The notes under the pieces are model-generated. The model was not told the DNA's origin. It searched no databases and saw only the letters and a program-made list of their open reading frames with translations. A stretch of 64,000 nucleotides of DNA from positions 388,368,001-388,432,000 of the forward strand of contig CM097883.1 in the NCBI GenBank assembly GCA_044892505.1, written 5' to 3'. This document shows, in pieces, positions 1 to 64,000 of the stretch. How positions within the stretch are numbered: position 1 is the first letter of the stretch; each line of letters starts with the position of its first letter. A program made the translations under genes and the position numbers. The DNA is from Schmidtea nova (lineage: Eukaryota).

Positions 1-182
1 TATTAGAACTACATTCCCCCCTTTTTAGAGCACAAAAATCCTTCCTTGAAATATAATAATAAATTATAGAAGAGAAGTATAGCTTATACAAGCTATTTTT
101 AAACAATGCTTATCATATTTTTCCGACGCCAATTACATTTTTTATAAAAATGGTCAGTATCGGTCTGCGGTGACAAATTCTT

Positions 183-1639
183 TTAATCCAAAAGGTCCAC
201 GCCTACAAAAAGGTTGAAGAGCACTGATCTATAGTAACAATTTAAAGTATATATATCTTCATATTCATCTTGGATCATTGTAACTACATTTTCAATGTTA
301 TATGTAATTTTACTGCTTTTGGTCATTGGCACATCAATTTTAAAATTTAGTAAGTTCAAGCAAACAGCGCATTCCGCAATAGTAATGAACTTACAGGGTA
401 TAATTTCATTGACAACTATGAATGAATGACAAGTAAATGTTTTAAGATTAGGTATTATTGAAATAAATTGATTAAAAACGTCATCTAAACTTTGATCGTC
501 CTTCACTAAAAATAGTTGGCTCGTAATTTAGCAATTACTAAAATAATAAAAATTTTCATTCATCTCATTATAGCATATTTTATTCTCGACATTTTTTTCA
601 ATTTCTTAAATACCTTCAACAACATATTCCAAAGAACTATCAACACCTTTAAATTCAACAACTGTATCCTCCAACAAAGACTCATTTTCAATACTTAACT
701 AATTTAAATTACTATTATTAATAATTGATTTACTTTCTTGACCATACCGAAACTCATTACCTAAACAAGCATTTATTTGCATATTAAAAGGTTTTAAAAA
801 ACTTGAATCATTAAAAGCATTTTTATTACTGTCACACATTTTCATATTTGTACCATTACATTTAGATCTAAAATTACAATGTTTAATTTTTTGTTTAAAA
901 CATCGATTATTATTATTTATTGATGTATTATAATCAGCCATTTTTAATTCAACCTTTAAGGTTTTATGCATTAAGTCATATATGTCATAATCAATTACAC
1001 AAGATGCTATTTCTAACTCATCATTAATACCCACCAAAAACTGATCAATAATAAGAATTTGAACATTTACATAATAAACTGAAGTAGATCTAAATGTATT
1101 TTTTTGCTAAAGAAATTAAAGCATACCCAAAGTCAATAACTGATTCATCATATCTTTGATTTCTTTTATAAAAGTTACTCTTTATAATACTGTTAACTTC
1201 TTTACATACTAACTTATGTTCCATAGCATCATTTAATATCTTCCAATCATTTCCGATTCTCATTTATATCAATCTGTTACCATGGTCTTCTGGTCACTCC
1301 TTTTATATACAGTGCCAGTTTTTGTACCATTATCGCTTGGCTCCATCCATAGGCTGTGGCGTACATATAGTAGTCCTCTATAAAGTCAACAAATTTCACT
1401 GGATCGCCTCCATATTGATTTATTGGAAGTTTTTGGCAACTCGCGTAGTCATTGCCATTTCCGGTGTTGCTTGTGAACGTGGGTGTATCATCATGATCAA
1501 CTGAATTCCTCATTTGGTTTAATGCTAGTTTATGGATTCTTAATTTGTAAAATACATATCTTCTACTTTTGCTTCCGTACATTGCATTCCTATATTGATC
1601 TGTTCCGTACTGAAAGATTAAATAATAAAATAGGCCCAA
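183..1639 (-). pseudogene. Degenerate Ty3/Gypsy gag (to possible protease) remnant
   Basis: The minus-strand ORF pieces join across stops and frameshifts: YGGDPVKFVDFIEDYYMYATAYGWS..LALYIKG..W, then RNQRYDESVIDFGYALISLAK, IIDQFLVGINDEL and a decayed knuckle-like CNFRSKCNGTNMKMC. This matches the retrotransposon Gag pattern. Confidence 0.65.
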
Positions 1640-2184
1640 ATAAATTCTAAGCAGTAATAGCGAGCAATACGTTCAGGATCTCTAGCTAATAGGACCTGTA
1701 GGAACATACAATAAACTAATGAATCGAATTCATAATATTTATTAATTAACAAATTGCTTGATGATTCTGTCGACGAAATATACAATCAAGTTGTTGGTAG
1801 GACTGACGTCAAGTTTGACGGGATTCCAGATATGAACGGTTTTGTCAATGTTTCAGAAAGTGTTTGTAGATAGTGTTTTTACGTTGGAGTAAATTATCTT
1901 CGCAGTAGAACTATTTGAAACGGCATATCGAAAAGCCAATTTTGATTTACTGGTGGATATAGTTGATGATGTTTGACCAAATGAGAATCCTGTTGAAGAA
2001 ACTATTGTTTCTGGTTTCTTTTCTATCGACAGAAATAAATGTTGAACTTGTCATTTTTTGAATATCGAGAGAACGATGTCGAAAAAAGTGCTCATTAATA
2101 CAACGCCATGTAAATTCTCATTCGATAATTATTTAAAAAACTAGGCTTTATCCCGTACTAGCACGCGTAAATAGTTTGAATACT

Positions 2185-2344
2185 TAAAGCCTTGTCCCTC
2201 TATGTATGTGTCTGTAACGCTGATAATAAATCAACTTAATAAATTTATTTTAATAAATTTCAATAAATTTCAATTTTAATCTACTTACTATAGTAAGTAG
2301 ACTGTCTAATGTGGTCAGCGTTACATACACATACAGTGACAAGG

Positions 2345-2350
<6 letters not shown>
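2185..2350. repeat. Small inverted-repeat (MITE/HINE-like) element followed by (TA)n
   Basis: TAAAGCCTTGTCCCTCTATGTATGTGTCTGTAACGCTGA (2185-2223) is an imperfect inverse of TCAGCGTTACATACACATACAGTGACAAGGCTTTTA (2315-2350). There is an internal perfect palindrome at 2280-2301, and a (TA)n run follows. Confidence 0.5.
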
Positions 2351-2379
<29 letters not shown>

Positions 2380-5300
2380 ATATTAATTAATTAAAAACAA
2401 GAAATTTATAATCTAAGGCACTACATGAACTTTGTACAACCGTTTCCAATATAAAATTTTTTTTTGATTAACAAACACTGAAAATATAATTAAATTTATC
2501 TAAAATAACCCATATAATGAAACATGCTACAAATTCTGTGAGAATGCTGTTAAATTCAGTAAAATTCCACTGGAATTGTAACGTAGACCGCGCGATAGAT
2601 GGATATGAAAAAAAATCTCTCCGATTAGAGTGGAACTCGGGAGAGAACATATTCTTTTTATTTATTTTAACATTTTGTAAGGTATTTCATTCGTTCAAAA
2701 TGTACAGCTTTCAAAGGAGCCTCAAAATAAATTTTGCTTCTGGATCTAAACTTTGCAGTTACGTTGTTGTGTACTCTAGTATTCTACCGCTATTTAATAG
2801 CTACGTCAATGCTGAAAAAAGCAAATGTATTTAATCATCAATTTAAATATGTACATGTTGAGGGTAAAAAGTTAACTCTGTTGCTAAAATCTAAATTTAA
2901 GTCAATAACTTTAATCATATTTGCTAAAAAAGTGATTTTATTTTAATTTGATATACAAGTTATTGAAGTCAGTAAAATTCGAGACTTCGCCAAGAAAAGT
3001 ATTATAATAATTTTATTATAGCCTAAATAATTTTAAAACACGATTGATATGTTTAGTGACAGCTGAAATATCATGTGCTACACATAGTGCATCATAGATT
3101 CACTGTTCACGCATCTTCAAACGCATATATTTTACGAAGCAAAATGTATCATTACACAGTAAACAAATTTCGTGTAAAATTTATTAAAGATGCTTTAAAT
3201 TTGAAGCCTTGCCGCGTCAGATTTAATACCATTATTGAGAAACTTTTGTTTCCGGGAAATCATGGGAATAATATTTCTTTTTAATGAAAAATCTACAGCA
3301 AAGTAAATAAAATAAAATTTAGTTTTTCATCTGATTTGCAAGAACATTAGATAATTACAATAACAATATTTATAAACACAATTCTTAATAAATTATATAT
3401 AGAAATTATTGTATTATATATTTGTATTAATTTGATTTATTTTTGTTTTGGGTCATGACTTTTGGATATAATTTCCACCATTTTCCAATTATTTGTATTT
3501 TCCAATGTTAGACTTACATTTTTGCATCTATTTTTACAAGTGTCCCCATTTCAAGATTTTCTAAATTATCACCAATCTTGATCTCTAAAATTGATACATT
3601 TTCTATGTTTGATCATTTTAGTAAATCTGTAATCAGATTTTTATTTTGGGCGCATGTTTTTATCACAAATACCTCATGGGTGTCCTGTGAATTGAGTAAT
3701 TTACTGTGGAGATATTAGGCTAAGTCATTCAATTGGGATTTTCCCGTTTTTGAAGGACTAAGTTCGAAAGTAGTTACTGTAAATTAGCCAAAATGACCTT
3801 TAAAAAACGTATGTTGATAATAAATTTGCTTTTACAATTCAATCATCGTCGACAATTTTTTGATTGGGGTCGAAGTCTTTTTTAAAGCAAAATTTTTTTT
3901 TGTATCTCAAACCATTCATTTTTAAATATGTCCCAAAAGATTTTCCCATGTATACAATATTTTAGATTATTGAATCTTCCCAGCATATATAATGGTCGTC
4001 TTTATGTTTGAATCTTTCATTAAATTAGGATAATCTTTCTGTTAGTGTACATAATTTTTTGTTGGGTATTATTTAAACATGGTAATTTTTCTTACTATGT
4101 TTATAATTGTTCCTGATTTCTTATCATGAGAGTCATCTTTTTATGCCAATTCCTTTTTTGCAATTAAATAATGCAAAATAACATTCATTTTCTTTATAAT
4201 CACGTCGATATGAATATTTTCATCACCAATATTTTTTCTTCACTTATATCATCGCTGAATTCAATTACTTTTGAGTTATTGATGTGAATTAAATTTACCT
4301 TTAATTAATTATTTTTATACTTATTTTTACTTTTTTTTATTTTATATATTTTTGTCGACAAAAATACAAAAATAATTTTAATTCAATAATTTTTGATAAA
4401 TAAATTTACTCTTCTACAACCAAACAAATTTTGTCCTAGTCATATAATTATTAATATGAAAATTATTGACTTTGATTAATCGTTCATAATTTTTAATATT
4501 TTTAACTTAACTGTTTATGTCATATATGCGTCATTTTCAAAAGATAATATTTTGTATAATAACATGTATGTCTCATACTGAAAAAAAATCGGCATTTGCT
4601 TGAAATTTACATTTTATTCTTAGAGAATGTGAATTTACTCAGCATTTCGCAAATACGCGTCATCACATGAAATTAATTAAGCACATGGAAAGGAACTTTC
4701 AGAAAAACTAATCAGTTAAAAAATTGTTACTTAGAAACTAACCTAAATAGTTTTAAAATTGCCAAAATAACATTTCATTAGTTTTTTTAAAAATGTATAT
4801 GTAAAATCATTTTTTTCAACAAATTCAAATCAGACACAAATTTATTTATTTATATGCATCTGAAAAAAAATATAAAGAGAAAACATCGATAAATGAGGAA
4901 CGATATCACAGGTCATGCTGTTTTTCTTAGATCTTTCAAATAAATAAAACATTAATTTTAAATATATTTTACAGTGATATGGCTTTAATTTATTTCTATT
5001 ATTTTTAAAAACTACTAGGAACATATAACTTGTGAGGCTTTGATGATAAAATCATTTAACCATAAAATAAATATTTGAGAGTTTTAAAATAATATTTTAG
5101 AATTAATGAACATTTCTTTGGATTGTTGCCACCTTATTATGCTATCAGCAATAAACTTATTAATATAATCAATTTTTTGAATTTTTTAGTGTTTGATAGT
5201 CGACAGCTGATTTGTTGAAATATATTGCGAGAATATATTGTAGAAAATGTCCTTTTATTTATTGAAATAAAAATTTATTTAAATTTCGCAGTTATTTGAT

Positions 5301-6306
5301 ATTAAGGTTATTGTTATGTGACATTTTAATTATCTACTAGATTTTACAGTTGTTGTGATAATTTACTACTATTTTTTCTTATTAGGCAAAACATATGCAA
5401 ATTTTGCATTTCAATTATATTTCAATTATTACAAACATATTTTATATAATAAAAGAAATCAAGTCAAAATTCTTTACAAATAATATATAATTAATTTTCT
5501 TAGGAAATTTAATAACATTTGTTTAAAAGAATTAATTATGTAAAATGTAAATAAGTATTTGATTTTCCAAATTTTTCACAATTAACTAATTGTAATTTTA
5601 GAAGAGAGAATTTCGAAATTAGGAAAATAAACTAAAGCTTATCTGTTTTTTGTCAACTCCTTAATTCAATTTTTATTTTATTATCTAGTCAAGTGAATTT
5701 AAATATATTTTATTGGTTTTGTCTAAGTTTTCCGTATTATGATGAATGTCATTTGATGTAAATTTTCTTTCCATCAAATTAATTTTCACAAATGAAAACA
5801 CTAAAGTTTAATAGAAAATAGATGAAAATAAGCAACTAGGCGTAGACCATTTTGATATGGTGCCAATAAATATAATAGAAGTCTAAATGTTTGAGACAAG
5901 GTCTTATGAAGAAGGGGCCACACGAAATAGCTTTGAGAGTTCTGAATTAAATATTTTTAGATGTGTGTATATGTATAGTTCAAAGTGATCTCTATTTATT
6001 AGGTGATATTAATTATTCTGTGATGCTATAAATGCGACATTTGGATTACGTATTCTAAATTGAACTTATTTGAAGTCAATTAGTTGAAATTATTATTTAC
6101 AGGTAATTGATACGACTTAGTTGTAAAAGATTTTTTTTGGAAAATTAATTATTTGAACTGTATAGCTGAGATATTGTAACTTGTATTCTTTATTGTTATC
6201 TAAATTAAGTTTTAATGAAGAATATTTTTTTGATTCTCATTTAATAAAATTCTGACTGCGCTAGTGAATTTAGTTCAATAACAAAGTAGAATTGTTAGTT
6301 AAATAA

Positions 6307-7422
6307 GCCCAATAAGTAGTAAGACTCAAACTGGATGATCAAACACAACGAATTTTATTTTCCTATGACAGTCAAGTCACAGGTTTTACTTCTCAGAATA
6401 ATATCATTTTACATAGGAACATTTTTTCCAGCGGTCAGTCAAATCCAGGAAGACTATTTAGATGAAATCTGGAGATTTTTCGGTGAAAAGTTCCATCACT
6501 GCATTTCTCAAATCCTCTTTGGAAGAAACTTTCTGGCCTCTAAAGCCATTTAATGAGACTGAACATGTAAAAGTCATATTGGGCCAGATCAGTACTGTAG
6601 AGAGGACGTAGAAGTAATTCAAGTCCGCCGCTCTCAATTTTTGATATCCAAACCACACTGGTTTGAACAGGAGACCTGGCTTTTTCTTCTGATCTTTCTG
6701 CTACTTTGCACGAAGTTCGAGTAGTAGGCTCTATCAATCCTAACAACATACTCGACAAAATCAGATAAAATAATGTCATTCGAATACCAGAAGACAGACC
6801 ATCAATGACTTCCGGTGACTGGTTGATGACTTTGTTTTCTTTGAACTTGGTTCTCTTGGAAATTTTCATTCCTTGGATTCTCACATTGACTCTGGGACAT
6901 AAACTGATCGTAGAGTTTCATCCATGGTTGTTATATTGTCCAAGAAACAATCATCAAAACAATTAAAATGTCCAAATTCTCTATGTAGAGCTAAAAACAG
7001 CGATGCTGCATTTCTGCTGTTAAAAACCTTGGCACAAAACGAAAAGACAATTTCCTGATGCCATTTACAGCAAGTAAAATTTCAAGGGTACCTTTATTCA
7101 CATTCAAAAATACTTGTATTTCTCTGGATGTAATTCTTCTTTCATTTTTTAAGATTGTTTTCAGCTTTTCGGCCATTTCCACATACATTTCACAAGGTCT
7201 TTTTGGCTTGTCATTGTCGACAATAGAAGTTCTACCACTCTGGAAGTTGTTATACCAGCAATAAATTGTTGCTTGTGATGTACACTGATTTCTAAATAGG
7301 TTTTTTCACACTGTCTTTGATATTGTACACTTTCTGGAAACATTTTCTAATTTACGCCAAAAGATTTAACATAAATCACATAATTATTTATATGAGTCTC
7401 ACTACTTATATGGAGCACAACG
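6307..7422 (-). mobile_element. Degenerate mariner transposon
   Basis: Minus-strand remnants: RWYNNFQSGRTSI.., RKLSFRFVPRFLT, DNITTMDET..YVPES..SKE, RGQKVSSKEDLRNAVMELF..DRWKKC. Decayed TIRs GCCCAATAAGTAGTAAGACTCA (6307-6328) and TGAGTCTCACTACTTATATGGAGCACAACG+TA (7393-7424). Confidence 0.8.
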
Positions 7423-8527
7423 TAACACGAGTTCGTTAACATTTAAGTGATTTTTACTTGTTATTGTGACAAAAATTAATGGGTCAGCTTTGTGATTAAT
7501 TTGTATGTTTTTATATTTATGCTGTTTCTAAATTTTATTAACATCTTTATACTTGACCCGTATTCAATGTTTTGATGTAATATGCTAGACCGCGTAGCTT
7601 AAGAAATCTATTACGATGATTTTTGAAAATATTTAAATATTATCTTTATTAATAAATTTCGGTTCTGAACACAGAATCAATTTGTAAACGGAAATAACAA
7701 ATATAACTTTGATCGCCATAACAGTTTTGAAATTCCATAACAATTAAGAAAATTTTACAGTCTTTATGCATGAAGTAAAATTTTGACAGCTGTTTTTATT
7801 AGTGTTAATAGTAAGTTTTTTGACTTAAACTCTTGTTCAAGTAACGTGTAAGTAATCACTTAAATCTATTTGACACTCATTTGAAGCAATAAACCATACA
7901 TGTGTAAAGTTTTATAAATAAATTTATGTACTAATCTTTTCCAAATATACACTAACTTTATTTTAAGAGTAATCTTAAATATGAATTGCGATAGGAACAT
8001 AAAGTTCAGTGTCCTGCAACTAAGACCAATGGAAAGTCGAGAGGCTTGTAGCTATTGTAGAAAAAATTAAGTTTATACTTGAGGAATGGTATATCTGCAA
8101 CAGTCAACAAAGTATATTTATTCTTGACAATGGATAAAGCTTGGTCAATGTTGCGAATTTTGTTCGATTAGTGACCTAAAATGTTAAAATATTATGTCGT
8201 TAGCTATGAAATATTGTTTGAAGGTTCATAGAACTGTTATTGAAATTAATATATTAGCACGAATGTTGATTGTTCATTTTTGTCATTCGATCAAATACAG
8301 AAAAATCTAGTTTTTCAAGACAACTAGAATATTGAAATATTCACACTCTTAAGACTTATAGAGCAACAAGAAGCTTTTCGCTTGTCTTATTACACGGAAT
8401 ATAGTACAAATTTCATTGTACATCAATAGATTCTTTGGAAAAATATTTTTATTTTTAGATCGTTCAAAGACAAGCAATGATATGGCTATTACAAGTAGGG
8501 TATTGTCTGTTGCCTATCAGGTACTTA

Positions 8528-10314
8528 CCGGTTTTACTCGAAAATAAGACCCCTCAAAAATAAGACCCGGTCTTATTTTTGAGGGGTCTTATTTTCATTT
8601 TTTTTAATAAGAATTTTTTTATTTTCAAACATTTTTTTATTTTTTTACCTTAAAATTAAAATTTATTTTCTATGATTATAAAATAAAAGACAGTGATCAT
8701 TATTTTTCTATTAATTTTTTAAAGAATATCAAATGATTTACATGAATTAATTTTATTTAGGTAATTTTATTTATTAAATTTTATTTACAATTTTGTTAAA
8801 TTGATCTGGTATAAATAAAATTTAATTATATAATTTAATTATATAATTTATTTATAATATTTTTATATATTATGGATTTTATATTTTAATATTTATATCC
8901 CATGAAAAGAAGGTCGTACAGTACAAAAGAAAAGCTAGAAACACTCGAAATTTTAAGAAAAAACAACAACATAGGCAAAACAGCGAGGGACTGTGGAATA
9001 ACAAACAAAATGGTGCGGGATTGGAAAATGAAGGAGAATGAAATATGTGAAGTAAAAAAAAATCAACAACCTTTCGCATAGGATCCGGTAGAAAGGCGTT
9101 TTTTCCTGAGTTAGAAGAGAAGCTAAAGGTTTGGTTGGCTTTTGAGCGAAAAACAAATAAACGGCTAATTTCTTAACACACCCTGCGTGAAAAAAAATTG
9201 CAGCTTCTTTATCATTAAATGATTTCATAGGAAGTAATTGCTGGATTGAAAACTTTATGAATAAAATGAATTTTCGGTCAGAAAAATCACTATCGTTGGA
9301 CAAGAAGACAATCGCTCAATTGATGAAACTAGATCGGTTATCAATAACTATTTTGAAGTTTTAAAGTTAAAAGCAACAAATATTTCATCTATGAATATAT
9401 ATAATATGGATAAAACACCGATGTATATTGACATGATGAACTCAAGAACAATATCATTCAAAGGTGAGAAAAATACCGAAGTAAGAACAACTGGCCATCA
9501 AAAAACTCGGTTTACAGTAGTACTAGCCATTAATCTTGACGGAAAAATTATTAAAACAATGATAATATTAAAGGGATTAAAGAATATCCCCAAATGCCAT
9601 ATACCAAATAATATAACAGTTTTTACATCAAACTCGGGCACAATGGACAGTAATATTATGAAGAAATGGATAAATTTATGTTTAAAAAATAAAGGTCCGT
9701 TTAAGAATTCTGAAAAATCACTTTTGATTATGGACAATTATGGATCACATAAAGACTTGGATGTTTTAAAATTGCTGGAGAGTAACAATTTTGAATAGGA
9801 ATTTATTCCACCCCGTGCAACTTCTTATCTTCAACCGCTTGATGTGCTAATAAATGCTATTTTTAAGGCTAAAATAAAAAAAATGAGAAGAGTGGTTTAT
9901 AAATGGAGAAAAGATATATACGAAAGGTGGATATCGTCAAAGACCTTCATGGGAAAAAAATATTTTCATTTGTTTCTGAAAGTATTTTGAAAATTCAAGC
10001 TGAAAATTAAATCCTTTCGACTCTGGGTTATCTCAGAACGGTATAAATTTGAACGAGGAGTTACTAAATACTAAACTAAAAGACATATTATACTCCTCCG
10101 ATGTTGAAATAATGAATTCAATTGACACTAATGATAATGATGATATTGATTCATTATAAATTAATAATAAATAGTTTTTATTACTTAGTTTTGATTTATA
10201 AATTCATATTCATTTTTTTGTAAAAATAAGACCCCTCGAAAATAAGACCCTATATTATATAAGATCCTATATTAATAAAAAATAAGACCTGGTCTTATTT
10301 TTCAGGAAATCCGG
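8528..10314 (+). mobile_element. pogo-superfamily (POGK/Passer-like, DD35D) DNA transposon, near full length but inactivated
   Basis: TA|CCGGTTTTACTCGAAAATAAGACC...GGTCTTATTTTTCAGGAAATCCGG|TA gives ~26-bp TIRs with a TA TSD, plus repeated AAAATAAGACC subterminal motifs. The frameshifted transposase from ATG 8902 reads MKRRSYSTKEKLE.., FPELEEKL.., NMDKTP, LLIMDNYGSH..LQPLDV (35 residues between the 2nd and 3rd D). Confidence 0.9.
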
Positions 10315-12197
10315 TAGGTTTCTCAAACGGCTAAGTAAACAAGAAGATGGCAATCACATACAGACAATACAATCATAAATGTTGAAATCACCAAACATTA
10401 AATTAATAAGTACAAAATGAGAAGATATGCGTGTTATAAACCACATTGGAATCTGCTTGCGAACTCCGTTCTTTCACATCATTTGAGAAGTTAAATGTAG
10501 CAAGTCCTCTGATTAATGACATATTGTTGGTTTTAAAGCGATATATCATATAAATCTTAACCACGTAATACTTTTAACATTACAATTGACTTATGCTGAA
10601 TCTAGTTCAGGTGAAATATTCAAATTTATTCCCCTATAACAACACTAATACATAAATAGTAGTACGAAATAGATAGTACGAAATATTGAAAGGAAGGTAC
10701 CTTTAAATTTCATCATATTGCATTATGTGCTCAGAGATAACTGCAATTTCGCCTACGAGCCTACATAAGCATTCAACCAAGCAAAATTAATTTGTGATAA
10801 TTATCGTTCCTATCTGTTAAAAAAGTTTCAAATGTAATTGTTTTCAAAGTTGTTTATGGGAAAATTCAGTGTTTAAAATAAATTTGTAAATTTAACATAA
10901 TAAAATGATGAGTGAACCATTTTTATCTTGATTAAAAATATATAAACATACGTAACAACTCTAAATATTGCAACTAATAACGTTGTTGATTAACTGCTGA
11001 TTATTATAAGTAATGTATAAAATTTATAAAAATAATTTATTAATAAAATAAATAGTATTGAATAAAATTTCAATCAATGTATGTAACGCTGGAAGATGCA
11101 AGACAAATTAGATAAGCATTAGCTTTAGTTAAATAGTTGTAGCTCGAACATAGTTGTTCAATAATCTATGTTATTCAAGTTGGAGATGCTAAACATATTC
11201 TCTCTAATTATTTCCCAATAACTGCGGGGTGACGTTTTAAATGTGAAGAACCCTTATTTTATCCTTTATAATTCATTCGACTGGATCAATTTATGTCAAA
11301 CTTATAGACTATCAGCACAAAACCTAGGTGTATATGATAAATTCTGGGTTTCCATATGCACTGTCGATTTGTGACGCGAAATAATGTCCATATATTTTAG
11401 GTAACGTTTCAGGATTCTCAATGACGATTTTGTGATCATTTTGGATGATTTCAAAAGATGATTAACCCTCAAAATAAAAGTACTTTTCGAACAGACTGTT
11501 TTTGTCATATATTAATATTGCCATTAAGAGTTGTTTGAATATGAACATGAACTATAAAGAAAAAATTAATTTTAAATGCATCAGATAATTATGTATTTTA
11601 AGCAAACCTCTTTAATTTTTGACGTGTTATAACTTGTGGCGTGGACGTCATGTAATATTAATAAATAACAATAACTAGAGAAAGAACCTATTCAATAAAA
11701 GTATATACAATATGTCTATATTATGGGATAATTTATAAACAATGATATAATCTGAGGACCCTTATATTCAGCATTAATCAAGCAAATAAACAAGAATTCA
11801 TATATACGACAATTATATTGGATTATGTACCATTCTATGGGGGCCAGGGCAACCAAATATTTCAGTATAATCATCACAATATTATTAAAATCTTGGAGAT
11901 ATTTCGAAGTTGATATGTCCTGAGGAGACTATATTTCAATTTATTTTTGTTTTATATACATTAACATCTCTCGTTAAAGACATAAAATTATGAATACGAA
12001 GTGTGGCACATATAATTAAATTAACGTATGATATTGACAGTTTCATAAATATAATTGTGACGCAATTATTATTCATAAACGAATTCATTCGGCTTTTATC
12101 TTATTAAGCCGGATGGAAAACAGAATCCGGTTATATTGTAATGTATTCATCAATATTTTAAAAAATACCTTTATTCCATTTTTTAATTTGGTTTTAG

Positions 12198-12494
12198 ACT
12201 CCTTTTCTGGAATGTATCGAGTTGAAAGGAATAATGTTCACAGAAAGTACAATCCCACCGTTAAACAGAGCCCTACGTTGTGGCAGCAATTTAAAAATTC
12301 TACATTTAGAGAACTCTAATATATGCTCGAAAAATTTACTAATTCTAACTTCGGCACTCAAATTAAATATCCTCATGAGAGAACTTCATTTATCCAGCAA
12401 TCGAATGGTGCCTTCTGATGGAATTCAATTAGGATCATTGCTCAAAGTCAACAGGCATATCGAAATACTCGATGTTCGAAATAATTCACTGGGG
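12198..12494 (+). CDS. PPP1R37: LRR protein, PPP1R37/LRRC68-like; first exon visible in the window (internal exon)
   Basis: TTTTAG acceptor, phase 0. Reads TPFLECIELKGIMFTESTIPPLNRALRCGSNLKILHLEN..MRELHLSSN..QLGSLLKVNRHIEILDVRNNSLG, then a GTAATA donor. RNI-like LRRs recalled as matching PPP1R37 (..LHLEN..LKMN..LRELYLADN..QLGNLLKFN..LDLRNN). Confidence 0.8.
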
Positions 12495-15400
12495 GTAATA
12501 TTTTCATTAAAAAATTTATTTAGAAAATTATAATTCATAACTTTCAAAGTACTATAAATAATATCCTAATTATCTTTTGGTTTCACTTTTGGTTTCACTT
12601 TTGATCTCTTTTTGTTTATGTCAATAATTTTCATAATTGCATGACTATAGATATTTTTTCCACAACAATTTTCCACAATACAATTATGAAATGTATCGAT
12701 ACTATAAAGAATGAATAATTTTAATACCTTTGAATGTAGTGAAAAAAATCTCCAACACTAATTGACATTCATCATTCATAATTTATTAAATATATTATGA
12801 CATTCAACATATCAAAATTTGTAAGGAAATCGTAAGCATTAAAGATTTCAAACGTTGGAAATATTTTGATGATTATTTCGAAAGAATTTTATGAGAGTTT
12901 TTAATGATAAAATGGCAATGCTCTTCGATTAATATCCAATCAAAAAGAAAATTATTGACAATATTTGTTTGATTTATTTGGTCATAATACTGCTTAGTTT
13001 TCTATGAACATCATTAATAATAGGTTCATTATTAAAAGAAATTTGCAGAGCTATTGAAATCAAAACATCGTTGACTTCATTTAAATGCGACTTTTACTGA
13101 TTATAGATAAGATATGAAATTCATTTATTTATTTCAAATTAAATAAATCAGAGCAATAAAAAGTTATTTTACTTTTATGGGTTCGATTTTACGGAAAAGG
13201 TTTTTAAGTATCTGTAATATTTGCTTTTTAATCCTCCAACCGCGGGCGGTATTTTAATTTGTATTATATAAAATTTCTGGTTTATTATAATAGTTGTTTT
13301 AACGGAGTATAAAATGAAAAATTTACGAGAAAAGTTGTATTTTATATTAGCGTAGCCGAATAAATTGTATGTAACTATTGATATAAAATTTCTACGTTGC
13401 TCATTGGTAGGAGGGTTAATATTTTTATTAAGTTTTTTCTCATTTTGTTTCAATATTCAAAATTTTGATTAACAATTGAATTTCTTTTAATCTTCTAAAA
13501 ATGCAACTCTCATATACTTTGTTTAATTCGTATGATCTCAATATAATAAATCAAATTTGCTTATTCAATTATTACTCAAGGTCATCTCAAATTTCCCCAA
13601 ATACAACGAATAAATTAATTCTATCCCGTGCTACCTTTGGATAAAAAAACTTATTTTAATTGCGATGAATATTTAATATTTTTACGAGTTTTTTTCAAAC
13701 GAAGTTTTTATTTCAATTTCTTTGACTGAAAATCTATTAATATATTGCAAAATCTTAATTTTTTGTGTAACAATAAATATTTTACAGTGGAAAATTGATT
13801 TGAAAATGACATTAATTGTTTTAATTTGGTAGTTAATTTTCGATTCTTCAAGTTTACCCTATATGCCTGAAAATGACGATGCTGAAATATTTAATTGACA
13901 TAATTGCTTTTAGAATCACGATCTTATAACCCATATAATCAACGGTCATCGTTTCGAAAACAAAATGCATATTAAATTTAACACTGAAATTCAATTCGAA
14001 TTATTTATTAAAATGGATAAATTTACATTTTCAAACGAAATAAGAAATAAATATCAAATGGAGCGTGTATGTGTAAACAATTGTTTATAATATTTTTATT
14101 GTTTGTAGTGTTCGTTATCATGCATAAACATCTTTTTCTTCTATTTTTAAAACGTGGACTATTATGTGCATAACATCTGCTTTAACCATTTTAACGTTAA
14201 ATTTTTTTCAAAAACCGTCTATTTTTCTTTTGTTTTAATTTGATACATTAAACTATTTTGACAAAATAGAACATTATTTTGAATGGAAGTGCGTGGTCAT
14301 GTAGGAATTATAAAAAATTGAAATCTTCAAATTTAATTGTCTTTATTGAAAAAAAATGAAGTTTTATTTTAATAATTTCAAAAATGAACATAATAGCTAA
14401 AGTTCTTTCGAAAAAAATTTTTAGATGTTCCTCAATGATTGTTACAATCAAAAATATTTCTTTTTATCTGTTACAGAGCACAATGTCAGTTTTTTCATTC
14501 AAAGACGAGTTTTCTTGGGATCCACGGTAAAGGGGTTAATGACTATAAATGTCTAATTATATAATTTACCTCTAACATTTTCATATTAACATAAAAACAG
14601 CGTATTCTTTTTTCTAATATATATATGCGTATGTATAATATTTTACGATATCAATATTACCTAATATCACTGATTTTCACTTATTATTGAATAATTTTAA
14701 CTACATATTTAAAAGCTTAAATATTCATAATAGATTTTATAATAAATTGAAAAAATTGTATATATTAGAACCTTGGTTATCCGAAAAATTGAGGTTCTAC
14801 TGCACTTATTACATTAACAGCTTATTTTAAAAGTTCATTTTGCATAAGTTTAATTTTCTTCAAAAAATAATTGGTTAATAAATTTTCATTATGTATAACT
14901 ACAAAACGCACAAAAGGTGTCTGCTAGAGATTATCAATATTTTTTAATTTATTGAAGCGCAAAATTTTAAAATTTCGTTTTTACAAAAAATGTACTTGTC
15001 ATGCTTACAAAATGAACGACTCAAATTTTTAACATTTATATATGTTTACACAAGAAATCTTATCAATTCATAAAAATACAAAAAATTAAAAAATTGTTTG
15101 TTGTAAAAAATTGCGTTGTAAATTTTAGATTTGTAAATTATAATAATAAATATCAACAATATGTCATTTGAAGAGTAATTTATAGGTGTGCCGATGAATT
15201 TAAAATTGAATAAATGACATTAAATAATTTTCTAAAATTATTTAAATGATTAAAAATTAAAAGTAACTTTTATTAATAAATTATTAAGATAATTGGTAAA
15301 GTGACATTAAAGTGTTTGATTAAACATCCCGACAATTTTTATCAATTTCTTTTGAATAGGCTTGAAGGAATTAGTTTAAAATAAAAAAAATTATTACTTC

Positions 15401-16339
15401 TTGAAACTATGAAATCCTAGAATGGGCATCATTAATTTAAATATGTGATTGAAGTATCTTTACTTTTAAAATCATTACCTTCATACAAATAATGTACATC
15501 CATGGTAACTTGTAATGATTTCAATAATTTTTAGCACTAAAAATATATTTTGTAATATTATAATAAATTTTTAAACTTTGCACGTCTTATTAAATTTGAA
15601 CTTTTATAAATTTTTAGATTATGTTAATTAATAAATAAGTCTATGTAGCGTTACACAATGTTGCTTCTAAATATAACATAATAAAATTTGGAAAAATAAC
15701 ATCTCACTTGTCTTCTCATATTTGTACTTTGAATAGAAATGAATTTGAAAAATATGATATAAAATACACTAAATAAATCTAACATTGCAATGTCTTGATT
15801 CTAAGGAAATAAACCATTTCTTATTATTCAAAGGTTTGTTATAAATACAAAGAAAATCTTAAAAATTAACAATAGTTTATTCTCAATTTAATATCCATTT
15901 AAGTTTTAATTTAATTTATATTTATGCTCAGTTTCTATTAGACGACGAGACTTTATAGAGTTTATAAGTATTCTTTATAAGTAACTATAAAGGTTGCTAT
16001 TTATTTTATCAAGTTTATTATACTCTGATTTTTCGAAAAATAGAAATTATTTTGAGATTAAATTATAGATCGGAGTTTTTAAATATAGATGTATATATGT
16101 TTGTATCTTTATATAATATATGTTTTAATTTGAAAAAAAATGATATTAAACAAATATATTTTTTTAAATAATATAATAATTTCCGTTTTCAAATGTCAGG
16201 AGGTCAATGAATTTGTTTGAATTGAATAAAATTTATTGATCTGTTGTCTTGAAAATAAAAAAAAGAAATTGAAAACATTCGATCAATGGTGATGCATGCT
16301 GAAGTTTGAGTATTTATTAATCCATTCTTTGACTAGTGA

Positions 16340-17640
16340 ATAAGTCCTTTAAGAGGCCTTGGATTTTCGGACAAATATATTAAAAGTGGTTTTAGCTTAA
16401 AATCACCCGCGGTATTTGCACCAAGTAGCAAAGTTAATTGTTCTTTAGACACCTTATAACCAGGCGCAGATTTTTTGGTTTATGAAATGTACGTGCGATC
16501 AGGCATACGCTTCCAATAAAGCCCTGTTTCGTCTACGTTAAACACTTGTTCAGGTTTATAACCACCTTTTTCAATAATTCCTTTAAAATGTTGGGATATT
16601 CCTTAGATGCGGCCTCATCGGCGCTACCTGCTTCACCTTTCATTTTCAAATTATGCAAATTAAATCTATTTTTCAATTTTTCAAACCATCCCCAGCTTGC
16701 TTGGAATGTGACATCTTTAGCAGATTCATCAACATCTCCATTCTTCAAATTTTCGAAAATACTTAAAGCTTTTTCTTGGATAGTCATTTGACTCATTGGC
16801 ATTCTCCGTTTATTATTGTCCTCAATCCATATAATCAATAGTTTTTCCATAATCCAGTTTCTTTGGCGTGTTAATCTCGTGACATTTAAAGGTACAGCAG
16901 ATTGCAAATATGTTTTAATGTCTTCTTTTTTATCGCGAATAGTTTGAATGATAGATTTCGCAAGTCCCATTGCCTTGCATATTTCAACAATTTTCTCTCC
17001 TTTTATACGACGTAATACTTCTAGTTTGGTTCCTAGCGTGAATGATTTTCGGCATCTCTTTTTATCAGTCTCCGAAGTCGATAATCGTTTCGGTTGCATT
17101 TTGTCTAAAAAATAATGAAATTATAAAATAAGTTTAATAAAAAAATACATATAAAAAAATTTTAATTTGTACATACATACATATGTACTTACGTACTAAA
17201 AATGCCCCTAATTGTTTCCAATTTTTCCAATTAATGTGTAACAATCAGTAATAAATACACCTAATTCCGAAAGATAAAAGTTTCTATAATCTAAAAAAAT
17301 CGATAGAATTATATTATAGGAACACACAAACTTACCTATATATAAAAATTTAATGTTAATATTTTCATAAAACATAAAACACTCACAGACAAGTCTAAAC
17401 CAGTCGCTTTATGAGCACACACTGAATAACGCTAGTAAACAAGAGGAAATAGAAAATAGTGTGCATCGAGATTGCGCTTGCGTAAAATTGGCAACGTGTA
17501 GATATATCGATATCGGAAAAAAGTTTTTTTGCCTATATAGCGAAACATTTTAGGCCGTAAATCGAAAACGTGCCTTAATGGAAGAAGGCCGTTATAGCGA
17601 AATGCCGTATAAAGAGCGGCCGTATAGTGAGGTATGGGTG
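16340..17640 (-). mobile_element. Tigger (pogo, TIGD1-like) transposon, 3'-truncated
   Basis: ORF 16533-17099 has HTH_psq/CENP-B features (KSFTLGTKLEVL, MEKLLIIWIED, FQASWGWFEKLKNR). After a frameshift it reads GGYKPEQVFNVDETGLYWKRMPDRTYI..LTLLLGANTAGDFKLKPL. The 5' end is TA|CACCCATACCTCACTATACG at 17640. Confidence 0.85.
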
Positions 17641-20593
17641 TAATTTTATCGTTCAATTTAATTAATACAACACACATGCTAACTTCCAAACTATTTAAAA
17701 CCATTCAAAATACACGTGTTCACCGAAATAGGTTTGTGAGAAATTCTGTAACACTATGATATTCATATTATTCAAATAATATAATAGGAATGGTGTTTTA
17801 CAATACATATTTCAAATATTAATCTAAGAATATTTGAGATGGTTGTGAAATTGGTTAGAATCAATTTTAGAATAATTATGGACATAATTTGCACAAAACA
17901 AAAAACTATATTAACAGGATTCGAGATAAATTATGATCCAGAAAAATAACACAGCATTTAAACGTGATTGACATGTTATGTTTACACATACACAATTTTA
18001 TTCAGTTGGTATATAGTTAGTATACTATACTATTTATTGTTTTAATTCACTGATGAAGTTTTATGATTAAACTTTCCTAACAATTTCTATTATTAAATAT
18101 TCATAACATTTTTTAAATATTTCATGTAGCTAAATATTCCAAATAGTGATCACAAATAGCAGTGTACATTAAAATTTGTTGTATAAGAGATTTGTTTCTT
18201 AAGCAAATTCTTTTATTACTTTCGTCATAATAACAAGATTATTTACACTATGTAGCAAAATGCTATAAAATTTTTTTATGTTTTCATATAATAATACAAA
18301 ATGACTTATAGGGTCATTAATCATTTTTAAAAATTGTTCGAAAATCACTCTTGACAGAGCTTATTTGAATAATTGGTTTATTATCTGTTGTTACGGTTTT
18401 AAGCGGTTTAAGTATTGAAAGTTTTAATATGTAACGAATATGAAATCAAATCAGACTTATTGAAGCGAATAAAAATTGATGAGAATAAAATTTTTGCTGC
18501 CTTTTTGGAATCAGCGTGCATTTTCCATGGTAGGAAACATTTGTACGAAAATACTATCCCTACAGGACTACAGGAATCTAGAAAATTGATGTTCAGATAT
18601 ATCGCGACTTGTTTGGTAAAGTTGATGGATTTGGATGTTGCTGGATATGGAAGAGCGAATGTATCTTCGCGCAATTGCTCATTATTAGTATTAGAATTAC
18701 TTTTTTTATTTGCATTTTATAATATATTTATTTTTTATTTCTGCTTTCAATAAAATATTTTTATTAGTTAGTAATATAGTTAGTTTTTTAGTAATGTTAT
18801 TATTATTTTGGATAAATCGCCAGTGAATGAGAAATCAGTCTGACGAATCGTCCCTGATGAAACGTCTGCATACAAAATTATTTACTTTGTCGATAGCAGA
18901 GTATTTTTAAAATATAATAATAAAATTAAAAATGGTTAGTCTTTCCCGATATTTCATTCACTAATTGTACATGACATATTCGATTTAAACAAAACATCCT
19001 GAATGTTGTTTTATTCATTTAAAACACATCAAATTGTGACAACTGACAAATATATCCTCAACCTCAATATTGACAAAAAATGAGTGATATTTATTATGAA
19101 AATTAATATACAAAATCTAAAACATTTATCTCTAGGTTTCATTTTTCTTCAGAAAAAGTCAATGATTACAGTCTAAATTTTGTAATAATAAAATTCTAAT
19201 TATTAAATAATTTAAAATATTTGAAATTTGCTTACTTCTTTTCTAGTTTTCTGGTTTAATATTTTAATTTATTTTAATTAATTTTAATTTTAATTACAAT
19301 TATTGAATTTCAAGTTTCCAAAAAAATTTCAGAAAGAAATTTAATGTTTTCAACAAAAATTCATATATTTGAAAATTTACAAATTTCTGTTCCTAATTCA
19401 TAAATGTCAGTCATTTAAATATTTTTTTAATAATCTTCATTTTTAAATTCATTTTGTCTTTTACTTATCAATCTTTAGATATTAAATTGCCTTTATTTCA
19501 TTAAGTTGCAAATGAAACTTCTAAGGTCATTTTCAATCTCTGGATAAATATATAGATTACACACTTACGCTTCATTAACCCTCTACGAACCAAATTATTC
19601 AAAATATTTTCTAAGTATTTTCAATTTGACTCCAATTTCAGCCTTCATTTGTCTCTCGGATCTATTTCGAACAAAAGGAGAATTTTTCCTATTGGATTTA
19701 TGTGGAATATTTTGTTATCTTCTATTTGAATTTATAACTAATAAATTATTAAAAACATAAAAAATGTAATAATAGATAATTCTATTTTAACCCAATGGAC
19801 TTGGGTGTTACTTATTTTGAGGGACGGATGAAGGTTAAGTAGATAAATTGGAATTCATTAGAATAGTTGGCTTATTCCTATATCAATATTAAAGTCATAG
19901 TTAAAGATTGATAATATTTGGCGCTTAAAATAACCTTTATTTAGAATGACAATTCAGATATAATACAATTATAAAAAAGTTGATCACCTTTTGTATTTAG
20001 CACATTTTTAAAAGTTTATTATTTTCGCTTTCACTCTCTTAATTTAAATTTAAAATCTATTGTGGAAAGTGGTTTTTACCGTCCCAATTTATTATTCCTT
20101 TCTAAACTTTGTTTTATAAGTTATATTTTGTAAATTAATTTTATGCTACGTCTTTGAAAAAAAATATTAAAAATTTTTACAAAAAAAATTTCATTAGCGT
20201 TCATTAATTTTTAATTTTGATGATATTCGAAAATTATCGAGTAATATAACTAAGGCATTTAATCACATTCATACATTCAATTGCATGCACATGTGTTACA
20301 ATGATTGAAAATTTCACACATAATCATAAAAAATGGGCCAGTCATCCTCTAATTTTAATTTAAATTTTAAATATTTATTGGATCTTGGCAAACTCAAAAG
20401 ACGAAACAGATCTCGGTGGAATCGAAAAAATAAATATGAAAAATGTCAAAAAAAAAGAAAATAGTATGTTGATATTACAGGGTCTGATTTAGTTGATTTT
20501 TCACGTGACCTGAAATATATCAAATTCTTGATAATAAAATTATTTCCTAAATGTTATAGACACCTATTTTCTATGAACCCATCTATAATAATA

Positions 20594-21195
20594 ATAAATA
20601 AGAGAACACCATTTTTTTAAATATATTAATGCAATATATTTCAACAGCTTAGCTGTCATCATCAGGCTTTCCACAATCTCAATAAAATAAAAATTGATCC
20701 TATTTATACGCTTAATAGTGATTACATAATTACACGTGCATAATCCAATAAAACTTTTATTTACCCTAGTAAAATTAATTAAACACTCTCAAAATGCATG
20801 TAGATATTGCATTTTGTATATTTATTTTTGGATTAAATGATTTTATCATCAAAGCCTCACAATTCACACGTTCATAATAATTTTTAAAACCCCTAGAAAG
20901 TATTTTGAAATTAGAAATATCAATGCTCTTCTTGCAAGTCTTATTATGCTCAATAATGTCAGAGATGACGGGCAGTCTCTCCAATGTATGTGGCATTACA
21001 CCCATTACAAGTAAAACGATATACGAGATCAGAACACAGACCAAATGGCGTCACAGATTTATTACTGACATGTCCCGAACTTTGCAAGACTTAGAAATTA
21101 TTTTAACATTAGTATTTCCAATATATTTTATAATAGATTTTTTAAAATTTACAAATTCCTCAGAAAACGGTAAAACTATAACAGAACCAATGCAA
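20594..21195 (-). mobile_element. Penelope-like element 3' end (GIY-YIG + pseudo-LTR), inverted copy
   Basis: 602-bp near-identical reverse complement of 21479-22080. The ORF track shows the same peptides at 20775-21044 and 21630-21899. Confidence 0.85.
20628..20672 (-). ncRNA. Minimal hammerhead motif, inverted copy
   Basis: Reverse complement of the 22002-22046 motif. Confidence 0.6.
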
Positions 21196-21289
21196 TCATT
21201 CAAGTTACTTTTATTTATTTCATTATTATTTTACAATCAACACCATCATTCATTCCCATAACAACATCACCTGTTTCAATCAAAGGACG

Positions 21290-22080
21290 TCAACTTATTG
21301 TAAATCTATAAATATTATTGATAAATTACTTAAATTACTACAGAATAATGGATATTCAAAATATTTTTTGCAACGAATGGTGAGTGAAACTGTTGATAAG
21401 TCTATTAATAAGTTGAATGTGATTGATGAAAAAATTTCCCCTGGTGTTGATCCGTTTAATACCTCTGACAGTGTTCCTTTGCATTGGTTCTGCTATAGTT
21501 TTACAGTTTTCTGAGGGATTTGTAAATTTTAAAAAATCTATTATAAAATATATTGGAAATACTAATGTTAAAATAATTTCTAAGTCTTGCAAAGTTCGGG
21601 ACATGTCAGTAATAAATCTGTGACGCCATTTGGTCTGTGTTCTGATCTCGTATATCGTTTTACTTGTAATGGGTGTAATGCCACATACATTGGAGAGACT
21701 GCCCGTCATCTCTGACATTATTGAGCATAATAAGACTTGCAAGAAGAGCATTGATATTTCTAATTTCAAAATACTTTCTAGGGGTTTTAAAAATTATTAT
21801 GAACGTGTGAATTGTGAGGCTTTGATGATAAAATCATTTAATCCAAAAATAAATATACAAAATGCAATATCTACATGCATTTTGAGAGTGTTTAATTAAT
21901 TTTACTAGGGTAAATAAAAGTTTTATTGGATTATGCACGTGTAATTATGTAATCACTATTAAGCGTATAAATAGGATCAATTTTTATTTTATTGAGATTG
22001 TGGAAAGCCTGATGATGACAGCTAAGCTGTTGAAATATATTGCATTAATATATTTAAAAAAATGGTGTTCTCTTATTTAT
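21290..22080 (+). mobile_element. Penelope-like element 3' portion (RT C-terminus, GIY-YIG endonuclease, pseudo-LTR)
   Basis: Frameshifted reading: IIDKLLKLLQNNGYSKYFLQR ... SDLVYRFTCNGCNATYIGETARHL ... NFKILSRG..YYERVNCEALMIKSFNPKIN. This is the PLE GIY-YIG pattern (VY.F.C..C...YIG.T.R.L). Confidence 0.85.
22002..22046 (+). ncRNA. Minimal type I hammerhead ribozyme motif (PLE-associated)
   Basis: Parses as aaaGC-CUGAUGA-U-GACAGC(UAA)GCUGUU-GAA-AUAUAU-U-GCauu: canonical core, 6-bp stem II, palindromic stem III and a weak stem I. Predicted cleavage is after 22041. Confidence 0.6.
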
Positions 22081-22114
22081 ATGAATAAATTGCCATTTTT
22101 ATTTTATAGTTTAT

Positions 22115-22116
<2 letters not shown>

Positions 22117-22194
<78 letters not shown>
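22117..22194. repeat. (AAT)26 microsatellite
   Basis: Direct reading. It lies just 3' of the PLE copy and produces the spurious poly-N ORF 22000-22239. Confidence 0.95.
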
Positions 22195-22195
<1 letters not shown>

Positions 22196-24371
22196 GTATT
22201 ATTAATTATAATAGTATTATTATTATTAATATTAATTAATATTAATAACAATATCATTAATAATAATAGTGAATAAATATAAATTTAATATACAATAGGT
22301 TAAGGGATAAAGCCGAAAATATGGTTAAGGATAGAAATAAACTTAGTATTTACTTATAATTTGTCAGTAAAACATTAAATTAATCTTTTTATTTGAATTA
22401 TTGTGGCGTATAATCTGTTAAAAGTCCAATAACATTAAATATTCTGTTGTTAGTTTCTTATAATTTTGATTTGAATAATTCATCATTTGAAATTGGTTGC
22501 CAAACCTGTATTGTTTAATTAATTTTCAATGTCCAAAAATAATTTTAATTGCCTTAAAATTATTTTTGGCCATTTGTCCATCAATAATCAGACACGTAAA
22601 TCATTTATTAAATGTATCAGATACATTTTAAATAATAAAATATTTTATTCTTCCAAAATATAATTTCAAAAACTAATAGAATCTTGTAGATAATAGAACT
22701 TTTACTATTTTTTCTGAATTTTCTGTATTTTGTTTAATTTCTTATTAGTTTTTCTTTTAAATCAATTGTAGAACTTATAGAACAGGTATTATTTTCTTTA
22801 TCTTTTGTTGTCATAAATAATAAAATATTCACTATTACCGGACTCCTTTCTCATATTTTCTATAAATAAATCTGTTACATAAGTTAAAAAACTGATTAAA
22901 ATATAAAAAACACTTAAAATAAATATAGAATATAAACTGTATAATCACGGGATCTCTTGAATTCGGTTCACATTTATTGTTATACACGTATGGAAATACA
23001 AATATAACATCATGTGATTATAAAATTTCATTATTTTTATTCTTCTAAATATGTATTTTGCTAGAAAAATATTTCTTCCCATTGTTAAAGAAAATCAACA
23101 ATCTCATCTCTACTACTTTTCTAATAAGCCATTGTATCAATTTATTCATTATCCAACGCAGTCAAAATTTTATTTTCTATTTACCAATCTTTTTTTAAAA
23201 AATCAACTTAATTTTAAATTTCCAATGAATTTGTGTACATTATTTTGGGCAATATATTCGTGTTACAACTCTCGAAATATAACAATAGAAATAATAAACA
23301 GCAGTTTTAATTTTTATGATTGTTTTCGCTTGTTTAATTGTTTAATTGGTATAAGTATGTATTTAGAAAATGTAATAGTTATAAATAATAAAGATAATAT
23401 TCTTATATAATTTCCCTTTCCAATTTCTGATGTCGAATTTAAAGTACCATGAATTCTTAATTGAAAGAAGTGCATAAATATTTTTTCAAATATGAAATTT
23501 CTTAAGGGCTTAAAAATTGGAGAAAAGAGGTTTTTAAAATTTACACAATAATTTTCTTATTTAATTTTTTTCTCATTACATAATTTTCATCAGATATATA
23601 TTTACTGACGATGGAAACTCATTGCGTATAAAAGCGATTGATTTTATTTAGATTTTCCATTTTTGGTCAAAGATAAGTGCTCGTGAAGTCCCTAATAAAA
23701 CAGAGAGAGAGAGAGAGATCTACGGTATAGAAAAATTCTAAACAAATAAATGTCATGAAGCTTTCTATATTTGAGTGATTGTTGGATATTAATTAACAAA
23801 ATTAAATTAATCCAAAATATTTAAAGTGATAATTTTTTATGGTTATAACTGAGTTTAAATTTCATTTGAAGATATTAAATATTTTTTTCGTTTAAAAATG
23901 GGTTGACTTCAGTCTTTTGAAAGTCCCTTGAAAAAAGCGGCTTCTAACAATGGATAGGTTATAGACCATAAATATAAATAAATAATTATAATTATACTTG
24001 TCATTTAAAACTTTTGCAAATTCTTGAATATTTTGAAATTGTTAAGTCAAACTTTAAAAATTAATTTTTTAATAATTTAATACATTTTACACTATTGTAA
24101 AAATGACAAATTATCATTAGATTTTTTAATTTTTTAATTCATCTCTCTGGCTGATAACTCTGGTATTTCGGTGCCGAAAGGAGGGGCACAATTGCGTGTA
24201 AATTCTACAAATATTGGGAAGTGGGTCCAAGTAATCGCCTTTTTATTATTGACATCAACTACTAAATCAAATTATTTGTGTGATTGTTTATATGTTTATA
24301 TTGAATGCAAATTTTAATTTAACAGTGAATATTATCAATTTTTATAAACTGTTACTATATTGATATTATAG

Positions 24372-24836
24372 GACATTGGACTGAGTCATATTTGTGATGG
24401 TCTTTGTGAACAATTTCTGCCTCAACCAAGTAAAGATGATGAAAATCATGGACAAGGATTGTTGTGTCTTATATTGTGGAGTAATTCTATTACGTACAAT
24501 GGAATGCCTGCATTGTCGGAGGCCCTTAAAGTGAACAGGAGCTTGCAATCACTTAATTTAGGAAACAATCCAATTTCCAGTGAAGGTATGCATGCTCTTC
24601 ACGATGGTCTTCTAGTCAATCGATCGTTATTACGACTAAGTTTGCCCTGTTGTCGCATTACTTGTGAAGGTGGAGTAGCGATTGCTGAATATTTAGCCGA
24701 CACAAAACAATTAATGCGACTTGATTTACGTGATAATGACATAAAAACAGCTGGATTAATGGCGATTTCTCATTCAATGAAAGTTAATAAAAGTCTTATC
24801 AGATTAGATCTTGATCAAGTATCTAAACGAGATCCG
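24372..24836 (+). CDS. PPP1R37: PPP1R37-like exon (LRR region)
   Basis: ATAG acceptor, phase 0. Reads DIGLSHICDGLCEQ..GLLCLILWSN..LNLGNNPI..ITCEGGVAIAEYLAD..LDLRDNDIKTAGLMAISHSMKVNKSLIRLDLD..DP, then a GTAAGA donor. Continues the previous exon in frame (NNSLG|DIGL). Confidence 0.85.
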
Positions 24837-25599
24837 GTAAGAATTTTTGCAAGTTCCTAATTCTTTATAAAATTCCAAGCGTTCGATTTTCGATAAAATA
24901 TTGAAAGTTAGCATTTGGATTATATTTTTATTAGTAAATTGATAAAAATAGCTTGTACTTATGTTTCATATTTGGACATAATTTATTGATTTTTATAAAA
25001 ACTGCAAGTCAAATGTTTGAGATTAACCATAGAAATGTTTAGCCGTGCCAACAAAAATTAATCATAATAATTTGTGATTTTGGGAAATAAATCATAAACT
25101 GTAAATCATTTATAAAATGTATTGTTTTGTAGCTAGCAGAGTTTATTAAAATATAATAATAAGGTAACAGTGTTAAGCCTTTCTCCGCAATGTTTATTAA
25201 ATAAAATATTTCGATCTTCAAAATATCCTGATAACTCCAATACGAAATTCTTTCCAATTGACTTTCTACTTCTTGCTGGATATTTTCTTTCTCCTGAATT
25301 CTGATTTCATATAAATTATTAAAACAAATTAAGATTCATCGTCGAAATAAATTTTTAAAAAAATTTATGAGAAATTAAATTTTTTTATTAATCTTCAAAA
25401 AATTAGAACATTTTTTAAAAATTGAAAATTTTTATACAAAATTAAAATGTTTTTAAATAAAATGCTATTATAAATTTCTCTAAAATAAATCTTAATTTTG
25501 AATAAAAAATTTTCTCAGTTATTTCAAAGATGACGTTAATCTGGCTAAGATTGAAATTATAAAATATATTGTTTTGGCGTTAGCAGAGTTTATTAAAAT

Positions 25600-25708
25600 A
25601 TAATAATAAGGTAACAGTGTTAAATCTTCTTCGCAATGTTTATTAAATTAAATATTTCATCAAATTAACATTGCGGAGAAAGGATTAACACTTTTACCTT
25701 ATTATTAT
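25600..25708. repeat. Fold-back (MITE-like) inverted repeat, with a partial direct copy at 25134-25209
   Basis: ATAATAATAAGGTAACAGTGTTAAATCTTCTTCGCAATGTT pairs with AACATTGCGGAGAAAGGATTAACACTTTTACCTTATTATTAT. Confidence 0.65.
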
Positions 25709-25957
25709 AAAACAATATTGGAACAAAAGCGGTACCATTATTTTATCACTACAAATTGAAATATAATGTGTTCATGAATATTTAACTACTTAGCTGCGGG
25801 TTGCATGCATATATGACGCAAATTTATAGCGGAGTGATTATACCAACAGCTACAAGGTTAAATTCAGTAAAATCTTATCTCTTTATAGTATAAAATTTAT
25901 ACCATTGATCTATTTTTCTTTCAATTTACTTAATCTTCATTTGTTCATACTATAGAT

Positions 25958-26792
25958 CAGTAGTTCCCAAATTGGTACCAGTCCAGACCTACTATTAAAA
26001 CCGTAAAGTTTTTGCGACTCACTTGTAAAAAACAAGGAAAAAAGTAAAAACTTAAATTTTTCTAATTATTAAAAGCACATATTTAAGCATGATTAAGAGA
26101 TGCATAAAATGAATGAGCTTGCTTTCTATTTTTGGCAATATCATCTTTGAACTATACTTTTGTATTGCGGCAAATTAATTAAAAGCAAATTAATATGCAC
26201 ATAACTAATGCGAAAAACTTCACCTATAATACACGTGGGTGGGTGTACACCTACATGTCACTCATAATTATATTTGGTTTATTATTGTTTAGCCATTTTC
26301 TGAAATGATATGAAATCTCTATACAAGCTTTGAAAGACTATTTTTGTCCTACACTTTTATTTTTATTTAATTTTAAAACATTTTCTAGGAACTGTTTATG
26401 ATTTTTTAACATGTTTTGGGAATTATATACAATAAAGATAAGTTTAAAATCATTTTAAGGATTTTCTATTTATTTCTGAAATATTTTTTTGGATATTCCA
26501 AGAAATCTTGCTCAACGGAAGTTGTTTTCGCCATTTACACGACATTGGTCATTATTAATTATGTTTTATTTCTATTCTAGAAATGGTCAACAAATATTTT
26601 TATCGATAAATCTTTCCATCAGTAGTTCCAAAACTTTAACCAATCAAAACCCACTATTAAAACCGTAACATTTTAGCGACCCATCTGTAAAAAACAAGGA
26701 AAAAAGAAAAACTTTAATTTATATATTTATTAAAAGCACATATTTAAGCATAATTAAGAGGATGTATGAGATTAATGAGCTTGCTTTATATT
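25958..26792 (+). repeat. Two diverged direct copies of a hAT-MITE-like 5' segment (about 25958-26133 and 26620-26792)
   Basis: Both start CAGTAGTTCC(C/A)AAA and share CTATTAAAACCGTAA, TGTAAAAAACAAGGAAAAA, ATTAAAAGCACATATTTAAGCAT and AATGAGCTTGCTTT. Confidence 0.6.
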
Positions 26793-28273
26793 TTTAATTT
26801 AATATAAATTATTAAAACCAATTAAGATTCATGCTCGAGATAAATTTTAAGAATATTTTAAACTTATTCATTGAATTTAGAAATAATATAGCCACTCTGT
26901 GGTAAAAATTGATCTATTAAAAGTATTCAAGAATGAAATTTATAAAGTACTAAATTATATTTCAAAAAATTTCGCCCTGAAAAACCAAAAGCAACAACCT
27001 CAGATAATGACATAAGAAAAGAGACGAAGTTAGCCATGAAACCCAGTAAACCTATCTCGGTATTAAGCATTTAATAATCAGCGTTTAATTTAAAATATGA
27101 TTACTCACTTGGTCAATGGTAAGTTCTAAATGGTTTATTTTTCAAGAGTGATACCTTGATCGTTGTTTCGTAGTGTTTCTAAAACGTCTTTAGATTTATG
27201 GAACATATAATTATCCATAATAAGAAGTATGATTGGATGCAGTCGAAAATATGGCTTTAATTGCTTATTTATAATATCAATAAAACTTAAACTAATAAGC
27301 ACACCAGTCTTAAACTTATAAGTTATGACACCATTTATAAAAGTAGCACAAATACGACTTTTGTTTCTATTATTATTTTATGGAATTGTCATGTAAGCTT
27401 TTGTATTTTTTGTTGAATATCCGTAGTTTCTTGCAGTAATGTGCCCCCTGACTCATCGTTAAACAAAGACAATGACGTCATCGATGACTCATAACAAAGA
27501 CATACCCCCGCCCGGGAGAAATTTTCTTTATGACTCATCGCGATGACTTATTTCAAATTTAAATTTCCAAAGGTCAAATAATGTCAAACCTTCAAATAAG
27601 GGTATCATTCGAAAGGTCTTTGAGAGGTCTATACAATGGTCATACCCTCGAAGGTTTATGTCTCCAAATTGAAGCTTGTCAGAGATAAACCAAATTCTAA
27701 TCCAATATTCTTAGACATATAGTTCTCGCGTCTATTCTCTCCTTTGGAACCAATGACAATCTTTTCATTTTTAGTTTTAGTTTTCGCAGTTTGTTTGAAA
27801 TGGTTCGTTGTGAAATAGTAAAGTTATGTAATTTTGCTTTTTCAATTTGAAAATCTTTATTTTTGGGTTAAAACGTTGTTGCAAGGAACGATAATGGAAT
27901 GTTTTTGTTTAATTTTGGTTAAAGAATCATTTTTTATACTACTGGTTTCTTTAGCCTTATCGTTTGATGCCATAAAAAATATTCACATTTGTGTTTTTTA
28001 TAATATTTCTGACCGTTTATCTATCAAGAATAAAAATTTATGGAAAATCTTGATATTTTTACTGGTTAATTTTGAAATTACCAGATTGTAAATATCTTTC
28101 GTAAAATCCTTCGCATTTTTCTTAGCATTAAAGGGTCTACAGATTCTCAAAGTTGTTTGAAATTAACCTTATAGTAGGAGAATTTTAATTTTAATTTTTT
28201 TACTTAAAACTTCCAATATCAACAGACCATAAGACTTGAATGAACTTGTCGATATAATTCAAATATATATATA

Positions 28274-28309
28274 TACACACTTGATAAAGGCTGTGCCGAA
28301 ATATTGTGT
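28274..28309 (+). ncRNA. Minimal hammerhead-like motif with a U3-A8 variant core
   Basis: Parses as ACAC-UUGAUAA-A-GGC(UGU)GCC-GAA-AUAU-U-GUGU: 4-bp stem I, 3-bp stem II and palindromic AUAU. The architecture is the same as the motif at 22002. Confidence 0.5.
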
Positions 28310-28363
28310 TATTGTTTATATAAAAAAAAATTTTGATCTATAGTCATTATGAGAATTATTGAT

Positions 28364-28422
<59 letters not shown>

Positions 28423-28629
28423 CATAATTATCTTTTTTCACCTTTGATCTTTTTTTATTATTATTATCAATAATTCTCATAATGACTATAGATCAAAATT
28501 TTTTTTTATAAACAATAACACAATATTTCGGCACAGCCTTTATAAAGGCTGTGCCGAAATATTGTGTTATTGTTTATAAAAAAAAATTTTGATCTATAGT
28601 CATTATGAGAATTATTGATAATAATAATA
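28274..28629. repeat. Hammerhead-bearing short repeat: three copies (+,-,+), a (TA)26 tract and a perfect 174-bp palindrome
   Basis: Copy A 28274-28368 (+), (AT)n 28368-28419, copy B 28421-28542 (-), copy C 28543-28629 (+). Confidence 0.9.
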
Positions 28630-31544
28630 TATATATATAAAATTCAAATTACATATGTAAAGTTGATTAAAAGTTTGTTTAATTTTTTAAAAATATTGTG
28701 TAACTGATAATAATGTAGACCGCCTGTAGACAGGCTTGTCTGTTAGATGGTTGTTTTTAGCAAATTGAATGGAATTATTTTGCGAAACAAAAAATTTTTA
28801 ATTAATTTTATTGTGATTCTACAGAAGTTATAACNNNNNNNNNNNNNNNNNNNNNNNNNNNNNNNNNNNNNNNNNNNNNNNNNNNNNNNNNNNNNNNNNN
28901 NNNNNNNNNNNNNNNNNNNNNNNNNNNNNNNNNNNNNNNNNNNNNNNNNNNNNNNNNNNNNNNNNNNNNNNNNNNNNNNNNNNNNNNNNNNNNNNNNNNN
29001 NNNNNNNNNNNNNNATTTTGTTCGCTTCTAATATTTTTATTTTCAATTTCAAATCATTTCATATTTTTATAATTTTATCAAAATGTTTTTATTGGTACAT
29101 GCATTCTCGGTACCAAAAAAGGCAGTACGGTAAATTCGTGTATCAATTAAAAAATTGACTTATCTTAATAAAATGAAATTATCTGAAATATAAACATTTA
29201 ATTATTGTTATGGACTCTCCGAATGAAACTGGTCATGACTTCGTTCATAAACTCTGCAGCATTAAATTTAATTATATTTCCACATGCATTATTTTCCGAT
29301 TCATGTCAAATTACACCATTCATATATTCAATCTAATGCTCTACGCAGTTCTCTGCTTATAGTAGATTCAAATTGGAAATGACATATTTTCCATTAAGCC
29401 AAAAATTAATTTAATTTAATTTTAATTTTAATTAGAACTAAAAATAGATAAACTATGAGAAATTATTCTACAGTGAATAATAAGAAAACATAATGAACTT
29501 TTCGATATAATATATATATACATATGTAAAGTTGATTATTTCTTATGGCGGTGTTTGTGTGCGCGTGTGTTTCGATGATTCATTTGGTGGATTAGGCATG
29601 ATATCGTCATCACATGCACAACCATCAGCAATACGTTTTATTAATTACCATTAATGCATTGTTAGCTATGTCAACCATCTCACTATTATTATCTTTGGAA
29701 AAAATAAAAAAACGCAATATATTTTTTCTAATTTCAACATATTTTAAAGTTGATAGAAAATAGATGGAAAAATCAAGTTATTGGTCCCTATGTACAATCA
29801 TTTTTTGCAACGGATGCATATAATACTATATTTCAATTTGTCTGTTTACTTAAGAAGTGCGTCATTATAATTTGTTTCAAATTCTTTGATCATTTCACAG
29901 ATTTTTCTGATATCTTATATGTTAATTCATTAATATTTGAATATCAGTTAATACTGGTTAAGTTACAATGTTTTTCATCATTTAAGATTATTTTCCCCCT
30001 TAATAATGCAATATTCAATCTCAACATGTTGAGTTTTAATTTATAATATCTTCACTTAACAAGACAGCTTATGGTTTCCTGGTAAAAGAGTGTTACCCTT
30101 TGAAAATTCAAAAATAAAGTTATGATTGATTAAACAAACAAGCATTCATCTGAACATTCTAGTCAAGTAGCAGAACTCACGAAAAATTCCTATTTAATTA
30201 AAAATAGGTGAAATTCAACATTGTCTTTTGGCAATGATTCTTTTTAAAATGTGTTTTGTGTCCTGATAAATTTATAAATTCCGAGTTACTCCCTTTGACC
30301 TAGGGAGGAGGGCGTTAATTATTTTTCAAATAATCAGCCTCATACAGTATCAGCCAAACTATACTTAATGGTATCATTGAAACCATAAATTATGTTTTCT
30401 GAATAACTTAGCTGTTGTCTGAATCAAAGATACAAATAAAATTTAGTAATCATAAGACAATGAGATTGTAGCGTCTATTGAACAAGCGTTTCTAAAATAT
30501 TTATAGAAGACAGTTAAACTGATTTCACTGAAATTAGGTAGTAATTGACAAAATTCTCAATCAATTCTCCAGGTCATTTTTCATTTTTTGATGATGAAGT
30601 CACATTTTACATTGTCATATTGAGGGGATCAAACACGATAAAAGTTTGGGAACACTTGAGAGATTCGCCTAAATGAAATCATCTGATGTGCTTTTAGTGA
30701 CAACTTTTATTTTGCATGTTAAAGAATTACTTTCTTAAATTTAGATTCACAGTTTTTCTTCAAAAATGGTGCGAATTTAGTGAACCTTTGAGCAGGATTT
30801 TTCACATTAGTTGGATTAAACAAAGTTACCAAATTATTTAACCACCTCATATTGGTCACCATTATATTTTGGGGCATATTAAACCAAAGTTTTATTTTTC
30901 CATATTATCCTTGTAACAAGATAATAAAAGTTCTAATTACTGAAAACGAATGCAGAACGTGTGCGAGGACTTCCTCAAACAGATTGTTTTTTCTATTCAA
31001 AAAGCTGATTAGTGTTTCAAAATTAAATATATTAAATTCTGAATAAATTTATCTGCTTTTGTATTTTAGAAATTATTATATTTTTCTTAGTTTTTCAAAA
31101 AAAAATTGATTTAAAAAGTATAAAATGTATGCTTTTAAAAATTGTTATCAAAATTGTCATTTTAAAAATATAAAACAATGATTCTGTCTATGCGTGGGCG
31201 TGAATGTAAGTTTAGTTAATTTAAATAAAATGCACTGCAAATCATTGATAACTACTGATTTAAAAATTGAATTTACGTGCAATCATATAATCAATAAAAT
31301 GCGAGAATTCATGTTTAAATAATATTTCGGGATTTATAAATTGATTCGTTTATGATTTAAGAAATAAATTTTAATTTCTTCGAAAAAGCACTTGGGATGA
31401 TCTGTAAGATATTTTAAGTTAAACGGTTAAGTTTGCTGACATCAATGAAATCTATTTAAAAAAGAAAAAATCGGCATTAAAAAATTTTTTTAATCAACAT
31501 TTATTATTTATAATAGATATATTATTTTTTATTTATCAATTAAG

Positions 31545-31655
31545 AACGTCAAAGGTTATAATGAAACTCAACAGGAATCATTACGTATCATTCAAGAAAG
31601 AGTCCAGGAAAATAAAAAGGCTGTGATTAAAAATCAGGATGCTGATTTAGCTCAT
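31545..31655 (+). CDS. PPP1R37: PPP1R37-like exon (post-LRR helix)
   Basis: AAG acceptor, 111 nt, phase 0/0. Reads NVKGYNETQQESLRIIQERVQENKKAVIKNQDADLAH, then GTAAAT. Resembles the VKSFIETQ..L..IQ segment that follows the LRRs in PPP1R37. Too short for the ORF track. Confidence 0.7.
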
Positions 31656-32527
31656 GTAAATAATTAAATTTTGATTCTTTTAAGATTTATTCTATTTTAT
31701 AATTTTAATTGTCAACAAATATTTAAATAAAATAATTTGTAATAGATGAACAAATTATATCATGATATTTTGTATATTCAAATATTATTATTAAAAAATT
31801 AAAAAATGCAGTTATAAATAAGTTTTAACGCGTTAAATAGGATTACTGAATTGAAAAACAAGTATAATTTAATAAATTTAATATTAAAAATAACTGACAA
31901 ATATTAAAATAGCATGTAAGGTGAAAAATTGAAAGAAATGTAAATTTAGCATAATATTTAATTTTGGAATGTTTTCATGCAATTTAGGGATAAGCGCCAA
32001 TGTTTAAAGATTTTGGATTGAAATCAAGTATACGAATATGTAGTGTAGTGGGTCTTGAAACCGACCTGGCTAGCTTTCATATAGGTACCGTTCATTATTC
32101 CGCGATTATCTATAATTTTTTATCTGAAAAATTGAGAAAAGACTTGAGAACAAAAAGTATTTGAAATTGATTTATTTATCGCTATGTTTACTCTGTCGTA
32201 AAGACTCAAAAATTGGTTTTCGATATCGCAAACAATAAACTTGAAAAAATAATACATGTCCTTTTTATTTCTTAGTATTTATAACTCCAAGCTCTTTTAT
32301 TAAGTTTTTATTATTCATCAGAGGTTTCAGGATTCCAGAACTTTTTATAAGATTCATTATTTCTTTCCAGAGTACTGGCCTATTTTAATGTTTTCAGCTC
32401 CTTGGCCTATCAGTCATTGCCCAACTGCTCATATGATCAATTCACTCATGTACGTACAAAAATGTTCTTTGCAGTGACGTTTTATCTAAACAAATCATAA
32501 CAACCTTTAAAAGTAGGCAAGATTTAC

Positions 32528-32774
32528 AGTGCAGTGGTTCTCAACTTTTATAAAATAAGGTCTTAATATTGAAAAATTCGAGGTACCATTATATTTTTTA
32601 TTATTTCAGTCATTTTTAATAGCAGACACAAAGAATTTTTTTATGGTTTACTCAAAAATATTTATAAAACATAGTAAGGAAAAACATAGTAAGGAAAAAA
32701 ATAAATTTAATGTAAAGTCATTTTTTGAGTTTGTTCTACGAAGTTCGCGTAACCCCGATGAGAACCACTGCACT
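32528..32774. mobile_element. hAT-type MITE
   Basis: 16-bp perfect inverted ends AGTGCAGTGGTTCTCA / TGAGAACCACTGCACT. CAGTGGTTCTCAA is a typical hAT (Charlie/Buster) terminus. No TSD resolved. Confidence 0.65.
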
Positions 32775-34559
32775 AATGGAATGAGAGAAATAAATTAAAT
32801 ATTTTTTCGAATATATTTATTTTGAAAATGTATTTTTATTTTGAATTATTTTATGTGATTTATGAATTGAACAAATTTGATTTTCAACTATTTGGTTCGC
32901 AAGTATATTTTTAAGTAATGAAACATGGGTGCTAGATTTGCAGTTTTGATAGAAAATATTAAGTAGAAATCTAATTTTGGCATTCTGGATTTTTGTTTTT
33001 CAATTTTAACTAGCCACTTCTTTATTAATTTACACCGACAATTGAGAATAATTAACGACGTATAGAGCACCTTTTTAGAGACTTTCCTAAATTAATGATC
33101 ATCTAAACTCATGCTGTTATTTTTTGCTATTGCATTTTAATTATTAACACATTGAAAACCGAAAATATTTTTGAAACTTACCTCAGCGGTTGGCTATTTT
33201 TCCAGCGGATATTTTTGGCAGTCAACTATTAATGAGTTTATATCTCATGCAATCTAAAACGATAAATAATAAAAAGAAACTTGAAATAAATCTAGATTTA
33301 TATATCGATAACTAATGTAAACAACTAAATCGACGAAATAATTCAAATAGGCCGCAGCCGGTAGCATCTAAGGATGCAGTGCAGAAAACACGATTTAAAA
33401 TATGTTTCATAAAGACGAATTCTTTACAAGGCTACGAAATGTTTTAGCACAATGACTGATATTCGACTTGATAGTGTAATAGTAAAGTTCTCCTGCTTGA
33501 TTGTATTGCCCCTATCTTCGATTCCAGTTGGGATTGAGTTTCTTACATATTACTAATGAGAGTTGAATAAGTTAGTATGTCTTTAGATATTGCATCAACT
33601 GTCATAACACGCTTTCGTTTAATTACGTTAATCACCTGTTCACCATGTAATTCCATACTTCAACATGCGTCTATTAAACTTAAAAAAAGAAACCAAAAAA
33701 GGTAAAGAAACAGTCCAATAAATTTTGAAATAATCAAGCTACAAGTATAATGAAATTCATGTTAAGAACGAAAGATGTAACGAAATGTATACTTTTCCTA
33801 TTAATGTTTGGATTCAATTCGCTCAATTGATGATTGCAAATTCAATAATAAAATTTCAGATTTTCATTGGAAAATAGTGAAATCTCATTTTTCGTATTTT
33901 ACATAATTGAATGGTTTTTGATTTGCTTATTTTCTTTTATATATACACGAACTTTGTTTTCAGAATTTCCTGAATTAGATACATTTTTAATGTAAATAGT
34001 TTTTCCATGTCCATTAAATTGAATCCATCAAAAGTAACTGATTGGATATCATAATTAGAGCTTGACTTCCTATAGTCAACATAATCGAAGTCCGGAACTG
34101 ATTTTCATAAAAGATTTGAAACTATCGGGAAATGGGCATTTTATTCAAATTATCCTTTCTATAATTTAGTTAAATATCTTTATTAATTGACACGAATTGA
34201 ATTATTTATAATACTTTTAAAAATTAATTTCTAGTCTTTATCGACTAAAATTATCTAAACTTTACATAGGCATAATTTTAAGCATAATTGTAACTCTATG
34301 GAAGTTAATAATTTTGTAATTATCTTATTCCCGTTTTGTGTTAATTAATTTAATTGAGCCTTCTGAAAAACATTTAAGCCAGTGAGGAATATTTTGAATT
34401 TTGTTTAAAATTTTCCCTCTGTCTCATTTGATAACTGACAAAACAAGAGTTTTTAAAAAAAAGTTTTGAATTTTTATTAAATTGTACATTCCATTATTAT
34501 CCAGCGATGTTGAAAGAATTTCTAACCATTGGTTATAAATTGAGAGAATTTCAAGAAAA

Positions 34560-35953
34560 TACTTTAATTTTGTATGCTGTATGCCAAGGATGCACAGACT
34601 TTTCCGTATGTGTGCCACATTTTGTAATAATACATTCTATGAGGGCCACATTTGGAAAAAACACCTAATCTGTAGTAATACCAGCAAGTTTTTTTTAAAT
34701 CAAGGCCAGCCTTTTCACATTCGTTTAGTAAACTCGTCAGCAAATCACTTCCAGTCGTACGGTCTTTTAATGAACTTACCGCCAATAATTCTTCATAAAT
34801 TTCAAAATTATTAGTTACAACACGGAAAAATATCATCAATTGTGCCGTTGAAGAAATATCGGTTGACTCATCAATAGCCAGAGAAAAATATCTAATATCT
34901 TCAGTTTTTTCCTTGAACTGATCAAAGATGTCATCAGCCATTTCAACCACTTGACGCTGAACTGTTGTCCTGCTCAAAGATATATTTTCAACCTTTTTTG
35001 TTATTTCAGGAGAAATTTTTTTCCCACTGTTAATAAACACTGTTTAATAAATTCTCCTTCAGTAAAAGGCCGACTTGTTTTAGTGATCAACAATGACAAA
35101 TCGTAGCTAATTTCAGAAACGACTTCTGATTCTTTATGTAATTTTTTAAAAATCTGTTGCTGAGCAGTAATACCACGTTTAAAGCAATTGATCTTTTCTT
35201 CTCGTGATATGCCCACAATATTCTCATATTCCGGATGTGTTGTAATATGGTGCCTCTTTATGTTAAACTCCTTCATACAATTTATCTTTATTTGATAAAT
35301 CAAGCATATAACTTTATTATTGTGTTCGAACACAAAATATTTATCAGTCCAACAATTATTAAATTTCCTGTTTTCGGTTTCCAATTTTTGTTTGATTGCA
35401 ATCATTCTCTTGCAGGGCTAATAGTAATTAACATTTATAAAACTTAGTTAATTAAAAAATATATAAAATAAAAACTTACATAGTTATTGTAATTACCACC
35501 CCACAGAAAATTAGAAGGCGTTATTTTTTAATTTTATATTATAAAATTTATAACTAGCTGTTTATGTTGCGAAGATTTTTTGAATTCTAGCTTGGTGCAA
35601 ACAAATACTTTGTAGTTAGAACTTTTATTAAATCTGTGCAATTTATATTAAATCTGTAATATTACAAAACACAACATTTTCGAAAAGTTTCTTGAAGATA
35701 ACCAAACAAAAAATCGTTATATGTATTGAAATCACCCATCAGAATAATTTTTAGTGTAATAAAAAGTGCTGTAATTTCAAATTTTTTAGGGCACTTGCAA
35801 TTTCTAAAAACTGAAAATGTATTTTTTAGTGCTGCAATTTCTGAAAATGTAGGCATTTTTTAAATAAATATATTAAATAAATATACACGAGGGCCTCACA
35901 AATTGTCCAAAAAGGTCGCATAAGGCCCGCGGGCCGCACTTTGTGCATCCGTG
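34560..35953 (-). mobile_element. hAT (SPIN/Buster, GTF2IRD2-like) transposon, 5' half, degenerate
   Basis: Reads KQKLETENRKFNNCWTDKYF..VICLI..KEFNIKRHHITTH, then ISLSRTTVQRQV..YFSLAIDESTDISSTAQLMIFFR..EELL, then KLAGITTD after a frameshift. The terminus is CACGGATGCACAAAGTGCGGCCCGCGGGCC. Confidence 0.85.
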
Positions 35954-36081
35954 CTGTATGCAAATCAACTTTATTATTTGTTATTTTTGATTTTTGATTT
36001 TTAATTAATTTCAAACTTTAGATGAAGAAACATAAAATTTTTACTCATTTTTGATTTTATTAAAAATAAATTAAGGAAAAG

Positions 36082-36084
<3 letters not shown>

Positions 36085-36146
<62 letters not shown>
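36085..36146. repeat. (TA)n microsatellite
   Basis: Direct reading. Confidence 0.95.
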
Positions 36147-36151
<5 letters not shown>

Positions 36152-36299
36152 AAATTTTGTGTAATATCAGAATCTAATAATTTGTCTTTTAAGAAAAATG
36201 AAAAATTTATCTCACTGATTTAACATACACAATTTCTGAAATTTATTAAATAAATTTTTGAATGAATAAGTTTTAAAATTTAATACTTTTATAATCTAG

Positions 36300-36561
36300 A
36301 ATTGTCCAAGTCTTTCAAATAATGTATACGCAGTAAATGAAACATCTGATTCTCAGATTATGTTGCCAAATGATCGCTTTGCAGAAAACATAGTTCCAGA
36401 GCAATTCGACATGGAAACTAGTAATGCATCTCTTGGCAACATATCAGACGTCGAAGAGCCCCATACAATGGTTAATGGTCCCCCGTCTTACGAGGAAGAT
36501 GTATTAATTAATAATAATGTTTTGATTAATAATTTGTCCTTGAATTTGTCATCCGAAATGG
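36300..36561 (+). CDS. PPP1R37: PPP1R37-like exon (acidic low-complexity C-terminal region)
   Basis: TCTAG acceptor, phase 0. Reads NCPSLSNNVYAVNETSDSQIMLPND..NGPPSYEED..SSEM, then G|GTATGT (phase 1), which matches the phase-1 acceptor at 47581. An alternative donor at 36501 would not keep frame with 47581. Confidence 0.6.
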
Positions 36562-37915
36562 GTATGTTTAACTGAATAAATAATTACATTTAACATTATT
36601 TATTTAATTGAATCCAATAATTTCTTTAAAATAATTTTTATTATTTATTATTTATTTAAATTATTTATGTGTTATAACNNNNNNNNNNNNNNNNNNNNNN
36701 NNNNNNNNNNNNNNNNNNNNNNNNNNNNNNNNNNNNNNNNNNNNNNNNNNNNNNNNNNNNNNNNNNNNNNNNNNNNNNNNNNNNNNNNNNNNNNNNNNNN
36801 NNNNNNNNNNNNNNNNNNNNNNNNNNNNNNNNNNNNNNNNNNNNNNNNNNNNNNNNNNNNNNNNNTTTTTATTATTAAGCAGCAACACAAATATACTAAA
36901 TTATTTCTAGTTGCATATATCTTTTATTTATAAAACTTAAAAATGGACATAAATATTAATCTCAATCAACAAAGTAATACATAACATTGCTAATTTTACG
37001 GTTATGTCCAACCTCTTTCTGGACACCGGTACATTGACTTGAAAACCGGGACGTCTTGCAACCCTATTTTGGGATCATAACATGAAAAGATTTTTTTAAA
37101 AGGAGCTAATTCTATTGTTCAAGCACTTTTATTTAATTTATCACATACTTTTATTGTATCAGATGATACCCCCTCTCAAATTCTCCTAACCAATCCACAA
37201 AAAATGTAACTGTTCGCTTAGTTTGTTTTCTCATTCTAAATCAAGCTGGAAATTATTTATATCATTCTTATGTTGTTGTATGCTAAGTTTGATTTGTTTT
37301 AATGAATACTTTTCGACAACATAATAATCTTCTGCTGGATTTTATTCCAAATCAACTATATTTATCTTTTAAAAATTTTGAAAAAATATTTCGTTTTGAT
37401 AAATTTGATTTCAATCAATAAAATATCGATTGATTGAAAGTTTTGATCCAGCACACTTATTTAGATCTCTCATGCAACTTATCAATATCGCACGCCGTTT
37501 TTACCATTGTCACTTGAACTTTATATTGTGGAATTTGACTGTGCACTTCGTTTATGTATTTGAATAATCTTTATTGTAGTAATTGATATTTCGGGTCCAG
37601 ACTTATCTGCACAACAAATCTTCTATAAGAAAATTTTAAAATTTTCCTTATGCACAATGTACATGTCAGTAGAACAATTTCTATGATTTTTTTCCATTTT
37701 GTTTGAAAATGGTTTTCGGTTGTGTATTATATTATATATTTTGCTTTATCATTACCAGTAATCAACGCACTAAATTTCTATTTTACCCTTTTTGTGAATT
37801 ATATGATTTTCTTTTTGTAATTATTTAATGGAATAGCTGTTTGCCTTCAGACTTTCTTAACAACTTTAAAAGCAAATTTCAATGATACTAAAAAGTGTTA
37901 CAAAATCATGCTCGC

Positions 37916-39053
37916 CGTGGTGTGCCCAATAAATACGTAGACTCAACAAGAAATAAGCAACTAATTTTATTTAAACTTTCAACAACAAGCAATCAAAATG
38001 TAAGAGTTTATTTCTCAATGTAAGATCCGCCAACTTCCACACATTTCCACCATTGTTACATCAAGTCCAAAATGCCCTTTTCATAGGTTTTGTGGTACAA
38101 AGTCAACAAATCCGTGACATGGTGTTGGAAATTAAAGAATTTTTCTCGTTAATCCTTCTTCAGTTATGGGATGAGGTGAAAATCACAAGTGGCGAGGTCA
38201 GGAATGTATTGTGAGTGAAGCACCAATGACAATCTGCACGAGTCATTTGTTGCTGTTGTCAGGTGGGATGTTGAGTTAGGGAATTGCAATGTAATTCATT
38301 ATTTCCTCTCTTCTGCCGTTTTCATCTTGCTTCCTTTACCAGTTGTAGAAAATTGTCCCTTTTAATTTTGACATCTGATGCAGGAAAATTTATTTTGAGA
38401 AAACTTTTTGTGTCGCAAAAAATTGTGAACATCACACACGTTTAGTTTCAGATAAGTTATGAGGGACCTCATCTTCTGTGATTGTATGTTTCAGAAAGGT
38501 ATCACCAAGTATTTTTATGACTTCCAAATTTTTCTGACAACACTCAAATCGATTTTTTTGCATTTCACCCGTAAGAAATCGTGACGCAAATCGTGAACAC
38601 AGTTTGCTGATGCCGATTTCATTCAGCAAGTTAAACAACATAATTTAGGAGAAGTTTAGACGTGCCAGGTTTCTTGTTATAATATGACGGTTTGTCATGA
38701 TGATTTTCTCCAGTACTTCTTTCTTTGAATTTCCAACTTCCAAAAGTCTGACAGTATTTTCCAAATCAAAAATACAAGTACATCCAATTTTAAAATCACG
38801 AATCAGTTGTAAATGAACCTCTTGTAAACATTTTGCAGTTGTGTAAAAATTTCTTGGTTACTAATTTTCTTCAAAAATAAACATTTTCTGACGTAATAAT
38901 GATATAGCCCAATTTCTTTTCCAAACAAAAATATCTTATTTAAGCAAAAACATTTTTCATTACCTATGCATATTCAAGTATAATCACCTATAATATATAT
39001 TTTATAAAGTAATTATTTCTTGAGGAGTCGAAGTATTTACTGGGCGCACCAAG
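37916..39053 (-). mobile_element. Degenerate mariner, related to the 6307-7422 copy
   Basis: TIRs CGTGGTGTGCCCAATAAATACGTAGACTC and GAGTCGAAGTATTTACTGGGCGCACCAAG|TA. Remnants: SKLCSRFASRFLT..TITEDE, HSQYIPDLATCDFHL..GILDL..WWKCVEVGGSYIEK*. Confidence 0.85.
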
Positions 39054-39752
39054 TATTTTACATCTTTTTATTAGTAAAACTATGAGTATACTTTAGCAAA
39101 GGTGTCATTAACTAATCATCCTTATTACAAAAGAATGCATGGCAATATACATTTAACACTGACTAAATTCATCTTATACTAAATAAAATTCTAAAATTAG
39201 TAAATAAGTTTATAACTTTTACTCCTAACTGGTGTAATCTAGACATTTACAAAAGAAAGAAAGTGATATGAATCCACAGAGACAATTTTACAAAATGATA
39301 AAAAATCCTATCAGACTTATTCGATGGACATTAAATATTTAGAAAAGAATCATGTTGATCAAGGATGAGGAGCGAATTTCAAATTTGATGGGTTTTATAT
39401 GACTTTCACAACATATATAATACATATTTCTCCTTTATTCAGTTGGTTAATTCATGTCCAGTAACATGATACTGTTGAATAGTGAATTCCAACATTATCT
39501 TTTGTCTGCTTGAATAAAGTATTTTCAAGTTTTATTTTCGCCGGCAAATCCGGATCTTCTCCCATGTTTATTTCTATATTTAGTATACATTCCGATGTAA
39601 ACGTCTGAAACCATTTCCGAGTGGATCGAGTCGAAGTTCGACACTATCAATCATCGCATTCTTTCCATATATTATAATAAGCAATTGTTGTATTATTTTC
39701 TAGTTTATGTTCCTAGAGCATAATAATACACAATTCAATGTTTTTTATTTAA

Positions 39753-39997
39753 CCTTCAGTCTGTGCATTTTGTTTCGACCGGACCCCAATCATGGTAATA
39801 TGCGACTCAATAATTTTTTTCACCAAATAAATATTCCAGACAACTAGAATTGCCTCAACTATGGTATTAAACACGCATTACTAAAAAGGATACCAGAAAA
39901 GTATTCTAAATTCTTACAAAATATGTGAAAATATATATGGGGTAAGATTGACCCCTTTGCACAGACCATGGGAAATTTACTCTGCACAGACTGAAGG
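39753..39997. mobile_element. piggyBac-type MITE (245 bp)
   Basis: TTAA|CCTTCAGTCTGTGCA ... TGCACAGACTGAAGG|TTAA: 15-bp perfect TIR and a TTAA TSD. Confidence 0.85.
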
Positions 39998-40133
39998 TTA
40001 ATGGAAAATATCAGTAGATGGTGTTAGCCAATAGCCAAAACTTGCGGGTTTTGTAGGGAAATGCTTCATTGTTATGATAAGGAAAATATTTTGTTTGAAT
40101 TACAGAAAAAAATAATTTTTAATAGAAAAAAAC

Positions 40134-40363
40134 ATTAATATCAATAATTCCCATAATGAATGACTATAGATCAAAATTTCTTTAAACAAGTACACAATAT
40201 TTCGGCACAGCCTTGATCAAGTGTGTAGAAAGTCTGTGATAAAGGCTGTGCCGAAATATTGTGTACTTGTTTAAAGAAATTTTGATCTATAGTCATCCAT
40301 TATGGGAATTATTGATATTAATATTAAAAAAGATCAAAGGTGAAATAAAAAGATAATTATGAT
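40134..40363. repeat. Second locus of the hammerhead-bearing repeat: head-to-head pair with 81-bp arms and a 27-bp spacer
   Basis: Arms 40134-40214 and 40242-40322 differ at one position. The right copy extends to 40363 and matches 28421-28540. Confidence 0.9.
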
Positions 40364-41291
40364 GGAAAAAACATGTTTAAAAATGACATTTCGTGTTCAA
40401 AAAATTGTTTTATTAAATTATATTTTTATATTTGTTTCAGTTAATTTTGATTAATTAAACAGTAAAATCGTCGATTTGTTTTGAATTATAAATGATAATT
40501 GTCGCTTCCTGAATAAACCAAGCAACTCTAGTTAGAATGGCCGCGCTAGATTTAGATTTCAAAATTAGCATTAAAAGTAGAAGTTGCACAACTTTGAAAT
40601 GATTTAGCACGATCAAGTTAATGAATTTTAGAGTTTTCATTGACTTTTATACGTAGGTGTGTTCAGGTTGTTTAAATTTCTATATCATTTATTTTTACTG
40701 GTTACACTTTCAAATAATGAATTCAGTAATGTCTTATTTTCGTTTTTAGTATTTTAACTTGAAAAACATTGTAATAGTCCATTTATAAAATATTATTTTA
40801 CTAAATTCATTGTTGATTTATCAGCAGTCTAATATTGACAAGTAATTCTCGTTTGACAACTGATATTTATTTTTTTATCTAAGTTACATTTGTATTTTTT
40901 GTCGGGAATTTCAATTTTTTTTTGATTGAAATTATAATAGTGTATAGTTTGCCATGTTTATTAATCTTGAACTTCCAAAAACTAATTTGAGCAATTAATG
41001 TGTGTTTAATAAGGCTTTAGGACATTTTCTTCCAAAGCATTAAACTCCCCCTAGATGAATTCATCTGAGGGCAATATCTTCCAGGATAAATCCCATGGGA
41101 AATTAAATCACATAAATTAAAAACTATTTATTAAATTTCATTGGCTTATTGCTTGTAATAATCAATTTATTTTAAATATTTGCTTTATACTTTTACTTTT
41201 ATATATTTTAATTATAGATCTATTGCTCTGATATTGTTTAACACATTCAGTGCCACATCCCAGTTAACTCGTACTTCATTAAACGCTAGAA

Positions 41292-41695
41292 CAGGTGTGG
41301 CCAACCCATGGCCCGCCTTGAACATTTTTCTGACACACGAGATTCATCAAACTTTTACAAAACATATTTATTTTATAATAGCCGGGGTAATTTAAAAATT
41401 CTAATTATATCAATAAGCAAACATTTTTCATTGTATTGTCGGTAATATGAAGTATGACTGCAAAGAAAAGAAGAATAGTGAACGAAAATAGTATCATTAT
41501 TATTATATTACCTATGTTTACATGTAAGAATAATGGTAAACAAATTAATAATAACTCATTATGTTTCAATTTTTCACTACAAAAAATGTTTATAGTGTAT
41601 CTAAATTAATATGGGATATATAATTTTATGTGGTGCGCGGATTTATGGTGGATTTTCAAAGTTGCCCGCAAGATCATATGGGTTGGCCACTCTTG
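41292..41695. mobile_element. hAT MITE (about 400 bp)
   Basis: TIRs CAGGTGTGGCCAACCCAT / ATGGGTTGGCCACTCTTG. The flanks CGCTAGAA and CGATAAAA look like a decayed 8-bp nnnTAnnn TSD (6/8). Confidence 0.75.
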
Positions 41696-42010
41696 CGATA
41701 AAACAACAAAATGACTTATTTTAAATAATTAATCAATAACAAAATACGTCGTGGATGCAAATTTTGAACTAATAAAAAATTTTGCAAAGACTTATTTAGT
41801 TATTTATTAATTTTTTAATTAATGGTGCTACCAATAAATCAACATTTTGAATAATTTATTTTGTTATACTTTATATTGCTTATTTTAATTAGTTATAACA
41901 TTTAGTAACACTGAAATAAATTACTATAAATAATAAAATTTTATTTTAACAAAAATGTCGGCGCGTTGAGTTTTGAATTGCTTCCTTCTTCATATTTAAT
42001 AAATCTTTCA

Positions 42011-42133
42011 TCTTCGCATTTGAGTTTGCTTGGTGCTTTTTATTTAATGAAACTGTGATCTTTGCATTTGAATTTGTTTGCTGACTTTTATTTAATGAAA
42101 CTGTAATCTTTTGTATTTGAATTTGTTTGCTTG
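42011..42133. repeat. About 2.5 copies of a 48-bp tandem repeat next to a gap
   Basis: Unit of about TCTTTGCATTTGAATTTGTTTGCTGACTTTTATTTAATGAAACTGTAA. Confidence 0.75.
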
Positions 42134-42449
42134 CCATTTTTTTGTTGTCAACATTAAAACAACCATTCTCAATTTGTAAATAANNNNNNNNNNNNNNNNN
42201 NNNNNNNNNNNNNNNNNNNNNNNNNNNNNNNNNNNNNNNNNNNNNNNNNNNNNNNNNNNNNNNNNNNNNNNNNNNNNNNNNNNNNNNNNNNNNNNNNNNN
42301 NNNNNNNNNNNNNNNNNNNNNNNNNNNNNNNNNNNNNNNNNNNNNNNNNNNNNNNNNNNNNNNNNNNNNNNNNNNNNNNNNNNNNNNNNNNNNNNNNNNN
42401 NNNNNNNNNNNNNNNNNNNNACAAATACTTAAAGTTTCCAGCATATTTT

Positions 42450-45400
42450 GATTCTTTTTGGGAACTTTATTTTGGTGTTGGATGATTTATTATCGTAAGA
42501 TGAAGTCATATTTTTAATTAAAATTATCTGTATTTATCTACAACAAAATTATTTAAACAAAATTAATTGTTTATTGAATTAATATATTATGAAATTAAAT
42601 CGAGTAATTTCATCATTATTAAATTCTACAAAACTTCCGTCCAAAATTGCGCGATGGTTCAATCGTTGCCTGAAGTCGATCTGCAGTAGTGACTTTGTCT
42701 TTATTGTTAATAATTATTTTAAAAGTTTTCATGTCTTCTGATCTGTTTATTACTTCGAATGGCCCTTCGCTAGGAGGTTCTAGTCCTTTGGTTATTGGTT
42801 TTCATAGCCAGATGTTCTTATAGTTAGCTAATTCTTTCTGAACTGATACTTTCTTATTCTGAGGTCTTTCTTCTCCAATTTCTTTTTGAATACCAAGCAA
42901 TTTCAATTTATTTTCAAATAAACCTTCTGCTAGTTATGGTGAATTATTTGATCTGCAGCAATTTCAGATTCGAAGTAGGACTTTTGGCTGATCATGAACC
43001 CTAGCTCTATTTGAATCATCAGAATGAAATTTAAATGAATTTTTAAGGCTTTTTGAATCTTTCAACCTTAGCGTTGCACCAGGGATGATATGCAGTTTTT
43101 CCTCGGTGCTTGAATCAAATTGAAGTCCCTGATCGCTAATAATGATGCCTGGAACGCCATATCTGCTAATTCATTCTCTTTCCAATGTTTTTAATATGTA
43201 TACACTTGTTATGTCGGCTATTGAAATTGCTTCGCCCCATGATTTTTATCTGACAATTATTGTGAGAATAAGTCCTTTTCTGTTCGCAGGATGTAATGGG
43301 CCTACTTAATCTATATGGATGGTTTTAAACCTTCCTGTGTTTGGAATATCTTCTAATACTGTTTTAGTATGACGATATATTTTTGATTGCTGGCATTTAA
43401 AACATTCCCGGTTTCATGAACGAACGTCAGATCTCACTCCTGGCCATGCATATCTTTCTTTACTAATTTCATCATTGGCTTTTACCCAGGGCAGGAAAGA
43501 ACATGGAATCTATGTAATTCTTCAAATCTAAACACTTTTGGAAGAAAGATTCTTGGAATTCGTGTGCTAATATTGACTAAAATTACTCCTTTTGTTTGAC
43601 GTAGTTATAGTAAAGTTTCTTTAAAGAATCATCGGAGATTTGTTCATCGGTAAGATGTTTGTGGTTTTGACAGTCTAGTTTGATAGCAATTGTTTCCACT
43701 GAAAGTTGCCTTGATAAGAGATCAATTATCACATTTTCCTTTCCCTTGATGTATTCAATTGAGAGTGTTAATTGAGAAAGATTTTCAATGATTCTCCATT
43801 GCCTTACTGATGGTTCTTTCATTGACACTACACGTAACAGTGGCTTATGATCCGTTTTGATTGTAAATGGTCCTGCTAAGAGATAATACTTGAAATGTTT
43901 GGCTGCTAAGTGTATAGCGGGTAGTTCTTGGTCAAATGTCGAATATTTAATTTCTGATTTAGATAGTTTTCTGGAAAAGAATGAGATTGGGATCAAGTTA
44001 TTTTGTGCATTTTGGTTAAGACTGGCTCCAACTACTGATGAAGTGGCATCTGATCACACTATGAAAGGCTTAGGTCAATCCGGATAACCAGTTGGAATTG
44101 CCATTAATAAAGCTTCTTTTGCTTTTTGGAATGAATCGTCGTGATGCTCCTCCAATAAAATTCATCTTATTTGTCAATGCTTGTATTATCAAATCATGTC
44201 AAGGGTTCGCACTTACAGATAAGTGCGCTATTAATCAGTGATAGTATCCTACAGCACCTATGAATGCTCTCGACATTGTTATATTTGATGGGTGTGGCAT
44301 ATCTGTTATGTTTGATATTCTTTCTTTTGATGCTCTAATACTGTCTTTGTCAAGATCGAAATCCAAAATCTGAATTTAGTCTTTAGAAAATTCACATTTG
44401 TCCTCGTTAATTTTGAGTCTAGAATCTTTAATTTTCTGTAATATTGTTTTGATATGATTTATTTGTTCCTCGAAACTGTTCGAAAAAGTAAGTACATCAT
44501 CAACATACGCTAAACAAAATGTTTGTGATTCTCTGAGAATACTGTTGATGTATCTTTGAAATGCCTGGGAAGCGTTTCGTAGTCCATAAAGCATCATATT
44601 GTACTGAAATTGCCAAAATAGAGTTATCACTTCTGTTTTTTTTTCTTTCTCCGTTTGATAATATGCTTTGGCCATCACAAGTTTTGCAAAGTATTTGCTC
44701 TAAAGTATTTGTCTAAAATATCTTTAGTTCTTGGTAGTAGGTATTTTTCGGGCACTCTAATGTTGTTGAGGAGTCTGTAATCACCACACGGTCTCCATGA
44801 GCCATCACATTCTTTTACTACAACCAGCAGTGACGCCCAAATGCGGTTGCTTGCTTGAATCATGTTATCTTTCAGTAATCTGTTAAACTCCATCTTGGTC
44901 ACATGCAGGTGTTCCCTGAATAGTTTTTTGTATTTTTGAGAAATTGGTTGTCCTTCTGTGAATATTTTGAGTTGATCATTGACAGCTTTTGAAATTTCTT
45001 TCTGAATCAGAGTTGTACATCGGATCCAATTTTTATTTGAGAATATTGCTAATTTCGGGGTTTTTGCCACAGCTTTGGACGAATTCCAAGTTAGGTTAGG
45101 TTATAGTGAGATAAGAAATCTACATCGATAATAGGTTGACTGATATTTGCAACTCCAAATATCCATTTGAAAGGCAACTGGAAACCTTCAATTTCAAGCG
45201 TGATTTATTTGTCTCCATAATAGCTTATAACTGAAATGTTGGCACTGACTAATGTCTGGTTTCCTTCCAAAGATCGGTTACCTTCGAATATTTTTGATGA
45301 TAAAACACTTGCATCAGCATCAAAATCGAATAAAAAATTAAAGCTGGTGTTGATCTCATTGCCGGTATGGTAAATTTCTAGTTGTTGTTCAGCTTATAAG

Positions 45401-45700
45401 CTGATATAATTTCTAAGGTTCCAGTCTCCAAACTTAATGAGACCGATTCTCGATTTTCGTTTCCCTGTGACTTTGGCTCTTCTTTTCAATTAGAAGGTGG
45501 CTGACATTTTCTTGCCTTTGAACCAAAGGTCTTGTGATAAAAACAAAGTAATTCCTGCGATTTTCACTGCGATCCTTTATTGACGTTTCTCAGAGCTGTA
45601 ATCTTTTCATGGCTGCAGATTGCTTGAAATTATAATAAGCAATTAGAGTTTTTAAAATGTCTAACTCCAAATATTATTTACTAAAATAATATTTTTAAAA
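42450..45700 (-). mobile_element. Degenerate Ty3/Gypsy LTR retrotransposon internal region (CsRn1-like), gag-PR-RT-RH-IN
   Basis: Domain order on minus: CFYHKTFGSKARKCQPP (gag knuckle), FLFDFDADASV (decayed PR), WASLLVVVKECDGSWRPCGDYRLLN, GLRNASQAFQR..AYVDDVL (RT), FFSRKLS..YSTFDQEL..TDHKPL (RH), YAWPG..C..CQ, HID*VGPL, SRYGVPGIIISDQG (IN). No LTRs resolved. Confidence 0.9.
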
Positions 45701-45968
45701 TGCTACACGTAATTTACAATAAATAAAAATGCCGGCCCGTACGTGAGAAATACGATTTTACAATTTCGCTTTTGCTTTATTTTTCCAAAAAGCGAAATAA
45801 TTCTCTGATATTTTATCACCACGTTGCCGGAAGTAAAAATTGATCTGGATACAAATAGAAGCTAGCTAACGGTCAAGGAAACAAGATTTATCTTATCAAT
45901 TAATAAATGACTTCTATATATGAATGAAGTTCCAGAATGTTATTTATAAAAATGTGTGCAATTATATA

Positions 45969-47300
45969 CTCCGGCCTACCAAAAGTCTCCAGTCAAGCAG
46001 TTATTTACATATTGCAGTTTATAATGAACGTCTCCAATGAAAATATAGACAGCAATGCAATAAAGGTCATCAACACCTTCAACATGCAGCACGCGCACAT
46101 GTTCACACGCACGCAATTACACACACAAACACACACAAAATATGACTTCTCACACCAGACACACAACAGTGATAACAGTGAGTCATGTTAATGAAGGATT
46201 GTCATTTTCTTAGAATATGGCTACTCGGAGAGAGCTTACATACTTTCAAAAAGGTATTATTGCATTGACTGGCCATCTCAAAGGAACTATTAACTACTTC
46301 CTGAAGAAGTACCACTAGGAGCAGACACATGTCAACAAGCAACGTTCAGACCGCCCTAAACTTCTGAGCATCCGTACATAACGGCAGCTGAAACGATTTG
46401 TGGTGGCTCATCGTCGGTTCCCCCTATCCAAGTTTGTGTCCACATTTAACACTGGCCCTGTGCATGCCAGCATGTTCACCATTCGTCGCGCATTACATTT
46501 TCATGTTTTCTATGGCAGATACTGCGCAAGGAAGCCTTTGATTACAGAAACAATTCGTCGTCGTTGCTTCAAGTGGTGCCGGGAGAGAAGGAGTTAGACA
46601 GCAGGACAATAGCACTCAGTCATTTGGAGTGATGAATCACGTTTCACTCTTTTCAAAACTAATGGACAGCAATTATGCTGGCGTCGTGTAGGAGAACGAT
46701 TTCACCCTGACTGCATTCAGCCAACTGTGAAATATGAAGGAGGCTCCATTATGTTTTAGAGTCTTTCCTCGGCTCGTGGAACCGGTCCTCTAGTGAAGTG
46801 CAGCAATCTCATGACGCCAGTGGAATACCGTGTCATTCTGGAAAATGAGCTTGTTCCCTTTCTCCCAGAAATTGAAGGGCTCATTTTCCAACAGGATAAT
46901 GCATCAATCCATACTTCGCACATTATGAAGGAATTCTTTTTGCAGCGCAGCATCAACGTTTTGGATTGGGTTCCACTAAGCCCTGATCTGAATCCTATTG
47001 AGTTTATGTGGACGTCCTTGGTAGACGAGTTTGCAAAAGGATTCCCATTGCCCGTAACGCCTCCGAACTGGAAACGCATCTGCATGAGGAATGGTCACAC
47101 ATCTCCCCTGATTTCCTGGCAAAAGTGGTCGATTATATATAAAGTTATATATAAAGTGGTAATATAATGAAGTACTAATTCTCTCAGCATTACAGACATT
47201 CAGTATTCGTGTGTGTTTGTGACATTTGTTCCCATTGCTGTTCATTATAAACTGCAATATGTAAATAAATGCCTGATTGGAGACTTTTGGTCGGCCGGGG
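45969..47300 (+). mobile_element. Tc1 (DD34E) transposon with intact ends and a pseudogenised transposase
   Basis: TA|CTCCGGCCTACCAAAAGTCTCC..TTTACATATTGCAGTTTATAATGAAC matches the right end (about 60-bp TIR, TA TSD). The transposase from ATG 46217 reads RSDRPKLL, ARKPLI, VIWSDESRF, TVKYEGGSIM, FQQDNASIH..SPDLNPIE (34-aa spacing), with stops. Confidence 0.92.
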
Positions 47301-47580
47301 TATTTTTTCTACATATTATGTAAATTAATTTTCTTGTTAAATACATAAAAATTCGTTTAGCAAATGTTAATATCAACAAATCATATTTCCTTCGAAAATT
47401 ATTTATATTTTATGCAATATTTAAACAAAATTAATATAACTACTACTATTATTAGTTTCTTACGCTAGGCAAAAGATCCTCGCTGGATATACAGTTTTCA
47501 AATATTTTTATTTTTTTTATAATTAATAAGCTTTTATTATAAACTAATTGTATATTTTATAATTTGGTTTCATAATTTAG

Positions 47581-48110
47581 AAACTAGCTTTGAATTGCCT
47601 TCTATTATTGCCAATAATTTTTCCAATAAAGTTCTTTCCCCAACCGATACGATTTTAGAATTTAACAAATCCTCAAATTTCCTGCTGTCCGGCTGTGGAG
47701 ATGACACAGTTAGCAATGATTTTGTTCCTGAAGACAGACAAGAAATTCTAATTGCGACTCCCAACTGTACACGTGAACCAAATACGGAAGAAGCAGAGTC
47801 ACAAATACCACCAAATGACATTTCTGATTGTAACTTAGAAGTGGACAATAATGCAGAGGAGAACAATTCCGTAATTGATTTGCCAGGCAAATTAAAACTC
47901 GAGGAAAATGTGCATTGTAATAGTGATTGGAATCATATTTCCCAAGGATTACTAAATGCGGATAATATCGTTGTAGCGAGTGACCATAACGAGGTAGTAG
48001 TAAATGGCGATAATGTCTACCTCGATGATCCGGCAAAAAGAGATCTCAATTTTGTTGAACAGAATTTTTCTAATGAAGCAATTGATAATTGTAAGTCTTT
48101 CAAGCAGTGA
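47581..48110 (+). CDS. PPP1R37: PPP1R37-like terminal coding exon
   Basis: TTTAG acceptor. G|AA ACT AGC TTT GAA TTG joins the 171-aa acidic ORF, which ends in TGA at 48110. The five exons sum to 1665 nt, a multiple of 3. The link to the LRR gene is inferred from strand, phase and position. Confidence 0.6.
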
Positions 48111-48546
48111 AATATTATGGAAATGCACTCAACTGTCCATCACCGATTATAATCTATAAATATTTATTTTTTTTCACCATCAATACTCTTTTATTCCTCT
48201 CACATTTATACACTCTGTTTACTCTTCATTTCTAATTTCAAGTAGATGTTAACAAAGTTTTTTTAATATTATTTCTCTTTTTTAATTTTGTGTTGATATC
48301 TTTTTTCATTCTTCTTAAATTTCAAAGAAAATGCAATATAGTGAAATCTGATTTAATAAATCTATTCCATAAAAACAAAAGAGGAATTTATAATATGATA
48401 AACTTTTTCTACTTATTACCAACTCAAAAATGTTAAAATCTGATAAATGAAGTTTTTTTCATGATTTTTGAATTTTTTCTTACTGGAGTTGAAAATCATG
48501 AGCATAACATTTCATGTCGTATGGGGAAAGGGATATACCGATAAAT

Positions 48547-49406
48547 GGTTATTGCTGAAAACATGACGTTTTTGAAAATTAAAAAAATTGGCATTAAAAA
48601 CGATCTTCTTTACATTTTACAAATATATAGCAGGTGTTGAATTTGCAGATATAGCCTATGAACTAAATATTGATCGAAATACAGCGAGTATTTGGTGTAG
48701 TCTAGTGCGAGAGGCTATTCGGGTCTATGTAAGTGAAAATAGTGAAATGCTAGGGGGCATGAATGAGGATGGAAGTCCAAAAATTGTTGAGTTGGACGAA
48801 AGTCTTTTTAGCAGAAGAAAATATAATCGTGGCAGAATTTTGAATCAGCAATGGTTTATAGGTGGGATTGAACGTGGTACGCGGAAATGCTTTATCATTC
48901 CAGAGCAAAATAGGAATGCAGAAACCATTACACGAGTATTGCAAGATTATTTGCTTCCAGGTACGCATGCAATTACTGATATGTGGCGCTCGTATAATGC
49001 TGCAGCACACCAAATAGGCAACATTGAGTTGTCTCAGGTTAATCATTCTTTAAAATGTGGAAGGCTTATGGTAACGATCAAAATATTTCCTGAGGAAAAA
49101 ACGTGGAATGTCTCGAGAGCAAAAATCTGAGTATTTAGTACGATTTTTATGGGAGTACAAATTGCGAAAGCGGAAAAGATTTAATAACTTGTTGATTCTC
49201 TTACAATACGTAAATTATTGAGTAAATTGTTATGTATTAAATATAATATAGTGTTAATTTATACATATATATTTGGTTTTAATTTATATAAAAGTTGTTT
49301 TATATTTTATCTACTTTAATATCATTTTTTATTAATTTTTAATTAATTTTTTTAATTTTCAAAAACGTCATGTTTTCTCAAAAACGGCATATTTTCAGCA
49401 TCTACC
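48547..49406 (+). mobile_element. Merlin (IS1595/ISXO2-like) transposon, deletion derivative
   Basis: 8-bp TSD CGATAAAT on both sides and GGT..TGCTGAAAA-type TIRs. Reads VELDESLFSRRKYNRGR..QWFIGGIERGT..ITDMWRSY..VNHS, then NVEGLW*..GMSRE..EYL.RFLWE after a deletion and frameshift (to 49221). Confidence 0.92.
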
Positions 49407-51099
49407 CGATAAATCACTTAATGTGCACATTTACACATTTATTTTGAATTATTGGTAAAAAAAGTAGAATTTGGTGAGTAAATATAACGATCACCCTATA
49501 TCTCACTCGGGCACGTGCAAAATGCCAATTAGCAGCGTCTGTGTAGGGCACGTGTGTTAAGTGATCGAAGACTTTATATGAAATTTATTTCTTTTTTTCA
49601 GTACACTTTCTTCAAACTAAAAATAAATACTTTTTTACGTTTCGCATTGTGGACAGATTTTACAAATTTTATATTTATTTTTATTGAATTACTTAACGTT
49701 TTGAGCTCAAACTGAAACAATAATGATCATAAAATTCAATGAAAGAAAATGAATTGGTTCTCAGTTGCTACGTTAATAATCATAATATCAAATAATTGAA
49801 ATATTTATTTTATAAATACAAAAGGAAATAGGGCAAATTGAATCGCTGTAAAACTGGGTTTTCATCTTTACTTAAAAAAACATCCTAATAAAAATGGACA
49901 GTTTATCTTACTTGCTAGAAAATAATTCATTCAAGAAACGTATCTTATTCGATTACAAAATTAAATGCCCGTTCCTTCCAAATTACCTCCAATTTCTTTA
50001 TTCCTAAAATACCATCGGGTCCACAAGCACATTTATTAGATTGGAAGGAAAGTTATGTCATATCTTTAATAGGCGTGGCTAATGAGTTTTTTTCGAAATT
50101 TTATTTATTTAAAAATTTAATTTTATATAATAAATCAGGTTATTACTTGTTTTATAAAAAATTAATTTTTTAATAGCGTTCGTTAGTTACTTGTGATATT
50201 TAAAATGAAAATGATATCAGTGGATAAAGTGTATTTACAACATTATATTTTGTTAGAGTTCTAGTATAAAAAATAACGTGTCGATTGCAAGTGAAAACAT
50301 AGTGCAGTATTTGTACGGTAGGCCGGACAAAATGGTTCAGAATAAAATGGTACGGACAGAATGGTACGGACCCTAGACTATTAAAACTAACCTTGTTGTT
50401 TCTACAAAGACAAGAAAATTACGCTTTATTTAACTCTTTCTTTTAACTTCCAATTTCTGTTTGTTTTCTTGTCAAACTTTGGATCGATTTTTAACCCACT
50501 TCCGATATACAATCGATCTGAAAATTTGCGAGCAGACTCGTGGTGGCACACAAATTATTCCATTGAAAAATTTTGAAACAATGTGATTTTTCAATTTACT
50601 GTTGCCAAGAAACTACCAAACAATAAAACAGCAATAAAATTAACCGAGAACATGAGAAAAAGAAAGAGTTACATTAAAAACTTGTTTTTATGGGTTCTTT
50701 TTTTAAATTTGAAACCAATTTTTATTTATTTAATTTTGAAATTATATTATACTCAAATTTCTGCGTATTTAAACAAATCTTTACAGATTAAAAAACTTTT
50801 TAAGTATATTATTATATGACCTAAGTTTCGATCTATACTAAAGATACAAATGAAAAATATATTTTAAAATATAACTTAAATACACTAAGATTGCAACTTT
50901 CGAACTTTTATTAATTTACTTCGAAGTTTATTAATTAATAATATTTACTATTAGATTTATTATTATTATTTATTTAATTTTTACCCATGCTAGAATTTGT
51001 TTTTTTGTATTAGAATAATTGCACATTACAGTTTTTATAACTGAAAATTAAAACTTGTTATTCTCTTTAAATAGACTCAAAGCTATATTACTTCATCCA

Positions 51100-51660
51100 T
51101 TATATGATTTTATCCTAGAACCTTTGGACGAGGTGTTGTAAATGGTCGTACTTGTCAAAGATAGTTTAGAAAACTTTATTTCGGAGTTCTGAGCCTAGAA
51201 TAAGATACTCGACCTGAACGACCATCCAAGATCGATAATGAAGTTTTGCGGTCTATGTTGGAGCATAATCCACATCTAACAACAAAACAAATTGGGGAAA
51301 AACTCAGAATTTTTCATACAGTTGCTGGAAATCACATTAAAGCACTTGGGTTTGTCTTGAAGCAAGCCGTTTGGATCTTACACGATTTGATTAAAAAACT
51401 TGCCTGACCGTATAAGAATATGTTCATCACATGTAATTAGAAACACTAGTTCCGTTTTTGGATAAGTTGATTATTGGAGATGAAAAGAGGATTCATGACG
51501 AGAATATCAAAAAGAGAAAAATTTACTTTAAACCTGGAACATCACCAACAACTCTTGCAACCCCAGATATTCATCAAAAGAAAGTTCCGCTCTGTTTGTG
51601 GTGGATAGAAAAGGAACAGTTTATTACGAGTTGCTGAAACAAGGACAAATGATACAATTG
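51100..51660 (+). mobile_element. mariner transposase fragment (a family different from the two minus-strand copies)
   Basis: Reads FGRGVVNGRTCQR*F, RPERPSKIDNEVLRSMLEHNPHLTT, VWILHDL, FLDKLIIGDEKRI, DIHQKKVPLCLWWDRKGTVYYELLKQG. Confidence 0.85.
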
Positions 51661-51878
51661 ACATAGCTTGGTCAAACACATACTAATAATATCATTAAAC
51701 GGCTATATGTTATTAGATTCATGCTAAACCAGAGTTTCATTAATCTAGAAGGAATTACTAATACAATCAATTTTAACCCAACATTGCTAAATTGAATTCG
51801 ACTTAAAATCTTTGAAAACTTAATAAGTCATATTTTCTTTTCAATTGTTCATCTAGTTTTTTAAGTGCTTATATCATA

Positions 51879-51881
<3 letters not shown>

Positions 51882-51956
<75 letters not shown>
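51882..51956. repeat. (TA)n microsatellite
   Basis: Direct reading. Confidence 0.95.
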
Positions 51957-51959
<3 letters not shown>

Positions 51960-53924
51960 CAGTAATGTTAATTTCTTCATCATTAACCTAAACAACAGTT
52001 TCATTTAACATCTGCTCATCTCTCATTACCCCATTAAATTCAACTAATATCATAACTTCAGACATTAATTGATTTGAAAAATAATTTATTTTAATGGGAA
52101 GATTTCATGAAAAGCATCAATTTAATGTTATAATTTATCAATTACATCACCATATTCATTATCACTAGCGGTGTCAAAATCCGTTTCATTTCAAAATTAT
52201 CTCGTCAAGTAATTTTAAAATTGACAAATTTAAACTGAAAATCATCCCAATTCCATTTTTCTTTTGAAATTTCGAAAATTAAGCGATTAAACAAAAACTC
52301 CGAAAACAAGAAATTTATTAGAAATTTTTTTCTAAATTATATTACTTTAGAATTGACCACTATTTATATTTTGAGCTTAAAAGATTATTTTTACTTTCTT
52401 AATATTTTTCCTTATTATTTTTATATTTTAGAAATTTTTTTTGTCAATAATATAAATTGTGATGCAATTCGAAATGTTTCTAAACACCGCTCCGTTCCTT
52501 CATTCCAAAATTATTGCGCAGCCTATTGAAGATGTGATCATTACCTTTATACATTTATGAGTATAACATTCTTTTGGATTTGGAAGATTATTGTTAAATA
52601 TTTGCCTATTTTTGTTTGGCTTTTACTATCCTACATTTGCCATTGTTTGATACTTAAATCCTGTAAAATATGAATAAACTCAATAAATATGATATGATTT
52701 CTTTTTCTTATAATATGACGAAGATACCTAAATGAAATAAAATAATAAAGGGAATGCTGTTACAGAATTCTGGAAAGTAGGTGTGAGAAAGAAATCGGAA
52801 ATGGGAAAGGAATAATGCGAAATTATTTTGTTGGGGTTGCATAAAATTGTACAAGTTAAAATTAAATTTATAAAGACTAAAACGTATAGCATTTGAAAAC
52901 CCAAAATATAATTTGAAATTTCACAAAACTAAATTAAGTTCAAAATTATTTAGAAGCGATAAAAAAATTTTTATAGTGGAAATTAAATGAGCGGGTAGCA
53001 AATAATTAGCTAAAGACAAATATAATAATTAAAAATTAATGGAAGTCCTTAGGTAACGATATTGCAAAAATACAAAGTAATTATTTAATAAAAAATTTGT
53101 TCATAATCCCGCAAGGAAAATTAAAATCGCTGAAGTCGGTAGGCGCGGCAGCTTCCTGTCAGATTGGAGCTTAGAAGGCATTAATAGTGATTGATATATT
53201 TCCTTTAGAGCTTGTGGAGCTCAGAAAACCACTGTTGGGCAAGTATGATCGTCTAATTTAGATAAATTAACAACTTTAACGAGTTGGCATTCAAACATCT
53301 ATCTAGTCCGGTTATTTTGAAAATCCGACCGATTATTTATTTAATCAGTCGTTGGATTTTTTACCAACCAGTATAAAATGGTAGCGGCGATCATAGAGGA
53401 ACTAGAAATCATATTTCGACAAAAGATTAAAGATATCAACTAGCCAGAGTTGACATAACAAGAATATATTAAAGTTGAAATTTGTATTAAAGAAAATAAT
53501 TATCATTTTCTCAAATCATCAACTGCTTCAAATATTAATTAAAAATTTTACCCTCGGTAAGCTTAATTAATTTTGGAGACTTCGTTATTGATTTGTGTAA
53601 TTTTATTATAAATGAATATATGTAATTATTTTTGGGGTTGTACAGTTTTGATCAAAAGAATGTAAAGTCAGAGTAAAATTAAGTAGTACTTATACTAATT
53701 AATATACCTGTTGGGTTATTTTTATCGTTTGAGATAGGTTCAAGTATCTAACTCCTCGTGTGCTTTTACTTAATCGAAAATCAATAAAACCCAACACAGA
53801 ATAATTTATTTTAGTGTCACCACAAATACAATTCGTCTTTGAAATAAACTCGTTTTAATTAATACAATTTAATATCTCTAGAATCTGCACTTTCCCACGT
53901 TTCCAATTTGGTTAACGTTAAGAC

Positions 53925-54394
53925 GTGGTCAAAGGCGGGAGATTGCGGAAATCAATTAAGGAAAAATTAACCCGGGTGCGAATGGGAGAGCAACAATATA
54001 GTCTTTTCTGTTACGTTTTATTTGACTAGGTTTCATTGAAATCTTTTCTCACTTCCCTTTATTATCTTTTCAGGCTCAAAAAATTAATCTGTCCAATGTC
54101 ATTCTCTTCGACTACTTGCGATTTGAACAAATTGACACCAACAATTTAGGTTTTATAATATTTTAAATTCAGTGACAATATTTCAAAATTTCCCTTTCGA
54201 CCACTTGCTGCCTTTTTCTTTTTGGCTTCTCTTTTTATACATTTCTCGAATGGTAATTATCTAAATCTAAACCAACAAAAAATTAACAAATTTCTGGCCT
54301 AATTGGTCATCAACAGATTATATTGTTGCTCTCCAATTCGCGCCCGGGTGAATCTTTCCTTAATTGCTTTGCGCAATTTCCCGCCTTTGACCAC
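53925..54394. repeat. 76-bp GC-rich inverted repeat pair (53925-54000 and 54319-54394)
   Basis: Manual alignment shows 7 substitutions and no indels. Confidence 0.85.
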
Positions 54395-55324
54395 TCGGAT
54401 TTCTAATGCACTCGGGTTTCCTTTATCGTTAGGGTTTTCCATTGTCGACCCGCTAATTGAACGATTAATTAATTTGTTTTTACGATACAACTTTCTCTGG
54501 GGCCTTTCACTAAATGTTTTATTATTATTTTTGAATTCGCCTCTTGATTTGGCGTTCAACCATACCCATTTCCCTCGAAAAATATTAATTTTAATTTTTT
54601 GAAAACTTTTAATTAATTTATTTTCGATATTTTTTTGCTTTTATTTTTATTTCTTTCTATTTTTGTGATTTTAATATCAATCCCAAAATACCCAATTTAT
54701 TTAATAAAACTATTAATAAAGAAGTGGCCATTATTAGTTATCAAGTTTAAATTGAAAATAATTCTAAAACTAAAAGAAATAAGTTATTTTTTCCATGCTT
54801 TATATAAGGTTGCTTTCTATATATATGTGTGTGCCACAAAATTACAAATCAATTTTTAGTGCTTTTCTCTCAACCGATTCACTTCAAATTTTGCACACTT
54901 GCTCACTTCCGGTGACAATACATGGAAATTGATAAATTTGACCAAAAAAAGTTAATTAAGTTAACTAAATAACAATTTGAATTTCCCCATACATTTAACA
55001 ATGGACGAGAGGTAAATGTGTTGGTGTCTTCAGAGAAATTTTGCGTGTAAATGTAATATAAATTGCAAAAAAAAATTTCTCAGCCAAGTGGAGTTCTTCT
55101 CGCATAAAGCATGGATTTGAAAAAAGAATTTTTTTTTGATTTACTAGTTATTTAAACAGCTTGTACGAAATAATGAAATAGATGATATTTAATCAAAATG
55201 ATTTACTAAAATTTATTCGAAACAACATCTAAAATTTGAACTTTTATGTTTAAATATTTGTGAGCATTATTTTTAAAATGATTTTAATTTTAATGCTTAA
55301 AATTAATGAATTAATTTAAGATAA

Positions 55325-57531
55325 CAGTGGAACCTCCATAAAATCACAATCAAGGGACCATTTTAAAAGTGTTACTATAGAGAGAGTTTATCCAAAAATT
55401 TTCTATATGACCCGTTCTTACCATTTATGCAGTATATTAAATTTATTATTAAATTTTTTAATAATATGAATATTATATTAGGTTGTGAACATATTTTTGG
55501 TCATTAGTTTTTTGTCGCGCCTTCATGCTAAATTTATACCCAAATCTTTGCAAATTATAAAAAATCCGCTCCTACTTTACAAAAAACTAGCAACGCCGTT
55601 TAGTGCAACCATAAAAGGAGTTAAGAATTATCTCAAAGTGTTATATTTCCTGAATTTGATCATTTACAATTTATGGAAATACTGGGTATTACAAGTTTTA
55701 GCATGTTTCTTTTCCAGAACGGAATCAATTAAGCATTCCATCTGTCTCAGTGCTTTCTGATCCTTGTATCTTGCGAAAATCCCTGGAAGCATCTGCATAA
55801 TCCAAGTGGCTTTCTCTTCAGAATTCACTGCTCCTTCCTCTTCAGATAGAGTATTACAAATCACTCCAGGTCTTTGTTTTAATTTTTGAAGACATCCCTC
55901 ACTAGCTTTTAAATTCCCATCACCAAACTCATTGGCAAATTGCGATGCCTTAGCTAAAAATAGGTCCACTGACGGCAGCATTTTATCTCTCATTTCTTGT
56001 AACCACGAGAGTACAACTTCATCAACATTTTGTATTTCACAATTCTCATATGCTTTCTGTTACTGTTACGATTCCCTGCTTCCAATTCTGCTAAAGTAGT
56101 ATCCTTCTTCTTCACGAATTTTACAACGGTTTATCTATCCACATCATATTGTTGTGCTACAGCGCTGGGCTTCAATCCCTCCAAAGTACATTTACGAATG
56201 ATGTCTCCTTTATCTTCTAAAAAAATCGACTTGCGTTTTGTTGCCATTGTATGTCTAAAAAATAATGAGAGATCACAACGCATCAAGGCTAAATATATAG
56301 TGGTGTATATTGTCACCAGTTCATTTTATTGACAAACAATACTTTACATTTTGATTACTACACACTTGACGTGGTATTACACTACAGTGCCTTACTTATC
56401 AAACTATCGGCTTCATGTGACTTTTATGCCTCATTTAACATTCATTAATGTTTACATATGTGCGTGCGTGTTTAGTGAATACATTTGTTGGGTTATGGGG
56501 TTGTTGGTGAAATGATAAAAGTTACTAATCAAATATCTGACTCCAAGCGTGCCTTTTATTGACCCCAACAACACTTTTAATAATACAAGCTTTATTGATT
56601 ATTACACTGATTTACACAATTAAAATTATCACAATCAATTCATTAAATCTTTGACACTTATACGAGCTTGTTACGACACTTCGTGAAGAACAGCTCACCT
56701 GTATAATGTCTTGAAAACTAGACAGATGTGTGCACTCCAGAACAAAGACATATTACGTAATCGATGAATCATATCCAATCAAAATCAAGTAACCCTCCGG
56801 GGGTACTTTTTTTGCGACACCCCCCTCATAATTTTTTTTACACACACAAACGATGAGTCATAAAAAACTATTTTTTGGTCAAATTTTAAGGACATTTTGA
56901 GGACAAACGATGAGTCATAAAAACTATTTTAAGGTCAAAATTTTAAGGACATTTTGAGGACACTTTAAGGTAATTGATCTTGATTGTTTCCGCGCTTTGA
57001 CTTGATTCTTTCTCAATATTCTTTAGCTTTAACTTCTCGTCTGCTTAGCTTTCTTTGTCCTTTTCAACACAAACTCTTTTCTGCAACTGATTCAATTAAC
57101 AAATTTCTTTTCGTATTTCACTTCGAATCTTAACTTCACTTTTGTTCAAGTTCCCAATTTTTCTTTTCCAACTTCAATTCAACAATTTGATTTCTGTTTC
57201 TCAATGTTCCACTTCTGTCTCCGCTTCTGTCTAAAATTCTGTCTAAATTTCTGTCAAAAATTCTCCCCAACTTCTGCTGTGCTGTCTCTTTTTATATCTC
57301 GTCACTTTGTGGCACTTCGCCTTTGCAACTCCTGTCTCTGGCATTTTCCATCTTTCTACGCAACTACCATGTTGCGCCTGACTTCCTTTTTCCCATTTCT
57401 GCTTCTGGCATTTCCCATACTTCTTTAGACTCCCATGCTGCCTTTAGCAACTCGGCTACTTTGTGATTTCTTTTTGCCGCTCCGGCCTGTTTTCTTTTAA
57501 TGGAGAGTGTGACTATAAAGAGGTTCCATTG
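55325..57531 (-). mobile_element. Tigger (TIGD4/6-like) element with foreign inserts
   Basis: Reads MATKRKSIFLEDKGDII..VDEVVLSWLQEMR..KASQFA..LKASEGCLQKLKQR (HTH + CENP-B). Matching ends CAGTGGAACCTCCATAAAATCACA (55325) and TGTGACTATAAAGAGGTTCCATTG|TA (57531). The DDE region appears deleted. Confidence 0.7.
56846..56959. repeat. 57-bp tandem duplication
   Basis: ACAAACGATGAGTCATAAAAAACTATTTT..GGTCAAATTTTAAGGACATTTTGAGG occurs twice. Confidence 0.85.
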
Positions 57532-58229
57532 TATTAAGTTTTGAAACATTTTTAAAACGAATGTCAAATTTAATACTAATTTTTAAAAAATGTTGAAACT
57601 TTAAAAAACGTATTCGAAATTCTATTGAAGAAATATTAAAAACTATAAATCAGTTTAAAATATTACCTTTATTTTAAAATGTCTCTAGGTAGTTTGATTA
57701 AATAATAAGAAGATTATCTTTACAATTTTTCTTGATATACATTTTCGGAATTAATAGTCTTATTTAGTTATTGTTGTATCAGAGAGGTTAAGTACGATAG
57801 TTACTAATTGTTTGAAAATAAATTTATTTTTAATGCATTACAGTAGTCCCTTCTCTAAGATGCACATTTGGCATTTGTTGAAATTAAAATATGTGGATGT
57901 GTGTTTAATTATAGAAGACAAAACTTTCGAATTTATAAAAGATTTCCAGATAAAGCTGTAAGTGAATAATATAGAATTTAGTTACTTTCGTTGTATCTCA
58001 TTACAATATAATGTCTCATTGCTATATAATGTTCTCAACTAAATTTTTACCGTTCTCGATCAATCAAATTGTCCGAGAATTGTATAGTGTATTTTTAAGT
58101 TGTCTATGCACGTAGATAAATTGTCGAATGTAGCTAATTAAAATTTAGTTTCTTGATCAGTAATTATATGGTAAGGAAAACCATTGCTCAAAATCAATGT
58201 GCATGGAAACAAGAAAATCCTAAATCCAC

Positions 58230-58390
58230 AATGGTATTGCCGTATTAGGAGGGGTTTAAAGAGTATAAAATCAAGGCAATGAAAAAATTTAAAATGATAC
58301 GAGATAGGTCATAGTTTTTGTCAAAAAGAAAGACTCTGATTTAAGATTTAGTGTTGACTATCGAAAATTAAATCAAGTTACGAGAAAAAT
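58230..58390 (+). pseudogene. Ty3/Gypsy RT fragment
   Basis: VIVFVKKKDSDLRFSVDYRKLNQVTRK matches the conserved V.KKDG..RFCVDYRKLN motif. Confidence 0.75.
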
Positions 58391-58623
58391 ACGTATGAGA
58401 AATGTATGAAAAGCAGCGCAAAAGGAAAAGAGAGAGCGATTTACTAAGAGAAATTTTCAAATTTTGGTCAGTTGGGAAAATTTAGAAAATGAGAATTATT
58501 ATTTAGATTTTAGTAACATTTAATAAAGATTACATACAAGAAAGAGCCATTAACCATGGGGCTTTAAGCCCTAACGTAAGAATCAAATCCGAAAAGAGAG
58601 AAAGTGTAAATTATATTGATTAA

Positions 58624-58857
58624 CCCTTTCTACCCCTATTGGGACAATACGTCCCAGAAACTTTCATCATGATCCTACTGGGATATTTTCAAAGCAATTT
58701 GCGGTGTTAAAGTTTATTTTCAGTGTTTCATTGTTCTATTTGAATTTGAAGCGCCACGATTACAAAAATGAGAATATTTCATATTTAGGTCAATATTAAC
58801 AAGTTCCAATATATAAATTTAGCATAGTGTCATTAGCGGAAAGTTGGTGCGAAAGGG
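58624..58857. mobile_element. piggyBac-type MITE (234 bp)
   Basis: TTAA|CCCTTTC ... GAAAGGG|TTAA. Confidence 0.7.
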
Positions 58858-59299
58858 TTAAAGGAAGTTGAGATAAAAGACAAATTGTCTTTGTGGTGAT
58901 AATCAAATAAATTGTTTTGTGTTTGGTTTCATTGATTTTCGATAATTAAAAGACACGTGGAGTCAGGTCTTGGAACTGATCCTAAACAACATAAAAATAA
59001 TATAGCATTTGTTTCTTTAACTTGAATTTAGCATAGTTTTAGTGATATCTGAAGATGCCAGGGAGTTTTTTGAAATATATAGTTCGAATGTTGTATTTTT
59101 GGCGTTATNNNNNNNNNNNNNNNNNNNNNNNNNNNNNNNNNNNNNNNNNNNNNNNNNNNNNNNNNNNNNNNNNNNNNNNNNNNNNNNNNNNNNNNNNNNN
59201 NNNNNNNNNNNNNNNNNNNNNNNNNNNNNNNNNNNNNNNNNNNNNNNNNNNNNGAATTCCATCACAAAATGGGTAATACTCGAAATAACGATACAAAAT

Positions 59300-59800
59300 A
59301 AATGCAGTCCATTAAAAGACGAACCATGAAACACACATATATACCAAACTTTAAGACTAAGAATCAAGAACATTATTGATAAGATTCACCAATCCAAAAC
59401 AAAAGGGAGAAAGGAGTCACAGAAACCTAATTGAAAATATTTGGAAATGAAAGGTAGGAAGAAATTCAAACAAGTTTGGCAAAATAAATCCTAAGACACC
59501 AAACGATTGAAGCAGGAGTGAAGGCAGACAACGAGAGCCTAGAGAAAGAAATTCGAAAAAAGAAAACACAATATAGAGTTGGATCAGGTCACTAATAGTT
59601 ATAGCCATTCTCAAAACCTTTATAATTATACAAATAATTATATGAGTAATTGTACAAACTAGTCGCAACCGAAAACCGAAATCCACGAAAAGAAAAAATA
59701 TCGAATTAAACGAAGAAATCAGAAGAGAAACACAAAGAATCATGAAAACAGCAAATAAAACTGACATTCAATCGATTTTATTAGATATATCATATCTAAT
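59300..59800 (+). pseudogene. Possible degenerate retroelement (PLE-like N-terminal) ORF
   Basis: Purine-rich coding-like sequence with many stops. ELNEEIRRETQRIMKTANK is recalled as similar to the PLE N-terminal EEIR.E..RIL segment. Weak. Confidence 0.25.
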
Positions 59801-61249
59801 TTGTTGTAAAAATATGACTTATGTTGAATGATGAGGGTAAGCCCATTGAAATATTCACAGTGAATAAATACTATAGAATGGGCAACAAAAATATCGGGTA
59901 AACATATACCTAGAAAGAAGTAATTAACCCCTCCTCTGTCGGTCTACAAACAATTCAAATCAAATTCAATCGTATTAACAAACAATCTTCTAGCATTCCT
60001 ATGAGCATTTCAGACTCTTTCTTAATCAACACTATGAACATTCAATCATATACATTTATGTGCTTTTCATCAATTTTCTGTCAATTCAAAGCAAATTCAA
60101 TCCTATTATCAGACAATCTTCTATCATCCTTATAAACATTTTAGGTTATCATCCAACACTATCACAAACATTTATATGATGAACTGAGTAATTGTATTAT
60201 TAATCAATTTTTGGGTTATATTAATTATTATGTTTTATTATAATTTTATTTTTTTATTAATTTTATTAATTTTAGGGTATTTTATTTTATATGTAATCAT
60301 ATAAAGAATTATTATTTAAAATTGTAAGTGTAAAGTCCAGTTATACGAGTGTGGGAAAAAATGGCAAAATATTAATATATTAAAATTTTCAAATAAATAA
60401 ACAGTAATCATAATTAATTTTAAATAAACAAATAATAATCAGAATTAGTATAAAAGAAGAGCGCAAAATAAGTTTAAGCGCCAAAAACTTTTTAACCTTA
60501 GCGTAACCGACTCTCTTAGGTACAAATCCTGAAGAGTCATTAAACTGATCAGTTGATGAAAATATAAGAGTAATCTTCGAGTCTTGAATATTTTTGAAGC
60601 GTATTAATCTGTTTTGTTGAATTGAAATTGATTGTAAATTTTATTGGGAAATATTGTTATTGAAATATATCTTTAAAAAACATTATTGTCTTAATTATTT
60701 ATATAGGACACCATCCCCAGTTGGAATTTCAAAAATAAATATTGGAATCTCAACAGTTAAATGAAATTCATTGAAAAATCTCATAACTTTGATGTTAAGT
60801 TGTTGAAATAAAATGATATAAACTAAATTATAACATCAAGTCGTGTTTTAAAGATTTATTTAGATTTTAAAAAACCGCAACGTACTAAATTTATAATTAG
60901 CCATAATATACTATACATTTCTTGAATTTGATTGATTATCATTTTGATCAAATCAAGAATTATTTTATTACATCCTAAATTGAAAAAAGACAATATTGAG
61001 GAAAAAGAAAGATTTTCTTGATAAATATTTGTAAATTAGAATCATAATATTTAAATTAAATAAATGTCTATTATAAATTAAAACTACTTTTACTTTTAAT
61101 GTTAATTAATTGAATAAAAATATTTCCTCGTGTGACTGAATTGTGGAAATAATATCCAGTTGATTGAAAATATGCAGAAACATTTCAATAAAATTAAAGA
61201 AAGAAATACACAAAATAAAATATTCAAATATTTATTTCAACTGAAATTT

Positions 61250-62485
61250 CTAAATTAATTTAGTGAACTTATGATCCATTTCATTTCGATAAAACTCTTT
61301 CCACAAAATTGCAACTAACTTTGAAAGGATCACGTCACCAACCCTTGCCTCTATGGTGTGAAACATAAAGATCTCATCGTATCTCAAATATCCACATGAG
61401 AATTTCTTTAAAATATCTTTGGCTTCGTCATCCATTTCCTCCGTATCAAGTTTACAGCCTAGCTTTAATAAAGATTTGACATATGATTTCCTGGTCGCGG
61501 GAAAGCAAATCCGTCCAATCCAATTAAGCAAACCAATCAAAAGCACCAAAGTACAAAATATGGACCAAAAACTCAAAAATGTGACGAATATTCGATAATT
61601 CATATTTTGTTGGTGGACGCATTGGGAAAGCGTTTTAAATTTCCCAGCCATATTTAACAGGTCTTTATTATAACAGAGAGTTTCATAAGGGAAATAATCA
61701 GAGGTTAGCCAAGATTCTGGATCGAATATTTTGACGAAAATCTCGTAATAAAAGTCATAAAATCCGTGATGGGCAAATGCTATGACATCCTTCATTATCC
61801 ATATATTGAAAAGCCCGCTGAAAAGGAAGAGACATTTAATGACAAAATACCAGCTGACATAATATGTTGAGCAGTACATGCTAAATGGAGCAAACGGGAT
61901 ATGTTTTTTAATGAATTTCATCATGGGACAAGAAGCTCTATGTTTTGTTATTGTGATGCTGTCGTGGAACTTTTTAGCCACAAGTAGTAATTCCCTTTGT
62001 AATTTTTCTGGAGTTAGCAAGCTAACCTTATCTAGGTGGTAAATGATGGTTTGTGAAACATTTTTCGTAGTGAAAGTACTCCAGAACATTCTCGGAAAGT
62101 AGCTCACCAAACACATTAGACCAAACATCGTCGGGATCCATTGATAATAAGTTATTCGACCTATCTCGTCTAGTCGATCCCATTCTTGATCAGTTTGTGG
62201 AATTGCTGTGACACTAGAGACTGGAATCGTGCCGACGTTCCAGCAATAGGTTGGGTAATATTTGATATCAAACTGGAAGGAAAACGGAACCGTATGTGTC
62301 ATGCATTGAAAGTCATTGTAGTAATAGTTGTAATTTACTGAGAAGAGAAAGCACAAGGCTAGGATGGTGTTCGTAATGATATAAATGAGTTTGTCAAAAT
62401 CATCATGCAAATTGATGGATTTGTAGCTGAATGAACTTTTGATTTGAAATAGATCATTTGCGTGGTTTTTAATATTGCCAAACAT
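61250..62485 (-). CDS. Innexin (invertebrate gap-junction protein), single exon, 411 aa from the first ATG
   Basis: Motifs DDFDKLIY..T, FQC..YCW, YYQWIP..YFPRMFW, Y..K.LFL, FPYETLC..QCV..NM..FLSFW, YLRYDEIF..LW. Four extracellular Cys and four hydrophobic segments. The ORF-track start at 62521 is TTG; the first ATG is at 62485. Confidence 0.93.
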   Translation of the reverse strand: MFGNIKNHANDLFQIKSSFSYKSINLHDDFDKLIYIITNTILALCFLFSVNYNYYYNDFQCMTHTVPFSFQFDIKYYPTYCWNVGTIPVSSVTAIPQTDQEWDRLDEIGRITYYQWIPTMFGLMCLVSYFPRMFWSTFTTKNVSQTIIYHLDKVSLLTPEKLQRELLLVAKKFHDSITITKHRASCPMMKFIKKHIPFAPFSMYCSTYYVSWYFVIKCLFLFSGLFNIWIMKDVIAFAHHGFYDFYYEIFVKIFDPESWLTSDYFPYETLCYNKDLLNMAGKFKTLSQCVHQQNMNYRIFVTFLSFWSIFCTLVLLIGLLNWIGRICFPATRKSYVKSLLKLGCKLDTEEMDDEAKDILKKFSCGYLRYDEIFMFHTIEARVGDVILSKLVAILWKEFYRNEMDHKFTKLI

Positions 62486-64000
62486 TTCTGAATAATATAT
62501 TGAGAAATGTTTATTTTTCAAACTAATTAATATTATATAAAATTAATTGAAATTAATTGAAATTTAAAATAAAAATTTATTATAAAAATATGAGATTTTT
62601 ATTTTAATAAAAAAATTTTAATAAAAAAATTGTTTTATTTATTGATATGTCAATTTATATTTATTTTAAATTTTAATTAAAAAGTTTAAATGTTAATCTA
62701 TAATTTGCTTATATTTAATTATCATTAACATTTTTAATTATTTTTCAATTTTTCTCTTTTATTTTATAATTTCTGATATTTTCATGCTTTATGATTGTAA
62801 ATCAAAATTATTTCATTGCAACACGACTTTTAAGAACTTCCTCATTTCCAGTCTCAGTTTTTGTAAAGACTAATAAAAGCAAATTACAAAGTTAATGTTT
62901 CAATGCAAATACTTTAGAAATTGTCTTAAAATATGAAAAATTTACTTTGTAGTTAATATAATAATACTTACTATTTAAAATAAAAAAAGTTGAAATATTA
63001 AAGTTTTTTAGTTGAAAATAATTTTAAAATATTAAAAAACATTTCAATGTTTTAAAATTATTTTTAAAATTTTTAGAAATAATAAATTGCAATATTGTTA
63101 ATTTATTTATTTTAATAAATGGGGTATAATATTTTAAATAATTAGTCGGTATTTACATTTAAAAGTTTTGTAATTAATTTTCAATAGATTAATGAATTTC
63201 AAAAAATTAAATAATTTCAAAAAATTAATTTTTTTTTGTTTTTATATTTATTTATTTTGTCATGCATCTATTTTCATTTTCATTTCTTTTGTAAATTGAA
63301 TTCATTTAAATGTAAAGTCATTTTTAAAGTTTTATCTTCAAAAAGAAGTAAAAATTAAGAATTTCGACAATTCTTCCTCACTGAGTCTGTGTCTGAGAAT
63401 CTGCTCTGTCTGCTTTCTGTTTAATCATTTATATTTTCATTTCCTTGGTGATATCGGAGTGCTTCATTTAAATAATCGATTAAACTCAATATTTTTTTTC
63501 AGTTTCCTTTGTATGATCTGTCTAGTTATTATTTTTTTCCATTGCTTCGAACCTTTTTGTTTAATTTTCTAGAAGCTTAATAAAATTCACTAAAATTCAG
63601 CATTGATTTAGTATTTATGACATCCAAGAAAAAGACTTATTTATTAAATTCAATTATTCGCTTCTCAACAATTTATAGCAAGAAACTTGAGATAAGAGAA
63701 AATTACCGAAAAAGATTAATTGCAAACTCTTATATTTAAATGAACTAATTGAGAAAAAAAGTGACACTACCAAAATGAGCAATTGCTATTGCAAGCCAAT
63801 ACGAAACATTAGTTTAGCAATTTTTATGGAAGAATTCGTTAATCAAATTAAAGGAAAATTTGTTGACTTTCACATTTTATTGTTTTAAAAAACAATTTCT
63901 AACATTTTCTGTGATATTTTCAAAAATAAATTTTTTAATTTACTGAGTAAATAACCCATGTATCAGAATTATATATTTTCGATTAACTTATATTGAAACC

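What the first reader, a model, noticed from the sequence alone, without database searches (positions are those of the whole stretch)
28274..28368. Short repeat family that starts with a hammerhead-like motif carrying a compensated U3-A8 core
Seen: directly after a TA run, ACAC-UUGAUAA-A-GGC(UGU)GCC-GAA-AUAU-U-GUGU, followed by an AT-rich tail with no ORF. It shares the extra nucleotide after A9, the AU palindrome in helix III and U17 with the PLE motif at 22002, but has no other similarity to it. Across five copies in the window the consensus core is TTGATAA. Known: positions 3 and 8 form a Watson-Crick pair in the active hammerhead, and U3-A8 is a tolerated natural covariant of C3-G8. Inference: a non-autonomous, ribozyme-tagged mini-retroelement (PLE-mobilised or retrozyme-like) that standard CUGANGA searches would miss. 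This is the best candidate for an undescribed system here. AT-biased drift producing both changes by chance is the alternative.
Basis: partly seen in the sequence, partly recalled or inferred. Interest (0 to 1): 0.75.

Follow-up and report, generated by a model that had tools for sequence, protein, structure and literature searches.

The report
Penelope retrotransposon ribozyme leaving cut-site scars
The repeat is the short end piece of a very abundant Penelope-like retrotransposon that carries an already known variant of the hammerhead ribozyme, and a few hundred genomic copies begin at the predicted cut site, which likely records the ribozyme cutting its RNA inside the animal.

Summary
The motif is real, but it is neither a separate mini-element nor a new core. 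It is the terminal repeat (pLTR) of an autonomous Penelope-like element (PLE). Intact copies carry an 865-aa RT + GIY-YIG ORF between two such motifs 2,767 bp apart. The 'tail without ORF' holds that ORF's start codon (28349). The genome has 34,896 exact U3-A8 motifs among 37,608 with a free core. U3-A8, the extra base after A9 and the palindromic helix III are already published for Schistosoma PLE hammerheads (PMC4209133). Three subfamilies keep the motif unchanged up to the last base of stem I, except U17/C17, and diverge from the next base on. This argues against drift. No C3-G8 subfamily was found, so covariation inside the lineage is not shown. New here: head-to-head junctions near the ribozyme pile up at the predicted cut. 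35 of 46 (subfamily A) and 24 of 48 (B) lie within one base of it (hand tallies). That is likely a DNA record of cleaved RNA used as template, in roughly 1-2% of insertions. No RNA data or assay were available.

The parts
28273..28370 (+). Solo short copy of the PLE pLTR (no tail), subfamily A, in a (TA)n tract
   Evidence: 96.9% to the pLTR of intact element L031; 5' end at -33 relative to the cut
28277..28309 (+). Minimal type I hammerhead: 4-bp stem I, core U3 U4 G5 A6 U7 A8 A9, extra A, 3-bp stem II with G10.1-C11.1, GAA, palindromic AUAU, U17; predicted cut 28305/28306
28349..28370 (+). Start codon and first codons (MRIIDNN) of the PLE RT-endonuclease ORF
   Evidence: same frame opens the 865-aa ORF in L031 and L032
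28369..28418 (.). (TA)n microsatellite, likely the integration target
   Evidence: flank symmetry in pairs
28418..28543 (-). Tailed arm of a head-to-head pLTR pair; ends at ORF +60, begins at A6 of the core
28542..28629 (+). Short (untailed) arm of the same pair; begins at A6 of the core
40134..40227 (-). Short arm of a second head-to-head pair, subfamily B; core has C at position 8 (likely a mutation after insertion)
40237..40363 (+). Tailed arm of the second pair, begins at U4
12553..12659 (-). Old subfamily C remnant (ATG region and tail); no recognisable ribozyme in this copy

Best explanation
The repeat is the pLTR of an autonomous, recently amplified Penelope-like retrotransposon, and its U3-A8 minimal hammerhead is likely a working but slow ribozyme that cuts a small share of the element's RNA after U17. 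Shown: the element (pLTR, 865-aa RT + GIY-YIG ORF, pLTR), the copy number, the conserved motif, two 3' ends (ORF +15 to +27 and +60), two 5'-end peaks (-36 to -33, and 0/+1 relative to the cut), and flanks that form one continuous AT microsatellite. Inferred: the RNA starts about 36 nt before the cut. The element's protein nicks an AT microsatellite on both strands and starts reverse transcription at two internal sites in the first codons of the ORF, as shown in vitro for the anole element PAc. On the 5' copy of the pLTR both cDNAs run off the RNA 5' end after 90-140 nt and are joined head to head, giving tens of thousands of solo or paired ribozyme stubs. Most templates were uncut. In roughly 1-2% of events the RNA had already been cut, so both arms start at the first base after U17. 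Cleavage probably needs a dimer or the element's protein, because helix III is only a 4-nt palindrome.
For: Autonomous partner: L031 and L032 have the 865-aa ORF and differ at 1 of 2,767 bases. Pfam RVT_1 E 1.3e-7. 28 homologues, with the aligned ones showing RT, Cys linker and GIY-YIG-type motifs. Copies: 45,471 exact 21-mers; 34,896 exact U3-A8/H17 motifs among 37,608 with a free core. Constraint: majority bases of subfamilies A (n=71), B (19) and C (37) are identical from -33 to +3 except N17 (C 18, U 18 of 37 in C). A and C differ at 8 of the next 12 columns. In 100 listed of 209 old copies, U3 is 100/100 and A8 97/100 (the pattern allowed only C/U and A/G there). Four DNA runs from two coded organisms show no variant of 1% or more at positions 3 or 8. 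Ends: in the evenly spaced 600 kb, 26 of 40 arms start at -38 to -20, 8 extend 80 nt or more upstream, 2 start at 0/+1, and 4 are other alignment breaks. Loose ends pile at -36 to -33 in all four runs. One template per pair: 49 of 61 pairs have exactly one tail. 49 of 52 classified pairs share a subfamily (shuffled mean 26 of 55). 12 of 55 pairs are identical over the compared segment, against 1.7 shuffled. Cut-site pile: 411 junctions in A (control 3) and 66 in B (control 1). By hand tally of those listed, duplicates removed, 35 of 46 in A lie at -1/0/+1 (15 at 0), and 24 of 48 in B (18 at 0, three of them ambiguous with -1). P for the 0 pile is 3e-4 and 9e-6 under the stricter null. 15 of 15 subfamily A junction loci fetched have one tailed and one short arm. 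Target: 35 of 44 pairs fit one continuous microsatellite, none conflict, 9 have no clear repeat on at least one side.
Against: No RNA data and no assay, so transcription, the start site and cleavage are all inferred from DNA. Frangieh et al. found no RNA-seq reads ending at the PAc cut. Stem II (3 bp, 3-nt loop) is far smaller than the 7-8 bp in Schistosoma PLE motifs. ViennaRNA cofolding of two copies swapped stems I and II between the strands but did not form the dimeric helix III. For B, the three-position window is only P=0.05 under the stricter null. There is a shoulder at +3 to +5 (6 of 20 distinct loci in the first 27 Mb of C1), and my downstream control was swamped by one satellite (36 of 50 listed loci). 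Tallies are by hand on the first 50 listed loci; only 30 loci were checked by script. I tested no other element position for similar hot spots. One search is partly circular: arms were anchored on stem II and subfamilies were defined by bases +4 to +11.
Confidence: 0.7

Rival explanations
1. Same PLE and same conserved motif, but the motif does not cleave in vivo. It is kept as a structure or as part of the internal promoter or protein-binding site. The junction pile at 0/+1 comes from reverse transcriptase pausing at the folded core, or from end-joining preferences.
For: Stem II shows no covariation: every base, including loop bases and N7, is kept across subfamilies, as a DNA or protein-binding site would be. 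PAc hammerhead mutants did not affect insertion in vitro and no RNA-seq ends were seen. Shoulder at +3 to +5.
Against: Conservation stops exactly at the last base of stem I, and the only variable position (17) varies within the NUH rule. Structure-induced stops are expected 3' of a helix (+4), not after stem I's 3' strand has been copied (general knowledge). The perfect palindrome at -7 to -2, which should favour joining, collects far fewer junctions than 0/+1 (4 versus 29 of 46 in A). The pile recurs in B, whose downstream sequence differs.
Confidence: 0.2
2. One reading: a separate non-autonomous, ribozyme-tagged mini-retroelement or retrozyme that replicates as its own unit.
For: About four fifths of arms are short. 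A head-to-tail joint of the 135-bp unit (730 back to 596) has depth 1081 in run X2 and 50 in X4, so a few tandem units exist.
Against: Short copies match the pLTR of intact autonomous elements at 95-100% and end at the same two ORF positions as long copies. Their 5' ends are ragged and pairs are head to head. No head-to-tail unit was found in any of the 205 loci held. Retrozymes are defined as tandem arrays.
Confidence: 0.06
3. The 0/+1 ends come from splicing: position 0 is a GU donor and an AG lies at the end of the tail, so a 103-nt intron RNA would be the template.
For: GU at 0/+1, and AG at L031 730-731 next to the long 3' end. PLEs are known to have 5' introns.
Against: The donor (GUGUUA or GUGUAC) fits the consensus poorly. 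Such an intron would remove the ATG, which subfamilies A, B and C all keep, and the next in-frame Met lies hundreds of codons downstream.
Confidence: 0.04

Closest known systems
Minimal type I hammerheads of metazoan PLEs, including the U3-A8 variant of Schistosoma mansoni (Cervera and de la Pena 2014, PMC4209133)
   Same: In pLTRs about 3 kb apart around an RT ORF; U3-A8 core; extra base between 9 and 10.1; G10.1-C11.1; palindromic 15.2-16.2; 4-5 bp helix I; mostly single copies or opposite-strand pairs.
   Different: Helix II is 3 bp here against 7-8 bp there. About 35,000 near-identical copies here against about 1,300 heterogeneous hits. The S. mediterranea PLE motif in their supplement has a canonical core and another stem II. 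Whether the two U3-A8 lineages are related was not tested.
PAc (Poseidon of Anolis carolinensis; Frangieh et al. 2024, PMC11167929)
   Same: pLTR runs into the ORF; two 3' ends in the first codons give the tail; AT-rich targets; hammerhead in the pLTR.
   Different: PAc has C3-G8 and its ORF starts inside the ribozyme. Here the ATG is 43 nt after the cut in the window copy, and the protein has a Cys-rich linker. No PAc RNA-seq reads ended at the cut; here genomic junctions pile there.
C-terminal EN+ PLE clades with a Cys linker: Neptune, Nematis, Hydra (Craig et al. 2021, PMC8557442)
   Same: Single ORF under 3 kb, 5' truncation, inverted copies, 30-40 bp tail, microsatellite targets. DKT and a CxCx5C linker as described for the Hydra clade.
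   Different: The EN shows Cys and His residues that look like the CCHH motif, which the Hydra clade lacks, and no RWK motif is seen. The clade is unresolved; no tree with named references could be built.
Non-LTR retrozymes of animals (bioRxiv 10.64898/2026.07.22.740005)
   Same: Type I hammerhead, derived from PLE pLTRs.
   Different: Retrozymes are head-to-tail arrays. Here copies are solo or head to head, with only a trace of tandem units.

Membership tests
Penelope-like element, C-terminal EN+ | Single ORF with RT followed by a GIY-YIG endonuclease | tested here: met
   865-aa ORF; RVT_1 hit; IVY...YIGET...RLNEH motif seen directly, and two homologues carry PF01541. Pfam did not score the EN of this protein itself.
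Penelope-like element, C-terminal EN+ | Partial tandem forming pLTRs | tested here: met
   L031-L034, motifs 2,759-2,767 bp apart
Penelope-like element, C-terminal EN+ | Inverted 5'-truncated copy and a 30-40 bp tail on one end | tested here: met
   49 of 61 pairs have one tail; 3' ends are bimodal
Penelope-like element, C-terminal EN+ | RT groups with PLE/TERT in a tree | not tested
   no named reference sequences were available
Minimal PLE hammerhead (type I) | Core Y3 U4 G5 A6 N7 R8 A9 with a 3-8 Watson-Crick pair, G12 A13 A14, A15.1-U16.1, H17 | tested here: met
   34,896 of 37,608 exact; kept in three subfamilies
Minimal PLE hammerhead (type I) | Stems I and II, extra base before G10.1-C11.1, palindromic helix III | tested here: met
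   stem II is unusually short
Minimal PLE hammerhead (type I) | Covariation of stems and of the 3-8 pair | tested here: inconclusive
   No stem variation between subfamilies. C3-G8 occurs in only 6 places with this stem II (one a junction artefact; two have a U3-A8 partner arm). Other PLE families in the genome use C3-G8.
Minimal PLE hammerhead (type I) | Self-cleavage after N17 | not testable with these tools
   Indirect support only: junction pile at 0/+1. No RNA run listed.
Hydra clade of PLEs | DKT motif and CxCx5C linker | tested here: met
   SDKTNRL and CLCRSTTRC
Hydra clade of PLEs | RWK motif present and CCHH absent from the EN | tested here: not met
   no RWK; CQKC...EH...EHW retained, read by eye
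Non-LTR retrozyme | Head-to-tail arrays of hammerhead units | tested here: not met
   0 in 205 loci; only a minor joint in DNA runs
Non-LTR retrozyme | Circular RNA | not testable with these tools
   no RNA holder listed

The most novel reading that the evidence does not exclude
The genome itself records PLE hammerhead cleavage in vivo. Several hundred integrations start at the scissile bond of a U3-A8 ribozyme with only a 3-bp stem II, and both arms of each pair start there. So one sense RNA, cut or uncut, templates both cDNAs, and the masses of solo minimal hammerheads in animal genomes are run-off products from the RNA 5' end. Mapping junctions would then give an assay-free read-out of which PLE ribozymes cut in the germ line and how often.
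Probability: 0.55. Interest if true: 0.62.

Novelty: new member of a known kind. Interest (0 to 1): 0.42.

Why it matters
The U3-A8 core and the element type are known. What would matter is the junction signal. The papers read here say that in vivo evidence for PLE hammerhead cleavage is lacking (PMC4209133), that its function is unclear (PMC8557442), and that RNA-seq showed no ends at the cut (PMC11167929). A pile of integration junctions at the cut, in two subfamilies, would be such evidence and could be computed for any high-copy PLE. It would also favour a sense template for head-to-head junctions, where PMC3846280 argued for self-priming on an antisense template. With about 35,000 near-identical copies and intact ORFs, this family is a good system for testing PLE integration and U3-A8 activity.

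Tried and rejected
Rfam scan of the window: no hit. DNA similarity search of the own genome: empty because common words are skipped, so uninformative. RNA evidence: no RNA holder listed, which says nothing about expression. C3-G8 ancestor inside the family: 3 doubles against 0.11 expected from singles looked promising. But the three complete ones are old, diverged copies, two with a U3-A8 partner arm, and 0 of 100 listed old-subfamily copies have C3, so I rejected it as a subfamily. An extended stem I (13 bp with bulges) can be drawn for subfamily A but is not kept in B or C. Microsatellites made by the RT from its own AAU repeats: rejected, because either arm can be followed by either orientation and the two flanks complement each other. 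Downstream junction control: swamped by a satellite. Dimer cofold did not give helix III. Earlier scan findings: none by sequence or by words. Lunse et al. 2017 (small PLE hammerheads cleaving as dimers) is not held; it may already cover very short stem II or U3-A8 variants. One supplementary file of PMC4209133 could not be searched. Paper searches listed no paper whose title, abstract start or passages I read describe junctions at the cut. The library lacks most subscription papers, so this is not proof of absence.

Full report
Observation. The motif lies at 28277-28309 as described, with U3 at 28281, A8 at 28286 and U17 at 28305. It folds into stems I and II. Five copies are in the window, but only one has the full TTGATAA. 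Two are cut by a shared inversion junction, one reads GTGATAA at a junction and one TTGATCA. Rfam finds nothing. The host is an unnamed animal-sized genome of 1.25 Gb; the window is 27% GC. I did not identify it.

What it is. A 21-base piece has 45,471 exact matches in the genome, with 0 for the control. Some matches lie 2,759-2,767 bases apart in the same direction. [quoted passage not shown] Two such copies differ at 1 of 2,767 bases, so amplification is recent. The ORF starts inside the repeat, at window 28349, so the 'tail with no ORF' is the 5' UTR and first codons. 28 homologues were found, the best at 45% identity. An alignment with 13 of them shows DKT, a Cys-rich linker and Cys/His residues in the endonuclease. 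This is a C-terminal EN+ Penelope-like element; its clade is unresolved.

Is the ribozyme motif under constraint? 34,896 of 37,608 copies with a free core are exact U3-A8/H17. That alone only reflects recent copying. The better test is between subfamilies. A diverged remnant at 12553-12659 led to an older subfamily C. Majority bases in A, B and C (n = 71, 19, 37) agree from -33 to +3 relative to the cut, except position 17 (C or U, both allowed). A and C differ at 8 of the 12 columns from +4 on (partly circular, because arms were anchored on stem II and subfamilies were defined by +4 to +11). Among 100 listed of 209 old copies U3 is 100 and A8 is 97. DNA contigs of two coded organisms show a further downstream variant with C17, and no variant of 1% or more at positions 3 or 8. 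In 600 kb of evenly spaced genome the descriptor gave 18 U3-A8 hits, all this family, 5 C3-G8 hits from other families, 2 U3-G8 and none for three other cores. Covariation inside the lineage was not shown. C3 occurs 65 times, G8 66 times and both together 3 times. The doubles are old copies, two with a U3-A8 partner arm. Other PLE families here, including the one at 22009, use C3-G8.

How the short copies arise. In the evenly spaced sample 26 of 40 arms start at -38 to -20, 8 reach further upstream, 2 start at 0/+1 and 4 are other breaks. 3' ends fall at ORF +15 to +27 or at +60. Loose ends in all four runs pile at -36 to -33. Of 61 head-to-head pairs, 49 have exactly one tail. 49 of 52 classified pairs share a subfamily, and 12 of 55 are identical over the compared segment against 1.7 shuffled. 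Flanks fit one continuous microsatellite in 35 of 44 pairs, with no conflict. With the two internal RT start sites shown for PAc, the simplest reading is one RNA, two primers, and both cDNAs running off a defined 5' end. The start site and the single template are inferred.

The cut-site signal. If cut RNA is sometimes copied, arms should start at 28306-equivalent. A junction pattern that allows ends from +3 back to -11 found 411 places in subfamily A (control 3) and 66 in B (control 1). I tallied by hand the furthest 5' extent at each of the 50 listed places, then removed one nested match and local duplicates. A (n=46): 0 has 15, +1 14, -1 6, -2 to -4 5, -6/-7 4, +3 2. B (n=48): 0 has 18 (three ambiguous with -1), +1 4, -1 2, -2/-3 7, -6/-7 4, -9/-10 7, +2/+3 6. 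Under a null in which both arms end together at a uniform position, P for the pile at 0 is 3e-4 (A) and 9e-6 (B). For the three-base window it is 1e-7 and 0.05. Scripts reproduced the tally on 15 loci of each set. All 15 A loci have one tailed and one short arm; 12 of 15 B loci have the element body on both arms. A search for ends further downstream was swamped by one satellite (36 of 50 listed). Pooling distinct loci in the first 27 Mb of C1 gave 11 of 20 at -1 to +1, 6 at +3 to +5 and 3 upstream: an edge at the cut with a trail downstream. About 350 such events against tens of thousands of arms gives roughly 1-2%, a rough extrapolation. Pausing, end-joining bias and splicing are rivals. No RNA run was available.

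Comparison. PMC4209133 (read: parts 1-2 of 4, and a term search of two supplements) reports U3-A8 in S. mansoni PLE minimal hammerheads, about 1,300 hits, with the extra base, the palindrome, opposite-strand pairs and low in vitro activity. PMC3088659 (passages) reports natural U3-A8 covariation and cites earlier in vitro activity. PMC11167929 (parts 1-2 of 4) gives the tail mechanism, protein-assisted cleavage and no RNA-seq ends at the cut. PMC8557442 (passages and section 11) gives the standard anatomy and the clade motifs. PMC3846280 (passages) describes the same inverted pLTR with tail and proposes antisense self-priming. The retrozyme preprint (part 1 of 5), PMC6765202 (passages) and PMC13725137 (passages) were also seen. 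Hammerhead numbering, the NUH rule and RT pausing behaviour are from my own knowledge.

Verdict. The likely in vivo cleavage record in the junctions is the part worth a specialist's time. Interest 0.42.

Noticed in passing
window 20700-22080: A second PLE family, decayed, with an inverted copy of its 3' end at about 20700-21260 and a canonical C3-G8 hammerhead at 22009. Its endonuclease end is 45% identical to this family's over 40 residues; further copies in L104 and L115.
   Followed up: partly
window 28257-28265 and 28641-28649: A 9-bp direct repeat flanks the whole compound insertion outside both TA runs; possibly a target duplication. 29492-29536 resembles an empty version of the site.
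   Followed up: partly
L112:1768+, L136:4080+, L143:1552+: Another repeat family with a C3-G8 minimal hammerhead of the same build (extra A, 6-bp stem II, palindromic helix III); no ORF linked in these loci.
   Followed up: no
L128:8250+: Canonical type I hammerhead (6-bp stem I, 4-bp stem II), possibly from a retrozyme.
   Followed up: no
L102:6782+: Hammerhead-like motif with U3 and G8, about 460 bases after another PLE endonuclease; either decayed or a wobble variant.
   Followed up: no
G000:C1:3074734-3152481: Satellite-like cluster with at least 36 copies of one palindromic junction of this family.
   Followed up: no
L031:596-730 in runs X2 and X4: Head-to-tail joint of the 135-bp short unit (depth 1081 and 50): a few tandem units, a possible nascent retrozyme or satellite.
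   Followed up: no
window 61250-62542 (-): Uninterrupted 430-aa ORF that looks like an innexin by recalled motifs; not searched.
   Followed up: no
window 12198-12533 and 24372-24860 (+): Exons of a leucine-rich-repeat gene, by eye; several transposon remnants lie between and after them.
   Followed up: no
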